Shown here: positions 1 to 64,000 of the stretch, one piece after another
How positions within the stretch are numbered: position 1 is the first letter of the stretch
Layout of the letters: each line of letters begins with the position of its first letter
Origin: Fistulifera solaris
Lineage: Eukaryota
DNA: 64,000 bases
Assembly: GCA_030295235.1 (NCBI GenBank)
Contig: AP026169.1
Span: 248,001-312,000 of the forward strand
Direction of reading: 5' to 3'
Notes under the pieces: generated by a model
The model's input: only the letters and a program-made list of their open reading frames with translations
What the model was told of the DNA's origin: nothing
The model's database searches: none
Made by a program: the position numbers and the translations under genes

Positions 1-2
1 AC

Positions 3-1373
3 ATGCAGTTTTCAGCTTCCGCCAAAAACAACGGCCCGCATATTCCTGACTTTAGTAAAGTTAATGCTACGAAGTCTCCAACAGAATATCTCTCTCCTCG
101 TAGCAGCTCATCAGCAAAGGTTGAGTTTGTTGACGAAAGTCCTGCGGGGAGTGTCACAACCAACGAAAACCTGGAGGAGGTTCAATCGCAAGTGGAACCC
201 CCAACTAACTATGTTGCTCCGGTCGACCGCTCCGATCCAAGCTGGGGCAGATTCCTTTGCGCCATCATGTGCATCTTCGTCATGGGTATTTCACTATTAA
301 TTGGTTTGATAATTGTTCCCGGTGGATCAGGTGGAAACTTTAAGATGGTGGTTCCAAGTGTCTCGACTTCTTCCACGCGATGCTTTCATGATAATCCAAA
401 GCCTGTTGAAGAATCTGATGAGGAACCTGTGGTTCCAATAATCGTGGAACGCTGCAAGGGAGTACCATTATCGTCTTGGTTGAGCTGTCCGGAGGGAGCA
501 ATATGTTCGCAAGGACTTTTACGGCAATGTGCCCATCCAAAGTACTACGATGTAAGCCCTGGGCATGATGAGTGTATACTGAGCATATCCACACAGAAAA
601 CGATTTCCGACGTTGTGAGTTGGATGGAGCTAGCATCGGTGGTTCATGCGTGTCAACCTGGAGGTAATCCGTATGCCCTTGACAGAGATGGCGCAGGATA
701 TCCCTCTTTTGGCCTATCTCAAGTGTTGGGCGAGTTGGATATCGAATGGGATCCTGTGCTTATTCGAATTTTGAAAGATCTTGAAGGCGTGATCAAGCTT
801 GAGCTGCAGCCCGACAACAACTATACAGTCGCGCTGGACGAAAATCATATCGTTGTCCTACCTCGAAAGTGCCGGATCAAAAAGGTACTTGTCGGAGTTA
901 TGAATGGTACTCTAGGAGCATTTTGGGGTGTCGTTCGCATGCTCTTGGGCTGGTTCCTGCAAGTAAGTTCCATTTACATGGAGTTACTGTTTGAGATTCC
1001 GGCACAAACATTGGCGTTCTCTATCGTTTTACCAGTTGTCGGATGGCTTGTCGTATCGTACCTGCAAACTCGCCGCCGCGAGGCGATCGAGACGAGCTTG
1101 CTGAACAATGACCGGGTATTTGTCCGTCAAGAAGTGTACAAGGTGCTCCGCAGTGAACCCAACAAGAATCACATTGTCTTGCAAGTACGAGATCAGATTT
1201 TGTACGACCCCAATCTCAGTTATCACTCCGACTCGAAAGCCCGTAACCGCGTCATAAAAAAAGTTTGGAGTAAAGTGGTAGCCGATCTACAGAAAGACAA
1301 CCGCATCGTGAAAGCCCGAATCAACACGAATAAGGGTGTATGTGACTCGTGGAAGTGGGGTAGCGACCTTTGA
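3..1373 (+). CDS. Man1/Src1-type inner nuclear membrane protein (MSC domain); N-terminus may lie outside the window
   Basis: TM segment (FLCAIMCIFVMGISLLIGLIIV), Cys-containing lumenal region (CPEGAIC...C), second hydrophobic region, then a winged-helix-like C-terminus VLQVRDQIL...KVWSKVVADLQKDNRI...WKW typical of MAN1/Src1. Confidence 0.7.
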   Translation: MQFSASAKNNGPHIPDFSKVNATKSPTEYLSPRSSSSAKVEFVDESPAGSVTTNENLEEVQSQVEPPTNYVAPVDRSDPSWGRFLCAIMCIFVMGISLLIGLIIVPGGSGGNFKMVVPSVSTSSTRCFHDNPKPVEESDEEPVVPIIVERCKGVPLSSWLSCPEGAICSQGLLRQCAHPKYYDVSPGHDECILSISTQKTISDVVSWMELASVVHACQPGGNPYALDRDGAGYPSFGLSQVLGELDIEWDPVLIRILKDLEGVIKLELQPDNNYTVALDENHIVVLPRKCRIKKVLVGVMNGTLGAFWGVVRMLLGWFLQVSSIYMELLFEIPAQTLAFSIVLPVVGWLVVSYLQTRRREAIETSLLNNDRVFVRQEVYKVLRSEPNKNHIVLQVRDQILYDPNLSYHSDSKARNRVIKKVWSKVVADLQKDNRIVKARINTNKGVCDSWKWGSDL

Positions 1374-1712
1374 GACACATTATGGAAAGATTCTTTTTAC
1401 AAGTTATTTATCTAATAGATGATATGCTTATGAGAGATAAAGCTTCTGGCACATATTTTTTAGTCTCGCGTGGTTGTCCTGCGTGGAGTGACGTGTGACG
1501 TAAGCTGCTGACCGGTACGACGCAAAGAAGATCGAAGGACAGACGGTGGACACGTACGTGTTTTTTGCTTCCTTTCCTGTTTTCTCGATGATGTCGTGCG
1601 TGATGTCGGTAGCGGAAAGCAAAAATGGTCGACGACAACAACGGCTACGGAACGATCTATCATTGATAAACATCACAAATCAGCGAGACCGAACTGCATC
1701 TTTACCTTTATC

Positions 1713-1740
1713 AATAATAATAATCATAATAATAATAATA
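1713..1740 (+). repeat. (AAT)n microsatellite just upstream of the LPD start codon
   Basis: aataataataatcataataataataata read directly from the sequence. Confidence 0.85.
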
Positions 1741-1746
1741 ACAAAA

Positions 1747-3568
1747 ATGAGAATTCTTGTTACCAGCGTCATTGCCTTGGCTTCATCCGCGGCCGCCTTC
1801 TCGCCCATCATTACCAGCCGCTCTTTTCCGGCCACCACTTTGGAGGCTTCCAAATGTGGCCAGTACGACTTTGATGTGGCCATCATCGGCTGCGGTGTCG
1901 GTGGTCACGGAGCGGCCCTGCATGCGCGTGCACAAGGCTTGGAGACGGCCGTCTTCTCCGGAGCGGATATTGGCGGTACTTGCGTGAACCGAGGTTGTGT
2001 CCCCAGCAAGGCCTTGTTGGCGGCCTCGGGACGGGTCCGGGAAATGAAAAACGACGAACATTTGAAAAGTCTCGGAATTACCGTAGAAGGTGAAGTTAAG
2101 TATGATCGACAGGGAATTGCGGATCATGCCACGAATTTGGCGAATCGCGTCAAGGGGAACTTGGAAGCGAGTTTGGTCGGACTCGGTGTGCAAGTCATCG
2201 AAGGGCGAGGATCGTTGACAGGAAACGCTCACGAAGTCAAAGATGAAGCTACCGGAAAAATTTACACGTTCAAGGTGAGTATTTGGCGTGAAACAATATG
2301 CGCTTGAAAGATGAAAACGAGAACGGTTTCTACCATCATTTGTTGAAGGTGCAAAAAATCACTCACAAGTTTTTCTGTTCCTTCTTAGGATATCATTTTG
2401 GCACCCGGCAGCGTTCCGTTTGTACCCCCAGGTATCACCGTCGATGAAAAGACTGTCTTTACTTCCGACGGTGCCTTGAAACTGCCCTACGTTCCCGAAT
2501 GGGTGGCGATTGTCGGATCCGGCTACATTGGATTGGAGTTTTCGGATGTTTACACGGCACTGGGGAGTGAAGTCACCTTCATTGAAGCCATGGATAACAT
2601 CATGCCAACCTTTGATCGCGAAATCGCCAAGATGGCCGAACGTCTTCTCATCCGTGATCGTCCCATTGATTACAGAACATCGGTCTTTGCGGCAGAGGTC
2701 ATTCCCGGTATTCCGGGAGAAAAGCCCGTCACCATCAAAATGATTGACGCCAAGACCAAAGAGCACGTCGAAACAATTGAGGTAGATGCTGCCATGATCG
2801 CCACAGGACGTGTCCCCAACACCAAAAACATGGGATTGGAAAAGCGTGGCATTACCGTCAACCGAGGATTTGTGGCGGTCAACGAAAAGATGGAAGTTTT
2901 GACCAGTCATGATGAAGGTGCCACCGTGATCCCCAACCTGTACTGCATTGGAGACGCCAACGGTAAAATGATGTTGGCTCACGCCGCCTCGGCTCAAGGT
3001 ATTTCTGCGGTTGAGAATATTGTCGGACGTGAACACGTTGTCAATCACGAGGCCATGTAAGTGGTGGTGTCATGAAAGAGAAGATTGTTCTAATACACTC
3101 ACATTGGCGTTTCTTCCTTAGTCCTGCTGCTTGCTTTACACACCCCGAAATCGCCATGGTCGGACCAACGGAAGAACAGTGCATCGAACGAGCCAAGGCC
3201 GAGGGCTGGACTTTGGGAAAAAGTCAGGGAAATTTCCGTGCCAACTCCAAAGCACTCGCTGAAGGAGAGGGACAAGGTATTGCCAAAGTTTTGTTCAACA
3301 AAGATACCGGAAAAGTTGTGGCAGTTCACATTATCGGATTGCACGCCGCTGATTTGATTCAAGAATGCGCAAATGCTGTGGCCGCCGGAACGACTGTTCA
3401 AGAGTTGAGCATGATGGTGGTACGTGTAAAGTGACTAATGATGCAGCACAGCTGTTTGTGAAATCAATCTCTCACCATATTTTTTTCTTTGTTTAGCACA
3501 CCCACCCCACACTTTCCGAGGTTATGGACGAAGCATTCAAAGGAGCCGTCGGTATGTCTTCCCATTAA
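1747..3568 (+). CDS. LPD: Plastid dihydrolipoamide dehydrogenase (pyruvate dehydrogenase E3), 4 exons
   Basis: Signal peptide ending SAAA-FSP; GCGVGG FAD motif; redox [22 protein letters not shown]-terminal [12 protein letters not shown] introns at 2275-2388, 3057-3121 and 3420-3496 restore the frame. Confidence 0.95.
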
Positions 3569-3685
3569 AAGGCTTCAGTGTTTTAACTTCATTAACTTAG
3601 ATAATTTTTCAAATTAAGCTTGTAGAATGCACAAAGCTCGAACATGTAGACGCACCACAACGCCTTCACCTCTCCGGCATCCTGT

Positions 3686-5373
3686 TTATGCAAGATCCTC
3701 TGGAGAAAATAGTAGCTGAATGATATCGTTCATGAGAACTATTACCATATTGGGAATACAGTCGTTCACACCGTAACTGATGATCACTTCACTTTGATTG
3801 TGAGCAGCGTATGTCATCCCACTCACAAAATGCACCCTCGGGCAGTTGTATCGTAGGCTACCGATCTGTAAATCGGAGCGACTCAATCCGCTGTATAGAG
3901 TGTCATTTGTGTTTGGAAAACCAAAGCAAAAATTCCCAGTGCGGGCAACAGACCTGTAAGGTGCACCTCGCTGAAAAGCGTAGAAAGTCGAGAAGTAGTG
4001 ATTCGACACAATCCCATTTTTCGACATGGCTTGCCCGTCGCTTTTCTTAAATACTGTTTTGCGATGAGCGATTCCTAGAAGAAGTGGCATTCCATTGTGT
4101 TCAAAGTGAAGACAACAGGCTCCTCCCCCTTTCATAGGTGTACGGAGGTAAATTGGTGAGACCGCGTCGGACGAATTCGAGCTCATCCGTCGTCCCGAAG
4201 GAGGGGAACGGCAGGCGGTTGTCATCTTGAATCAAAAATTCGGATTGCTGGTCTCTGGGCTTTTTTAATACAAGGGGAATTCAGATCCACAACTTCCTTT
4301 GCGCCCATGGGCTCTAATTCCAGTACAGTTCTATTCTGCGCATCGACAAAATAATTCAAATTTTTTCCGCGACTTTGTGTTCTGCCATCCCCTGTGCACG
4401 AAGCCATTTCTCGAATCGCAACTGTAAAGTCCGACTGACCCTGGCGAATGGAACGTAAATATGTCACTTTCTCGGATGCGGGAGTTATGATCCAAAGAGG
4501 ATGTATGCTAGCAAAGCTACTGATGAACAATTGATCATGGAGTACCGAGACTCGTACATCTTCCATTTTATAAATGACATCCTTGGTATCCACCACCGTC
4601 TCGGCTACTATATTCAGCTCTTTATCCAAGAGTGCTATACCCAAATACTCGACACTCTTCTTTGGTCGATTTTCCCAACTGCCACCCAGCATTTGTAGCG
4701 CTATTTCTGAATCATCAAAGCAAGCGTGGGCGCTACTAACTCGGTATGTTGCTATGTAAATTGCATTCGGATGGTTGAAAGGTACCTGCGATACGGGCAG
4801 TATGGCGATGCTTGGGTTGAACTCAAATAAAAATGGTTTTGCTGGAGCCTCATTCCTTAACCTTGAGGTATATGCTGTAATGTTAGAAACAGCCTCCGTA
4901 GGTAGTCTCCAGTCACTCGGAATCGAATATAAAATATGTGTTCGAGAGGAAAGGACCTTGGGTGCAACTTTATCAATATCCCAGTAGCGATGACTGCAGC
5001 CAATAAAGTTGGGATCACAGAAAGAACAATAATTAGGCTTTTGTTTCGCCACCCACCGAGCTGCATCCAACAGGGTCGTATTTTCCTTTCTCTGTCTTCG
5101 CTTCATCAAGAAATAGCAAGTGAAATGCTCCAGAGTGCCCCCCGAGAGAACGTAGCGGCAGTTATTACAGAGACCATCCGTTTGAAAGCGCCATGAGGCA
5201 TCACGATGGCTAACTCGACTCTCTCGAATAGCACTTGGTTTTCGATCTATTTCCCGAACAACGTAAGGCATCTGGGTGAGTCGGTGATGCGACCAGAAAA
5301 ACATCACCACAGAGACAACGAGAACAACGAATGTAGCGCTGTTCAAACATCCTCTACCGTGGATGCTGATCAT
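3686..5373 (-). CDS. Type II membrane protein with a putative beta-propeller glycan-active domain (GH130/beta-mannosyltransferase-like); interrupted by indels near 4260 and 4135
   Basis: N-terminal TM anchor; motifs FNPSI, EDVRV, KNLNYF and ISYGVNDC resemble the NPS / EDPR / KNW / YG.ND motifs of five-bladed propeller GH130/BMT-like proteins. A third-frame bridge (LPFPSFGTTDELEFV...YTYERG) joins the two ORFs. Confidence 0.5.
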
Positions 5374-5674
5374 CGCAAAGAAACCATTCGCTAATGTTTT
5401 CTGTTATTTTTATTGTCCAACCATTAACCACTCACAGCTGTTTTCAAGAACTCATTGCCATAGCTCTCTGCAGCAAAAAAATGAAAGTGGGTCACAGTCA
5501 CAATACCTGGTACCGGGTACCTGTGGTCCGTATTGGTACACTTTTTGGGCTGTCACTCGTGACTCACTTCTCCCCCAGTATTTTCCGCCGAAGTACCTCG
5601 TACCTCGTACCTGGTAGTACGGTACTGAAACGATAAGTAATGGGTACTGGTTATGACATGAGAAGAGTGCGAAA

Positions 5675-6006
5675 TAGACCTCTGTCCGTTCCCAGTTCAC
5701 TCCAACAGGGAGGGAGTGAACAGGGATTTTGATCGAACAAGGAGTGAACTGGGAGCATTCCCTGTTCGCATTAATGAGTCCCGTTTACGAAATATGGTAG
5801 TCAGTCCCTAATCCTTAACGCTTTAGATTAGAGATTTTCTGTTGATTTACCGCGCAAACAAAGGAATAAAGGTCTCTGATTGCCGGTCAGACGTCCACCC
5901 ACTCATTCCCTGTTAAACAGGGAATTGGGAAAATGAACGAGGAAGGGAATTGAACTGGGATCCCAGTTGGGAATTCCCTGTTAAACGGAGAACGGACAGA
6001 GGTCTA
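5675..6006. mobile_element. Non-autonomous hAT-type DNA transposon (MITE), 332 bp
   Basis: Perfect 17-bp TIRs TAGACCTCTGTCCGTTC (5675-5691) and GAACGGACAGAGGTCTA (5990-6006); 8-bp direct flanks GTGCGAAA (5667-5674, 6007-6014); repeated internal motifs (AACAGGGA/TCCCTGTT, GAACTGGGA/TCCCAGTT). Confidence 0.9.
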
Positions 6007-6136
6007 GTGCGAAATTATTTGAGAAACAAGAAAATGCGCAGGTGTTGGAATGAAATTTTCGCATTGCTTCTATTGACAATGATGAGAACGTTCATGACAT
6101 CCACAGCTCCTCCTTTACATCACAACGAACCTCAAA

Positions 6137-7221
6137 ATGTCTCTTCAAAACCATGTTTTCTTCCGCTGCAATCGCTGCAGTAAGCCCATGACGGCAACGC
6201 TATTTGTGTGCTCTTGCGACTGCATTTTTTGCGAAGGTACGTTTCGACTCGTCATTGCTGATCTGCCCTAAATACATAGCTAAAGCCCCGCCATACTGTC
6301 AAACTTCGATTCGTTTATCTTAGAATGTACTTACGAGCATTTCGGATCGAATGAAACGTGTCCCTCCTGTAATAAGACATTGGACCAGAACGATTTCCTC
6401 GAGCTGGTCATTTCCGAGCCCACCGCAGCGTCGCAGCAAACTACGAAAACCATGTTTCAAACTCTTTTCACCAAAGTAACACCAGGGACCGAGGCAGTGA
6501 TCTGCAGAGACAACGTGTCTCGCGGACTACGAGTGCTAGACGATGGTCGTCGAGCGATGCGCTTTCTGTTTAACCAGTTTCTGAAAGAGACAAACACATT
6601 ACGACGTGATCTAGCGGAAGCGAATAGCAAAGTGGGTCAAATGGCTACACAAGTTCAACTTCTTCAGAGTAGATTGAACGAGCGCGACAGCGAAGTCGCT
6701 CGTCTGCGACACATTGCCGCATCCGCGAGTCCCCTACCCCGTCTTCGTCTCACAGTGCCAGTTCGGGCGGAGGGCGCCGCGGCCGATACACTCCCGTCAT
6801 TGAAATCGCGAGCGCCCGCGGCTCCATTCCACCTCCACTGCAAGGTTTTATGCAAAATCACGATTCGAGAGGAAAAGAGAACAATATTTACGTACCCGGG
6901 AAAGAGCATTCACAGAATACGATGATTCCAGCTAGACGAACTACTCACACGCCAACAATCGGAGTGACGCCTATTCAGACCCAGCGGCCTTTGTCATCGA
7001 TTTCGGTCAACCAAAACATGCATCGTCAGTCTCAGCGAACAGTCGCACCAGATATTTCCGTCGGTCGACCACAATCACTAAACGCTCATGCGTTTTCTTC
7101 TTCTTCGGGGTATCGCTTTTCCTCTGGAGTAGGAAATCAGAGGCAGGCTCCTTCTCTTCAAGGAAACCGTAGCATGTCCTTTCCAGGAAGTCAACAAGGA
7201 GGCGTCCTTGGAAGACGCTAA
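6137..7221 (+). CDS. HEI10: RING-finger plus coiled-coil protein, HEI10/CCNB1IP1-like (meiotic crossover E3 ligase family)
   Basis: Exon 1 MSLQNHVFFRCNRCSKP...CSCDCIFCE, intron 6237-6323, then CTYEHF...CPSCNKTL, RAMRFLFNQFLKE, a coiled coil and an S/Q/P-rich tail. The tail appears interrupted by an indel. Confidence 0.6.
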
Positions 7222-7348
7222 GTGCTTACTTTCGCTTGACTTTTGTGGAATCAAATCCGTTGCGGCCGAATATGGTGAAACGCACTTTTACTAGGAATAT
7301 TGTTGGCAAACAACACCATTTTACTAAAATTACACACATAAACTAGCG

Positions 7349-8873
7349 CTACGGATCCATTACAAAAATGTCGTGACCTTTCGCGTCGCCCAGATCCAGC
7401 GCCATGAGGGACTCGGACAAATCGGATAAAATAGAACCAGGCAAGGATGCTGGCAATGAATGAACCGAGTCGTTATCTCTCGGTAAGAAACTTTGATCGC
7501 ACGAATCAGACGTTCTAGTTCTGCTACGCCCCGAACCATAACTTCGACTGCGTTTCCCTTGTGACTTCGACAAGTTACGCCCGCGAGTTTCTGTTGTAGT
7601 TTCCTGAAAGTAACTCATAAGCAATGCTTCTTGAACACTATCCGGACTTCCTGGTACAATCGCATTTTGTAAATCACCTTCCGAGCCGTCAGGATTCGAT
7701 AGCCGAGGACCAAAAGAGATCAAATTCTTGACGTTCCACAGATGCTGCGGAGACCGCTCGGGAGTCTGGGACTCCTGCTGCTGCTCCTGATTCGACCGCC
7801 ACGGCGACTCAAAGGAAGTCGGAGGAACATTAGGATGAGACCAGTCGGAAAGGCTCGACAAGCCAGATATCAATGACGGTTCCGCGGGTTGCATCTCTGC
7901 TGGCCGCACATCATTCTGTGCAGGATGAAAACGACGTCCGAAAGCCTCCTCTGCAACATCATTCATGGCGGCCGCTGCTGCAGTCGATACGCCATTAGCC
8001 TGCAATGTTCCTGATCCCCTTCCTCGAAACATGTTGCGAATACTTTTCTTCAAGGATGAACTACTTTTGCTCGTTAGCGCTTCTTTTTTTACTGGAACGG
8101 GTGCAGGAAACGAGAAATCCGATCCACTCTTCGTTGTATACGTCAAGGGCTCGAACGGAACTGATGACGCCGCCTCGGCTGCTTCCATGCTTCGTGTTGT
8201 GTTGATCACCCGCTTGGCTCCGCGACTAGATATGGCAACGATACGTTGCGGTTGCACCGATGGGTAAGCCTTGGTTGGGCCTATTTCGGATTCGGGCTTT
8301 TTTTACTAGTGGGTTGTTCTCGCCTTTTAGGCATTCTTTTAAACTGCTTTCTTTGCTTTTAGCGTCGTCAACAGCCTTTTGCTTGGCAAGTATAGCATCT
8401 TCTCGTAACGCTTGCCCCACCTTTTTGATGGCCTTCTCATCTCCGATATCATACCAAGAACCATCCGGATCTTCTTTTAAAAATCTCCCTGGCGGATCCA
8501 TACTACGTATAAAATAGACTATTTCGGCAGCAATATGCGCCTTCTCTAGTTTCTTGGTAGAATGAGCGCGATAATCGTCTCTTCGTTTAGCGACAATTTC
8601 ACGAAATTGCACATTCCCGACATGCGCATTAATCCGACCTCCTCGGCCCGAAATGACATCGTTTTTGTTGAGTCTGGTGACAGGTCCCATGTAACGAGGC
8701 GGAATGACAGCCAGAGGCCTCCTATGATGATTCATGGATGGAGGCGGAGGGGGTACATGTCCACCAAAGACCACCGAAGCAAACGCGCCAGCCGTCAAAC
8801 GGCGCTGTCGTTTGCGGTCTTGATCCACATAGAGTGATTTGTGAGGAAAAAATGCATTCTGTGGGTAACTCAT
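7349..8873 (-). CDS. DUF6824-domain protein, paralog 1 (frameshift near 8260)
   Basis: NDVISGRGGRINAHVGNVQFR...PPGRFLK...W.DIGD..AIKKVGQALRE; the downstream ORF carries C-terminal motifs shared with paralogs 2 and 3. Confidence 0.85.
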
Positions 8874-9731
8874 GGTTTGTTTTTATTGTTGTTGCTGAAT
8901 GAATCGAAAGTCAAGCAACAATGTTGTTGCCATGCAATTCAACCAGGAGGGCCGCGAAGGCACTTGTGTGCGTGTAGTTCTGCCATGTTTTGGCGTACAA
9001 ATACCGTACTAGAGGGACGCCGTAGAAGCTACGCCGGCCTCCAACCACGAGCCAAAGCGGAAGTCTTTTTCGACTTCCGAAAGCCATTCGCATGTTCGGG
9101 TGGTCGTGCCGTCACCTCACTGGAAGAAGGATTCCGTTCATAGAAGTATCAAAGATACGGTACAAGTACCGGTACTAAACTGAGGAGGAGTCGTCGTCGC
9201 AACGTCACAAACCGCCCGCGCCTTCTTTGCTACGTTTAGAGCCGAAGTTCGGGCCCCGTAGCATAGAGCTGAAGCAAACCCCCACTCTCACATGACCTCT
9301 ACTATACGTATTAAACCAGCACTGAGAAGGACAAACGACAAATCACCTTTTTTAAATCTAAGTTTTACTCCGTAATTAATTAGTCATGAACTCTCTAGGA
9401 AGAGCATTGCAAAGAGTGAACATTCCTAGTTATTCCCAACTCTAAGAGAGATGATGATGGAAGTAAAATTTCAAATTCGTGTCGTACCAATAGTCGTAGA
9501 TACGAAACGGCAGAACGCAACGGACAACGGAGTAATTTTCACCTCTCACTGGGTCACGCGTCACGCGTCCAAAACACGCACTACACTCCGACCCCGCCGT
9601 ATGCGAAAACAGCATAGCGCATAGCGATGATAATTCTTACAAAAAATATGCATGTTCCTTTCAATTCATCATCATTGCATTTCCTTCGAATTATTTGAAT
9701 AACAGTTCCATATTGTATATTATACAAAGTC

Positions 9732-11307
9732 ATGGTAAGTTAATGAAATCTCGAATGACTTGCTGTTAAAGGAGGACCGAAAAACGGAGAATGAATGCAG
9801 AGAGCTTACACTTTATCGGACGACTGAATTGCCGATGTGTATTTCTTTGTGCCAAGCCTGTTTCCGTTCTTGTTCCTCGTTCATTATACTCGTATTCATT
9901 CTTTTCTCTCACACACACCCATTATCTTGATTGACAGGACCGTCAACGCCAGAAACGACAGACGGCCAGTACGCTAGTGCAAAAGCTATGGGGAAAGACG
10001 AAAAGAAAACATCCACCGCCCAACCTCGACCCGAGGTTGTGATTCCTCCGAAAGGAATCGGTCCGGTATCGATGCAAGAAATAAATGAAAATGATGTCCT
10101 CGCTGGTAGGGGTGGACGAATCAATGCGCACATTGGGAATGTCCAATTCCGTGACATGGTGGCGGCACGGAAAAAGGAATATTTGGCCAAGTCGACCAGA
10201 AAGTTGGACAAGGCACACATTGCCGCCGAAGTGGTGCGGATCATCCGTAACATGACACCCCCGGGAAGATTTCTAAAAGCCGATCCAGACGGGTTGTGGT
10301 ACGATATCGGTGATCAGAAAGCCTTCAAAAAAGTAGGACAGGCGCTTCGAGAAGATGCACCGGATGTACGAGATTCTGATGAGGACGATGACATCCAAAA
10401 CAGTTATGAGCCGTTTGTCCAGTCAAGTAATACCATCACCCCGAAAGCCGTGATACAATTACCATCGGAGCGTCCGATGCAAGACGACGCGGCTTTTCAT
10501 ACACTTCCTTTGTTGACCGAAAGCACGCGACAACCGACTCCAACGACCACTGGATTCCGTTCGACACCGCCCATTGCGAAAGCCTTTGGTGACTTGCTTC
10601 CGTACGCGGCGGGGACATCAGGGGCGGCGGCCGCCGCGATGCAAGATGCTGATTTGGCCCGAAGACCCGACGAAGCGTTTGGACGTCCCTTTCATCATGC
10701 CGACAAGGACACGTCCTTCATTTCGGGGTTTTCAGCCAGTGACATGGTATCGGATATGTCGGCTTTGACGGACCCCATGTCGACACTTTCAGCTCGCATG
10801 GGGCATCAGCGGCCCGCTATCAGGCAATCGAACAATACGGCTACCTCGTTCTCGTCCACTTTCACAGGGACACGGCCATTTTTATCCGCATCGGTGGCGG
10901 GTTTGAATCGGAGTAATTCGTGGAGTAGTCTATTCGAAAACAATTCTTTGCGGGGTGGAGGGATCCGGGATAGTTCTCAATTGGCGGGAAGTGGTATTTC
11001 GGGAATGCAGTCGGTGCCTATGAGCGACGCGGACCAACGACGTGCCCAACGAAATGAGATACATCAATTTTATCAACAGCAGCAGTTTTCTTCTCAGCAG
11101 CATGAGTTGCAACAACAAATGGCCCCTCCACCACCCCAACCAATATCTTCCTACTATCAACAATCTTCACATCATGGCGCTTTACCGACCGACATGTCGG
11201 TCGCTAGTATGTCCATGAACTCGGTTGCTTCTATTCCAGCATCCATCATGTCGGGGTTGTCTGATACATTACAAGCGCTTGACTTGGCGGAGCCAAGAAT
11301 ACCATGA
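9732..11307 (+). CDS. DUF6824-domain protein, paralog 2 (probable ATG micro-exon, intron 9735-9937, indel near 10020)
   Basis: NDVLAGRGGRINAHIGNVQFR...KKVGQALREDAP; S/Q-rich tail. ATG|gtaagt...ttgacag|GAC gives MDRQRQKRQTAS, which resembles the paralog 1 N-terminus. Confidence 0.85.
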
Positions 11308-11383
11308 TGCTGACACATAATTACACTAATTTAACTTTTGAGATTTGTTTCTGTTCATCGATCGGAGTACATGCGTGCAGGTC

Positions 11384-12432
11384 TCATAACAATGAATCGA
11401 TTGGAAGAGGTTCGCTAATATCCATCACAGTAAATGTCTCTGAAAGATCGGACAAGATCGATGCAGGGAACGACACCGATCCGGAATTGACAGACATGCT
11501 TGCCACACTGCTGGGAGCTCGAAACGATGCTCTGCTCATGTATTCTGCCGAGTATGTATGTTGTCGGTACGGCTGTTGTCGTTGATCGAGAATCGAACAT
11601 GTCAGATGACTGGACAGTCCTGAAATGAGAGAAGCATCCTTTGTTGTAGAGATTTCCATGTCATCAAGACTTGGAGGCGGATAAAAGACGCGACCGAACG
11701 CTATTTCTCCCGAGCCCTCGAGAGCAGCCGTGGCGGCTGCGCTTCTACATTTTTCGGTACCGCCAAGCTGCTCCATTTTGGTTGAGTAAGATGCAATTGC
11801 AGTACGTTCCTCGCGGAGAGAAGGACGACGAATGGTCACCACAATCGGCTGACATGATTCAGGAGTAAAGCGTTCCTGCTTCACTGCCTCTTTTTTTATG
11901 CTGTTGGCACGATTTGTCGTCTGACTTTTTGCTGTTCGACTCCATCTCTTCCCGCACATCGGGCGCGTCTTCACGCAAGGCCTGTCCGACCTTTTTGATG
12001 GCTTTGTGGTCACCAATTTCGAACCAGGAACCATCCGGATCTTCCTTCAAAAACCTTCCGGGAGGGTTCATATGTCGAATATGCTGAACGATACTGGCAG
12101 CAATGTGCGCTTTCTCGAATTTCTTTGTGGATTTGGCAATGTAGTCTGCCTTGTGCATGGCCACCAATTTTCGGAATCGAACGTTTCCAATGTGCGAATT
12201 GATACGTCCACCTCGTCCCGCGAGAACATCATTCTCCGATGGATGATAAATGGGGCCTATACTTCTGGGATGCACCGTGATTTCCAGGTCGGGGAGGACC
12301 GGAAGGCGATTTCTTCTTCGAAAACATAGACTGCATCATCATGGGTCTTTTTCCGTAATAAGGATAGTAGTTAGGAGGCATGGCTTGAAAGAAATGAGCG
12401 TTCGATTCTGGATACCATGCGTAGTAGTTCAT
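11384..12432 (-). CDS. DUF6824-domain protein, paralog 3 (indels near 12286 and 11930)
   Basis: NDVLAGRGGRINSHIGNVRFR...KKVGQALREDAP; tail motifs AFGRVF, SLISGLS and PASILSDLSE. The start position is less certain. Confidence 0.8.
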
Positions 12433-13059
12433 GCTTTGTTGTTTGCGACTGATTCCCAAGAAATGTGACGATTGGTTGGAGAATGAATGTGGTTTTATTT
12501 TGAATTTGAATTGGTTGTGTTTTGTGATTCGTTCTGTGGCAACGCGGCTTTTGTGCGTAGTCGTTCGTAACAAGTCGTGATACGACGGACGAGAATACAT
12601 ACTTGTTCTTCAATGCCGTTTCGGAGGAAAACAAAAATCAGTAACAAGCAAAGTGTGCCTCGTCGAGTTTTCACACGAACGATGAGTTCACGAACAGTAC
12701 CGGACGTGCAAACGTGCATCCTTTCAGACTTAATGGTTTCAGTTCATTATCGTGTCGTACCGTGTCCATTCTGCATTCTATCGTACCGGTACCAAATAGT
12801 TACAGCAATATCCACCACACAGCATTTGCGCATGGATGACATCATCGAGATCCTTTGCACTGACGAAGAGAGGAAAAAAAGCACTCGGATGACGAATGAC
12901 GGTCCTTTTCAAGGCAATCCAAAATTGAACCAACAACACACAATAACAGACCTGTATCTTTGAGTGTATCGTGACCTTTAAAGTCATTCAAATAGCTGAA
13001 ATTTGTATCACTTTCCTTCACTTCTTAGTTCGAGCATCCCGGTGATCCTATTTGTTACG

Positions 13060-14262
13060 ATGAGACTTATTGTACCTCTTTCCCTGTTGCTGCCGATGGC
13101 ACAGTCATTCGTTGTCCAACGGGAGGCCGTTTCTGCTTCCAAGTTATACATGGCTTCTCCTTTTGACGAATGGCAACAACAAACTCAGCGATTGGCTGCC
13201 TCTTTTGTCGCCGGTACGGTTCTCTCGGCTGGCCTCATGTTGAACACGCCAACCGAAGTAGTTGCTTTCGATTCGGCTGTTTTGGACACCACATCATCTC
13301 TTGTCGTATCGGTCGCGTCAACCAAAGCTGCTACACCGACGAAAACCACTGTTCCAAGCAAACCGGCTGATCCATACAAGCAAGCCCTCGACAATGCCAA
13401 GTTTGCTTTGGAAGGAGCGCGTTCGGCCGAAAAGGCGGCCGTCGCTTCAGTCAAAGCCGCCAAGCAAGGATTGAGTTTGCAAAAAGCCGAGCTGCAAAAA
13501 GCCGAGAGTACCAGCCAGAATGCCAAAAGGCTTTCCTCGACGCGAACGACAAGCTAGCCAAGACACCGGCCGATCGAAGTACGAAGGAAATCAACGCCGC
13601 CAAGGACAAAGTTGGTACGTATAATATCGTCAATTGGAAATTTTTGTAGTTGCGTTACTCGGCGGCACGAAAGAGTTGACCGATTACAGATCGTCAACAG
13701 AACTTATTCTGACACTTCTTTTGTTTTTTTTCGAATACCAGCTGCCACAAAGACTGCTTCACTAAATGCCGAAAAAGTGGTCGCCGAGAAAAAGTCGCAA
13801 TATAAGGTTGCATCTCAAAAGTACAGTGCCGCGGAAAAAGAGCTGGAAAAGATTCAAAAAATTAAGGATGGATATCAAAAGAAACTAAAATCGGCGGAGA
13901 AGAACTACGAAAAGGCACAAAAAGCGAAAGCAAAGGCCGACAAGATTGCAGCTGAAAAAGCCAAGGCTGCTGCAGAGGCCAAGAAGAAGGCAGAGAAAGC
14001 CGCCGCAGAGAAAGCGAAGCAATTAGAACGCAAGAAGCAAGCAGCTGAAAAGGAGCAAAAGAAGCAGGCGGAACTCCGAGCCAAGAAGCAAGCTGAAGAA
14101 AAGGCGAAGCAAAAGGCTGCCCTGGAAAAGGAAATCAAAACGCTTCAAGAGGCTAAGAAAGAGGCAGAGAAACTCAAGAATGAATCAGCCAAACGTATCG
14201 CCGAGCGCGAAGCGAAAATAGCTGCGGATCAAAAAGCACTGCAATCACTCAGCAAGAAATAA
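13060..14262 (+). CDS. Plastid-targeted (possibly thylakoid-lumenal) Ala/Lys/Glu-rich coiled-coil protein
   Basis: Signal peptide MRLIVPLSLLLPMAQS-FVV, transit-like stretch, second hydrophobic segment ending VVA-F; indel near 13528; intron 13616-13741; long AEKAK-type repeats. Confidence 0.7.
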
Positions 14263-14519
14263 GTTGGTTGACAGTTCTCCATGTTTCTGTGTTTGATAAT
14301 CGAATAAAAATACAACGAAGTAAAGCTTCCTTTAGTTTCTCGAGTTCCATAATGCTGCTACTAAATCAATTCAAAAAGCCGGGACAGACAAAGTAATCGT
14401 GAATCTATTTAAAAACTATTTTTGTAGTTAGTAGTGTTGGAAATGATGTAAAATGGAGGTGACAAGTTATGAATGTCGTTTTTATAAATTTTTAATTAAT
14501 GGCCTCAAATTCAAACGCC

Positions 14520-16723
14520 CTACTCTATCTTTTCCAAGGAGAACCAAAGAAAATTCCAACCAGCTTCCAGTGCACGGATCTCCAATGGAAAGGAACCGTC
14601 AGGTAAGCTGATTTCAGTTGAAATGGTTGTATATATTTGCCACCAGCCCGTAAGGGGAACAAGGATGGTTCCGTAGACACTTTGAGTTCTGCCATGGACG
14701 AGTTCTAGTGCCCCTGATCCCATGTGACTAGCCACACGCATCTCTACTTTGTAGTTTCCGCTACTGGGTAGGTCGACTTGATAGGTTACCCAATCACCGA
14801 CGTCGATATGACCCACATTGTCACCACCCTCGGAGGACGGCTCCAGTTCGATGCCCTTCATGCCGTCAAATGCACTGGCCGGAAAGAAGAATTTGGAGGT
14901 AGGAATACTTGCAGCTACTGATGTTTGATTGGACTCTGCAGTAAGGGGTTCAAGAGACAGCCAATTCAAATTCCATCCGCCAACGACGGCCACAACTCGC
15001 AAAGGGACCATGCCCCCGGTAAGTCAACGTATCCAACACTTACTCTCTCCCACGTGTGCCAGTCGCCCGTATTCGGCACCGAGTCGAGCTGTCCATAAAC
15101 CTCCTGCGTGTCTCTGTTCATCACCATGAGTGACCCTTCAGATAGTGGACTGGCAACGCCAAGATCGAGCCTATAGCGACCGGCAGAAGGAACAGTGATG
15201 TTGTAGTCAATGGTATCTCCTGTGTCGATAGAGCCCATAGTCTTCGTACCGTTAATTGGAGATTCGTTTACAACGCCATCGGAGCCGACGTTGTCGGTAG
15301 CAAGAATCATGGAATTGCCGGAAGTGAGATTCGCTGAAGTGGTATTTCCAGAAGGATCCCCGATTGAACTGTTTGAAGAAGCGAATGAGGCCTCATTGAG
15401 CTCGAGCGACATGAAGAGCAAGTTGAAGCTTCCTTCCATGACCATGATCTCTAAAGGAACGATACCGCTCTCGAGGTCGATGTCATCGACGCTCACCGTG
15501 GTCCAACTCTCCCATCCTCCGGTGGCCGGAATCGAATCAATCGATCCGTAAATTTCTTGAGTGTCACTATTCGTGACAAGGAATGATCCTGAGCCATTCA
15601 TGCTAGCAACCTCGAGATTGAGTCTGTAATTACCGGAAACAGGAACTTCCAAGTTGTACTTCATAAAGGCAGTATTGCTAATGTTACCAATAACCTGCGG
15701 TGCTTCCGTCTCAACGCCAGCAGAGCTATTCAAACTTGTGGCAGGAATCAGAATATTAACATCATCCGTTGTGTTGGTGGTATTGACAGAGGCAGCAGGA
15801 GTCGAGGCTCGTTCAATGATCAAATTCATCATGTTCCATCCGCCTTCGACCACAAGGATTTCGAATGGCAAAAGACCAGCTTCAAAAGTTACATTTTCCA
15901 CGCTTACAGTAGTCCATGTGTGCCATCCATCCGTTTGCGGAATTTCATTTACCCGCCCATAGATTTGTTGAGTTTCGCTGTTCTTCGCAACAAAGGAACC
16001 GTGTCCATACAAACTAGCAACTCGTACGCGAATCGCGTAAACTCCAGGGGAAGGGATATTAATTTCGTACTTAACATAATCACCGGAGCTGGACTCACCC
16101 AAGTTCCCATTGATAGGATCCACTGTTAATCCTTCCGCCCACGTGAACGAAGTTGCCGGAACCAAGAGTTTGTCAGGTGATGTATCGGTGCTAACAGCAG
16201 CGGTGTCTTCTGACAGTTGCTTGAGCGAGAACCAACCGAGGTTGAAACCTCCATTGACGATGAGAATTTCGAGTGTGTGAACTCCTGCAGAAATGTTGGC
16301 GTCACCGACTCGGACCGTGGCCCATTGCTCCCACGATCCAGTCGGTGGAAGTACATTGACTTCTCCGTAAATTTCAAAAGTTTCCGAATTGATCACAGAG
16401 AATGCACCCACATTATCTGTATTGGAGATGCGAGCTTGCAGCCGAAAGCGGCCTCCCACCTTGACGTCGACAGTGAATTTCAGTCGGTCCCCAGTGACGA
16501 TTTTCGCCAAGTTTTGCGTCCCTTCAGACGACTCATCGATTACAACGCCATCAGGTACGATAAAATCACCAGCATTGATCGTTATAGTTTCAAATCCTGG
16601 ACTTGATAATTCCGAATCTATTTGCCTCGTGTCATACCCGCTGCTCACCAAACCTCGCAATCGCCATGGAATAGCGGTAGCAACAGGAAGCAAAAGCGCT
16701 ATCGTCAGTAGTCGTTTTATCAT
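14520..16723 (-). CDS. Secreted protein with five tandem CBM6-like carbohydrate-binding modules (CBM-A)
   Basis: Signal peptide MIKRLLTIALLLPVATA; five repeats of SEG..N.G.I..GD...Y.V.V...G.Y....RVAS..G.G.F...P.TG.W..W.TV...GGWNL.W. One G missing in the G-run near 15013 joins the two ORFs. Confidence 0.85.
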
Positions 16724-17212
16724 TGTTTCGCTGTTTAAGAATGAAAAAATACATGAAAAGGGAAAACATGCAGTCGAGCGAAGGATCCCGAGTACCCGAT
16801 ACCTGAGAGCTGAGAGCCAACTGGTAGACTTATTGTTTTTGGACTTTCCGTGTTGCGGAAATTTAATGTGTGATGTGTGATATTTTTAGTGTCTCTATAA
16901 AGAATTCAAAAAATCGCTATACAGTGTTCAGTAAGTTCTTATTTCAAGAAGACATTTCGGGGTTTTTAATCGATTGTCAATGAGCAAGTGATATATCGCC
17001 CTTCTCATTTTCTGCTTCTCTCGTCATTAGACAAACGCAATGACTGGTCATTGGTAATTGATCGGGATTCTTTAGACTTCGATGGTGTTCTAGAGTGACT
17101 AGTGATTAGTGATGCTAATAGTACTAACCGAGGGAATTCCTCTACTATTGCTATCTGCTTACTGCAAATATTAAAGAGTTGTTGTATTTTTATTTCCTCT
17201 GAAAATTACAGT

Positions 17213-17284
17213 GCTGATGTGGCGCAGTGGTAACGCATTTGACTTGTAATCAAAAGATCCCCGGTTCAATCCCGGGCATCAGCT
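17213..17284 (+). tRNA. tRNA-Thr (TGT)
   Basis: Acceptor stem GCTGATG/CATCAGC, D arm GGCGCAGTGGTAACGC, anticodon arm TTTGA-CTTGTAA-TCAAA, T loop GGTTCAATCC. Confidence 0.96.
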
Positions 17285-17530
17285 TTGCCAAGTTTTCATT
17301 ATTATTTTTTCGTCGATAATCGATGCCGTCGTCTCTCTGTTTTTAATCCAACACAGAGTTTAAAATTATGCGATTGGTGTTTCAAAACGGTGACTATTAC
17401 TTTTCAGATACCGTATGCAACATAAACGAGGTTAGTTGAAGATGTGTTCCTTGATAAAGACATGTTAAATTTAGCTTATAGCGCGACGGCACGGAGCTAC
17501 ACAGGGGCGAGATGCTAGAGGTAGACTTAT

Positions 17531-18714
17531 TCACTCGAATGATGATTCTTCTCTTTGCTGAAATTCAACTTCCACTTGTTGTTTCGATGAGTCTTCTTGT
17601 AAGAGTTGTGTATTTTGCGTTACGTCTCTTCTGTCGTTCGCGACATGTTTCGTCTCGGATTCTTCGACAGCAACGACTTTCTCGTAAGCCTTCCCGCTCA
17701 GCCAATCGTCTAGATCTGCAACATTCTTTCCACTCGCGCCGTACTTGCCCACAACAGTGGAAAAAGTCATGGTGAAATCGCGGGGATCTTTGTAAACTCG
17801 TGCAGGATGATAGACCATCACAGATACCTTGTCCGTTTCACCAACGACACCATCAATCGGGTGCCACACTTTGTGAGCTCCGTGCATCGCAATCATTTGA
17901 ATGGGAGTAGTCTTGCGAGCCATACTGAATGCTCCTGTGAATACCTCGAGTAACCCATTCTCGGGTGTCGGATTGCACTGACCCTCCGGTAATATTCCCA
18001 AGTCGCACCCCGAATTCAAAGCGTTTTTACAGGCCACCAACATTGCCTTGAAGGACTGTTTGTCGTATTCATTCGGCGTGCCGTGCCCGTTGGCCGCCAT
18101 ACCGACAGGAATGAATCCAGCTTGCCGAAAGAATATCCGCGTCACCAAATGGTCTTCGAGCTGTTTCCAGTACATGATCGTCATGCGACGACCGTTCATT
18201 TTCAATTGGGAATGTGCCGCTAGCAGCAAAAACACGTCCAGCAAACTCGTGTGATTGCACACCCAAATGCGCGGTTCGTCAATAGTCGGTATAGCACCAT
18301 AGTGCTGCACCTGCAGTTTGCAGAAAGGAATCAATTTCATCAACCATCGACTACAAAAGGCCGCGGTCGGTACGGCCCAGTTGTGGAGCTGCTTCTCGTT
18401 GATTAGTTTTAGGCGATACAAAATTTGCTGAGGCAGAAGCGTTAGCGGCAAGGCGAGACACATGGCAACAATATACAGACACATTCCAATTTGCCTCAGT
18501 GTCTTCTTTACTTGCGGAAAAAGGCTGTTTTCGTAGCGGTTGCCCCATTGATTGCGGTTGAAGCGTTCAAAACGGCTTCATGTTTCTTGATGATTTGATC
18601 TTTGCTAACCGTTTGCTGTTGTCTGAAAGACACAGAGCGGAACTTGGGGATTGCAAATGCATTTACTGGGCAAGCAAAAGAGCACAAAAGAAAGAAGGAA
18701 TAATGGAACTTCAT
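17531..18714 (-). CDS. Plastid-targeted 1-acyl-sn-glycerol-3-phosphate acyltransferase (LPAAT, PlsC family)
   Basis: NHTSLLD (NHX4D) and ILPEG motifs; signal peptide MKFHYSFFLLCSFACPVNA-FAI. One T missing in the run near 18520 joins the presequence ORF to the main ORF. Confidence 0.85.
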
Positions 18715-18874
18715 GGTATCTTGTGACAATTCTATTGACGACGATCTTTGACGACAACACAATTCGCTGCCATGATTTCTTCACGTTCGTAAATAAGTTT
18801 TACGCTACGTCGAAGACCTGGTATTACTGAGAACCAGTCCGTCACCACGTGTTGAGCCGTTCTACTACGTTCTA

Positions 18875-18972
18875 CGTACCAGAAACGGCGTTAAAATTCT
18901 GCCTCGTCGTGGATGCTACGTAGAATCGAATCTTGTACTAGAGGCAGAATTTTAACGTCCTTTCCCGGTACG
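18875..18972. repeat. Short inverted-repeat element (mini-MITE-like)
   Basis: CGTTAAAATTCTGCCTC (18889-18905) and GAGGCAGAATTTTAACG (18941-18957) form a perfect 17-bp inverted repeat, which extends imperfectly outward to CGTACC/GGTACG. Confidence 0.7.
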
Positions 18973-19059
18973 GTACCAGTTCCGTACATAGAAATTGAAG
19001 GAAACTTAACTCACGATTATTATGAATCTAAATTATACAAGAACACGACTATGCCACAT

Positions 19060-20681
19060 CTATCTTTCTTTCAAGGTCAGAGAGATCCACTGCAAGTCCC
19101 ATCCTCCTTCATTCACAAGAACTTCTAGCGGTACCACTCTCCCGGCTTGTAAGCTGATATCGGCTACCCGGGCTGACCGAGCTGTGGCCCAATCGCCAGT
19201 GGAAGGCAGATCGGAGAGTCCTCCGTAAGACTGAAGAGTTTCCGCGTCGCGAAGAATAAACGATCCGTCGCCTGAGGGACTGCTAAGTCTCACCTCAATC
19301 GCATATGTACCGCTGACGGGAGGATTTACATCGAAGAGTAACCAGTCGCCAGCATCCAAATAGGCCATTGTTTGTGTTCGACCGTTGTCTCCTTCTAAGA
19401 TCACTCCCTGTGCATCTACCAAATCATCTCCTTGCAGTAAAATGACAGTAGGAGCCGCAGGAGCGCGTCCTCTTCCGTTGCTATTACTGCTTTGCGTGGA
19501 TCCTCCTCGAATTGGTTGCAGCAATTCGAAATGCAACCATCGTATATTAAATCCGCCCTCAGGAATCAAAACCGTTACAGCGTGCTGGCCCCTTGTCATT
19601 TCGACATTTGATGAAACGACGACTGTTTCCCATGTTTGCCACCACCCAGTTGAAGGCATATTCGTCAAATCACCTAACAACGCTTTGGAATCGCTATCGA
19701 TGACAAGAAATGACCCGTCTCCTGCGAGACTGGCGACGCGTACACTCATTTCGTAAACACCCGTGGAAGGAATATCTGCCATGAATTGCAAGCGGTCGCC
19801 ATTTCCAATGTAACTCAAGTTCTCTCCACCTTCACTACAAGGCTCGGTTACTATATCACCCGAGACTTCGAAATCCCTGCTTCAATCATTACAACACTGT
19901 GGAAGGCGCCATTGGCAACGGTTGTCCATGAAGCCTCACCTGTACCGTCCGTTGGAGTGTTACCTGCTGTTTCCCACCAGGTGGAGCCACCGGATGACCC
20001 CGTAGTTGTGGAGTCGGTAGTTGTGGCTCCATCATTGCCTTCATTCGTAGATGATTCTGTAGCGGTCGTAGCGGTCGGGTCGTCCGGATTGAAAAACGAC
20101 CCACTATTATCTGTCGTGGAAGTGTTCGTGCTTCCCACCGTAAACTGAGGAGAAACCTTCATTCCATTGTAATTCCAACCACCACTCAATGCCTTCAATG
20201 ATAATGTTAACGATCCTCTCGGTAATACAACGGATGCTCTGACTGATTCGTAAACATCCCAAGATCCTGTTGCCGGGAAATCTTTCATTTCTAAGTAAAT
20301 TTCCCCCGTAGCATAATTTAACAATTGAAAGCTTCCATCACCATCAGGAGACGCGATTTGAAATACGATGGTGTAGTATCCATCTCCGTGATATAGTGTC
20401 ACATCGTACGACATGCTATCGTCTGCGTCAATGAAAGCAATATTTTGTCCTCCCGCCGGATTGTTTTGCACTTCAATTCCCTTCATATCACAAAATTCGT
20501 CAGCTGCGATGATGGATTCCGCTTTGACGAAGCCGGCTTGACTCATAATACGGCCACAGCTGGATGTTGGCGTGGGCGGTTCTCCCCAGCCCGGTGCATC
20601 GGTCGGTGCCCCCGTCTCCTGTGCATGGACCGTTGAGTGAGTTACTATTGTAAGTATGAAGGAAAGGAGCGTTTGCCTCAT
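19060..20681 (-). CDS. Secreted protein with three CBM6-like modules and a Thr/Ser-rich linker (CBM-B)
   Basis: Signal peptide MRQTLLSFILTIVTHSTVHA; three CBM6-like repeats. Adding one G near 19876 gives AGDFEVSGDIVTEPCSEGGENLSYIGNGD and joins the two ORFs. Confidence 0.85.
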
Positions 20682-21321
20682 TATTTGATTGCAATGGGCA
20701 GTGCGTACTAGAAACGAGAGGCTTCAAGATGCAGCATGCTTCCATGTTCGACGAGAAGCGCGCAGGGAACAGCAACGACAACGACAAGCGTTTTTGTCGG
20801 TGGGACTTCTTGGTAACGGCTTTTCGCTTTGTCGAGTAAAACAGCAAAACGTAGCAATCTGTACGTAGATTATGTTCTGCGCACTGCGTGTCTTTGACAT
20901 AGGGTGTCACTGGTCACTGGCCCTGCTACAATATGCCATTGAACCATAAACATACTCATGTAGTAATGTAAAATTGTCAAAATCACAGAGACTCAATATG
21001 TACCTTCCGTTTTGAAGTATACACCAATCCCATTGTTGACACGCTGTGGGCCTTTTCGATACAACATGTGGTCGTGATCGTGGATCGTCCATAGCATCGT
21101 AGTACTCGGCGAATACGAACCTTAATGAACAATGAACGGGGCCAACGAATTTTTACCTAAAACCTTGTACTCCGTAAAAAGTAAGCATCACCAGCATGAA
21201 GCAATACATTTAGTTCGCAACGAAAAGTGAAATGCAAAGTGAAAGCTAGATTGTTGAAAGAACGACTTTTTCCTTTGGTAATTGATTGTACAGGAAGCTT
21301 CGAAAGGCGGATTGAACGCTC

Positions 21322-22643
21322 TTACAGCCTGAAAGTGAGCGAGAGCAGGTTCCAGCCCTCACCGGTCACCGTTAATTTGAGTCTTACAGGTCCTGCCGGC
21401 AGGGTTGCAGAAAAATCAACGCTCAATCCTTCAAACCAGCTACCAGAAGCCGGAAGCGTTGAGGCTGAACCCATGAGCTGACCCGTCGCGGCATTTTCTA
21501 ATCTGAAACCACCGGAACCATCGGGACTGGCGACTCTTACGCCAATATCATAAGCGCCTGCCACTGGCACGTCGACGGTATATTCCACAAAGTCACCAAT
21601 AGCTAGTTGACCGAGCAATTTTCCATCTACAACAGTGCCTTGGTTGTTACTGAAGTCTGCAGCGGAAACAATAAAGAAAGTTCCCTGAGGCTCAGGAGCC
21701 GTGCCATTCGCTTCATTAAAAGCCACAAACATCAAATTCCAGCCACCTTCCACAACTAGGAACTGCAATGGAACGGTACCTGCCGTGAGACCAACAGTTC
21801 CAAGATCCACCATAATCCAATCATCCCATCCCGCTGTTGCAGGAATGGAGGTCACCTCTGCCAAAATTTCCGAGTTGTCCCTGGTAGTGATGAAAAAACT
21901 TCCTAGAGCAGATGGGTTTGCGATGCGTATCCACATTTGGTAGGCGCCCGTCGTATTAACTGGCACATCAAAGGCAAGCTTGTCACCCGAAAAAAGGAAG
22001 GCGAGGTTCTGATCGACTTCATTCGCTCTATCGACAACCACACCCGAGGGGACTGTGAACTCTTCAGCACGAACCATAATGTCATAATCCTCATATGCCT
22101 GCACATAGCCGTAGCCCTCCAGTAACGTGAGCTTCATCCATTGCAGGTTCCAGCCGCTTTCAAGGGAAACTAGTTGAATGATGGAGTATCCTTCGTCGAG
22201 TGCAACTTTTCCGAGAGACACTGTCTCCCAAGTCTGCCAATCCGAAGTCGCGGGGATATCTTGGAAGACCCCATAGACTGTTCCAGTATCTTTATTCCTA
22301 AACTCAAAGGCACCGTCGCCATCGGGACTCGCGACTCGTACTTCTACGTCAAAATAGCCACCCGTCGACAATGCCACATCAAAGGCCACAAAATGCCCGG
22401 CCTGGAGCCAACCGATATTCTTGCCCCCCTCCGAGCTATCTTCGAGCAAGACACCATAATAGTCACAAAGCGCAGCGACGTCTATAAAAATCTCGGATCC
22501 TATTATGAGCTTCTCGGGGGTATTCCACTCGAGTAACATTGATTGGCATTGGGTTCTTCGCCGTTGACTCGCCAAGGATCATCAATTTGTTGGGCGACAG
22601 CTGCGTGAAACAGAGAGAGAAGGATGGATAAACACAATCTCAT
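21322..22643 (-). CDS. Secreted protein with three CBM6-like modules (CBM-C)
   Basis: Signal peptide MRLCLSILLSLFHAAVA; one C missing in the run near 22517; three CBM6-like repeats (SSEGGKNIGW...RVASPDG.G.F...GWNL). Confidence 0.85.
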
Positions 22644-23160
22644 CTTACAATATACTTGAAACACAAGCCTCTCTTTGATAGGAGTTTTTACAAGTCTAAA
22701 TGACAATGTACCAGTCGTTCGAGCGCGAAGCCTATTCTTGCATCCAGATGAACATAAATTGGTGAAGAAAAACCCGAGAAAAATTTTGCGGACTTGTTGG
22801 GAATGATCATTTTCGAATTAAGTCCTTTCGTTAAGTCTCTCTAGCGCAAACAGTACTTCTACTGGAAACGCTGGCCTTAATTTAATTACGTAGTACTGGA
22901 CGAATCTGCCGTCTGCAGAGAAAAGCAAGAAGTACTTGACAATTTGTTTTTGACGACTTTTCGCTTATCGCTGCGCAGTCATTGAAACCACGACTTGTTG
23001 AGGAAAAACATAGAGGCTACTTTGAACTTAAATCCTGTCACGAGTCGTCAGTCGTCAGTCGTCGGGTGACATTGCTTCGTAGTAGCAAAATTTGGTTCCT
23101 CAACACAAATCATAAATGCGGAAGACGCTAAGTATGATCTCTTAAGCTATTGCTAAATAT

Positions 23161-23964
23161 CTACTGCTGTTGCTGCCGTGCAGCAAATTTGCCGCAGGAA
23201 ACCATTTTAGTACCTGCGCCTAATAAACCCATGCTTTGTTCTACTTTCAAGACACCCTCAAGTTTCTTGGGGTTGTTGTTTAGCTTTCCTTCAAAATACA
23301 GCCATCCTTCTGGGACCGTGTACGATGTCGATGTCTGCGTCGTTTTAGCTTCCTCGTTGGACCAAAACACATTCTGAATTGTGCCCGTCGTCTGAACTGT
23401 TCGCGTATAGCCAGTCACAAGCAAACGAAACCGAAAGTTCCCATCCCTTACAATCCAGTCTCCGTCTTCTGTTGAGCAGAATCCATCTTCATCTGGCCTT
23501 TCAACAAAACATTTGGCCGTATTCAAAAAATCCACAACGATGTTCTCGCAAGTTGGCTTTTCGGGAAGGTTTAATCCAATGTCCTTGTCACGCGTAGTGA
23601 TAGTAGTACGGGCGGCAAATAAATCATTTGATGGGTCTCTCGAGGGAATTCCGGCAAGATACAATTCCAGAGAGTATTTTCCTTCCAGTTGTGTCAATTG
23701 TTGTTGTTGTCGTCGCCATTTTTCTTGTGTTTCTGTTAGACGACCGGATCTAGTGGTCGTTGTGTCTGACAGGCCCGAATCTATACTACCCGTTCGTTTA
23801 TCAGCGCTCAGATCGGGAGAATTCTCGAATGCTTTTTTGAAAAGATCATTGAACAATCGCAAGGAAGTTGACGACGGCATTGAATTTTTAGTGCCAAGAA
23901 ACAGCGAGCTGAATGCAGAAGCAGGTACAAACAGAAAAAACAGAGAGAATATTTGCAGCTTCAT
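23161..23964 (-). CDS. Plastid-targeted hypothetical protein
   Basis: Intact 267-aa ORF with a signal peptide and ASA-F motif (FVPASAFSS). No recognised domain. Confidence 0.75.
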   Translation of the reverse strand: MKLQIFSLFFLFVPASAFSSLFLGTKNSMPSSTSLRLFNDLFKKAFENSPDLSADKRTGSIDSGLSDTTTTRSGRLTETQEKWRRQQQQLTQLEGKYSLELYLAGIPSRDPSNDLFAARTTITTRDKDIGLNLPEKPTCENIVVDFLNTAKCFVERPDEDGFCSTEDGDWIVRDGNFRFRLLVTGYTRTVQTTGTIQNVFWSNEEAKTTQTSTSYTVPEGWLYFEGKLNNNPKKLEGVLKVEQSMGLLGAGTKMVSCGKFAARQQQQ

Positions 23965-24438
23965 TGTGTTTTGATCATAAGTATCAAGATTGAGCGCCTT
24001 TGTCTTTCGATTTGCATTAGTTGCAGTTTATAGACCCACCAGTCTTTTTTGAGTTTTGCGTTCGCAATTCGCGAAGATCATCATCGAGAAAGTTTTGGTT
24101 TATGCTGACGTCGTCAAGTACCGCTCTGGGTCCCTTCCTGCTGACGCGAGACTGGTGTCTCAACACATGACTTACCTACGAAGTGTCGTACTTCATCCTT
24201 CACACACGGCTTGATACAAAGATTTGGCTCAAATCTTGTTACGGAACTGACCCAACAGCATCTTGGTCATCCATGACGTCGTTTTCGCAGTCAATCATCA
24301 ATCGTAACCATCGCTTAAGAAGAATGATTTTTCCCCCTGCTTGCTGGCCGCTGCAACTATATTTAGAAATATAATGTTACTAAAAACAAATTACTTGTGT
24401 TTATAGATAGCTCAGAACGGATATTTGTTGCACAAAAA

Positions 24439-25100
24439 TCAGCTCAGCAAAGAACTCCGAGCTTCTTCTGCATCGAACAAAGCCAGTTCGATAGCTTCTT
24501 TGGATGAAACAGCTGATAAACTTTCCGACAGCTGCGACAGATAACTTTGATTTTGGTGTGACAAAACTGTTTGCCGATATTTCTTTGCTTTATTCTGTTT
24601 CTGCTGGGCTAGGCCCGATTAAGCGTGAAATTCAACCCCGCGAATGGAGTCGGTGATGGGATTTAAGAACCCGTTACGAAACAATAAAATAACTTCATAC
24701 AACCGTTTCTTGACCAAGATATGTTCCAAAGGAGACATCCAAGCAGCATACAGGTCTTCTTTTGACGACATGCTTTCGTATACTCGATTCGCTTCCAAAT
24801 GAAAGCGAACGACTTGTCTTGAGTCGCTTCTTCGCATCGCTGACGTTTTGAAGCTACCAAGCTTCTCAGATCATCCAGTGGAGAAGCTTCATTTCTGCGC
24901 TTGCAGTACGAGCGGAGGTAAATCAATGAATCTTGTGCTGGTAAAATGGGCAGAGTAGCTACCTGCACGGTGGACGCTGCTGAGGTGGGTTTAGGTTTAA
25001 GCAGAGATGTGAGGCTGAGGTGTACATCCGGCTGGGAAGACACGGCGCGAGTTGATTTCAGAGTAAAAGCAGTTGAATTGCTTGCAATGGTAGGATTCAT
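24439..25100 (-). pseudogene. Member of a diatom-type hypothetical family (VRF...W...RGxE...VL..Q...A..DAEEA), with a frameshift and an in-frame TAA
   Basis: The frame VVRFHLEANRVY...AWM...IRGVEFHA*SGLAQQ...QTVLSHQ...ALFDAEEA continues past TAA at 24619-24621; frameshift near 24815. Confidence 0.5.
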
Positions 25101-25584
25101 TATTATAGGCAACATAGCTGATGATGGTGATAAAATTATGAATGAGCCATCCAGCGAAAGCGGAGGAACTGGGAAAGAGGCGAAACTGATAATGCAGAAA
25201 TCCGCAGACTGCATTTACAAGTATCGCCAATCTCGCGAAGCTCGCATTCAAGCCACGATTCAAGCATTCAAGGCGAAAACGGCACTCCGAGTTCCACAAT
25301 CCACAGTGGGGATGCGGTCGTTAAACGTTAAAGGTTAAAGTTGTCTGTTGTCTATAGTTGTCCGTTGTCAGTTGTCAGCCACTGAGTCACGGCGTATGTC
25401 GAAATGAGAACGAAGCCGCTAGTTGATGGTTAATTAAATGTTAAATTACTCCGAAATTCGAAAGCCGAAATAGGAAGTACTCGGAGTATGAAGTATCAAG
25501 TGTCCTCATAAAGAACACAAGGAACACTAGCGAATAATATCATAAATGCACAATGCACACTCCGTATTCCTATCGAAGATCGTA

Positions 25585-26717
25585 CTACCTCCGGGGGGCG
25601 ATAATTGGCCCAAACCCCTTACGCGATTCCCCCGTGTAAATCATTTCCTACTGACTTTCTACGTGAATCCACGTAGAGGAACAAGGACACACGGAAACTC
25701 AACGAACTCGATCGACCATGTCACAATCAACTGAAGGATGCATAAAATTAAGACGGAGCAACAACAAAGGATTATAACGATTGTCAATTGAAGCAAAGGG
25801 ATACTGGAGGCGTTCCTTGAGGGTTGTTTGGAAGTATTTTGCGAAAAGAACAGAGCGAACGCTGGTGTTTATCGGTGAACGACGGTGAGCAATGACGATC
25901 GCGAGGGCAAAGAGAGTTTGCTTCGCGAGACGCCTTCTCTGCCTTTTCCAACAGCCTTCCGAGGGCTCAAATAGTAACAATGCAGCAATCAGCAGCGTGA
26001 ACAGGTTTTGGGGATATTAAGGAGTGTTTATTGCCGCAAAACTCTATTCGAAAAACGATGACGACGGCACAACCAATGACGATGGACTTTTAATGCTTCG
26101 CCACGAAAAAGGCCCCAGTCTCGGCAAGTTGAACTATCAGATGCTTTATTGTGGAAGAAATCGCTCTTATTGGGGGTATTTAAGTTGAAATTGCTAGGCT
26201 TTTCAAACACCAAAACAATCAACGTTCGCCCTCCAAAGAATTGCATTGCTGACGAAAGGTTTCCATAGAGGCTTACATAGGTCCGTGTAATTGCGAGGAG
26301 AGAAGCGACAATCAATAGGAGGGGTGTCTATAGGCGGAGCCGACTTTTTGATGAGGAATTTTGTCATGACAGGATATATTGCTTGCATGGAGGACAGCAA
26401 CAAACACCTGCATCCGGCGTCGTCGTTGTCGTCCGTGTTGTGCTTCATCTTTCGGTCAAAACGAGAGAGAAAGACCGCGCCAGTGGACAAAACCGGGCAC
26501 AAGAACTAAAAAAAGGTTTTAAGGTCATGTTTACTTGCATTTATTCATATTGAATGGTTTGTATTGCCATGAAAATCACCATGGTGATGCCTCCATCGGT
26601 GTGTTAACACGTTGGTGACGGAGGGAAATTTTTGCCCCCTACGTAATATCACGTAGAATTTCAGTACAAAAAAATTACACGAGCCACCGTGGGCCCATTA
26701 TCGCCCCCCGGAGGTAG
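25585..26717. mobile_element. Tc1/mariner (Stowaway-like) non-autonomous TIR element, about 1.13 kb
   Basis: TIRs CTACCTCCGGGGGGCGATAATTGGCCCA and TGGGCCCATTATCGCCCCCCGGAGGTAG (one mismatch), flanked by TA on both sides (25583-25584, 26718-26719); further imperfect subterminal symmetry (CGTGTAA...TACTGA..TTCTACGTGA). Confidence 0.85.
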
Positions 26718-27180
26718 TACATTATACACTACCAGGTGCCAGGCAAACACGAAGCACGAGCTAGGTGCAAGGTGTAGGGACTATGGATTCTTCCAACGTC
26801 CATTCCGTCCAATATCACATTAGAAAGAAGTACTGGTACGTTGATGATTGCATTTCTCTTGCATCGTTCAGATACGTTACTAGTACGGGGTTGTTCATCA
26901 TCTTTTCTATGGTCTTGCGGCTCGTGTTTTCTTTGAACGCTAAAGCTGAGAGAAATATGCCAGTCATTCTTTAATCAAACGAGATGTGGAGGAGACTTCA
27001 GAGTTATGAGTGAACCAATAACCGTATTCCGTAAATGTTAACTGCGGAAGTTCCCGTTCCAGATTGGTGAAAAGTAAGGAGTGAGGGGCAGGAATTACTC
27101 CGTATGTTCATCAGCGGTCTATGATCCCATAAAAGGCTGGATGTTGAATTCCCGATGCTGGAAGAGAACTATGAAGCTAG

Positions 27181-29856
27181 CTACCCATCTAGGAGAATCA
27201 ACAACGAATCAGGGTTTTGCTTAGGTCGTGTTAAGTGCTTGAGCTGTATAGAACGTCGACATACAAGAGAATTTAGTGAAGATTGAATATCGACTAAATA
27301 GATTTTGGCTACATTGCTTATAGCTTTATAAACCCCAAGGGGAAATGGGTGTTGAAGTGGTAGCATTGGTAGTTCCTGTACACATGCTAATAGTCGACCC
27401 CCGTAGATTGTTGATGCAAAGTCGTCGTCACTGCTAGCACAACCGTCATTTGTTGAGGAATTCCCCAGTTCTTCCTTTTCCATTTTCAGCCGAAAGCAAA
27501 GAGCACTAAAACCTTCGAGTAAAACCTTGCACAAATCAGTGGAAAGCGCACTCATGTCCAGCGTTCGCTTATGAAAGATCAGACTCAGGCTCTTACTTGC
27601 CATGTTTTCTTTTGCATGCGTTCGCAGTACACTTGTTCCTGTTAATTTTCGTCTTGAGGGATCCTTGGTCCAAGCATGTCGAACTTCAATGCATTTTGTC
27701 AGATCTAGAATTGGACGCTTGCCTTTCACTTTTTCTCCTTCCAACGGTTTCCATGTTAAAGATTTGCCATCAGGAAGAAGGTAAAGGACCCTGTACTGGG
27801 ATTTGGACCATCGATTTCGGTTGTGTTTCATTATTGTTATTCCGTGTCGAAGACGAGCGACAAAGCACCGCACAATGAAATCAGATGCAAGCTTGCAGCC
27901 TTCAGCGGGGGTAAAGTTCGCCATCTTTTTCAATTTCGTGTTCTTTTTAGGAGAGTCGAGAATTTCTCTCATGTCAATGCAACCCGCTTCTAAAGATGCC
28001 CGACGCCGAGCACGTTGCTGAAAGCAATCAACTTCTTGTTGGACCGGCTCTTCGTACAAGCTTGAACCATAGCTGCGTTCAGAATTGTCGGAATCGTCCG
28101 ATTCAGATTCGCTCGCACTACTCGAGTCAGATTCCGAATTGTTGAAATCCAATTCTGCCCAACTACGATGAATGGAATCTTTCAAGGCATTCGATGATCT
28201 CCTAATTGCGGGTTTCGCTGGAAGTGCCGTCGTGAAGGGCTTTTGACGGAAACTTGTAGAAACATTAACCGTTGCTTTCTCAACGGGCTTCGAGTTTTCA
28301 AGCAGAAGCTCTGAATCTTCTTCTTCCTCATGCTTCTGCGCAAGAACATCTTCACGACGAGCCAAACCTAATGAATTTCGCACGGGCTCCTTCGCTTTCC
28401 CGTGTTGGCTTGTTTTGGATTGCTTGCTGTAAAAGCCGCTGCGACTGAGTAGGCTGTCAGGATCATCCAAATCGTCTTGAGCCTTCGCGTCGCCGTCTTT
28501 CTCTGGTTCTACTATGCAGCACGAGTTGCGTCGAGAAACCCGATTACTGGCGATACTAACGTCATCGTCACGGACCGAACTGCTATCGGCATCAGACTCA
28601 TACAACTCTGCTTTCATCTTAACTTTGCTACTGATCACATGATCCGGACGGATGATACAGCTATTGCGGCGGCGGGACGCACGCGAAGAAGCTTGACTTC
28701 TTGCGTCCGATTCGTAGTCCAGTCCAGCTTGACTGTCTTGATTAGCGAAACTGCGACTACTTTTACCTCCGTACCCGTAGCCGTAGTCAAGACTTGCCCT
28801 GTTTGAGCTCGTGTTACCAGCGTCCTTCTCATAATACAAATCATCCGATTCCGATTCGGAGTTTTCCAAGTCGGATTCGATGTCGATCGGGGATGAGGCG
28901 ATTTCATTCGGCAATCGCTGGCTTAGTCGTCGTGATCTGTGAGACGAAGCGCGGGACGAGGTGGAAGGTCGTCTACTGTAGGCTGATGGATGAGGCATTT
29001 GCGGTGTAGTGTACCCATAGCCATAACCAAGATTTTGGAAGGAGTCTTGACGTGAGTCTTCATCATCTTGGTGAAACTGACCGCTCATTCGACGATTCAT
29101 GCGAGCCAAAGCATCTTGATTGATTCCCTTGTTCGCAACAGGAGATAGAGCGGCCTTAATTTCTTCTGCGGACATCGCTGGTAGACATGACTTGACAGTT
29201 TCTGGGCTTTGAGGGTGACCTGCGTACGGATCGATATTGTACGGGTCACCAGAAAAGGAAGCTCGACGTCCAGCCTTCGGTTTTGTGTACTTCACTTTAT
29301 CCACGTGAAATCCATTTGCACTGATGCCTCCCGACAAGCTGGCCCGCCGGCCACTGTAAGCTGAGCCTAAATAATCAGTGCTATACATCCCACCGGAAGC
29401 ACTGGCTCTCCGACCTTTAGGATGCACACCACTCGACAAACTGACACGTCTCGTTACCTGCGCCGAAGACATATTTAGGCTAGCGCGACGCGGTCGAGAA
29501 TCGAAGCCAGGATTTCCTGAAAGACTTGATCGGCGCTTACTGCTTCCCATCGACGCTCTTCGACTCGACTTCAAGGACGCTCGTCTTTGCGCACGCGCTA
29601 GAGCTTTCGATTCTCCGACGTCGTCATCGTCGTCGTATCCGTCCTCGTAATCCTCGCAGCGTCGTTTGTGACTACGCGTCGATTTGATCGATACTACGCT
29701 CCGGTCATCCAGACTCTGACCTGGAAGGCGTGTGGAACGAGGAGCTCCGTATCCGTACATCATCTTTGCAGCTAGCGGGTCGGATTCCGAAGCTTCGGTT
29801 GTATCTTCGTCATCCTCTAACGATCTTAAAGCTTGTGAACCGGTAGCAATTCTCAT
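27181..29856 (-). CDS. Large Ser/Arg-rich disordered protein with a C-terminal PLC-type PH domain
   Basis: Many RRxS motifs; LRHGITIMKH...RVLYLLPDGKSLTW...IEVRH...SLSLIFHKRTLDMSA...LLEGFSAL fits a PH fold. The extreme C-terminus may be out of frame. Confidence 0.75.
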   Translation of the reverse strand: MRIATGSQALRSLEDDEDTTEASESDPLAAKMMYGYGAPRSTRLPGQSLDDRSVVSIKSTRSHKRRCEDYEDGYDDDDDVGESKALARAQRRASLKSSRRASMGSSKRRSSLSGNPGFDSRPRRASLNMSSAQVTRRVSLSSGVHPKGRRASASGGMYSTDYLGSAYSGRRASLSGGISANGFHVDKVKYTKPKAGRRASFSGDPYNIDPYAGHPQSPETVKSCLPAMSAEEIKAALSPVANKGINQDALARMNRRMSGQFHQDDEDSRQDSFQNLGYGYGYTTPQMPHPSAYSRRPSTSSRASSHRSRRLSQRLPNEIASSPIDIESDLENSESESDDLYYEKDAGNTSSNRASLDYGYGYGGKSSRSFANQDSQAGLDYESDARSQASSRASRRRNSCIIRPDHVISSKVKMKAELYESDADSSSVRDDDVSIASNRVSRRNSCCIVEPEKDGDAKAQDDLDDPDSLLSRSGFYSKQSKTSQHGKAKEPVRNSLGLARREDVLAQKHEEEEDSELLLENSKPVEKATVNVSTSFRQKPFTTALPAKPAIRRSSNALKDSIHRSWAELDFNNSESDSSSASESESDDSDNSERSYGSSLYEEPVQQEVDCFQQRARRRASLEAGCIDMREILDSPKKNTKLKKMANFTPAEGCKLASDFIVRCFVARLRHGITIMKHNRNRWSKSQYRVLYLLPDGKSLTWKPLEGEKVKGKRPILDLTKCIEVRHAWTKDPSRRKLTGTSVLRTHAKENMASKSLSLIFHKRTLDMSALSTDLCKVLLEGFSALCFRLKMEKEELGNSSTNDGCASSDDDFASTIYGGRLLACVQELPMLPLQHPFPLGVYKAISNVAKIYLVDIQSSLNSLVCRRSIQLKHLTRPKQNPDSLLILLDG

Positions 29857-30642
29857 TATTGTTTGTCACTTTGGCTCGAGAAAGGAAGCTTCCATGTGAC
29901 TCCAAATCCTCTTCTCTTGTTGTTTGAGTTTTTTTTGGCGTTTGCGCAACTTCTTGGTCTTGACCTTGTCTACACCGAAGTCTCCCTTCCAGTTTCAGAA
30001 ATCTCACCACACCTTTTCCGATTTTTCGATAGTATCAAACTGACGAAGAGGAGGCCAAAGAAGCTCGTAGGGTCTTATTGTGTTTTTACGATAAACTTGT
30101 AAAAACTGATGTCCAGAACATCTTGTTGCGGTGATCTCGCAAGGCATGTCATGAGTCACGAGTCAAGAGACACTCACTTTCGACTGTAGACATTAGCTAC
30201 TTTGAATTGGAAGCGGTAGTACGTTATTCTAGTTACACCAAGACCTATTGTACAGCAGTAGACGAATGACCACTAGGTACTCATGTCTCATGTGAATGAA
30301 TACAGAATGTGCATTTGAACGTGTATCCAGTGACACGCTGCCGGACGAACAGAAAGCAAAGGGCCTATCTACTGACACCCTACACATTTTTCTACACCGC
30401 ACACCGCTACCGGCAGCAAGGAAGCAAGTTCCCAAAATTCCCGTCCGTCCGTCATCCGTTGTCTCATGTTTCGCGACAATCACCTTTTTGTCTATCACAT
30501 CACCGTCTTCACAACTTGAGTCATGAAGGTCAACTAACTATGGTGGCTGCTTAAAGTTTGGCATATTCTTGTAAAACGGAATAGACAGGAGATTGGAAAT
30601 ATGATATTCGACAGAGAGTTATAGAATACTCGATTATATTAT

Positions 30643-32807
<2,165 letters not shown>

Positions 32808-33636
32808 GTTTTTGTTTGTTGTGATAAATGCGTGAGTTGTGTCGAAAGATTCGCTTTGAGAGCGCAAAAGTAAAGCAGTGTTGGCGATGCTGATGCCGAA
32901 GAAGACTTTTTTCGCGAAGGTGGATGAACGGTCGGCCATCGAGAAAGCAAAAAGGACGCGTTATGGGAGATGACGTAAGCGTATGACGTACGTATGCGAA
33001 TGAGAAGACGGACGATGTCGCAGCACCAATGCTCAGTCCTCCCGGCACAATTACGGAGTAGTTGTCTACTTTGTACAAATTAGCTACTTTGCAGATAAAC
33101 ATCTCTTCATCCTCATTATAACTCATGATTACGATGTCAACGGTCCTCTATACCTTGGCGTAAAAATCTACATGAGCAGTTTGGTTCGGATATATTGCCC
33201 ATTTTTTTCTCAATGTCAGCAGTATACTTTGTACCTCGTACGGGATGATTCACGCCACTGCGTCACTACCAAACATGTTACGGAGTAATGCATAAAATCC
33301 GATGCTACGGAGAAGCTAGGAATGCAAATACTTGTACCTTTCAGCTTTTATCCGTGGACTTGGAACTACGCTCTTGCTGTGGCCGACAAACAGACGGAGA
33401 TGTCGGCACTCGGCACTCAGGACTACGGCACGACTGACTCTTTTCCATTCGTCGGAGTATCACGGGGACTTCGTTTTAGTGTGCATCAGTATGTTGCATC
33501 ACACGTTTGACGAAAGATTTTTGGCGCGCCTCTCCGCATTCAATCAAAAGGAGCACATCGTATCAACAACTCTATGCATCCACTACATCACAACCATCAT
33601 TATCTATCATTCCACAACAAAAGCGAACATCTCATC

Positions 33637-33909
33637 ATGACAAAGTTCAACATTCTTCTTCTGCTTGTCGTCGTCTTGGGAACATCAAGCGCTAGTGTGA
33701 AGAGCGATGAGTCGATACGAATACTCCAAAAGAGTGGATACATTGAAACATCCACACCAGGACGGATTGTCAGCCTGAGTCGTCGATCCATTGCCTTTTA
33801 CTCGGAAGCTGCATGGCCAGAACGCTTAGAAAGGGGGAGTTTTGGTGGGATCTGCCTTTGTACAAAAAACCGGAAAAGGCATCATCTTACTAAGCTGGCA
33901 AATCATTAA
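33637..33909 (+). CDS. Possible small secreted protein
   Basis: MTKFNILLLLVVVLGTSSA resembles a signal peptide and follows an A/C-rich 5'-UTR-like stretch. No homology recognised. Confidence 0.3.
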   Translation: MTKFNILLLLVVVLGTSSASVKSDESIRILQKSGYIETSTPGRIVSLSRRSIAFYSEAAWPERLERGSFGGICLCTKNRKRHHLTKLANH

Positions 33910-34147
33910 GCTACGCAAATAGAATAGATCACACATAGAGTGAAAAAACATAAATATAAATTTTATGCACAGAATTTGTACCAAAGCAAATAGCATTGTG
34001 CTGCTGTCATTGAATCTAAGAGACGAGTTAATATGCTGGTAAAATCGCAAAGGGGCGCTTGTCGGGTTTTCTTTGTCGAGAAAGCATGTCTAATCTCCAG
34101 CTTGGCTGAAAGAAAACGTAGATTGGCATGCGTTGCGGCAAAGTTCA

Positions 34148-37100
34148 TTACCAAAGAGTATAGCCTTGAAAAATTTTAATACACCGGCAAATGAGATGAA
34201 CTATAGCTTTCTGATAGAAAATAAATAGCAGCCTCAACGGCTGCTTTTCCTCAATCCCCCCAAAACTATTTTCATCGAGCTGGATTTCTTTTTTTACTAG
34301 CAGGTTCAAATCTCTGCATGCGGACTGCTTTCGTAGAACTCCGTTAAATCCTGTTGGTGGTTGTACGACGGATGATAGGTCAAGTGGGTCGGGCATGTCA
34401 AAGTCACACAAGAGAAACACATTTCTTTGTTCATTGACGCGATTCCTGCCTTCCCAGTTACGAAAGTCGGCGATACACTTCGATGCTGTGACATCAGATA
34501 GGTCTTCATCAATAAGAACTGCATCCCAGTTGCGCATCTTCAATAATCGAATTGCATCTTGACCACTGTCTATGGAAACGACTTTCCAGCCTGTCGACTC
34601 TAATACCTTGACCGCGTCGGCCGTCACGGGCGATTCGCTTTCCATTGCAATAAGACATACAGGCAACGATGGGTTGGCTTTCTGTTCTACTTCCGTTTTG
34701 GATCTTTTACTTGTACGTGCGGTACTTTTGCTTTTTTCAAAAACGCGCTTGGCAGAGCATTTTACGTCATTCGTCGGCGAGGGGCGAGCTAGAGAAGCTG
34801 GATGGCTAGGGATGCTTTCCTTCTTTGTTTCCTTTCGGCGCTGCTCCTCCGGTTCCGTGGATAACCCGTCTAAAAGCCTGGTACTTGCTATGACTGCTTC
34901 ACAATCTTGCAATTCAATCAATGTTTTGATGCTGATCGGCTTCGACCGGAAATCATCCATTCCGGCGTCGATTCCCTGATCGCTGTCTTTCACACTCACA
35001 TGGGCACTTATACCAATTATTGGCTGTCGATGAGTTGGACGATTCTCCTTTTCCCACTCTCGATATTGCTTGACACAATCCAACCCATCCATAACGGGCA
35101 TCAGAAAGTCACAGAGAACCATATCAAACATTGTTTCTTTCATCGCTTCCAAACCTTCCAACCCGTTGACAGCCTGCCTCACTTCGTCGTATCCTAGCTT
35201 GCTAAGAGCACGCACAAGGCCTTTCCGAACAACAAGACTATCTTCGATGACCAATGATCGCTTCTGACGAGGGACGGACTCGATTTGTTCGGGAATAGCG
35301 TCGGCTGGTGTTGGAATTGGATCAATTGCGGATTGCCTTAGAGGAACCATATTCACGTTTTGAACGAATAAGGAAGGCAATCCATCTGCACGCGGCTTTG
35401 CCTGTGCATACTCCATATCGAATACGGCATTGGCATAGCTTTCAGCCGGCCGCTGGTATTGCATTTGAGTTCCAAACGAATGCCACGATGCGGCTCTTGG
35501 TGTTGCCACGCCGACTGCTGGAACCATTCCTCGTCGCGCGTAAAATGATGGTTCCGGATCTTGTGCTGAATACAAGCTGTTGTGCGATGAGTAGATGCTG
35601 CTGTTGCTTCCACTACGTAGCATCAATGGAACGAAAAAGTCATGATTTGAAGGGGTACGCTTGGTTCGCTTGCGAGATGCAAAGAAACTGCGACTGCTGT
35701 TGGATCCACTTTTCCGTAACCCAGCGTTCTTGAGGCGTACACTATGCACGTTCTGTTCGAGGTCAATGTCCGAAAAATCTTCGTTGAGTTGAAGCGAAAA
35801 GGAAAAAACGCTGCCGTTGTTCGGCTTGCCGTCATCTTCGGCAAGTGACATGCTTCGTGGTCTAAAGTTGTACTCTCCGTCCATTGACTTAATCAAACTC
35901 GCCACACTGCTTAAAGCTAGTAGCAAAGCGTGGTGCTCATCCTTGTCAGCGGGGCTATTGGTTGCTTGAAATAGATACGGATATAGTTCGACCGGTACAT
36001 CGGGCGCAGAGTCCTCACACTCAAACACAAGCAATGTCTTCTCGAAATCATCAGTACATTTTTTTAGGAAAATACGCAAATGCACGCTCCCCCGTTCTGT
36101 TCGTTCAGTGGCACTGGATAGCAAGTTTAGCGCAGCGCGAAATAACCTCAGATCATCGCAGCGGACTGTAGCTGGAACGGCAGGATCGAGAGAAATGACC
36201 AAGGGGACTGATTTCGGGATGGGTTCCATGATAAGCTTGAGACTCTTTACTAGATCCACTATGTTGGTGAGTGACGCAGCACCTTTCGTTTGTGAATCAG
36301 CGAGAGGACTGGCCAAATCTATTTTGTCATGTGATAGTGTTTGTTGACGCAAACTGTCAATGGCCGTTTCACAAATACGTATTGTCAAGTCGGAACAGGA
36401 AGTTGCCGTGGTCAAGAGTTCCATTTGGTGATCATTGAGTAAGGAACACACTTGCTCGTCGTCGGCTAATAGAGATAACGATAGCTGAACTCCTGACAAG
36501 GGGGTCATGAGATCATGAGCAGCGTATGCAATTAGTTTTGCAGGGTCTTCTTTATGAATGTGTTGCTGGAGTCGCCGTTGATCGACGACGGCTTGGATCG
36601 CAATAGCCGCTAGATCTGCCAGGTGTTCCATTTGTGAATCCGTCAACAAATGTTCCCGAGTGTTTGAATCCATAAGGCAAAAAGTGCCGAGCTGTATTAG
36701 TGAAAGAAAAGGACACGTATTAGGAAGAGGAAAGTCGAAACGCGCGTGATGTTTTTAGTACCTACTTTGTATCCTTCGGGTGATATCAGTGCCGCGGCTG
36801 CGTAAAATCCTACATCTGTTCTTCCGGAATACTCAGGATACTCGGCGACATTTTTTTAATTGTAGGGTGTTGAGAGTAGGGGACTGGACAAGATGCGTGC
36901 AGATGGGAAGCGCTGTCATGGGTCTAGCCTTATCGTGTCGTGCTAAAAAATACTGTTTGCCAAGATCAACCAACGATATCACAGCAGTAGACACGTCAAA
37001 CATTCGAGTCGCAAGTTGCACCATTCTTTCTAAATGCGGATGATGCTCGACATCCAGGTAGCTCTTCATCACTTTAAGGCGGTGCAGCTCATCCTTCATC

Positions 37101-37330
37101 GACTGAACTCCTCCTTCTCCTTCTCCTTCCCCGTCAGCTTTTAAGATATTAGAATCACTCATACTCTTTTCTGTGTCAGTTTCATGTTTCCTTTCGTTTA
37201 GGATTCGATTATAATGTCGACGTTTCACGGCATTTGAGTTTTGAGGTCGGCTGTCGGCTCTCTCATCGTCGCCTGAGCACCTTTTGTCGTTCGGAGAAGA
37301 ATGAACGGGTCGAGGAAAGGACCGCCGCAT
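34148..37330 (-). CDS. Hybrid sensor histidine kinase-like protein: GAF-HisKA-HATPase-like-REC-REC
   Basis: GAF (LATRMFDVSTAVISLVD...ICTH...FYAAAALISPEGYK|LGTFCLMD; intron 36765-36692; indel near 36855); H-box AHDLMTPLSG; N-box-like RAALNLLSSA; REC1 IEDS...CDFLMPVMDG...ISA...KP; degenerate REC2. Confidence 0.88.
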
Positions 37331-37747
37331 TGTTTTGAGAAAAAGTAGCTTGAAGCGGTATTGGTAGTATACATCCAACAAGTACAGAGGGCATTTGGCC
37401 TAAACCACCTTAAATTAGAAGATGATGTATGTGAAATGTGAACTGAACCTGGGTTAACGGTTTACGTACTCTTTACGTATTATCAACAAAATCAAAGTAC
37501 TGTCTACTTTACACATTGGTCATGTCAACAATATCGCAGAGGTACCTGTATCTGCAGCACAAAATTTCAATGACGATGATAATTCAATACCCCGTAATAA
37601 ACATCAAGCATGTTTTTTACATAATAAGGATGTTTTCGTACATATTTTACTATACGTCCTTGTCTTTAAATGTGATTTAGGCCAAACTAAGACGGACCGC
37701 GGAGTAACTCTTTGTAAAACCAGAAAACACTTAGAAGATTGTACACT

Positions 37748-38506
37748 CACGTAGGCCCTCGTAGAGAAATGAACGAAGCCAAGGTGCGTTCCCTTTTCCC
37801 TTGTCTCCCCCTCCCCCGTACAAAGTAATCACATCGCTTATCGCCGTCGAACTTCAAGTTGATGTTCTGTTTGGGGCGCGACAGCATAAATTTTGAGTTC
37901 GGATTGCGGCTTGTGACTTGTGACTTGTGACTCATGGCTCGTGGCTCATGGCTGGTGTCAGCTGTCAGCAGTCATGACAGTACAATACCTGGTAATGCCA
38001 ATAGGCTCAGATTAAACACAAAACGGACAAGTGTCCTAGCGCTTATTCATAACAACACTAGCATTTATTCCCAAGTTCCTAAAAGTCAGCATGCAATTTT
38101 GACATTCGACTTATTTTTCCTTTGTTCTTTTCAACTTTCTCACAAATATTTCAATCTGGCACTCTGCTCTCTGCTGAGTAAGCTCTAGAGTCAATGCCTG
38201 TTCCTTTTCCCAGAACGTGCGGGGAAAGGGGAAACAGTGTGGGTTCACGTTGGCCCCCGTAGAGAAATGTACCAAGCAGAGGTGCGTTGCCATGTCTCTC
38301 CCCTGAAGTTTCCTTGCAGGTTGTCTCGATGCTGAAACAGCAATCGCTTTTTTGAGTTTTGTACTCCAGACTCCAGACTCCAGTTCACTTTTTCTGTAGT
38401 GCGAAATGCGAAACGGGAAATCGCGAAATCTTCAACATCGCGGAATAATCCTGGGAGACACGGGAACGCACCTCTGCTTGGTACATTTCTCTACGGGGGA
38501 AACGTG
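37748..38506. repeat. Three copies of a roughly 50-bp motif: one perfect 35-bp inverted pair plus a diverged direct copy
   Basis: CCCCCGTAGAGAAATGTACCAAGCAGAGGTGCGTT (38254-38288) with its exact reverse complement at 38465-38499; diverged copy at 37748-37793. Confidence 0.85.
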
Positions 38507-38924
38507 GAAGTACACAATTTCCCGCAGCTTTCTGCGAAATTGCGAAATGCGAAACACAAAAAAAGAAAAAATGCCAACATGCGTCATAGCTTCTATCAGC
38601 TGGGGTGTCGTGTGTCGTCCTATCCTGTCCATTTCAGTTGTAATCAAGAATCAAGAATCAAGAATCAATCATCAATAATCAAAGATCAAAAATTGATAGT
38701 CTAGATCCTCGAGTGAGCAACAGCCACCTTTTCTCCTATATTAAAAACAAACACAGTTATACAAAGTACTCATACGTTTTCACGATATTGGTTCTTTAAT
38801 CTCGCTATGCTACTACTCTTACTTTTGGAAGCTCTTCCTAAGCACTCCCAATAATTTGATTGTTGCACGTCGTGGACATCAGCATTGCTAACCTGAAGAG
38901 CCGATGTCGGATAGGTAAGACTTG

Positions 38925-39791
38925 TCAATTTTTTCGTAAAAGGGACAGCAGAAGATCCTGTGTCGAAAGCTGCTGCGAGATGGGGTCGATGGGCTGCTGG
39001 CCCTGTAGGCGACTAGCCAACGCCTGCAACTGCATTTGATTTTGTTGATACCTTAGCTGCTGATCGAGTTGTAGTTGGTTGATGGTATTTTGCTGCTGAC
39101 GTAGATTCATGAGCATGATGCTATTTGACTGCTGCTCGTGCAATTGTCGTAGAAGCGCTTCGTTTTGCAGCTGCTGAAGGGTGATGTCGTTCGAAACCAT
39201 GCCGATGTTGGCGAGTGGGACCGGAGGAGGGTTGGGTAACCCGGGCAGTCCTACGGGTCGCACAAGAGATTGAAGATCATGCGAGGCGTCGAAGACTTGC
39301 TGTGAAGACACTTGCGTGGTATTGGGGCTTACCGTGTCATCCAAACGATTTGGTAGAGCGCCGTCGAGCGCGGCGCGTCCGATTCTTGTAGAACGGATAA
39401 TGTTTTCATTGTACTCTTCCATAGCTTTACGATATCGTTTGTTATCCTCGCGAGCGATCTCTTCGTACTTTGACCTGTCCTTGAGCGCCTTCCATTTCGA
39501 GGCAATGGCGTCCGACATTTGCAGGAACTTCGACTTGCCACTAAAAAATCGAGAAAGCTTTGTGAAATAAGGGTGACAAGAAAAGCAATTCATCTTTGAT
39601 CTTACCTCGCGTTTGCTTGACTATTTCCTTGATCTTTCTCTTCCTCATTCAGCCATCGTAAACGCTCTTCCTTAAAAAACACATTGTAAGCGCTCATGGG
39701 GCGCTTTGGTAAGCCTTCCCTCTTGACTTTTTTTGACTCGATTGGCTTTTGCCGGAGGTTTTTTCTCTGATGCATCGAAATGAGGATGCAT
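38925..39791 (-). CDS. HMG-box transcription factor with Gln-rich C-terminus (5' end uncertain)
   Basis: LPKRPMSAYNVFFKEER, intron about 39606-39541, F..MS..IASKWKAL...YEEIAREDNKRY, followed by a Q-rich tail. Confidence 0.85.
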
Positions 39792-40941
39792 ATCGCAGTT
39801 GGTGGCGTTCTTTATTTCTTTTGTGAAATTGAGGGCCGCTGACTTGGAAGTAGAAGCGCAGAAAACTTCCTGTTGTATGTTGTTGTGTTTTCGGCCCTGG
39901 ATAAATATTTGAGCAGATGTTTGTTCCGCTGGATGGTGGGTGCCGTCGATTGTCTTGTTGCAAAAGAATACCCTGGTACGGCTCTTTGCTGTATGTGCCC
40001 GGAATGCTGTAGTCATCTCCTTTCGAACGATGACGAAACCGCCGCAGACCTCGTACGTAGCGAGAAGCGTGACGGAAATGATCAGGTGGCTGTGGGCCGG
40101 TGTACAATTGCCTAGAATGTAGGCCCTTGAGTTAAAGGTTAAAAGCAGTAGATACTCTCCAGCAGATTGTAGATTATGACTACGTATGGTCCACTCAACA
40201 CACTTACTCTCGTTGGTATTCTCCCCGAGTTTATTATTTAAGGCTAATTTTTTCGAACTGCAACAACGTATAATATCATTTCGGATGTCCGATCCTGCGT
40301 CAGAACGAAACAGAACTGTTGAAGTTGATACTTGTACAAGCGGGCGGGTAGCGGTGTTTGGGATTGGATTTGTGATTGGTGATTGGGACACACTCCGGGA
40401 TTGGGTCATGGGTATGCAACGAAAATAATGAGCTTTGAATGATCTAAAAACAAGAGCTAAGACCGAGTGTCTACTAGTAAAATCTAATGCATTACGCAAT
40501 ACCGCAAACCTCAATACAGTAGCATTGGAAATAGATTTTGCGTCTTGCTACTATCCAGATCCAGTTAAGATTTTAGTTCTTTATTATTTAGACTTATTTT
40601 TAAATCACACGTTCAATAAGGAGTGCAAAGCACTGAGATAGAGAAGATTCCTCATGATAAAGGCCCAATTTCTTAATGCCATTATCAGTCATCTTATCAC
40701 ACAAACGCACGCGTTTCGTGTGTCAAATGTTTGATTCAAAAGTGAAATAATTATCGTGGAGCTTCGTGAATCACGAGTCCCAACCTTACTGAGTCCTGGA
40801 CCAAAGTGTGAAACGTTCGAGTGGACGCAACTCTTCGAGGATAAAAGCGGAGCAATCAATCGCTCTTTTGTCACTATTGCATTCCTTCATTAACTGTTCT
40901 CTACGTTGTATATTTTCTCAGGTGATTAAATAAAAACTGAA

Positions 40942-42108
40942 ATGAAGGTTTCCTGGGCGAATCAGTTCGAAGCGAAACTAGCAACTTTGGGACCCTTGTC
41001 TTCGAGGGAAACGATTTTAACCGTCGCGCAATGGGTAGCGTTCAATCGCAAACGCATCAGCAATTTCATTCCCGTCTTTGAAGATCACTTACGCAAGCAA
41101 CCAGATCTCGCATTCAACTTGATGCACGAGATTTTGCTAATGTATCACAACACGGGTCGATGGGAAAGTATGGAGGAAGTTCGACTGGCGTTGGGGGAGC
41201 AAGTGCTATTGAAGAATGCGCCGTCGCATATTCCCGCCGAAAAATTAGCCGCGTGGGATGACTTGAATGTATTTGGTAATCCCATGATAGTCAATCAGTT
41301 GCGAAAGAAAATGAAAGATAAAGAAGCAAGTCATTCCGCGGCTGACTCTGCCGGGGAAATGAATTCAGGAGGCACGGCGACGCCCGCATCTCGTGATGTG
41401 GTCGAAGCTGCTGCGTCGATCGTTGCAAAAGAAAGCCCATTACCAGACCCAGCATCTACATTAGCATCGACTGCAGATCGTTTTCCCAAGGACAGTAAGC
41501 GCGGAGAAGTTGTATATGATTTTGAAAGTTACGGTATACCAGCGTCCGCGGTCGATGCTACGCAATTCCAAGAACCTTGTCGAAAGATTGTGACTCTCCA
41601 GATTGCTCGGGATCTCCGCAATGACAGTGCGGTGCAACTGTCATCCGCACTGTCGGGCATGCCGGAAGATATCCGCTCGGCATGTGCGAAAGCTGCGGAA
41701 GACCCCGAGTATAGTATCGACGCGGCTACCGCCAAAGATTTTTCGATGCGAATCAGCAGCACGCTACTCGACACGAATCTCGAAGAACAACTCGAGAATG
41801 TCAAGGTATTCCGCGGTGTCGTCGATTCCCAACGCCAAGCCCGCAGTGAACTCATCCGATTACTCGTTCAGTCTCGCTGCAATTTCGGGGCAGACGATGC
41901 GGCAAAAGCCTTTTATCAAGCGGATCGCGCCAAAGCGGATTTGCAGCATCGAAAAATAATATTACTGGATGCCATGGAACTCGAAGGTTTGGATGTGGGT
42001 GTGGACGAGCAGTGCGATGTAGCCCTGACGAGTGATCTAGCCCCTTTGGACTGGTACAAGACTTCCGATGATGAACCACCTGTCAAGAGAGTAAAAGTGG
42101 ATATTTAA
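40942..42108 (+). CDS. RNA polymerase II CTD-interacting domain (CID) protein, RPRD1/Rtt103-like
   Basis: FEAKLATL..SRETILTVAQWVAFNRKR...FNLMHEIL...WDDLNVF resembles a CID; C-terminal coiled coil and an NLS-like PPVKRVK. Confidence 0.65.
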   Translation: MKVSWANQFEAKLATLGPLSSRETILTVAQWVAFNRKRISNFIPVFEDHLRKQPDLAFNLMHEILLMYHNTGRWESMEEVRLALGEQVLLKNAPSHIPAEKLAAWDDLNVFGNPMIVNQLRKKMKDKEASHSAADSAGEMNSGGTATPASRDVVEAAASIVAKESPLPDPASTLASTADRFPKDSKRGEVVYDFESYGIPASAVDATQFQEPCRKIVTLQIARDLRNDSAVQLSSALSGMPEDIRSACAKAAEDPEYSIDAATAKDFSMRISSTLLDTNLEEQLENVKVFRGVVDSQRQARSELIRLLVQSRCNFGADDAAKAFYQADRAKADLQHRKIILLDAMELEGLDVGVDEQCDVALTSDLAPLDWYKTSDDEPPVKRVKVDI

Positions 42109-42401
42109 ATCTCTTTAGCTTTTTCTGAATTTACTTGCGTTGCTGTCTGATTTTCTAGTTGTTGCTTCTGAAATTGCTAGATCAAGTCTCAGGGCCTTCG
42201 CGAGTGCGTGCTAAACCTAAATATGTCTGCCCGTAGTACGTCGTGACGCCTAGCCGCATAATACCTGGTAGAACTCGCAGAAACAAAATTTCGCGACCAT
42301 TATGTTTGTTGCTATCGTAATGTTCAACAAACCCAATCCATTAACTATCTTCTTCTATTCATCCAACATTTGTTCCTATATCGACTGCTTAAATTGCCAG
42401 G

Positions 42402-43209
42402 ATGAGGATAACGGCGGAGTTACTGGCTCAAGCCGAACAGAGAACAAATCCTCTAGGAGAACGTGAACTTGTACTGCAGGGGCTCGGTATCCCTGCAATA
42501 GAAAATGCAGCGGCCAGTAGAGACGCTTTTGATTGCTGGGATATTTCCAACAATAGAATAGCGAGACTCGACAACTTTCCGAAACTCACAAGGCTTAGTA
42601 GTCTCCTTTGTTCCGGCAACCTAGTCGAATCGATCGACGCGAAAAATCTGGCCTCCAATCTGCCGAATTTAAAATATCTGACTCTCTCATTCAACAACAT
42701 TTCTTCACTAGCAGAAATAGCTAATCTTGGAAAAGCATTCCCGAAACTTGAATACCTTGATTTGGTGGGGAATCCTGTCACACGTAAGTCATTTTTGCGA
42801 ATAAATATCTCCTGTCGTTTGCTCGATGCTTTACTTACCCGTTCGTATCTTGATTCTGAAAAGGGCGTCAATACTATCGATTATATGCAATCAACAATCT
42901 ACCATCACTGAGAGTCCTTGATTTTGTGAAAATTAAGCCTGCGGAGCGAGATCGAGCACGGCGACTCGCGAACAGTGCCGCGGGGGCCGCACTCGAGAGT
43001 GATGTACGATCGGATCGAGCCAAAACGTTTGAACCTGGGGAAGGAATGGGCGGTAAATCTTTTGTGGCCGCCAGTTTCACAGCCGAGCAAAAGATAGAAT
43101 TCGTGAATTGCTTGCCAAGGCGTCGTCAGTACAAGAAGTGGAAGAAATTGAAAGCGCTGTTAGACGGGGAGTTTTACCTGCAGCATTAGAAAATCTTGCA
43201 AGTAGATAA
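42402..43209 (+). CDS. SNRPA1: U2 snRNP protein A' (LRR)
   Basis: MRITAELL...NPLGERELVL.G..IPAIEN, LRR repeats, GNPVT|R..YRLY...LRVLDF.KIK..ER; intron from about 42784; C-terminal indel near 43095. Confidence 0.92.
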
Positions 43210-43486
43210 TAGCATTATGATTTACGAGAAATTTGCCTTTACAAATAATTTGAGATACGCTGGTGACAGATTCATGAGGTAACAGTTCTCTACTAACTGA
43301 AAATATTCAAACTTGGAAGGATCGCCCGGGTCTTTGACTACCAAAGGGCAGCCAAATTCGTATAACAAGTATTTCTCGCTTTATGATCTTCATAACATGC
43401 TTTTCAGGTGATCGGCAGTTGCGGTGAACCAGATAGATCAAAATATAATCTTTTTATTAAATACTCCGCATATTCTTTTTGCAAAA

Positions 43487-43568
43487 CGACATCGACAGGA
43501 CTCGAACCTGCGCGGGTGAAACCCAAATGATTTCGAATCATTCTCCTTAACCACTCGGACACGATGTC
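43487..43568 (-). tRNA. tRNA-Ser (CGA)
   Basis: Reverse complement GACATCG-TGTCCGAGTGGTTAAGGAG-AATGA-TTCGAAA-TCATT, long variable arm, GGTTCGAGTCC, CGATGTC-G. Confidence 0.96.
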
Positions 43569-43756
43569 TCATCCGTTATGAGGAGTAACAACATATTTAA
43601 TTTTATGTTTTTACCCGTTCAGAATTTGGGAGTTTAAATCTTTTGGGGAAATGCCAGTCTCAAGGTTGTCTTATTACAACGACGAATCAGTGTGATAAAT
43701 GATAAAAGGTATTTGACTACTTTATAGATTGTGATTATTCTAGTCATTAGAAGGAT

Positions 43757-46700
43757 CTATACTTCGGTTAGGTCAGGCTGATCAGTGAGTTGAGTCATCA
43801 TGTCCGCGAGACTGTACTTCGTGTTCTGGAAAACTTTACGGAACAGTGGTTCAAGGGCAGTATACTTGCTATGGGGTTGTTGGATATTGTTGTGCATAAT
43901 TTGGCATATTTTTGCCAGACGAACAATGCGATTCTTGAGTTCGTTACGGCGGTCGGTATCTTGATCCTCCGTAAAGCCCTTTTGTTTCGAAACAAGCATC
44001 TCGTATACGCCTTTATCCAAAGGCAGACCGATGTCACCTTCTTCCGATGCAGCAGGGAGAACCAAAACGACTTTAGCTTTCTCTTCCTTAGGCAAGTCGA
44101 GGCTATTTAGGAGTTCTGTATGACTATGAAGAATCTTCTCCGTTTCCAACCATAGTTCCTTGGCATCTTCGTTCGTAGCTTTGCCGTCAGCGACGTCAAT
44201 ACGGATGAGTTGCTGAAGACTCATGTCTCCCTCTTTGGCTGGGCAGCGGTCAACGGCGTGCAGCAAAACAGTGAGGAACTCATTCTGAGTCGAGTCACTT
44301 TCCTTGTAACTCTTCGTCTTGTTAAAGCAGAATCTCAAGTACATGAGCTCGAGCAGAGCTGTGAGATAAATGCCTTCTGGCAAGAAATCGTGCATTTCCC
44401 AAATCGCTGACAATACATTGTGATCCATCGCAAGACGGTTGTCCTCATCGATGTAACCAAGTTGAACCAGAAAATTGCGAGAGAGTTCAAAGTAGTCCTC
44501 GTATATCTTCGTTTTATTGCAGAACTCTTCAAGAGTTGTCCCGCACATCCAACGCATCTGTTCCTCGGTAACGGTGGGAAAGATGTTCTTTGTCTTTTCA
44601 TTCTTCTCAAGGCAGTGGCGAAGGGCGAGGGTGCGGACGCATCGTCGGTATCGTGAATGAAATGCTTCGTGTCGTCAGGATCATTCGATGCAGCGAGTGC
44701 TTGTTGAAGACACATAGTAGGGTAACGGGGTTCCTTGCCAGTGACGATGCTGATCTGACCGAGCATAAGATTTTCGATATAAGGCCAGTCCATACCGAGG
44801 TAAATAATGTTTCCTTGGACATCCAAACCACGCCGACCGGCACGCCCTTGCATTTGCTGAGCAATAAGTGGCGTCAAATCGTCACCCATGTCACCACAGA
44901 AGATGCAGGAACGGAAGGGCATATTAACTCCATAGGCAAGGGCGTCGTCTGAAAACACTACCGCCAAACGACCTTTCTGGGCAAGCATTTGCACTTGTCG
45001 GCGATAGCAAGAGAAACCAATTTCATTGGTGTAAATAGCGATACCTCGGCGCAAACCACGAATCAGAGCATGATTGACATCAACATTCTCTCCAGCCTTC
45101 TTCATATCGGCGATGATGCTCTCTATTTCGTTGTAGCTCAATCTCTTTCCTGCAGCAGCGTAGACATACTTGTCATGGGGCTTAGTGGTATCTTCTTGGA
45201 TCAGCGATTCGTCGACGAATCCAGCCTTGGCTTCTTCTTCGGCTTCGGCGGCGTTCTCGCGGCTGGCTTTTCCCGCGGCAACCTTTCGCATGTGTGCTTT
45301 CTCCCTTGCAACTTTGATCAGGTCCTTACGGTAGTTCGGGAACTCGATCATCTGTTCACTTTCCAGACGCGCTAGGAGAGTCTTGAACATATTAAAAGCA
45401 CCATACGTGTTCAGCTGAAAAGCAACAGCTGGAAGAAGGTCGCTTTGCTTCAGTTGATCGACGACGCCATAGATCGTATCGCTAACGTCGGTTTTCGCAG
45501 TCAATGGCGGAGGAAGCTGGGCTTTCTGTAAGCGGGCATAGAGATCTGGATGGGACTGAGAAAGCTGCGTCAAACGCTTTTTGAGATGCACCTCGTAATC
45601 CTTGGTTTGGCCCAAAGTGACGCGCTTGCTTTCGCTCACGCGCTGAGCAAAAAGTTATCCGGATCGTCAAGCTCCTCTAGAACTGTCGATGGGAAGATGG
45701 CTCTCATTCGTTTCCACAAATCCATAAGATCAGTGGGGGTCATGCTCAAGGACTCGATAAGCTCAGGTTGCTCACGAAGGCGATCAGGCGTCATTGCAGC
45801 AAGAGGGTGAAGTTTCACGAGCTTCTCCTTCACCTTTCCGTCTTTTCCTTCGGCTTCTACCGCAACATATCGCTGCAAGTTGATGAATCTAGCGAAATGC
45901 TCTGTGAGGAGAACATCGGCCTTGACCGGGCCATCGATAACAGTTGCCTCCAAATGCTGTTGTCGAACCGACTCAAACCAGTCCTTCAACTTGGTAGCAT
46001 TTCCAATGGTAGCACTCAACGCCAAAACGGGACAGTTGCAAGCCTTAATGATTCGCTGTAATGCATCGCCTTCTGGTCCGTTGAGGGTGTGCACTTCATC
46101 CAAGACGAGATATTCGAACTGGTTGTATCCACCGTCCAATACCATGAACTCTCGTTCTCCTTTCGTCATTTCCTCACCGGCAGCACCGCGTACTTTGCTG
46201 AGACTCTTTTCGAGAGCCTTGGGGGTACCAATGTAGACTTGCGCTTCACCAGTAACTTCCTGAAACGTAATAAGGTCGGTACAGACTGTCACATTTCCCT
46301 TGAAAAATTGGTAGTAGGTGGATGCGACCTGCCAGACAAGAACCTCACTGGGCAAGACGAAAAGAACGGTGCCTTTCGCATTCTTACAGGTGTACGTACT
46401 AAGAAGTGTCTTTCCGGAAGAGGTAGGTGCGCAAACGACAGCCGACTTGCGTTCATCTATGGCCTCCAAAACATTGCACTGCCAGTCTTCGAGCTGGAAA
46501 CGGCGATTGTACTTGGAGAGAGGCGGAAGCCGGTCGGGCATATCCGTGAGTTGGAACGAAATGAGACTTTCCTTGCTGTTCATGATCTTGCGGGCGTACT
46601 TGAGAGAATCTTTATAACTACCACGAGCGTCTCCTCCGTCCTTGTAGAGACTTTTCAGAGTCTGCGCTTCATGGCTGAGCACCACCTTGGTAGGTTCCTT

Positions 46701-47595
46701 CGTGTCTTTTTCCTTCTTATCTTTCTTACTGCTCTTCTTGGGATCCTTCTTGTCCTTCTTAGAATCTTTCTTATCTTGATCTTTCGCTTCCTTTTTGGCC
46801 GCCTTATCCAAATTGACTTCGTCATCGGCACTTTTGAACGATGGCATTTCTTCCAAGGCCCACAAGATATCCAAGATCTCCGCTTCACTCGAGTGGACCG
46901 ATCCTTGCTGATGATCACAGACCGCCAAATGCAACATCTTGATCATGCGATGGATCTTCCCCGACGTCGTCTCGCACTGCGTTTCCTGCAATGCCTTGAG
47001 TGTCTTGAGGTTGGATAGTTTTTGCAAATCACGCTCCAAATCTTTCTTGTGTTTTTCCGCCGCATTGGACTCTTTGATCGACTCGGCGGCGGATTTCTTC
47101 TTCTCGACGCCCTTCTTTCCCGCCTTTTTCTTCAAGGCTTCCGCGTCTTCGGGTTTCTCATCTCCCGCGGCTTGCGCGGAACGACGGCGTTCCTTTTCTT
47201 CTTCCCATTTGCGGGCCGGATCGAAGATGGAGCCTTCCGGCGGAGCCATATCACGAAGAATGATAGGAATTGAAGATCGTTGTTTGATGGTGGTAATAGC
47301 TTTGCGCGTTTCCTTGTCAAATACCTACAATGAACGAAAGCATTTGTTGTGAGTCAAACGTTGCGCTTTGGAGCGATACGCTGCAAGTCGTATACTACAA
47401 CAATCCGCACACTCTCACCTTCGCGTATCCATCTCTATACATCAAAGACTGGCGATCAATAAAGAAAAGATCAAAGGTACGGATGTTGAAAATGAGCTCC
47501 GCATCATCCACCGGGGCGGCAGCCCCCGTGGAGGGAGTCACGGCATTTGCATTGTTGGCATTCGTTTGCCTCTGAGGCTGGGGAACCAAGGACAT
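43757..47595 (-). CDS. Ski2-like DExH RNA helicase, DDX60-like
   Basis: APTSSGKT, DEVH, LSAT, LRRGIA, LAYGVNMP, QMQGRAGRRG. Exon 1 MSLVPQ...GYAK (47595-47419), intron 47418-47325; indels near 45650 and 44578. Confidence 0.88.
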
Positions 47596-48107
47596 AAAAC
47601 GTGGAACGGTTTTGTTTGTTTTCTGGTTTCTCAATGAAAGATATCGAAAGGCTTTTTTGGGTTTTTGATGATTGCAGCTCCAGCAACAACACTCTACACG
47701 TTTGCTTCTCGATAGGATGTGATGTGATTGAGCGTACTGGTAGTCCACAAAATAGGCGGTTTTCACACCATGAAACGGAACATCTGTTGCTGCATGTTTC
47801 CTTCACACGATAACCGATAACTCCCTCCACACGGTCGGCGGAGGAACGAACGAAGTTTCAGCCTTCCAAAACGTTGATTGGCTCCTTCAACATGGCCTTC
47901 CCTTTGTAAAGTGATGCGTCGCTGCGGTTTTCTTTTCTTCGTCGATGGACTTGCTGAAGGATTGACAGACGATGCCGTCGTTTCGTATATCTTTTGGTGC
48001 CGCTCGCAGCTCGCATCCACTCAAAAAAAAAAAGCAATTTCCGAAACTCATCGCAACATGATGGTTGCTTTCCCTAATTACAAAATTGAACTACTACATA
48101 TTGCAAT

Positions 48108-48893
48108 ATGAGTCAACCATGGCTTAGAAATCGCAATCACTTGTTTGTATTATGCAACTTACGAACAGACGGGCGCAAGGCCAGCGAAATTCGCCGCATG
48201 CGCTTCCAAATGGGCGTCGTCGATCGAGTCGCGGGGAGTGCCTTGGTCGAAATGGGCTTGACGGCAGTCTTGGCGACGGTGACCGGACCTACCGAATGCA
48301 TTCGTCGTACAGATGAACTCCATGATCGAGCGGTCTTACAAGTACACTTTGCGGCGGCGCCATTTTGTACGGCCGATCGACGGCACGTCCCAACGAACGA
48401 TCGACGATTCCTCGAAGCGGCGCGTCTGGTACAGCGGGCTTTGGAAGCTTCTATTTTCTTGCATCTGTATCCGCGGTCGCTCATTCAAATACATATTACC
48501 ATATTGTCGGAAGACGGCGGTCGTCTTTGTGCGGCGATCAACGCCGCGAGTTGTGCGGTCGTACACGCCGGGCTCGCCGTCAAAGATATCGTCTGCGCGT
48601 GTGCCGCCGGAGGCGTTGATCCGGTCATGGTCGACTTGAATCGCCGAGAAGAAATGGACAACATCAACATGGCGTGTGCGATGCTTCCGCAGCGGGGCAC
48701 GATTGTTCTTTCGCAGTGTGAGGCGCGATTGCCCTCACGGGAAGCCCTCGATCGGGTGCTCGAAACCGCCATGGACGGGTGTCGAGCGGTATTTGCCGTC
48801 ATGGAAGCAGCGATTCGAGAAAATGCGACATTACAGTGGAGTTCGAAGCGCGGAAAGGCCATTGTGGCATTGTCTGAAACAAACGTAGTTTGA
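48108..48893 (+). CDS. RRP41: Exosome core subunit Rrp41 (RNase PH family)
   Basis: RTDGRKASEIR, GSALVEMGLTAVLATVTGP, YPRSLIQI, DGG...AAINAA. Confidence 0.9.
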   Translation: MSQPWLRNRNHLFVLCNLRTDGRKASEIRRMRFQMGVVDRVAGSALVEMGLTAVLATVTGPTECIRRTDELHDRAVLQVHFAAAPFCTADRRHVPTNDRRFLEAARLVQRALEASIFLHLYPRSLIQIHITILSEDGGRLCAAINAASCAVVHAGLAVKDIVCACAAGGVDPVMVDLNRREEMDNINMACAMLPQRGTIVLSQCEARLPSREALDRVLETAMDGCRAVFAVMEAAIRENATLQWSSKRGKAIVALSETNVV

Positions 48894-49503
48894 GACGTTT
48901 TCGAGTTGCAACCAAAGAGGTGAGATTACTTTGTGCATGTGCGTATCGATTTTATTTAGAATCTTCTATTCGTTTCCACCCAAAGCAAATGAGGAAAAAC
49001 TATACTTTACTTTTCATATACCTCTGAAATTAAAAACATTGAGGACACATCTTCCTGTGGTTCTGATGCTTCTGGGTATTGTTTGGCAATGACGACAATT
49101 TTTAGCGTATACACTTGAGGTGCATATCGCACGTTGCAAGCTTAATCTTTGAGATCGGCAGCCAAATCGTTACGAATTGGGATATGTGAGATGCAAGTCT
49201 AGCACGGATACTCACATAGTTTGTTTGTTCCATTTCTACAGATCTCATCGTCGGTCACTCGGAACTCGATGCGTCAAGCCTTTCATATCAATCTATATTA
49301 AAGGGCATTTTTGTCCTTTTTCAACAAATGTTTTCTGATGAACCGCTTGCGAAGGTTAAAATTCGATTATGCGAGTCTCTCAGAATCGCTTTAATGTACA
49401 TAATGTTTTATTGAAATCGTTTAAATAAGAAAAGACCCCTTTCGAGTTAGTTTGGTTGTTAACTAGCCCATTCTCGACAAAATAATAACAATTCATTATT
49501 AAA

Positions 49504-50328
49504 CTAGCCTTCTTCTTTTGCCCACAGATCATTGGACATGCGCAATGCCGCCGCTTCGAAATCACGTGCAGCAACCTCGGTAGCTGGAGTATCAAAGAGC
49601 TGGGCTGCCACATCCGGACTGAAGGTAAACGTTACCAATCCCGCCGCTGCTAACTCTACTAAAGTATCAGTCGACCGCAGGCTTGCGACGAGAATGCGAG
49701 TGTGTCCTTTCAATCCTTGCACAACTTGATGTGCTTGGATACAAGCTTGCGTCGCCCGCACGGGAGACTGCCATTGATCCGCCAATCTCCCATGATACGG
49801 AGCCAAGTACTCGGCTCCTACAGTTGTCGCCAACAAGGCCTGCTTGGGCGGATCATAACCCACCGTGAGACACACACGACAGCCACTTTGAATGAGGTGT
49901 GATGCCACTTGCGTTCCCTCGAATGTGGTGGGCACTTTGATGACGATCCGGTCACGGGAAGGTGCCGATAATTCCATACCGCGCTGGTACATGGCTCCAA
50001 TCGCATCTTCCGATCCTCCGGCCCATGTTTGTACCATGATCTCATCGACGTGTTGGAGTGCTCGGTGACACAAAGTGTGGAGGTGAGGTACGGTACAGGG
50101 TTGTTGCGCACGCTCCAAGAGCAATGGATTGGTAGTAACACCGGTGAAAATTCCCGTGGGAAGCCACTTGTCCCATTCGTTTGGATCGGCCGTGTCAAGG
50201 AAGAAACGCGCCTTGCCCCGCATCTCTGGAGTGAAAGTGTGGACGTACTGCCACAATAAACAGATGGTTGTATAGAGAAGCGATCGCTTTTTCGCACTCA
50301 TCTTTGCTTTTCCCATCGCTCCGATCAA
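49504..50328 (-). CDS. Transaldolase-family class I aldolase (TalC/FSA type), probably organelle-targeted
   Basis: FFLDTAD, GVTTNP, Schiff-base IVIKVP, YLAPYHGR, ILVASLR; hydrophobic N-terminal extension. Confidence 0.88.
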   Translation of the reverse strand: MIGAMGKAKMSAKKRSLLYTTICLLWQYVHTFTPEMRGKARFFLDTADPNEWDKWLPTGIFTGVTTNPLLLERAQQPCTVPHLHTLCHRALQHVDEIMVQTWAGGSEDAIGAMYQRGMELSAPSRDRIVIKVPTTFEGTQVASHLIQSGCRVCLTVGYDPPKQALLATTVGAEYLAPYHGRLADQWQSPVRATQACIQAHQVVQGLKGHTRILVASLRSTDTLVELAAAGLVTFTFSPDVAAQLFDTPATEVAARDFEAAALRMSNDLWAKEEG

Positions 50329-50715
50329 TTGAGCTCTCCTTATTTGCTTGTCGTAACTGTTTTGTTTTTTTGGGCTTGGTGTTTTGATCTAGTTACTTTT
50401 TTATTTCCTTGGTCTTTCGACGAAAATGAGAAAGCGGTGTTTGGATGCCGATGAAAGTCAAGTTTGTAAATGAGCCTTAAGATCCTACCGGTACTCTCTC
50501 TAGCGTCAGCAGGTAGCACGTTTTACAACAGGATGATAAATGTAGAGTGGCCTTTCATGTTCGAAGGTTGCAAAGCAACAAAAATTAAAAAAAAGGGAGT
50601 TACACTATTATTTTTGTCGTCGATGATGGAACCTTCGAAATCTTCATCATCCGAACTGCAATCTATCTAGTTTGCTATACGGCCTTCTGTTATCAGCGCT
50701 TCAAGTCATAATAGT

Positions 50716-51810
50716 ATGGTACTTTACCAAGGCGGATCAGCACTTCGTTATCATTCTTTTTCTCTCCTTTCCTGGTTTCTTTGCTCTTCGTCGGCCCTTC
50801 TACGAGGCTTCGCTTTTTCAAAATCTATAATTTACCCGAGCTATACTACTCTTGCCAGCTCCATTGACCAAAATCGTTCAAAGATGACATCGTGGGATCC
50901 ACGTACAGCTACCAAAGTCATTTTGCCCCTCTCGTCGGACCATCACAAGGGATCTTCGGGACGCGTCGGTATTCTCGGAGGGAATGCTCGTTATACCGGA
51001 GCTCCGTATTATGTGGCCATGGCTTGCTTGAAAGCCGGAGCTGATTTAGCCTACGTCTTGACGGCTCAGGAAGCGGCGTTACCGATCAAATGCTATTCTC
51101 CCGAACTCATGGTGGAGGCCGTCTACGTGGCTTCCGAGTTTGATGACGCGAAAAATAATCAACAAATCGAAGAGTTGAGTGATGCCATGGCCCAAAAAGT
51201 CATTCCATCGATGGAGCGCTTGCATTGTCTCGTCATTGGACCAGGATTGGGACGGTGTCCCGTCGTGTTTCGTGCCGTGGCGAAAATTGTTGAACAAGCA
51301 AAGCAGCAACAGCTGCATCTCGTGTTCGATGCCGATGCGTTGTATATGCTATCTCTCTCGGAATATCGAAATTTGTTGCGCGGCTACCATAACGCAGTTC
51401 TGACGCCGAATGTGGTAGAATACAAACGATTGTTTGAAAATGCCGACAAGGACGATAGTGCTTTTGATGCTGTCACCATCATTCAGAAAGGACAGCAAGA
51501 TAAAATTATGCATGGAAAAGCTTCAGTTATCGAATGCGCAGAAGAAGGTGGTTTAAAACGATCGGGAGGTATCGGTGATATATTAGCTGGAACGGTCGGT
51601 ACCCTTGTATCATGGCACGCGATTTTGAAGGAGCAAGATGTTGCTGACGTGAAAGATTTGCCGCTGGCCTGCTGGACCGCTTGTTGTTTTGTAAGGCGGA
51701 GCACGAAATATGCTTTTGAGAAACACCGACGATCTATGACTGCACCCGATATTTTAAACGAACTAGGAAAAGCAATCGACGACATGACGGGAGGGGAGGA
51801 TGCATCCTGA
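50716..51810 (+). CDS. NAXD: ATP-dependent (S)-NAD(P)H-hydrate dehydratase
   Basis: [61 protein letters not shown]. Confidence 0.93.
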
Positions 51811-51856
51811 TGTATGAACGATGTAAGACCCTTAATTTAACCTCCATTTCTTAATA

Positions 51857-53382
51857 TCAGCCGATATTGTCATCCAAAAACGACAACAGCCTTCGAGAAT
51901 ACTTTTCGGGTGGAATGCAACTGAATTCTTTGTTCTCGTGTAACAGGGACTTGACTTTCCATTCGAGATACTTCTTGTAGTTGAACGGCTGAAGAAAGTC
52001 AATGAGACCTAAATACAGCACGATCGGTTCTCCTCCTTTTCGAGCACCGTGCAGGGTGGCAAATTTTCCACCATGTACTCCAACAGGTCCCTGCACCGCT
52101 GACAAAAACGCCCTTTTGATCCTAGAACCAAATTGGGAGTGCTTTTTCCTAGTCACTGGCTCGATACCAACTAACAGACTGTAGTCAATCACCGAGCAAT
52201 TTTGCAAAAGACTAACATCTTGACGGAGTTGATCCAAGAGTGCTTTCCTAGTTTCAAACCGGATCGAAATGTCCTTCTGTTCCAAGAAATTTATATCTTT
52301 CAACACAACATCTGGCCTCCGTCGCTCTTCTTCGGATACCTTGCGACCCACGGTCGAGCCTTTCAAATCATACCGTTCTTTGATAGATGCTTGTGACGGA
52401 AACACGGCATTCATAATGACAAGAGTATGATGCGTCCCCTCGATACAAATATCGTACATGCCACAAAAGCGTGTCAATAACGTCGTTCGTCCATATTGTT
52501 TCATGAATTCGGTATACTTTGGTAACATTTGTAAGAGGGTCGGGACTTCATCGGCTTTAATGGATTTAATCAAATAGCCACCGTCGGGTGAGAAAAGAAA
52601 ATCCCTCCGACCCGTGCGGCGCCTTTGGAATTGCTTTCGAACGAAACAAACGACCCATCTAGTAAACTCTTTCGAAAACCTGGTTCGGAAATACCAAATA
52701 AGGTTCGTAATTGTGCAAATTCGTTCGCGGCATAAGCTCGAATCTGGATGGGAGAGGGCATCAATGTTTGATTGTGAGCCGGTAATTCGATGCAGTAATC
52801 GGTGGATGAATTCGTTTGAGTTGGAAAAGTAGTATTTGCGCCAACGTCATTTTTGGAATATTGCAAATGAATAGTCACGGCTCCCGGAAGTCTTTCTTCG
52901 TCTTGGGGTAGTGTCTCCAACAAGAAATCCTGCTTGTTTGTGTGAAGTGTTTCCGTTTCGTTTGAATGTATGGAGCATGCTGTCCAGTTCGTCTCCTGAT
53001 GTTGTTGTATTTCAGATGCTTCGGTAGATTGAGAACTCAAGAATGAAGGATCCGGTTGAAGGGATAGACTATATCCTTGTTGATGAGTGTCAATACTTCT
53101 TGTCACTATCTGCACTGGATATTGTGTGTATCGGTCTTGTTCTAAATCCAAAGCGACGGCTTCTCGAAAGGCTCGTGTCACTTCCCACAAGTAGGGTGAT
53201 TCTTCGGGACGAATGGGAGGACCCTCGAGACGTGGTTGTTGTTGTTGTTGTTGTCGTTGGATAATGCTCAATATCAACTGTCCCAACAGAACGACACCAA
53301 GGATGGTTTCGGTTCCTATCATTTCTGGATGAACAAGTCTAGAGATCGAAATTAAATGATGGCGTTTGCGAGAAATCCTCAT
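51857..53382 (-). CDS. Phosphatidylinositol-phosphate kinase (PIP5K/PIP4K family) with an N-terminal hydrophobic segment
   Basis: IRAYA..F..LR..FGI, FFFSPDG.YLIKSI (one T missing near 52597), MNAVF, YDLKGSTVGR, LKD.NF, DYSLLVG, GLIDFLQ. Confidence 0.9.
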
Positions 53383-53488
53383 TGTCGTTGCGATGGACCC
53401 GCAAAAATATTATGAGAAGGCTCATTTCTTTCTTACGCGTGTAAGCTCTTGAGGGCTTATCGCTGGACGGCTTACAGACGCTTCTGTT

Positions 53489-53520
53489 ATCGCGATCCTT
53501 ATTGATCTAAGGATCGCGAT
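53489..53520. repeat. Perfect 13-bp inverted repeat in the divergent PIP-kinase/NAA20 promoter
   Basis: ATCGCGATCCTTA-ttgatc-TAAGGATCGCGAT. Confidence 0.8.
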
Positions 53521-53648
53521 GGGTGCAACGAACATTTTCGCTTTTCTCGCCTTTTTATCATTATCATTTCTTTTATTGTTATCGCTCTGTCTTCTACGTA
53601 CATACTTTGCTATTATTCGGTTCGGTCATTCACATACATTCCATTCTC

Positions 53649-54422
53649 ATGACAAGTTTGCGACAATTCTGTTTAGATGATCTCCTTCGTTTCAATGCGA
53701 TCAATCTCGATGTTCTCACGGAAACTTACAACGGTGCGTGTGACAAAGGACGGAGACGAGGATTCGAAAGTCTCGTATTATTTATTTCTCAATTTGTTAA
53801 CATGATTTTAAGGCTCCTTTTACATGTCGTATTTGTCGAAATGGCCGGAATCGTTCGTAGGTACGTTAATTAGCGGCTAGAGTTTGGTTTGTGGAGCGCT
53901 TGCATCGTCTCACATTTTTCGTCAAAGTGGCCGAAGCTCCGCAAGGACAGCTCATGGGATACGTCTTGGGCAAGGTACGAAAGGAAAGGAAACACGGCAT
54001 ATGTCAGTGTTGCTTCACTTAACTCATAACCTTTTGCTATTATTCTCTACACCACCACATGTTAGGCCGAAGGCGAGGACCAATTATGGCACGGCCATGT
54101 CTCGGCCGTCACTGTATCACCCCAATATCGACGACTCGGTCTCGCCAAGACCTTGATGGATTCGTTTGAAAATCTATCGATTTATACGTACAATGCGTAT
54201 TTTGTCGATCTATTTGTCCGTGCCTCGAATCATTTGGCCATACAAATGTATCAGAATTTCGGTTATTCGACCTATCGGCGCGTCTTGGGGTATTATTCGG
54301 GGTACGGGGAGGAACCGGCAGAAGATGCTTTGGATATGCGCAAAGCGTTGCCGCGGGATGTCGAGAAAGCGAGTATCGTTCCATTGGATCGGCCGGTGCG
54401 GCCGGAAGAGTTGGAGTGGTAA
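53649..54422 (+). CDS. NAA20: NatB catalytic subunit N-alpha-acetyltransferase 20, 4 exons
   Basis: MTSLRQFCLDDLLRFNAINLDVLTETY, WPE, MGYVLGK|AEG..WHGHVSAVTV.P.YRRLG, FVDLFVRASN, EDALDMRKAL; three GT-AG introns. Confidence 0.95.
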
Positions 54423-54557
54423 ACAATAATACCAAAAACACAGCTATCCTTACTCTATCATTGTGATTATTCTATCATTGTGATTCTTGGTGTTTGATCT
54501 AAGTGTGCGATAAACTTCTTTTCTAGTTTCTTGAGGTTAGTAAGCTATTGTGAAGGA

Positions 54558-57500
54558 TCAAAGATGAAACCGTAGCGTGTGGTTCGCGCCTTCAGGAACT
54601 GTCAGTCGCACCTTTTTCACTTTGTCTCCGTCTTGGATCGAGGTCACAAAGCTGTCACCGGCGCTCAAGCCGTCGGGAATGGTCACCTCAAAGGGCCGTT
54701 TCTCGTCAGAAGGTGCGCCTTTTCGTTTCACCCCCGCTTCCTCTTTCTGCTTGGCAGTCTTCTTCTTGGTGTGTAGGAAACCTCCCGAATGGGACGGGAA
54801 TAGTTGTTGACATTTTCGAATCGCATCTAGAAGGACACTGGACGAAAACGTCTCGCCGTTCCAGTCGGCTGACTGATCCGAATGCTGAGTACCTTTGTTC
54901 AAGCGTAAATATGCCGTCGTCAGCGCATTGATTACTTCCTTGGCTCCGCTCTTCTTATATCGCCAACTACTTCCTTTGGTCAGGTCATCGATCTTACAAT
55001 TCAGGCGCAAGTAACAAGAATACGCAAGCTGCAGTAGATCCTCGTATGAAGCGACACCATCACGGCCCGGTGGCTTTTTCAACTCGTTCAAAATTGTTAT
55101 TGCCAGAGCGCGGTTCGTTTCGCGCTTGATAGTTGTCAAGAAATGGAGAGAGGATAATGCACGGGGTTTGACTAATAGACAGTCATGAGTGTGGGATTTC
55201 TTCAGCTTGTCCGCGTCGATGCTCGCACTGGCTGAGAAATAAGAAGGCAAATCACGCTTACAGGAATAGACCCATTTCAAGAAAGTTTCTAGTTCGGAAC
55301 GGCAATCACAGAGACAAAGACTCTCGAGGTAGGCATTTGTATACTTTCCGCGCAAGCTGTCGTACTTGCGAATACTCGAATTCAATGCCGAGAAAGCGGA
55401 TTCCGAAGAATCACGAGTAACCCATACTGCACAGAGCTGTTGTCTTTTCTTTTCGAAGAGGCTAGACATTACCATGAATCCGCTGTATGCAGCATTTGTC
55501 AGATAATTCAGACCTCTTAGTCTGCTTGCTTTGGCTGCTGGCACTGTCCCCAAACTTCCACTCGATCGCTGCCCAACAGGATCATGGAATATGGGGGCCC
55601 ACATGAGTGCCTGAGCATGTCTGTAAACTGAGCGATGAAAGTATGGGAAGTCGTGTCTGAATTGAGCCATTGCTGTTACAATATCAACAAGAACATTCCA
55701 AACGCGATCGCGGACATTGAGCTGGGGGTCAAAATCTGGTTCCTTAGCATACCAAAAGCACTCCACTATTCGTAGAGCTTCTTGTTCGGCCAGATCTCTC
55801 AAGTCTTCGTGCGTTTTTAGTGCCCGAATCAAGCATTTCAAGCGCGAAGCGTGCAAACGATACACCGATTCGGCGGAACCATGAGAGCTTCCCCCGCTTC
55901 CTTCAACAATTAGTTCATTCGACGACTCGAGCGCTTTGGCCTCTACGATTGACGCATTGTAGGCTTCGAGTGCTTTTGATAAGTGATACTCATATTTTCT
56001 CGCTCTTGAGCTATCATTAGGGTATTCTTCACTCCATAACGTGTTGGCAATCTTTTCGTGACACTGAGTACAGCAAAGGGTTAAGAATCCGAACTTGAAA
56101 ACGACACGACACGTATAGTTTTTTTACCTTTCCCATCATTAGCTTCAAATCCCAACTCGTTCGCAGTACCTCCTCATTTGAGGAGGCTGTTTCTATTGAC
56201 CTCTCGAAGCACGCCAATGATGTTTCACCTATTTGCCTTTTGCTGTAGGGCGTCAAAAGGCGCATTGGGTAACCATAGAGTTGAGAAGCCATGAGATCCG
56301 TGTAAAAGAAAATGCCCATCGATTCCATGATCTCGGAGAGTTCAATCTGTAAATCGACACCAGCTCTTCTTTTATGCAATGTATAAACGGCAAGTTGCGC
56401 GCACCGAGATGCAATATTTCTAAGGGCGGAGACAAAAGTCCACCCCAAGCATTTTGCCACGCATCATAATCAGATTTCAGTCGAAGATGTTCAATTTCAC
56501 TCCACACATGAAGATCAAATGGAGGAGCTTCGTCGTTGTTTCTTAGTTGTTTGAAGTCCTCACGGTATCCAGACAAAACAGCTTCAGACAGAAGCTTAAG
56601 GGACTCTAAAGACGACCACGTGTAGCTCACATAAACAGATAAATCAGTTCCCAAGCACTGAAGCCAGCCCTGCTCGGCTAAAGATCGTTCACAGCTCTGC
56701 TCTTCAAGCATTTGTTCGAACGTTGATTTCTTCTCTTGGTCGATCTTTGATGCGGAGGGCGTAAAATCACAAATTCTTCCAAAACCTTTCGTCAACCCAA
56801 GTCTATCTGCAATGGTATCGGCTTTCACTAGCAGACACTGCGCAGCGGCAAACCATGATTCGAAATCACTTGCTTGTCCAAGGCACAATCCATCGAACAG
56901 TGCAAAAAACTTTTTTGCATTTTCTTCTTCCATTAGGACAGCAATCAACCGACGATCTTCCTCTGCGCCAACTTCGTAATTAGGTGAAATGTTACTCTGA
57001 GCTAAAAATTCGAAGCACCTCGGCGCACTATGGTCATCTCGTCTTCTTCAACCGTTTCTCCTCCCGCTCTACTTACATCAATCCACCTCTCAATATCTCT
57101 AAAGTGAGAGCTAAAGTCTTCAGGCTGCTTGACAAAACTACACCACTCGTTTGTTGCCAAGCGCGGACCATCCTTGGAAAATAGGAACTTACGAAAATCA
57201 GTGGCCTTTGTCGTGTCAGCAGCAGGTGGTAACACTGCGAGGATGGCTTCAAGAGCACATTTCGGTGGACTTCGCCGTCCTTGGGAATACGTTCTCAAAA
57301 CGCAACGATAGAGAGAAACTGCTGCGCTAGCACTCTCAGGGAGACTATATCGACTCTTGTCGTTGACAGGAGCAGGACCGCTTTGAGCATCTTTATTCTC
57401 GTGGCTTAGAGAAAATCCATATAGAATCCTGTACGCTTTGTGAAGCAAAGAATCAAGAAGCTGACCAGTAGATCTTATGCCTAGAGGGTACTGTGACCAC

Positions 57501-60500
57501 ACAGACGGAGCCTTCTCTTCCTCGGCAAAATAATTAAGGAGGATGTCGGCGAAATGATGCAACACCCGGACAACAATCACCGGCAACACCGGGCAAACCT
57601 TTTCGTTATGCCCGTAGCTATACGTCAACGCTGCAACTTCTTTTTCGTCTACAGAACTGTATACATTTGCAATGCAGTGCACTACTTGAATGATCACGCG
57701 AAGAAGATCCACTGATTTCAAATTTGTGGAATCTGTCTCACCGTCAGAACCAACAAGCCAATCTGTAGTACTGCTATCGGAGTCGTAGAATTCATCAAGT
57801 TGCAGCGTCCTTTCTGCCTCGAATGAACCCCGAAACATTCCTTGTGATGATGACGCTGAGCCACACAAACCAACTAAGACACAAGCCGTGGCCACCTTTA
57901 GTCGTTCGGCGGTAGACTGGTTGTCAACTAATGTGCCCGATACTGACCCCCAAATCCACAACAGACTTTCACATAGCGCAGCGATGCAAGAGTTACCTAT
58001 GTTGGATTTCGAGATGAGAGCGGATCGAACAATTTGAAGATCTGCAACAAACACGTTACTCTCTGACAGTATCAGCCCCAAGTCACAACAAACTAATTCA
58101 ACTAATTCGCATCTTCGACGAATGATCCTGCTTCGTAGCGATCTTTGATTACGATCGCAATCAGCAGTCATGACCTTTTCGATAATTTTTCGTTGCTGAC
58201 ATATAAGTTCAATCATTCCGGAGACATAGGCTCTTTCAAGTAGCTTCTTCGATTCACAAAGCTCTGTTTGTTTCCCTTGTAATGTCCGTTCCAAATGCTG
58301 CATTGCACGAAACAAACGAATATCCTCAACAAAATCGCCCTCTTTGAAGTCCTGCGAATCAAAAGCCTGAGACCACATTAATGTCTGTTTTGAGCCTGCG
58401 CAAATAATTTTGTTTGATGCGATACAATCGAGTTTGTCCTTTGAGCCGTCTACCTCGCAAAGCAATGCGATTCGCCCAATTAAAAAGCGATATAGAACGC
58501 TGTATTGTCGTAAACGGGATCGCTTCGATTCATTCTCGCCCGCCAATGCACGCTCCTGATAATCGTCGAGAGATTCGTCGTCGCTATCACATTCCACTTT
58601 CTTAGACCATATTTCCTCGGACGACTCGCCAATTTGTACTTGTACGTCTTCCCACATAGCGGTTATGGAGCTGCATACACGTACAAGAAGATTCAGCACA
58701 TCAAGGTTACGATCGGCCTTTGTTTGCAGGCATGAGAGAAGTATCGTCAAAAGACAGGGTCTTTGAAGGTTAAGAAAATATCCCACAGTCTCTATGTGAT
58801 CGATAGGGACGACAGTTTGAAACCACTCGTCCTTATCAAGCCCTTTATCTGGATTGTCCCAGATTGCCGAGGATAGAAATGCTACCCCATGTTCATTGAG
58901 AAGATCTGCGACAAGCTCAGCGTGTTTGTCTAAACCATTACTTCCTTGGCCAGCATAACGCTCGAGCAACTCGCTTCCGATAGTTTCCAACGACGCTACA
59001 TGTTCTCTTGTTAATAATTGATCACTTTCCATCTCGTTCATGGTTGCAATAACTTGAAGAAACCTTTCTTCGGTCTGAAGTAAAATCGATGAAGCCTGGA
59101 CATCGTTTTTGAAATTTGACAAACTAGAAATAGTCAATTCTTTCCACACCTGGCCTTTCCGAGACGGCGAAACCAGGTGGGGGGTTAAAACTCGGCTGCA
59201 GTGGGAACGCTTCCAAGCACTTCATTACCTCCTGGATAGCTTCCAACCCACGATTTTCTGCTTCGCGGCTATCTGTAACATTATTGGACAATCTTCCTTG
59301 CCATAAATATACCCCCGCAGTCACCCAAAAACATCGAGCCTTCAAGTGAACCCACTTTTTCGACCTACAACATTCTGTTCCAAGCTTCGCTTCGAGAATC
59401 GGTATCTTGGCGATAAGACACGGGGCCTTCGACATTACGACATTTCTATAGCCATTAAACGTGGCGTCATAAACACATCCATCTTGCTCGCACTTGAGAA
59501 GAGACAATTCTGCATCAAGCAAGTCTACAGCGAATAGCCCAAGCAGACCAAGTTCGAAAAAAGGCCCAGCGGGAGCGTTCGACCAGCACACATTTCTCCC
59601 CCTCATCGTAGTCCATTACTTGGCATATGACTTCAAAACACTCGAGTATGATTGCCGAGAGCACATACGAGCTGTGATCATTCTGAAACACGTCAGCAAC
59701 ATTCATTGCTACCTTCGAAACAAAATCGCAAAGGAGCTCTATACTCGATTGCGGTCGATCTACAGATGCTTGAACAAAGTCAAACAACGAGTAATCGGAT
59801 GACAAGGAAGGTGATCGAATACGACCGTGCTTCCTGAAGACATTGTTGGAAGAATCGACTTGACCCAGTGCACGGGAGTATGCCGCTAAGGATGCATGAC
59901 CCGCTTTGACAGCGGCTTGGTATTCCTCACTATCTTCCGTGCAGCCGAAAATTGCGCTGAGGAGACAAAATTTTGTAGAAGACCGACGATTTTCCCTCTC
60001 CGCTCGCTTCCCTGAAGTGATGATTTGAGAACGCACTCGCTTAGAAATTCTATTTACCGGAGCCTTTTCTTCCACTTTTGTTTCCGTAGTTTCCGATGTT
60101 ACTTCCGAGACAGCGACTTTTTTGTGGTTTGTCGGTGGTCGAGTCTTTTGCAACGTGCGATAGCGATTCACGGCGTACCGCTTGATGATCAATGGCAGCT
60201 CGAGCAGCGACGATTGCCGACGACAGAGCATGACACGTTGCCTCAAACCGATAGATGTCAGCGGGTTGCAAAAACAGACAAATACCTCCCAGAACATTGG
60301 CAGGCAATGCCAGTAAAGGCGACAACTTTAGAGAAAAGTTAGGAGAACACAGGATGGGGAGACCCTCCTGGTGTGAACCCTCCGAACAAAGCCGCAACAG
60401 CGTACGACCTACATGCGACCAAGAATAGCGCAATACCGGAATATCCACCACTTGTAAAAATTCGTGCTTCTCCTTCAAATCAGCCACATATTCCATGCCG

Positions 60501-61435
60501 GCATTCGTTTCGTCTTCTTTTTCCCATTCTTCCAAGGCACGCTGTGCCAATCGATTCGGAGGAATTCCCGCGGGGAGTGCCGAAACCGCTTGTTCGAGAG
60601 CAAACTTCTCCAAGTGACGGTACGCTGGATGCGACAGAGGGCGACCCAGGCGCCGGGCCGCACAGGCCAATTTAAGCCACACCGTCGGATCCGTGTCATC
60701 GATTGAGGTCGCATCCAAGTACGCCACCAATGCCAAGCGTACAGTAACACTTTCCGGCTCCTTCAGGATCGATTCTGGGACCAACGTAGTATTACTGCTT
60801 CCTCGATTCTCCACTGGTTGTTGGTTTGTGGCATCGCTCGCATCCAAAGCACCTTGCTGAAATGGAGCGTCATTTGACGAATTGTCGGGAGCTTTTGAAA
60901 TTTCTGATCCGTTCCGCGTGTCTGTCACGAGAGTCTGCCCCGGTACCATCTCGATCCAAGCGGTATCGGCACGAAACGGGGCCAACGGCTGGACCACTCC
61001 TCGATCCAGAATCCTGGGACTGGCCGGGGTGCCTCCACATCCCGCCAACAAAAGATCCGCATAATTCACCAGCGACAAATACGCCAGCTTTTCGACGGTT
61101 TGTTGATGACCCGTGGAACGCAATTCGACCGTTTTCTTCCGGCGGCTCGTTAAGTGCGGTAACGTTTGATTCAACAGAGGCGCGTGCGTGTCCGCAATCC
61201 AAGGATCCCTGCAAATGGCTTCTTCAAATACCTTTCGCGCCGCCTGACCCACTTGTCGCAATTGCCCTATATCACTTTCCACAAAAGATACCCGATGCCA
61301 GGCCCCCACGCAGGTCATGGCCGTATGGTAGGCTTTGGACAAGCGATTCAAGGCGGCTTCGACCGTTTCCTCCGCCGGTCGACTTTCGCGTGGAGAATCC
61401 TCTCTTTGAACGACGTTGGCGCCTTGCCATGACAT
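54558..61435 (-). CDS. CABIN1: CABIN1/Hir3-like TPR scaffold of the HIRA histone chaperone complex (fragmented into several ORFs by indels and introns)
   Basis: LAYLSLVNYADLL; ALVAYLDATSIDDTDPTVWLKLACAARRL...FALEQA; C-terminal YRLHASRLK and HRSVYRHAQAL match CABIN1/Hir3 conserved blocks. Six consecutive same-strand ORFs. Confidence 0.75.
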
Positions 61436-62066
61436 GTTAGCCAATAAGTAACTACTTCACTTTAATCTCCGGCCGGTGGCTTTCTTTCAGTCAACCCGCG
61501 TTTGTGAGTAATGATGACAATGATTTTGTCATAAAATTCCTTCTTTTTTATTGCGAATTGCGACTACCAGATACAATAAAAGGACGAATTCCATCAGTAA
61601 CGGTACGATAGCAAACAAGTAAGGAATCTCGTTTCAAACAAGCACGTTAACACGGCCTTGGTAGTGCATCATGTAAGGCTTATACTATTGAGAACCAAGC
61701 TATAAACCTAGACCATAGACGCAAGGTTTCTTAAAATGTACAAGGTACTGAGTACAGAGTAGTTTTTGCTATCATCTTTGATCGTTCGTCCCTCTCGGTA
61801 GCATTATTAACATCATGGCGAAAGAGTGACGACGGAATGATGCGGTGGAGGCCGAATGTTAGATCTGGGTTGTGGAGAACGTTGCCCTTGTTTTGTCTTT
61901 ACGTTCCGCTGTCATACCCACTGAGGCGTACGCTTAACGTTGTTATGCTTGGGGCTGCACACGTGTGTGGTAATCTTGATTAAAGGCATTCATTCGTGCA
62001 TTCGTCTTACCGTGCAAGGCACTTTTTTCAATGAAAAGACGAAACTCGTACAGTCCCCATGAACAT

Positions 62067-63552
62067 TTACATCCCAAAAAAGTCTTGTAATAAGCCTTCC
62101 ATATTTCGTAATCGGACCTTCTCGGCAGAACCGCTAGCTTTTAGCACGTCATGAGGACTTCGCAAATCCGATCGACCTATTTCGGGTGAAGAACGCGCTT
62201 CGACCTTTTCCGTGGGAGTGGCAGATCTTCCCGGCATGGCTCGCACCGAGCGGCCATCGTGATCATACTTTGAAAGGGAAGAATTAACATTTCAGACAAT
62301 TATCAAATAATAGTACGAGTTTCGCACTGGAAACATACCTTTCGTTGCAACATCCGTCGAATTTCTTGCTCTTTGCGCATAACTTCTTCCATGAGTCGAT
62401 TGTTCTTCGTCTCTTCTACTTGCACGAGATGTCTCCAGTGATTCCGATCGCTTTCCAATTGCTCCAACTGCTTGGCCCATTCTCGCTCTCGGGCTTCCAA
62501 GGTGGCCTCCAATTGCTGCCGTCCCTGTGACTCGAGCTGCAATCGGGCTTCCAAGTCGCCGTGGACGCGTTCTAACTGTGCTAACCGGCGGTTTTGACTT
62601 TCCAGAATGCGGGCGTATGATTTGATTTCATGTACCTCTTCTGTGACCAATCGTTCAAACAGAGGCGTCGGTGGGTTCATCGGTGGATCGTGGCGCGCAA
62701 GGCTGATGCGATTGCTCACGGGCGGCTCTTGGTCATTCGTATTTGCGTAATCATCATTCTCCGCCGTGTGATTACGATCATTGTAGTTTCTTCTACTCAT
62801 GTCTTGAGTCATCTCGGGAAAGTCGCACTGCAGTTTTTGAAGTCTGCGTATTTCCGCCTTTTCGCGTTGACGTTCCCGTTCCTTGTGCGCCTTTTCCGAA
62901 TTCTTCTTTTCTTTTATCGATAATTCTTTCTTCCGTTTTCCGAATGGGTTATTTTTAATAGAGTTGGTTTGGAGAACCGAAGAAGACAAAGAAGAAGAAG
63001 ATATTCTAGACGGCTCGAAGGATTTTGCGACCGGGGCTACCAACGGCACTTCCGCCCCTCCGCTTTTATTCGGTTGCGGCCGAATCAGTGTTTCCTTTCT
63101 TGAATGGGCTGACCAGGAAAGAACTTGATTTCCTGTCAACAACGTTTCATTTGAAATGCAGAAACTGACGGCTTTATTCGAAAGTGAAAACGCAGCCGCC
63201 ACTTCTCGTTGTTGCAAGTTCACGGATCTTTTTTCGGGCGACGATGCTTTTGGCGGAGGCGGCGGCGCTGACCATCTGTCGTGAATGAATCAGTCACGTT
63301 TTTGCTTAGGGATTTTACCGTCCCTTCTTCAGCCAAGTTTGGAACATGGAGTCCGTTTTGTAAGCTTTCGCCATCTTTATTTTGATTACATGGAGGAAAA
63401 AGATGCTCTAACAGTCCACGAGAATATTCCGGGGCAGACGAGGATTGAAACACTTGATCATGGTGCTTTTGCGTCGACTTTTTGTCGAGACCTTTCGTGT
63501 CAAACGATGCAGAAAACGAGCTAGTTGTCTTTCTTGCAGAATCTTGCATGAT
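62067..63552 (-). CDS. Hypothetical coiled-coil protein (start uncertain)
   Basis: PPTPLFERLVTEEV followed by a long coiled coil; intron about 62339-62268; last exon ends QDFFGM*; frameshift near 63230. Confidence 0.6.
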
Positions 63553-64000
63553 TTTGTTAAGAATAACATTCGCTTTCAGAGTTTCTCTATCAGAGAATGA
63601 GCACCCAGTTCGCCGCCTCGTCGCCACTGGAAAAGGTGTCATGTTCTCGAGACAATCAATTTCAAATAATCCGAGTGATTCTTATCGATCAGCTTCCTCT
63701 AACGGCAAGAAAATACAAAATGATGGTGAAATTGAAACGCAGTTCGAATAGAAACTTGGAAATCAATAACGATGGTGGAACTTCTTATTTCTTGTTTCTT
63801 CATTCTACGCATCGCCCAATAATCTATCGCGATGACCACCTTTCTGTCTTGTCTTGTCTTGAAAACTCGAAAAAAAGAATGTGAATACCTTTCCTTCTAC
63901 ACTCAATGTTACAGTCATTTTCAGTTTCACATATCATAGAACGTGCTAGACTTTTTACCTTATCAAGACTCACTTTATGTCATTTTCCATTTTCTGTCAT

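Follow-up and report, generated by a model that had tools for sequence, protein, structure and literature searches.

The closest described relatives of the modules analysed here are carried by bacterial enzymes. CmCBM6-2, from endoglucanase/lichenase 5A of Cellvibrio mixtus (PDB 1UXZ and 1UY0), is a single module on a GH5 enzyme and has two sites, a pocket and a concave face; the roles of its pocket positions Y33 and W92 and of its concave-face position W39 are described in excerpts of PMC10956234 and PMC7974029. The CBM6 of the Zobellia galactanivorans laminarinase ZgLamC (5FUI) and BhCBM6 of Bacillus halodurans (1W9S) are likewise appended to enzymes, and bind laminarin or beta-1,3-glucan, the type of glucan that diatoms store. 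Across the family, CBM6 specificity varies widely and includes xylan, agarose and beta-glucans.

Analysing a stretch of 64,000 nucleotides from the oil-rich diatom Fistulifera solaris (the window), we found three CBM6-only genes, all on the minus strand. The preliminary description had presented them as a three-gene cluster; the three same-strand genes are where it placed them, but they are not contiguous, as an acyltransferase gene, unrelated and outside the CBM6 family, sits between genes A and B:

14520-16723, minus strand: gene A, signal-peptide-like leader and five CBM6 modules, 734 aa on read-through; F. solaris FisN_8Lh121
17531-18484, minus strand: PlsC-type acyltransferase gene (Pfam PF01553, E 4.5e-13)
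19060-20681, minus strand: gene B, leader, one CBM6, Thr/Ser-rich spacer of ~90 aa and two CBM6; homeolog FisN_8Hh123
21322-22643, minus strand: gene C, leader and three CBM6 modules with short linkers, 440 aa; F. solaris FisN_8Lh124

The Pfam scan revealed 11 CBM_6 modules (PF03422; cut-off 28.9 bits), divided 5+3+3 over genes A, B and C, with a match in every ORF piece (E 2e-46 to 4e-11). Gene A scored 157.6 bits over four stretches (E 2.2e-46) and 82.5 bits over one (E 4e-23), gene B 43.6 bits over one stretch (E 4.4e-11) and 74.9 bits over two (E 9e-21), and gene C 135.7 bits over three (E 1.4e-39). Searched with a profile built from the 11 window modules, the intact public proteins gave five modules (P0011), three (P0018) and three (P0008). 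Apart from the related CBM_35 and CBM_35_2, no other domain family exceeded its Pfam cut-off in the three genes, and the scan of their ORF pieces detected no catalytic domain. The fold agrees with the family. The AF2 model of module A5 (pLDDT 95, pTM 0.86) was matched best by Foldseek to CmCBM6-2 (1uxz; TM 0.93, rmsd 1.3 A, 39% identity), and also to the CBM6 of ZgLamC (5fui; TM 0.91) and to BhCBM6 (1w9s; TM 0.89, sequence match E 5.8e-14); among PDB sequences A5 matched 8zvk (2.3e-45), 1uxz (1.9e-24) and 5fui (1.3e-22), and it is the closest of the modules to bacterial beta-glucan-binding CBM6. Full-length gene C was modelled by AF2 as three beta-sandwich modules (pLDDT 80.5), with the leader and first linker at low confidence. 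The CBM6 assignment made earlier thus holds by sequence and by fold, as does the enzyme-free, signal-peptide-first architecture by Pfam and hydropathy.

The genes had been put forward as undescribed, a claim that we correct: they are already in public records as "hypothetical protein" (NCBI) and "CBM6 domain-containing protein" (UniRef), both automatic labels. The proteins of FisN_8Lh121 and FisN_8Lh124 (GAX12026.1) are identical to those of genes A and C, and those of the homeologs FisN_8Hh121, 8Hh123 and 8Hh124 are 89-96% identical to the window genes; compared with the public F. solaris records, the window copies have one-base homopolymer deficits. Our literature search found no study of FisN_8Lh121, FisN_8Lh124 or their homeologs and no paper on diatom-encoded CBM6. 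New here are a clade of diatom modules with GH5-linked members at its base, the old paralogy of the three genes and the uneven retention of their sugar sites.

Each gene carries one frame change, at a homopolymer from which the window sequence lacks one base:

15013-15017, plus-strand C5: break in gene A; two X1 contigs, at depth 16 each of 32, insert one base
19875-19877, plus-strand C3: break in gene B; one X1 contig, at depth 26.9 of 60.7, inserts C
22516-22520, plus-strand G5: break in gene C, before module C1; contigs insert G

One of the X1 contigs at the gene A break adds C and the other T, the latter fitting the P-E-G of the homeolog. P0011 is continuous over this break (LPGGMVPL) and both window pieces match it exactly (100% identity). 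The extra G in gene C was present at full depth in X1 (29.9/29.9), X2 (30.5/30.5) and X3 (8.74/8.74), and P0008, which is GAX12026.1, reads through (GIPPEKLII) and matches the window translation exactly on either side. Genes A and C are therefore intact. P0018, 91% identical to gene B, also reads through the break position, but the X1 contig with the extra C mismatches the window at 19908 and 19917 and is therefore probably the other homeolog, so that the intactness of gene B was seen for the sister copy only. The earlier view of the breaks as homopolymer artefacts thus stands for genes A and C, whose contigs and public proteins read through. A rival reading is that the breaks are real, with decay to pseudogenes in this subgenome affecting either the whole cluster or just the window copy of gene B. 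One frameshift per gene, the partial depth of the extra base at 19874 on a contig that differs nearby, and the lack of a full-length 8Lh123 protein among the public proteins retrieved fit such decay. Against it, the missing base in genes A and C is supplied by contigs from the same homeolog, and besides the single breaks no stop codons or other damage were seen. Moreover, same-organism contigs and the window differ by an indel at five places, two of them non-coding; at all five the window has one base too few in a homopolymer, which is the signature of consensus error. We regard decay as highly improbable.

The three proteins begin with signal-peptide-like leaders, which we judged from hydropathy and by eye:

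16673-16723, minus strand: gene A N-terminus, MIKRLLTIALLLPVATA, then IPW; small residues at -1/-3 read by eye
20622-20681, minus strand: gene B N-terminus, MRQTLLSFILTIVTHSTVHA, then QE; read from sequence
22593-22643, minus strand: gene C N-terminus, MRLCLSILLSLFHAAVA, then QQ

In the gene A and gene C proteins, strong hydrophobicity over 19 residues occurs only at the N-terminus; the gene A leader is the top Kyte-Doolittle 19-mer of the whole protein (1.63), and that of gene C (1.45, residues 2-21) appears in the model as an isolated helix with a disordered segment after it. The leader of gene B is weaker (~0.77 by hand sum, with a 9-residue hydrophobic core), and its orthologs P0019 and P0020 both begin with hydrophobic leaders. 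None of the three leaders is followed by an aromatic residue at +1, and none of the proteins has a hydrophobic C-terminus by hydropathy, in agreement with the earlier reading that they have no membrane segment and no obvious GPI tail. Gene A encodes 14 N-X-S/T sequons. The leaders suggest that the proteins are secreted; a signal peptide is equally compatible with delivery to the vacuole and with export from the cell.

We then compared the sugar-binding positions of CmCBM6-2, whose pocket Tyr/Trp and concave-face Trp are traceable in the diatom modules. By these positions, type 1 modules would have both sites, type 2 the pocket only and type 3 the cleft only:

16214-16594, minus strand: A1, type 2; canonical aromatic positions both replaced (K, R)
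15806-16171, minus strand: A2, type 3; E for the clamp aromatic, concave-face aromatic retained (Y)
15395-15760, minus strand: A3, type 3; N for the clamp aromatic, concave-face aromatic retained (F)
14943-15316, minus strand: A4, type 3; S and T at the aromatic positions; contains the frame break
14523-14894, minus strand: A5; His at the clamp position, Trp at the concave face
20145-20522, minus strand: B1; clamp aromatic F, S at the concave-face position
19516-19875, minus strand: B2, type 2; clamp aromatic Y, concave-face R; first strand upstream of the frame break
19066-19449, minus strand: B3; both aromatics retained (Y, W), conserved Asn changed to Asp
22117-22512, minus strand: C1, type 1; both canonical aromatics (W, F) and Asn retained
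21709-22086, minus strand: C2, type 2; clamp aromatic F, K at the concave-face position
21325-21681, minus strand: C3, type 3; Q for the clamp aromatic, concave-face aromatic retained (F)

The pocket Trp (W92 position) is retained in 11/11 modules and the Asn at the N121 position, which we take to have a role in the sugar site, in 10/11. Five of the 11 have the second clamp aromatic (Y33 position) and six the aromatic on the concave face (W39 position); only C1 and B3 are aromatic at both, and A1 and A4 at neither. In the bacterial comparison set of 530 modules the clamp position is aromatic in 444 and the concave-face position in 505. As only 5/11 have a complete aromatic clamp at the end-binding site, canonical binding is not required of every module, and some modules might bind no sugar, or a different partner. 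The site positions are mostly the same in orthologs 48-81% identical to the window genes, three residues differing: the A5 clamp (H/N), the A2 concave face (Y/I) and the B3 Asn position (D/N). All 11 modules are acidic (pI 4.05-4.6, net charge -5 to -14), arguing against simple charge binding to anionic polymers.

In the module tree, 50 of the 52 diatom-labelled modules formed one clade (support 0.81) containing none of the 530 other modules; the tree was midpoint-rooted, its bacterial rows were picked by similarity to the diatom profile, and several of the diatom labels are our own judgement, the sources naming only F. solaris and Epithemia. Modules linked to GH5 enzymes are basal in this clade, B1 diverges close to the base of those diatom modules that lack an enzyme, and the sister proteins of the clade that carry a name are bacterial. 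The diatom modules are thus monophyletic in the tree, and their position among bacterial modules suggests the direction of transfer, making the bacterial origin raised in the preliminary description plausible. Its other proposal, a local expansion, was not supported. Modules within the cluster share only 20-45% identity, the nearest paralog of gene C (FisN_5h050) is on a different chromosome, and separate orthologs of A, of B and of C occur in both subgenomes and also in other diatoms, indicating old paralogs rather than a recent local expansion.

From the architecture, family, fold and site residues we infer that A, B and C encode exported multivalent glycan binders of bacterial-type ancestry that cross-link neutral polysaccharide outside the plasma membrane, a reading that we hold with moderate confidence. 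The genes would be intact, intron-free nuclear genes of F. solaris, and their products would enter the secretory pathway via a cleavable signal peptide. The mature proteins would have neither enzyme nor anchor and would consist of three to five acidic CBM6 modules of beta-sandwich fold, connected by linkers that are short or, being rich in Ser/Thr/Asn, glycosylatable. A single module could offer up to two sugar sites, a variable-loop pocket where two aromatics would clamp a sugar or chain end and a concave-face cleft that would bind along the chain; given the uneven retention of these sites, a protein would have several non-identical binding sites. The most likely action would be binding by avidity and cross-linking of neutral polysaccharide in mucilage or the organic layer of the wall. 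By analogy with the nearest solved relatives (1uxz, 5fui and 1w9s), which bind beta-glucans or laminarin, we favour a beta-glucan ligand, for example beta-1,3-glucan. In diatom relatives this module type is fused to GH5 domains, whose PDB matches include glucan 1,3-beta-glucosidase and exo-1,3-glucanases; for the Epithemia protein, the top GH5 match bears the name beta-xylosidase. The ancestor may have been one bacterial-type CBM6, probably gained attached to a GH5 glucanase, the enzyme being shed later.

Some of this evidence would also suit a destination inside the cell. After entering the endomembrane system the arrays could reach the storage vacuole, there binding or organising soluble beta-1,3/1,6-glucan (chrysolaminarin) or controlling the access of enzymes to it. 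The binding of laminarin-type glucans by the nearest characterised CBM6 and the resemblance of the fused GH5 domains to exo-1,3-beta-glucanases would fit, and the beta-1,3-glucan store of diatoms is vacuolar, as is established and as an excerpt of a bioRxiv preprint (10.1101/2023.09.07.556657) describes. We recognised no vacuolar sorting signal in the sequences, however, and the mucin-like Thr/Ser spacers, the many N-glycosylation sequons, both more typical of extracellular proteins, and the long Pro-rich tails of paralogs (FisN_8h004) speak against the vacuole, leaving this alternative unlikely.

Outside the cell, the arrays might instead act between diatom and bacteria, shielding the diatom's own surface glycans from bacterial glycanases that bear CBM6, or serving as recognition or agglutination lectins for bacterial exopolysaccharides. 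Fungal Avr4 and LysM effectors, which shield chitin, offer an analogy for such a coating. Marine bacteria do append the same module type to laminarinases and glucanases, for example in GH16 or GH5 enzymes that carry CBM6 together with a T9SS tail (P0015, P0064, P0121), and an expanded family with diversified binding-site residues is expected where targets change. The stability of the site residues among the orthologs gives no sign of rapid evolution, though, and the window shows no link to defence genes; we think this quite unlikely. A role without sugar is also conceivable, the modules being acidic beta-sandwich blocks of the organic wall matrix that contact proteins, calcium or silica, with CBM6 as their ancestry only. 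The clamp aromatic is missing from six modules, the concave-face aromatic from five and both from A1 and A4, and all modules are strongly acidic, acidity being common in diatom wall proteins. Yet the near-complete retention of the pocket Trp and Asn, the presence in 9/11 modules of one or more complete canonical aromatic positions in addition to the Trp, and the selective retention across orthologs point to sugar binding, so that loss of binding appears very unlikely as a general explanation.

The preferred reading, exported cross-linking glycan binders, has counterparts among eukaryotic enzyme-free tandem-CBM lectins: peritrophins (CBM14), wheat germ agglutinin (four CBM18), Phytophthora CBEL (two CBM1) and fungal LysM effectors (CBM50) are exported proteins made only of CBM repeats that cross-link, coat or recognise polysaccharide by avidity. 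To our knowledge these belong to unrelated folds and families, none being CBM6 and none from a diatom. Four bacterial proteins (P0021, P0023, P0057 and P0084) are closer in composition, each with three or four CBM6 modules in tandem and no catalytic domain by Pfam, but their modules lie outside the diatom clade; P0021 and P0084 share a cytoplasmic-looking N-terminal motif in place of the simple leader of the window proteins, and P0057 is fragment-like, its modules spanning 0.99 of its length. In contrast to CmCBM6-2, ZgLamC CBM6 and BhCBM6, which are borne by enzymes, the window proteins string together three to five modules with no enzyme, and keep both CmCBM6-2 aromatic positions only in C1 and B3. 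An Epithemia clementina protein (KAL7561068.1; P0143) has three CBM6 modules within the diatom clade, at its base, and, unlike the window genes, a GH5 catalytic domain (Pfam Cellulase, E 4.3e-28).

Pfam searches of the open reading frames revealed three minus-strand genes, here called A, B and C, that encode CBM6 modules and no enzyme; they are not contiguous, A being separated from B by an acyltransferase gene:

14520-16723, minus strand, gene A (ORFs and Pfam CBM_6)
17531-18484, between A and B, unrelated PlsC-type acyltransferase gene (PF01553, E 4.5e-13)
19060-20681, minus strand, gene B (ORFs and Pfam CBM_6)
21322-22643, minus strand, gene C (ORFs and Pfam CBM_6)

The five ORF pieces that make up these genes scored 43.6 to 157.6 bits against CBM_6 (PF03422; curated cut-off 28.9 bits), with 11 matched stretches in total: gene A gave 157.6 bits (four stretches) and 82.5 bits (one), gene B 43.6 bits (one) and 74.9 bits (two), and gene C 135.7 bits (three). 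CBM_35 and CBM_35_2 matched the pieces more weakly than CBM_6, and beyond these three families no Pfam family, and hence no catalytic domain, rose above its cut-off in A, B or C; the context in which CBM6 usually, though not by definition, occurs, joined to a glycoside hydrolase or lyase, is absent by Pfam from all three. In the public proteins, which are intact, a profile built from the 11-module alignment detected 5, 3 and 3 modules, in agreement with the Pfam stretches, and the contigs that span gene C follow the window co-linearly, without joints. The preliminary description of a three-gene, enzyme-free CBM6 cluster with 5, 3 and 3 modules was thus real and correctly read.

Hydropathy analysis with 19-residue windows placed the maxima of A and C at their N-terminal leaders (1.63 and 1.45), the leader of gene B being weaker (about 0.77 by hand sum) and having a hydrophobic core of 9 residues. 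Inspection by eye suggested putative signal-peptide cleavage motifs (ATA, VHA and AVA) across the three leaders. None of the three proteins has a second hydrophobic segment above 1.4 in these windows, and none has a hydrophobic C-terminus. Gene A carries 14 N-X-S/T sequons, a spacer rich in Thr and Ser, about 90 residues long, separates modules 1 and 2 of gene B, and all 11 modules are acidic (pI 4.05-4.6). A conserved RXL wall-protein processing motif behind the leaders was considered and rejected, as the RGL seen by eye in gene A is absent from its ortholog P0014 and from B and C. Elsewhere in the window, the 267-residue ORF adjoining gene C (23161-23964, minus strand) has no Pfam family and carries in its leader PASAFSS, which we take to resemble the diatom plastid-targeting ASAF motif. 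Two divergent genes, 8226-8873 (minus strand) and 9988-11307 (plus strand), each encode a DUF6824 domain (E 1e-28), and an 841-residue ORF with HisKA and response-regulator receiver domains (34148-36673, minus strand) resembles a hybrid histidine kinase.

Each of the three genes shifts frame once, always where the window is one base short in a homopolymer, namely a C5 run in gene A (15013-15017), a C3 run in gene B (19875-19877) and a G5 run in gene C (22516-22520; all on the plus strand). Comparison with contigs from an independent run of the same organism (X1) and from three further runs (X2-X4) showed that in gene A two X1 contigs, at depth 16 each of 32, insert one base at the C5 run, a C in one and a T in the other, the T fitting the Pro-Glu-Gly of the homeolog. 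In gene C, a G is added at 22515 at 29.9/29.9 depth in X1, 30.5/30.5 in X2 and 8.74/8.74 in X3, and the X4 contig terminates at the break. At gene B a single contig, with 26.9/60.7 of the depth, inserts a base at 19874; this contig departs from the window at 19908 and 19917 and is probably the other homeolog, and the protein search found no full-length protein for the window copy. Genes A and C are therefore intact, given that independent contigs add the base and the public proteins are unbroken, and here the homopolymer indels claimed earlier stand. For gene B the claim holds only probably: its window copy is likely to be intact, since the error is of the type found in A and C and the homeolog (FisN_8Hh123, P0018) and orthologs read through.

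Contigs of X2-X4, presumed by guess to be RNA, cover 21280-22590 of gene C co-linearly in all three runs; X2 covers 19011-19683 of gene B, X3 covers 17685-17847 of the acyltransferase gene, and gene A has no X2-X4 contig. We used these contigs for the indel at 22515 only, not as expression evidence. The window is also one base short at two non-coding positions, 17283 (T3 run, 17284-17286) and 18517 (A5 run, 18518-22), where the contigs otherwise match perfectly. Several ORF pieces adjoin or overlap (43757-44557/44335-45390, 59515-60297/60050-61435 and 51857-52528/52570-53382) and a GAPDH ORF (30643-31527) lacks its N-terminal part, all of which could reflect further one-base breaks of this kind, or introns. 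The part of a preprint on the nanopore assembly of F. solaris that was available to us mentions neither homopolymers nor frameshifts. Just downstream of gene B lies an inverted-repeat element (18882-18964) with 24-nt arms, 92% complementary and 35 nt apart, over which X1 depth is 282-1464 vs about 14-47 elsewhere, with many loose contig ends at 18882-18965. It looks like one copy, the only one in the window, of a high-copy MITE-like repeat of the genome.

Exploring public records, we found gene A to be 100% identical to the 734-residue 'hypothetical protein FisN_8Lh121 [Fistulifera solaris]' (P0011) and gene C to be FisN_8Lh124 (GAX12026.1, P0008). Fistulifera solaris is an allodiploid diatom with two subgenomes, and the second-subgenome copies are FisN_8Hh121 (89% identical), FisN_8Hh123 (91% to gene B) and FisN_8Hh124. 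UniRef labels the cluster proteins 'CBM6 domain-containing protein', so the genes, which had been put forward as undescribed, were already public under an automatic label for a well-known domain family. Remoter orthologs exist for each gene (62% for A, 57% and 48% for B, 81-84% for C). Together with the homeologs, they indicate that the cluster predates the hybridisation behind this genome and that the three genes are conserved separately. The A-type protein P0014 and the B-type protein P0020 come from one source, whose longest assembled piece (4095 bases) barely fits both, and may be encoded by direct neighbours without an acyltransferase gene between them.

To the Pfam scores in every piece, structural comparison added agreement on the CBM6 assignment. 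Searched against the PDB, the A5 sequence matched 8zvk 'AaBgIC', which has two CBM6 modules (E 2.3e-45), CmCBM6-2 (1uxz, E 1.9e-24), the ZgLamC CBM6 (5fui, E 1.3e-22) and BhCBM6 (1w9s, E 5.8e-14). A5 was the one module folded singly; its model, from the 11-module alignment, reached pLDDT 95 and pTM 0.86 and superposed in Foldseek on 1uxz (TM 0.93, rmsd 1.3 A), 5fui (0.91), 1gmm (0.89) and 1w9s (0.89), the top matches all being CBM6. The gene C modules were seen in a full-length model from 12 sequences (mean pLDDT 80.5, pTM 0.58), which predicts a leader helix, disorder at 10-33 and three beta-sandwich modules with a weak first linker (179-183); its single-module Foldseek matches include 5fui (TMt 0.90) and 1uy0 (0.85). 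Both models have the beta-sandwich (jelly-roll) fold of CBM6. Foldseek found no solved structure with the three-module arrangement of gene C, multi-domain matches having rmsd 16-28 A, and the model is consistent with beads on a string.

To locate the sugar sites, we transferred known site positions to the 11 modules via the alignment and compared them with a bacterial set of 530 modules; one of them is N121 of CmCBM6-2, which we take to be the conserved Asn of the variable-loop site. According to the accessible text of PMC10956234, CBM6 modules have two sugar sites, a variable-loop cleft (cleft A) with a clamp of two aromatics and a concave-face cleft (cleft B) with another aromatic; the clamp is Y291 and W348 and the concave-face residue W297 in ZgLamC (PMC10956234), and Y33 and W92 form the clamp and W39 the concave face in CmCBM6-2 (PMC10956234 and, as far as accessible, PMC7974029). 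The pocket Trp (W92 position) is present in all 11 modules, this position being aromatic in 504/530 comparison modules, and the Asn in ten, with Asp in B3 (Asn in 477/530). The second clamp aromatic (Y33 position; aromatic in 444/530) is kept in 5 of the 11 (W in C1, F in C2 and B1, Y in B2 and B3), its place being taken by His in A5 and by K, E, N, S and Q in A1, A2, A3, A4 and C3. The concave-face aromatic (W39 position; aromatic in 505/530) is kept in six (A2, A3, A5, B3, C1 and C3) and replaced by R, T, S, R and K in A1, A4, B1, B2 and C2. Most site positions recur in the orthologs, indicating that the aromatic losses are old and mostly stable and do not reflect recent decay; the differences are at the gene A clamp (K, E, N, S, H vs R, E, N, S, N in the ortholog), the concave face of A2 (Y vs I) and the Asn position of B3 (D vs N). 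The pattern follows module type: type 1 keeps both aromatic sites, type 2, without the concave-face aromatic, keeps the pocket only, and type 3, without the clamp aromatic, keeps the concave-face cleft only.

Searched exhaustively by HMMER, the module profile gave 13,038 proteins at E <= 0.001. Among the best matches were F. solaris paralogs at other loci, namely two pairs of three-module proteins (FisN_5Hh050/5Lh050, and FisN_8Hh004/8Lh004 with a Pro-rich tail) and a protein of 4 modules. FisN_8Hh004/8Lh004 (P0060/P0174) have their module types permuted (2, 3, 1) and a C-terminal tail of about 150 residues that is Pro/Val/Gln-rich with PVQAP-like repeats. The search also recovered diatom CBM6 proteins fused to GH5, Epithemia clementina KAL7561068.1 and two others; the best match of the Epithemia GH5 domain is a GH5 named beta-xylosidase (1.7e-29), followed by a glucan 1,3-beta-glucosidase (1.4e-13) and then exo-1,3-beta-glucanases. 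Three bacterial proteins (P0021, P0084 and P0092) with 3 or 4 CBM6 modules have in common an N-terminal motif, RLGDILI.KG.I...QL, which resembles the N-terminal domain found in ATPases of type II secretion or of MSHA; in P0021 and P0084 Pfam (E 1e-5) detected no catalytic domain and no family for this motif.

Analysis of 582 modules by FastTree (52 from 16 diatom-labelled proteins and 530 from other matches) grouped, under the midpoint root, 50 of the 52 diatom-labelled modules in one clade (support 0.81) from which all 530 others are absent. A GH5 fragment accounts for the remaining two, its modules 1 and 2. Modules matching fewer than 96 profile positions were left out, as were near-duplicate homeologs and orthologs (P0001-3, 9, 10, 12, 13, 19, 60, 170-173 and 175-177), and F. 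solaris and Epithemia are the only diatoms that the sources identify, the remaining diatom labels being judged by likeness and linker style. GH5-linked modules are basal in the diatom clade (0.82), the enzyme-free modules form a clade of their own (0.91), and the nearest outside rows are bacterial (Neobacillus novalis and Pelagicoccus sp.), in a tree that covers the diatom-labelled proteins and, as its bacterial rows, the 150 best matches to a diatom profile. The topology suggests that one bacterial-type CBM6 probably gave rise to the diatom modules, which would later have shed the GH5 enzyme. Modules cluster by type across genes, not by gene:

Module types in the tree, with members and support
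Type 1: C1, 5h050-1, 8h004-3; support 0.95
Type 2: C2, 5h050-2, 8h004-1, A1, B2; support 0.88-0.93
Type 3: C3, 5h050-3, 8h004-2, A2-A4; support 0.84

Identity between modules of A, B and C is only 20-45%, vs 52% between C1 and 5h050-1 at another locus, indicating an old paralog set and not the local expansion first proposed; this identity and the grouping by type argue against recent tandem duplication of A, B and C, an idea that was dropped. A metagenome scan for related DNA gave a single locus at 40% identity, with dense same-strand ORFs and bacterial in layout, and the matches in the ESM Atlas were all generic bacterial CBM6 clusters (recognition 1835, below the guide value of 2300).

What A, B and C do we infer throughout. 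The proteins would be exported, probably glycosylated, multivalent glycan binders, each combining modules with different surviving sites, an arrangement that would suit avidity binding and cross-linking of polysaccharide. As ligand we favour, as a lead and not a result, a neutral beta-glucan, because the nearest characterised modules bind beta-glucans, diatom relatives carry glucanase-like GH5 domains and all modules are acidic, their acidity being also the reason why binding to anionic mucilage by charge was dropped. The mucin-like spacers and sequons favour wall or mucilage as the destination, and the chrysolaminarin vacuole could be another. In an unlikely rival reading the genes are pseudogenes and the frame breaks genuine lesions; gene B, with its one contig, leaves this more room than A and C. 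The arrays might also form a scaffold that works independently of sugar, as the missing clamp or concave-face aromatics would permit; every module keeps the pocket Trp.

A role against or with bacteria is a further rival reading. In a more far-reaching scenario, which we think improbable, the diatom would have captured a module that marine bacteria use to aim glucanases at algal glycans, shed the enzyme and expanded exported arrays with split sites, the pocket-only modules gripping chain ends and the cleft-only modules chain interiors; such hetero-multivalent arrays could gel the diatom's own beta-glucan mucilage or wall, and could also occupy the sites that bacterial CBM6 enzymes need, as a shield borrowed from the attacker.

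To our knowledge, little is known of how diatoms organise wall, mucilage and adhesive polysaccharide, and the literature searched describes no lectin-like cross-linker of the diatom polysaccharide matrix. The CBM6 arrays would supply concrete candidates for matrix assembly, for beta-1,3-glucan handling or for dealings with the bacteria that consume diatom glycans. Their family has expanded in an oil-producing diatom open to genetic work, for which a CRISPR RNP method has been reported (PMC13276009), and it has members in other raphid diatoms as well as GH5-linked relatives; if the proposed history is true, this would be a clear case of a eukaryote putting a bacterial binding module to use without the enzyme, and the modules could become ready-made algal-glycan probes. 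Among the papers listed by our literature search none deals with diatom-encoded CBM6, the CBM6 matches being, by title or abstract, bacterial enzymes or unrelated; papers on Fistulifera and carbohydrate binding do not, by title and abstract, concern these genes, and the search found none on 'AaBglC' or on the six FisN gene ids, which are absent from 11 supplementary files of PMC5935921; PMC4316629 matched only to CBM63-type words.

CBM6 is a textbook family, and other CBM families have enzyme-free tandem proteins of their own. Bacterial enzyme-free poly-CBM6 proteins (Pfam) likewise carry CBM6 in tandem without an enzyme, whereas the host of A, B and C is a diatom. As read from the sequences, what sets the present genes apart is this diatom host, the probable single bacterial-type origin followed by loss of GH5, the expansion of the family and the division of the binding sites among module types.
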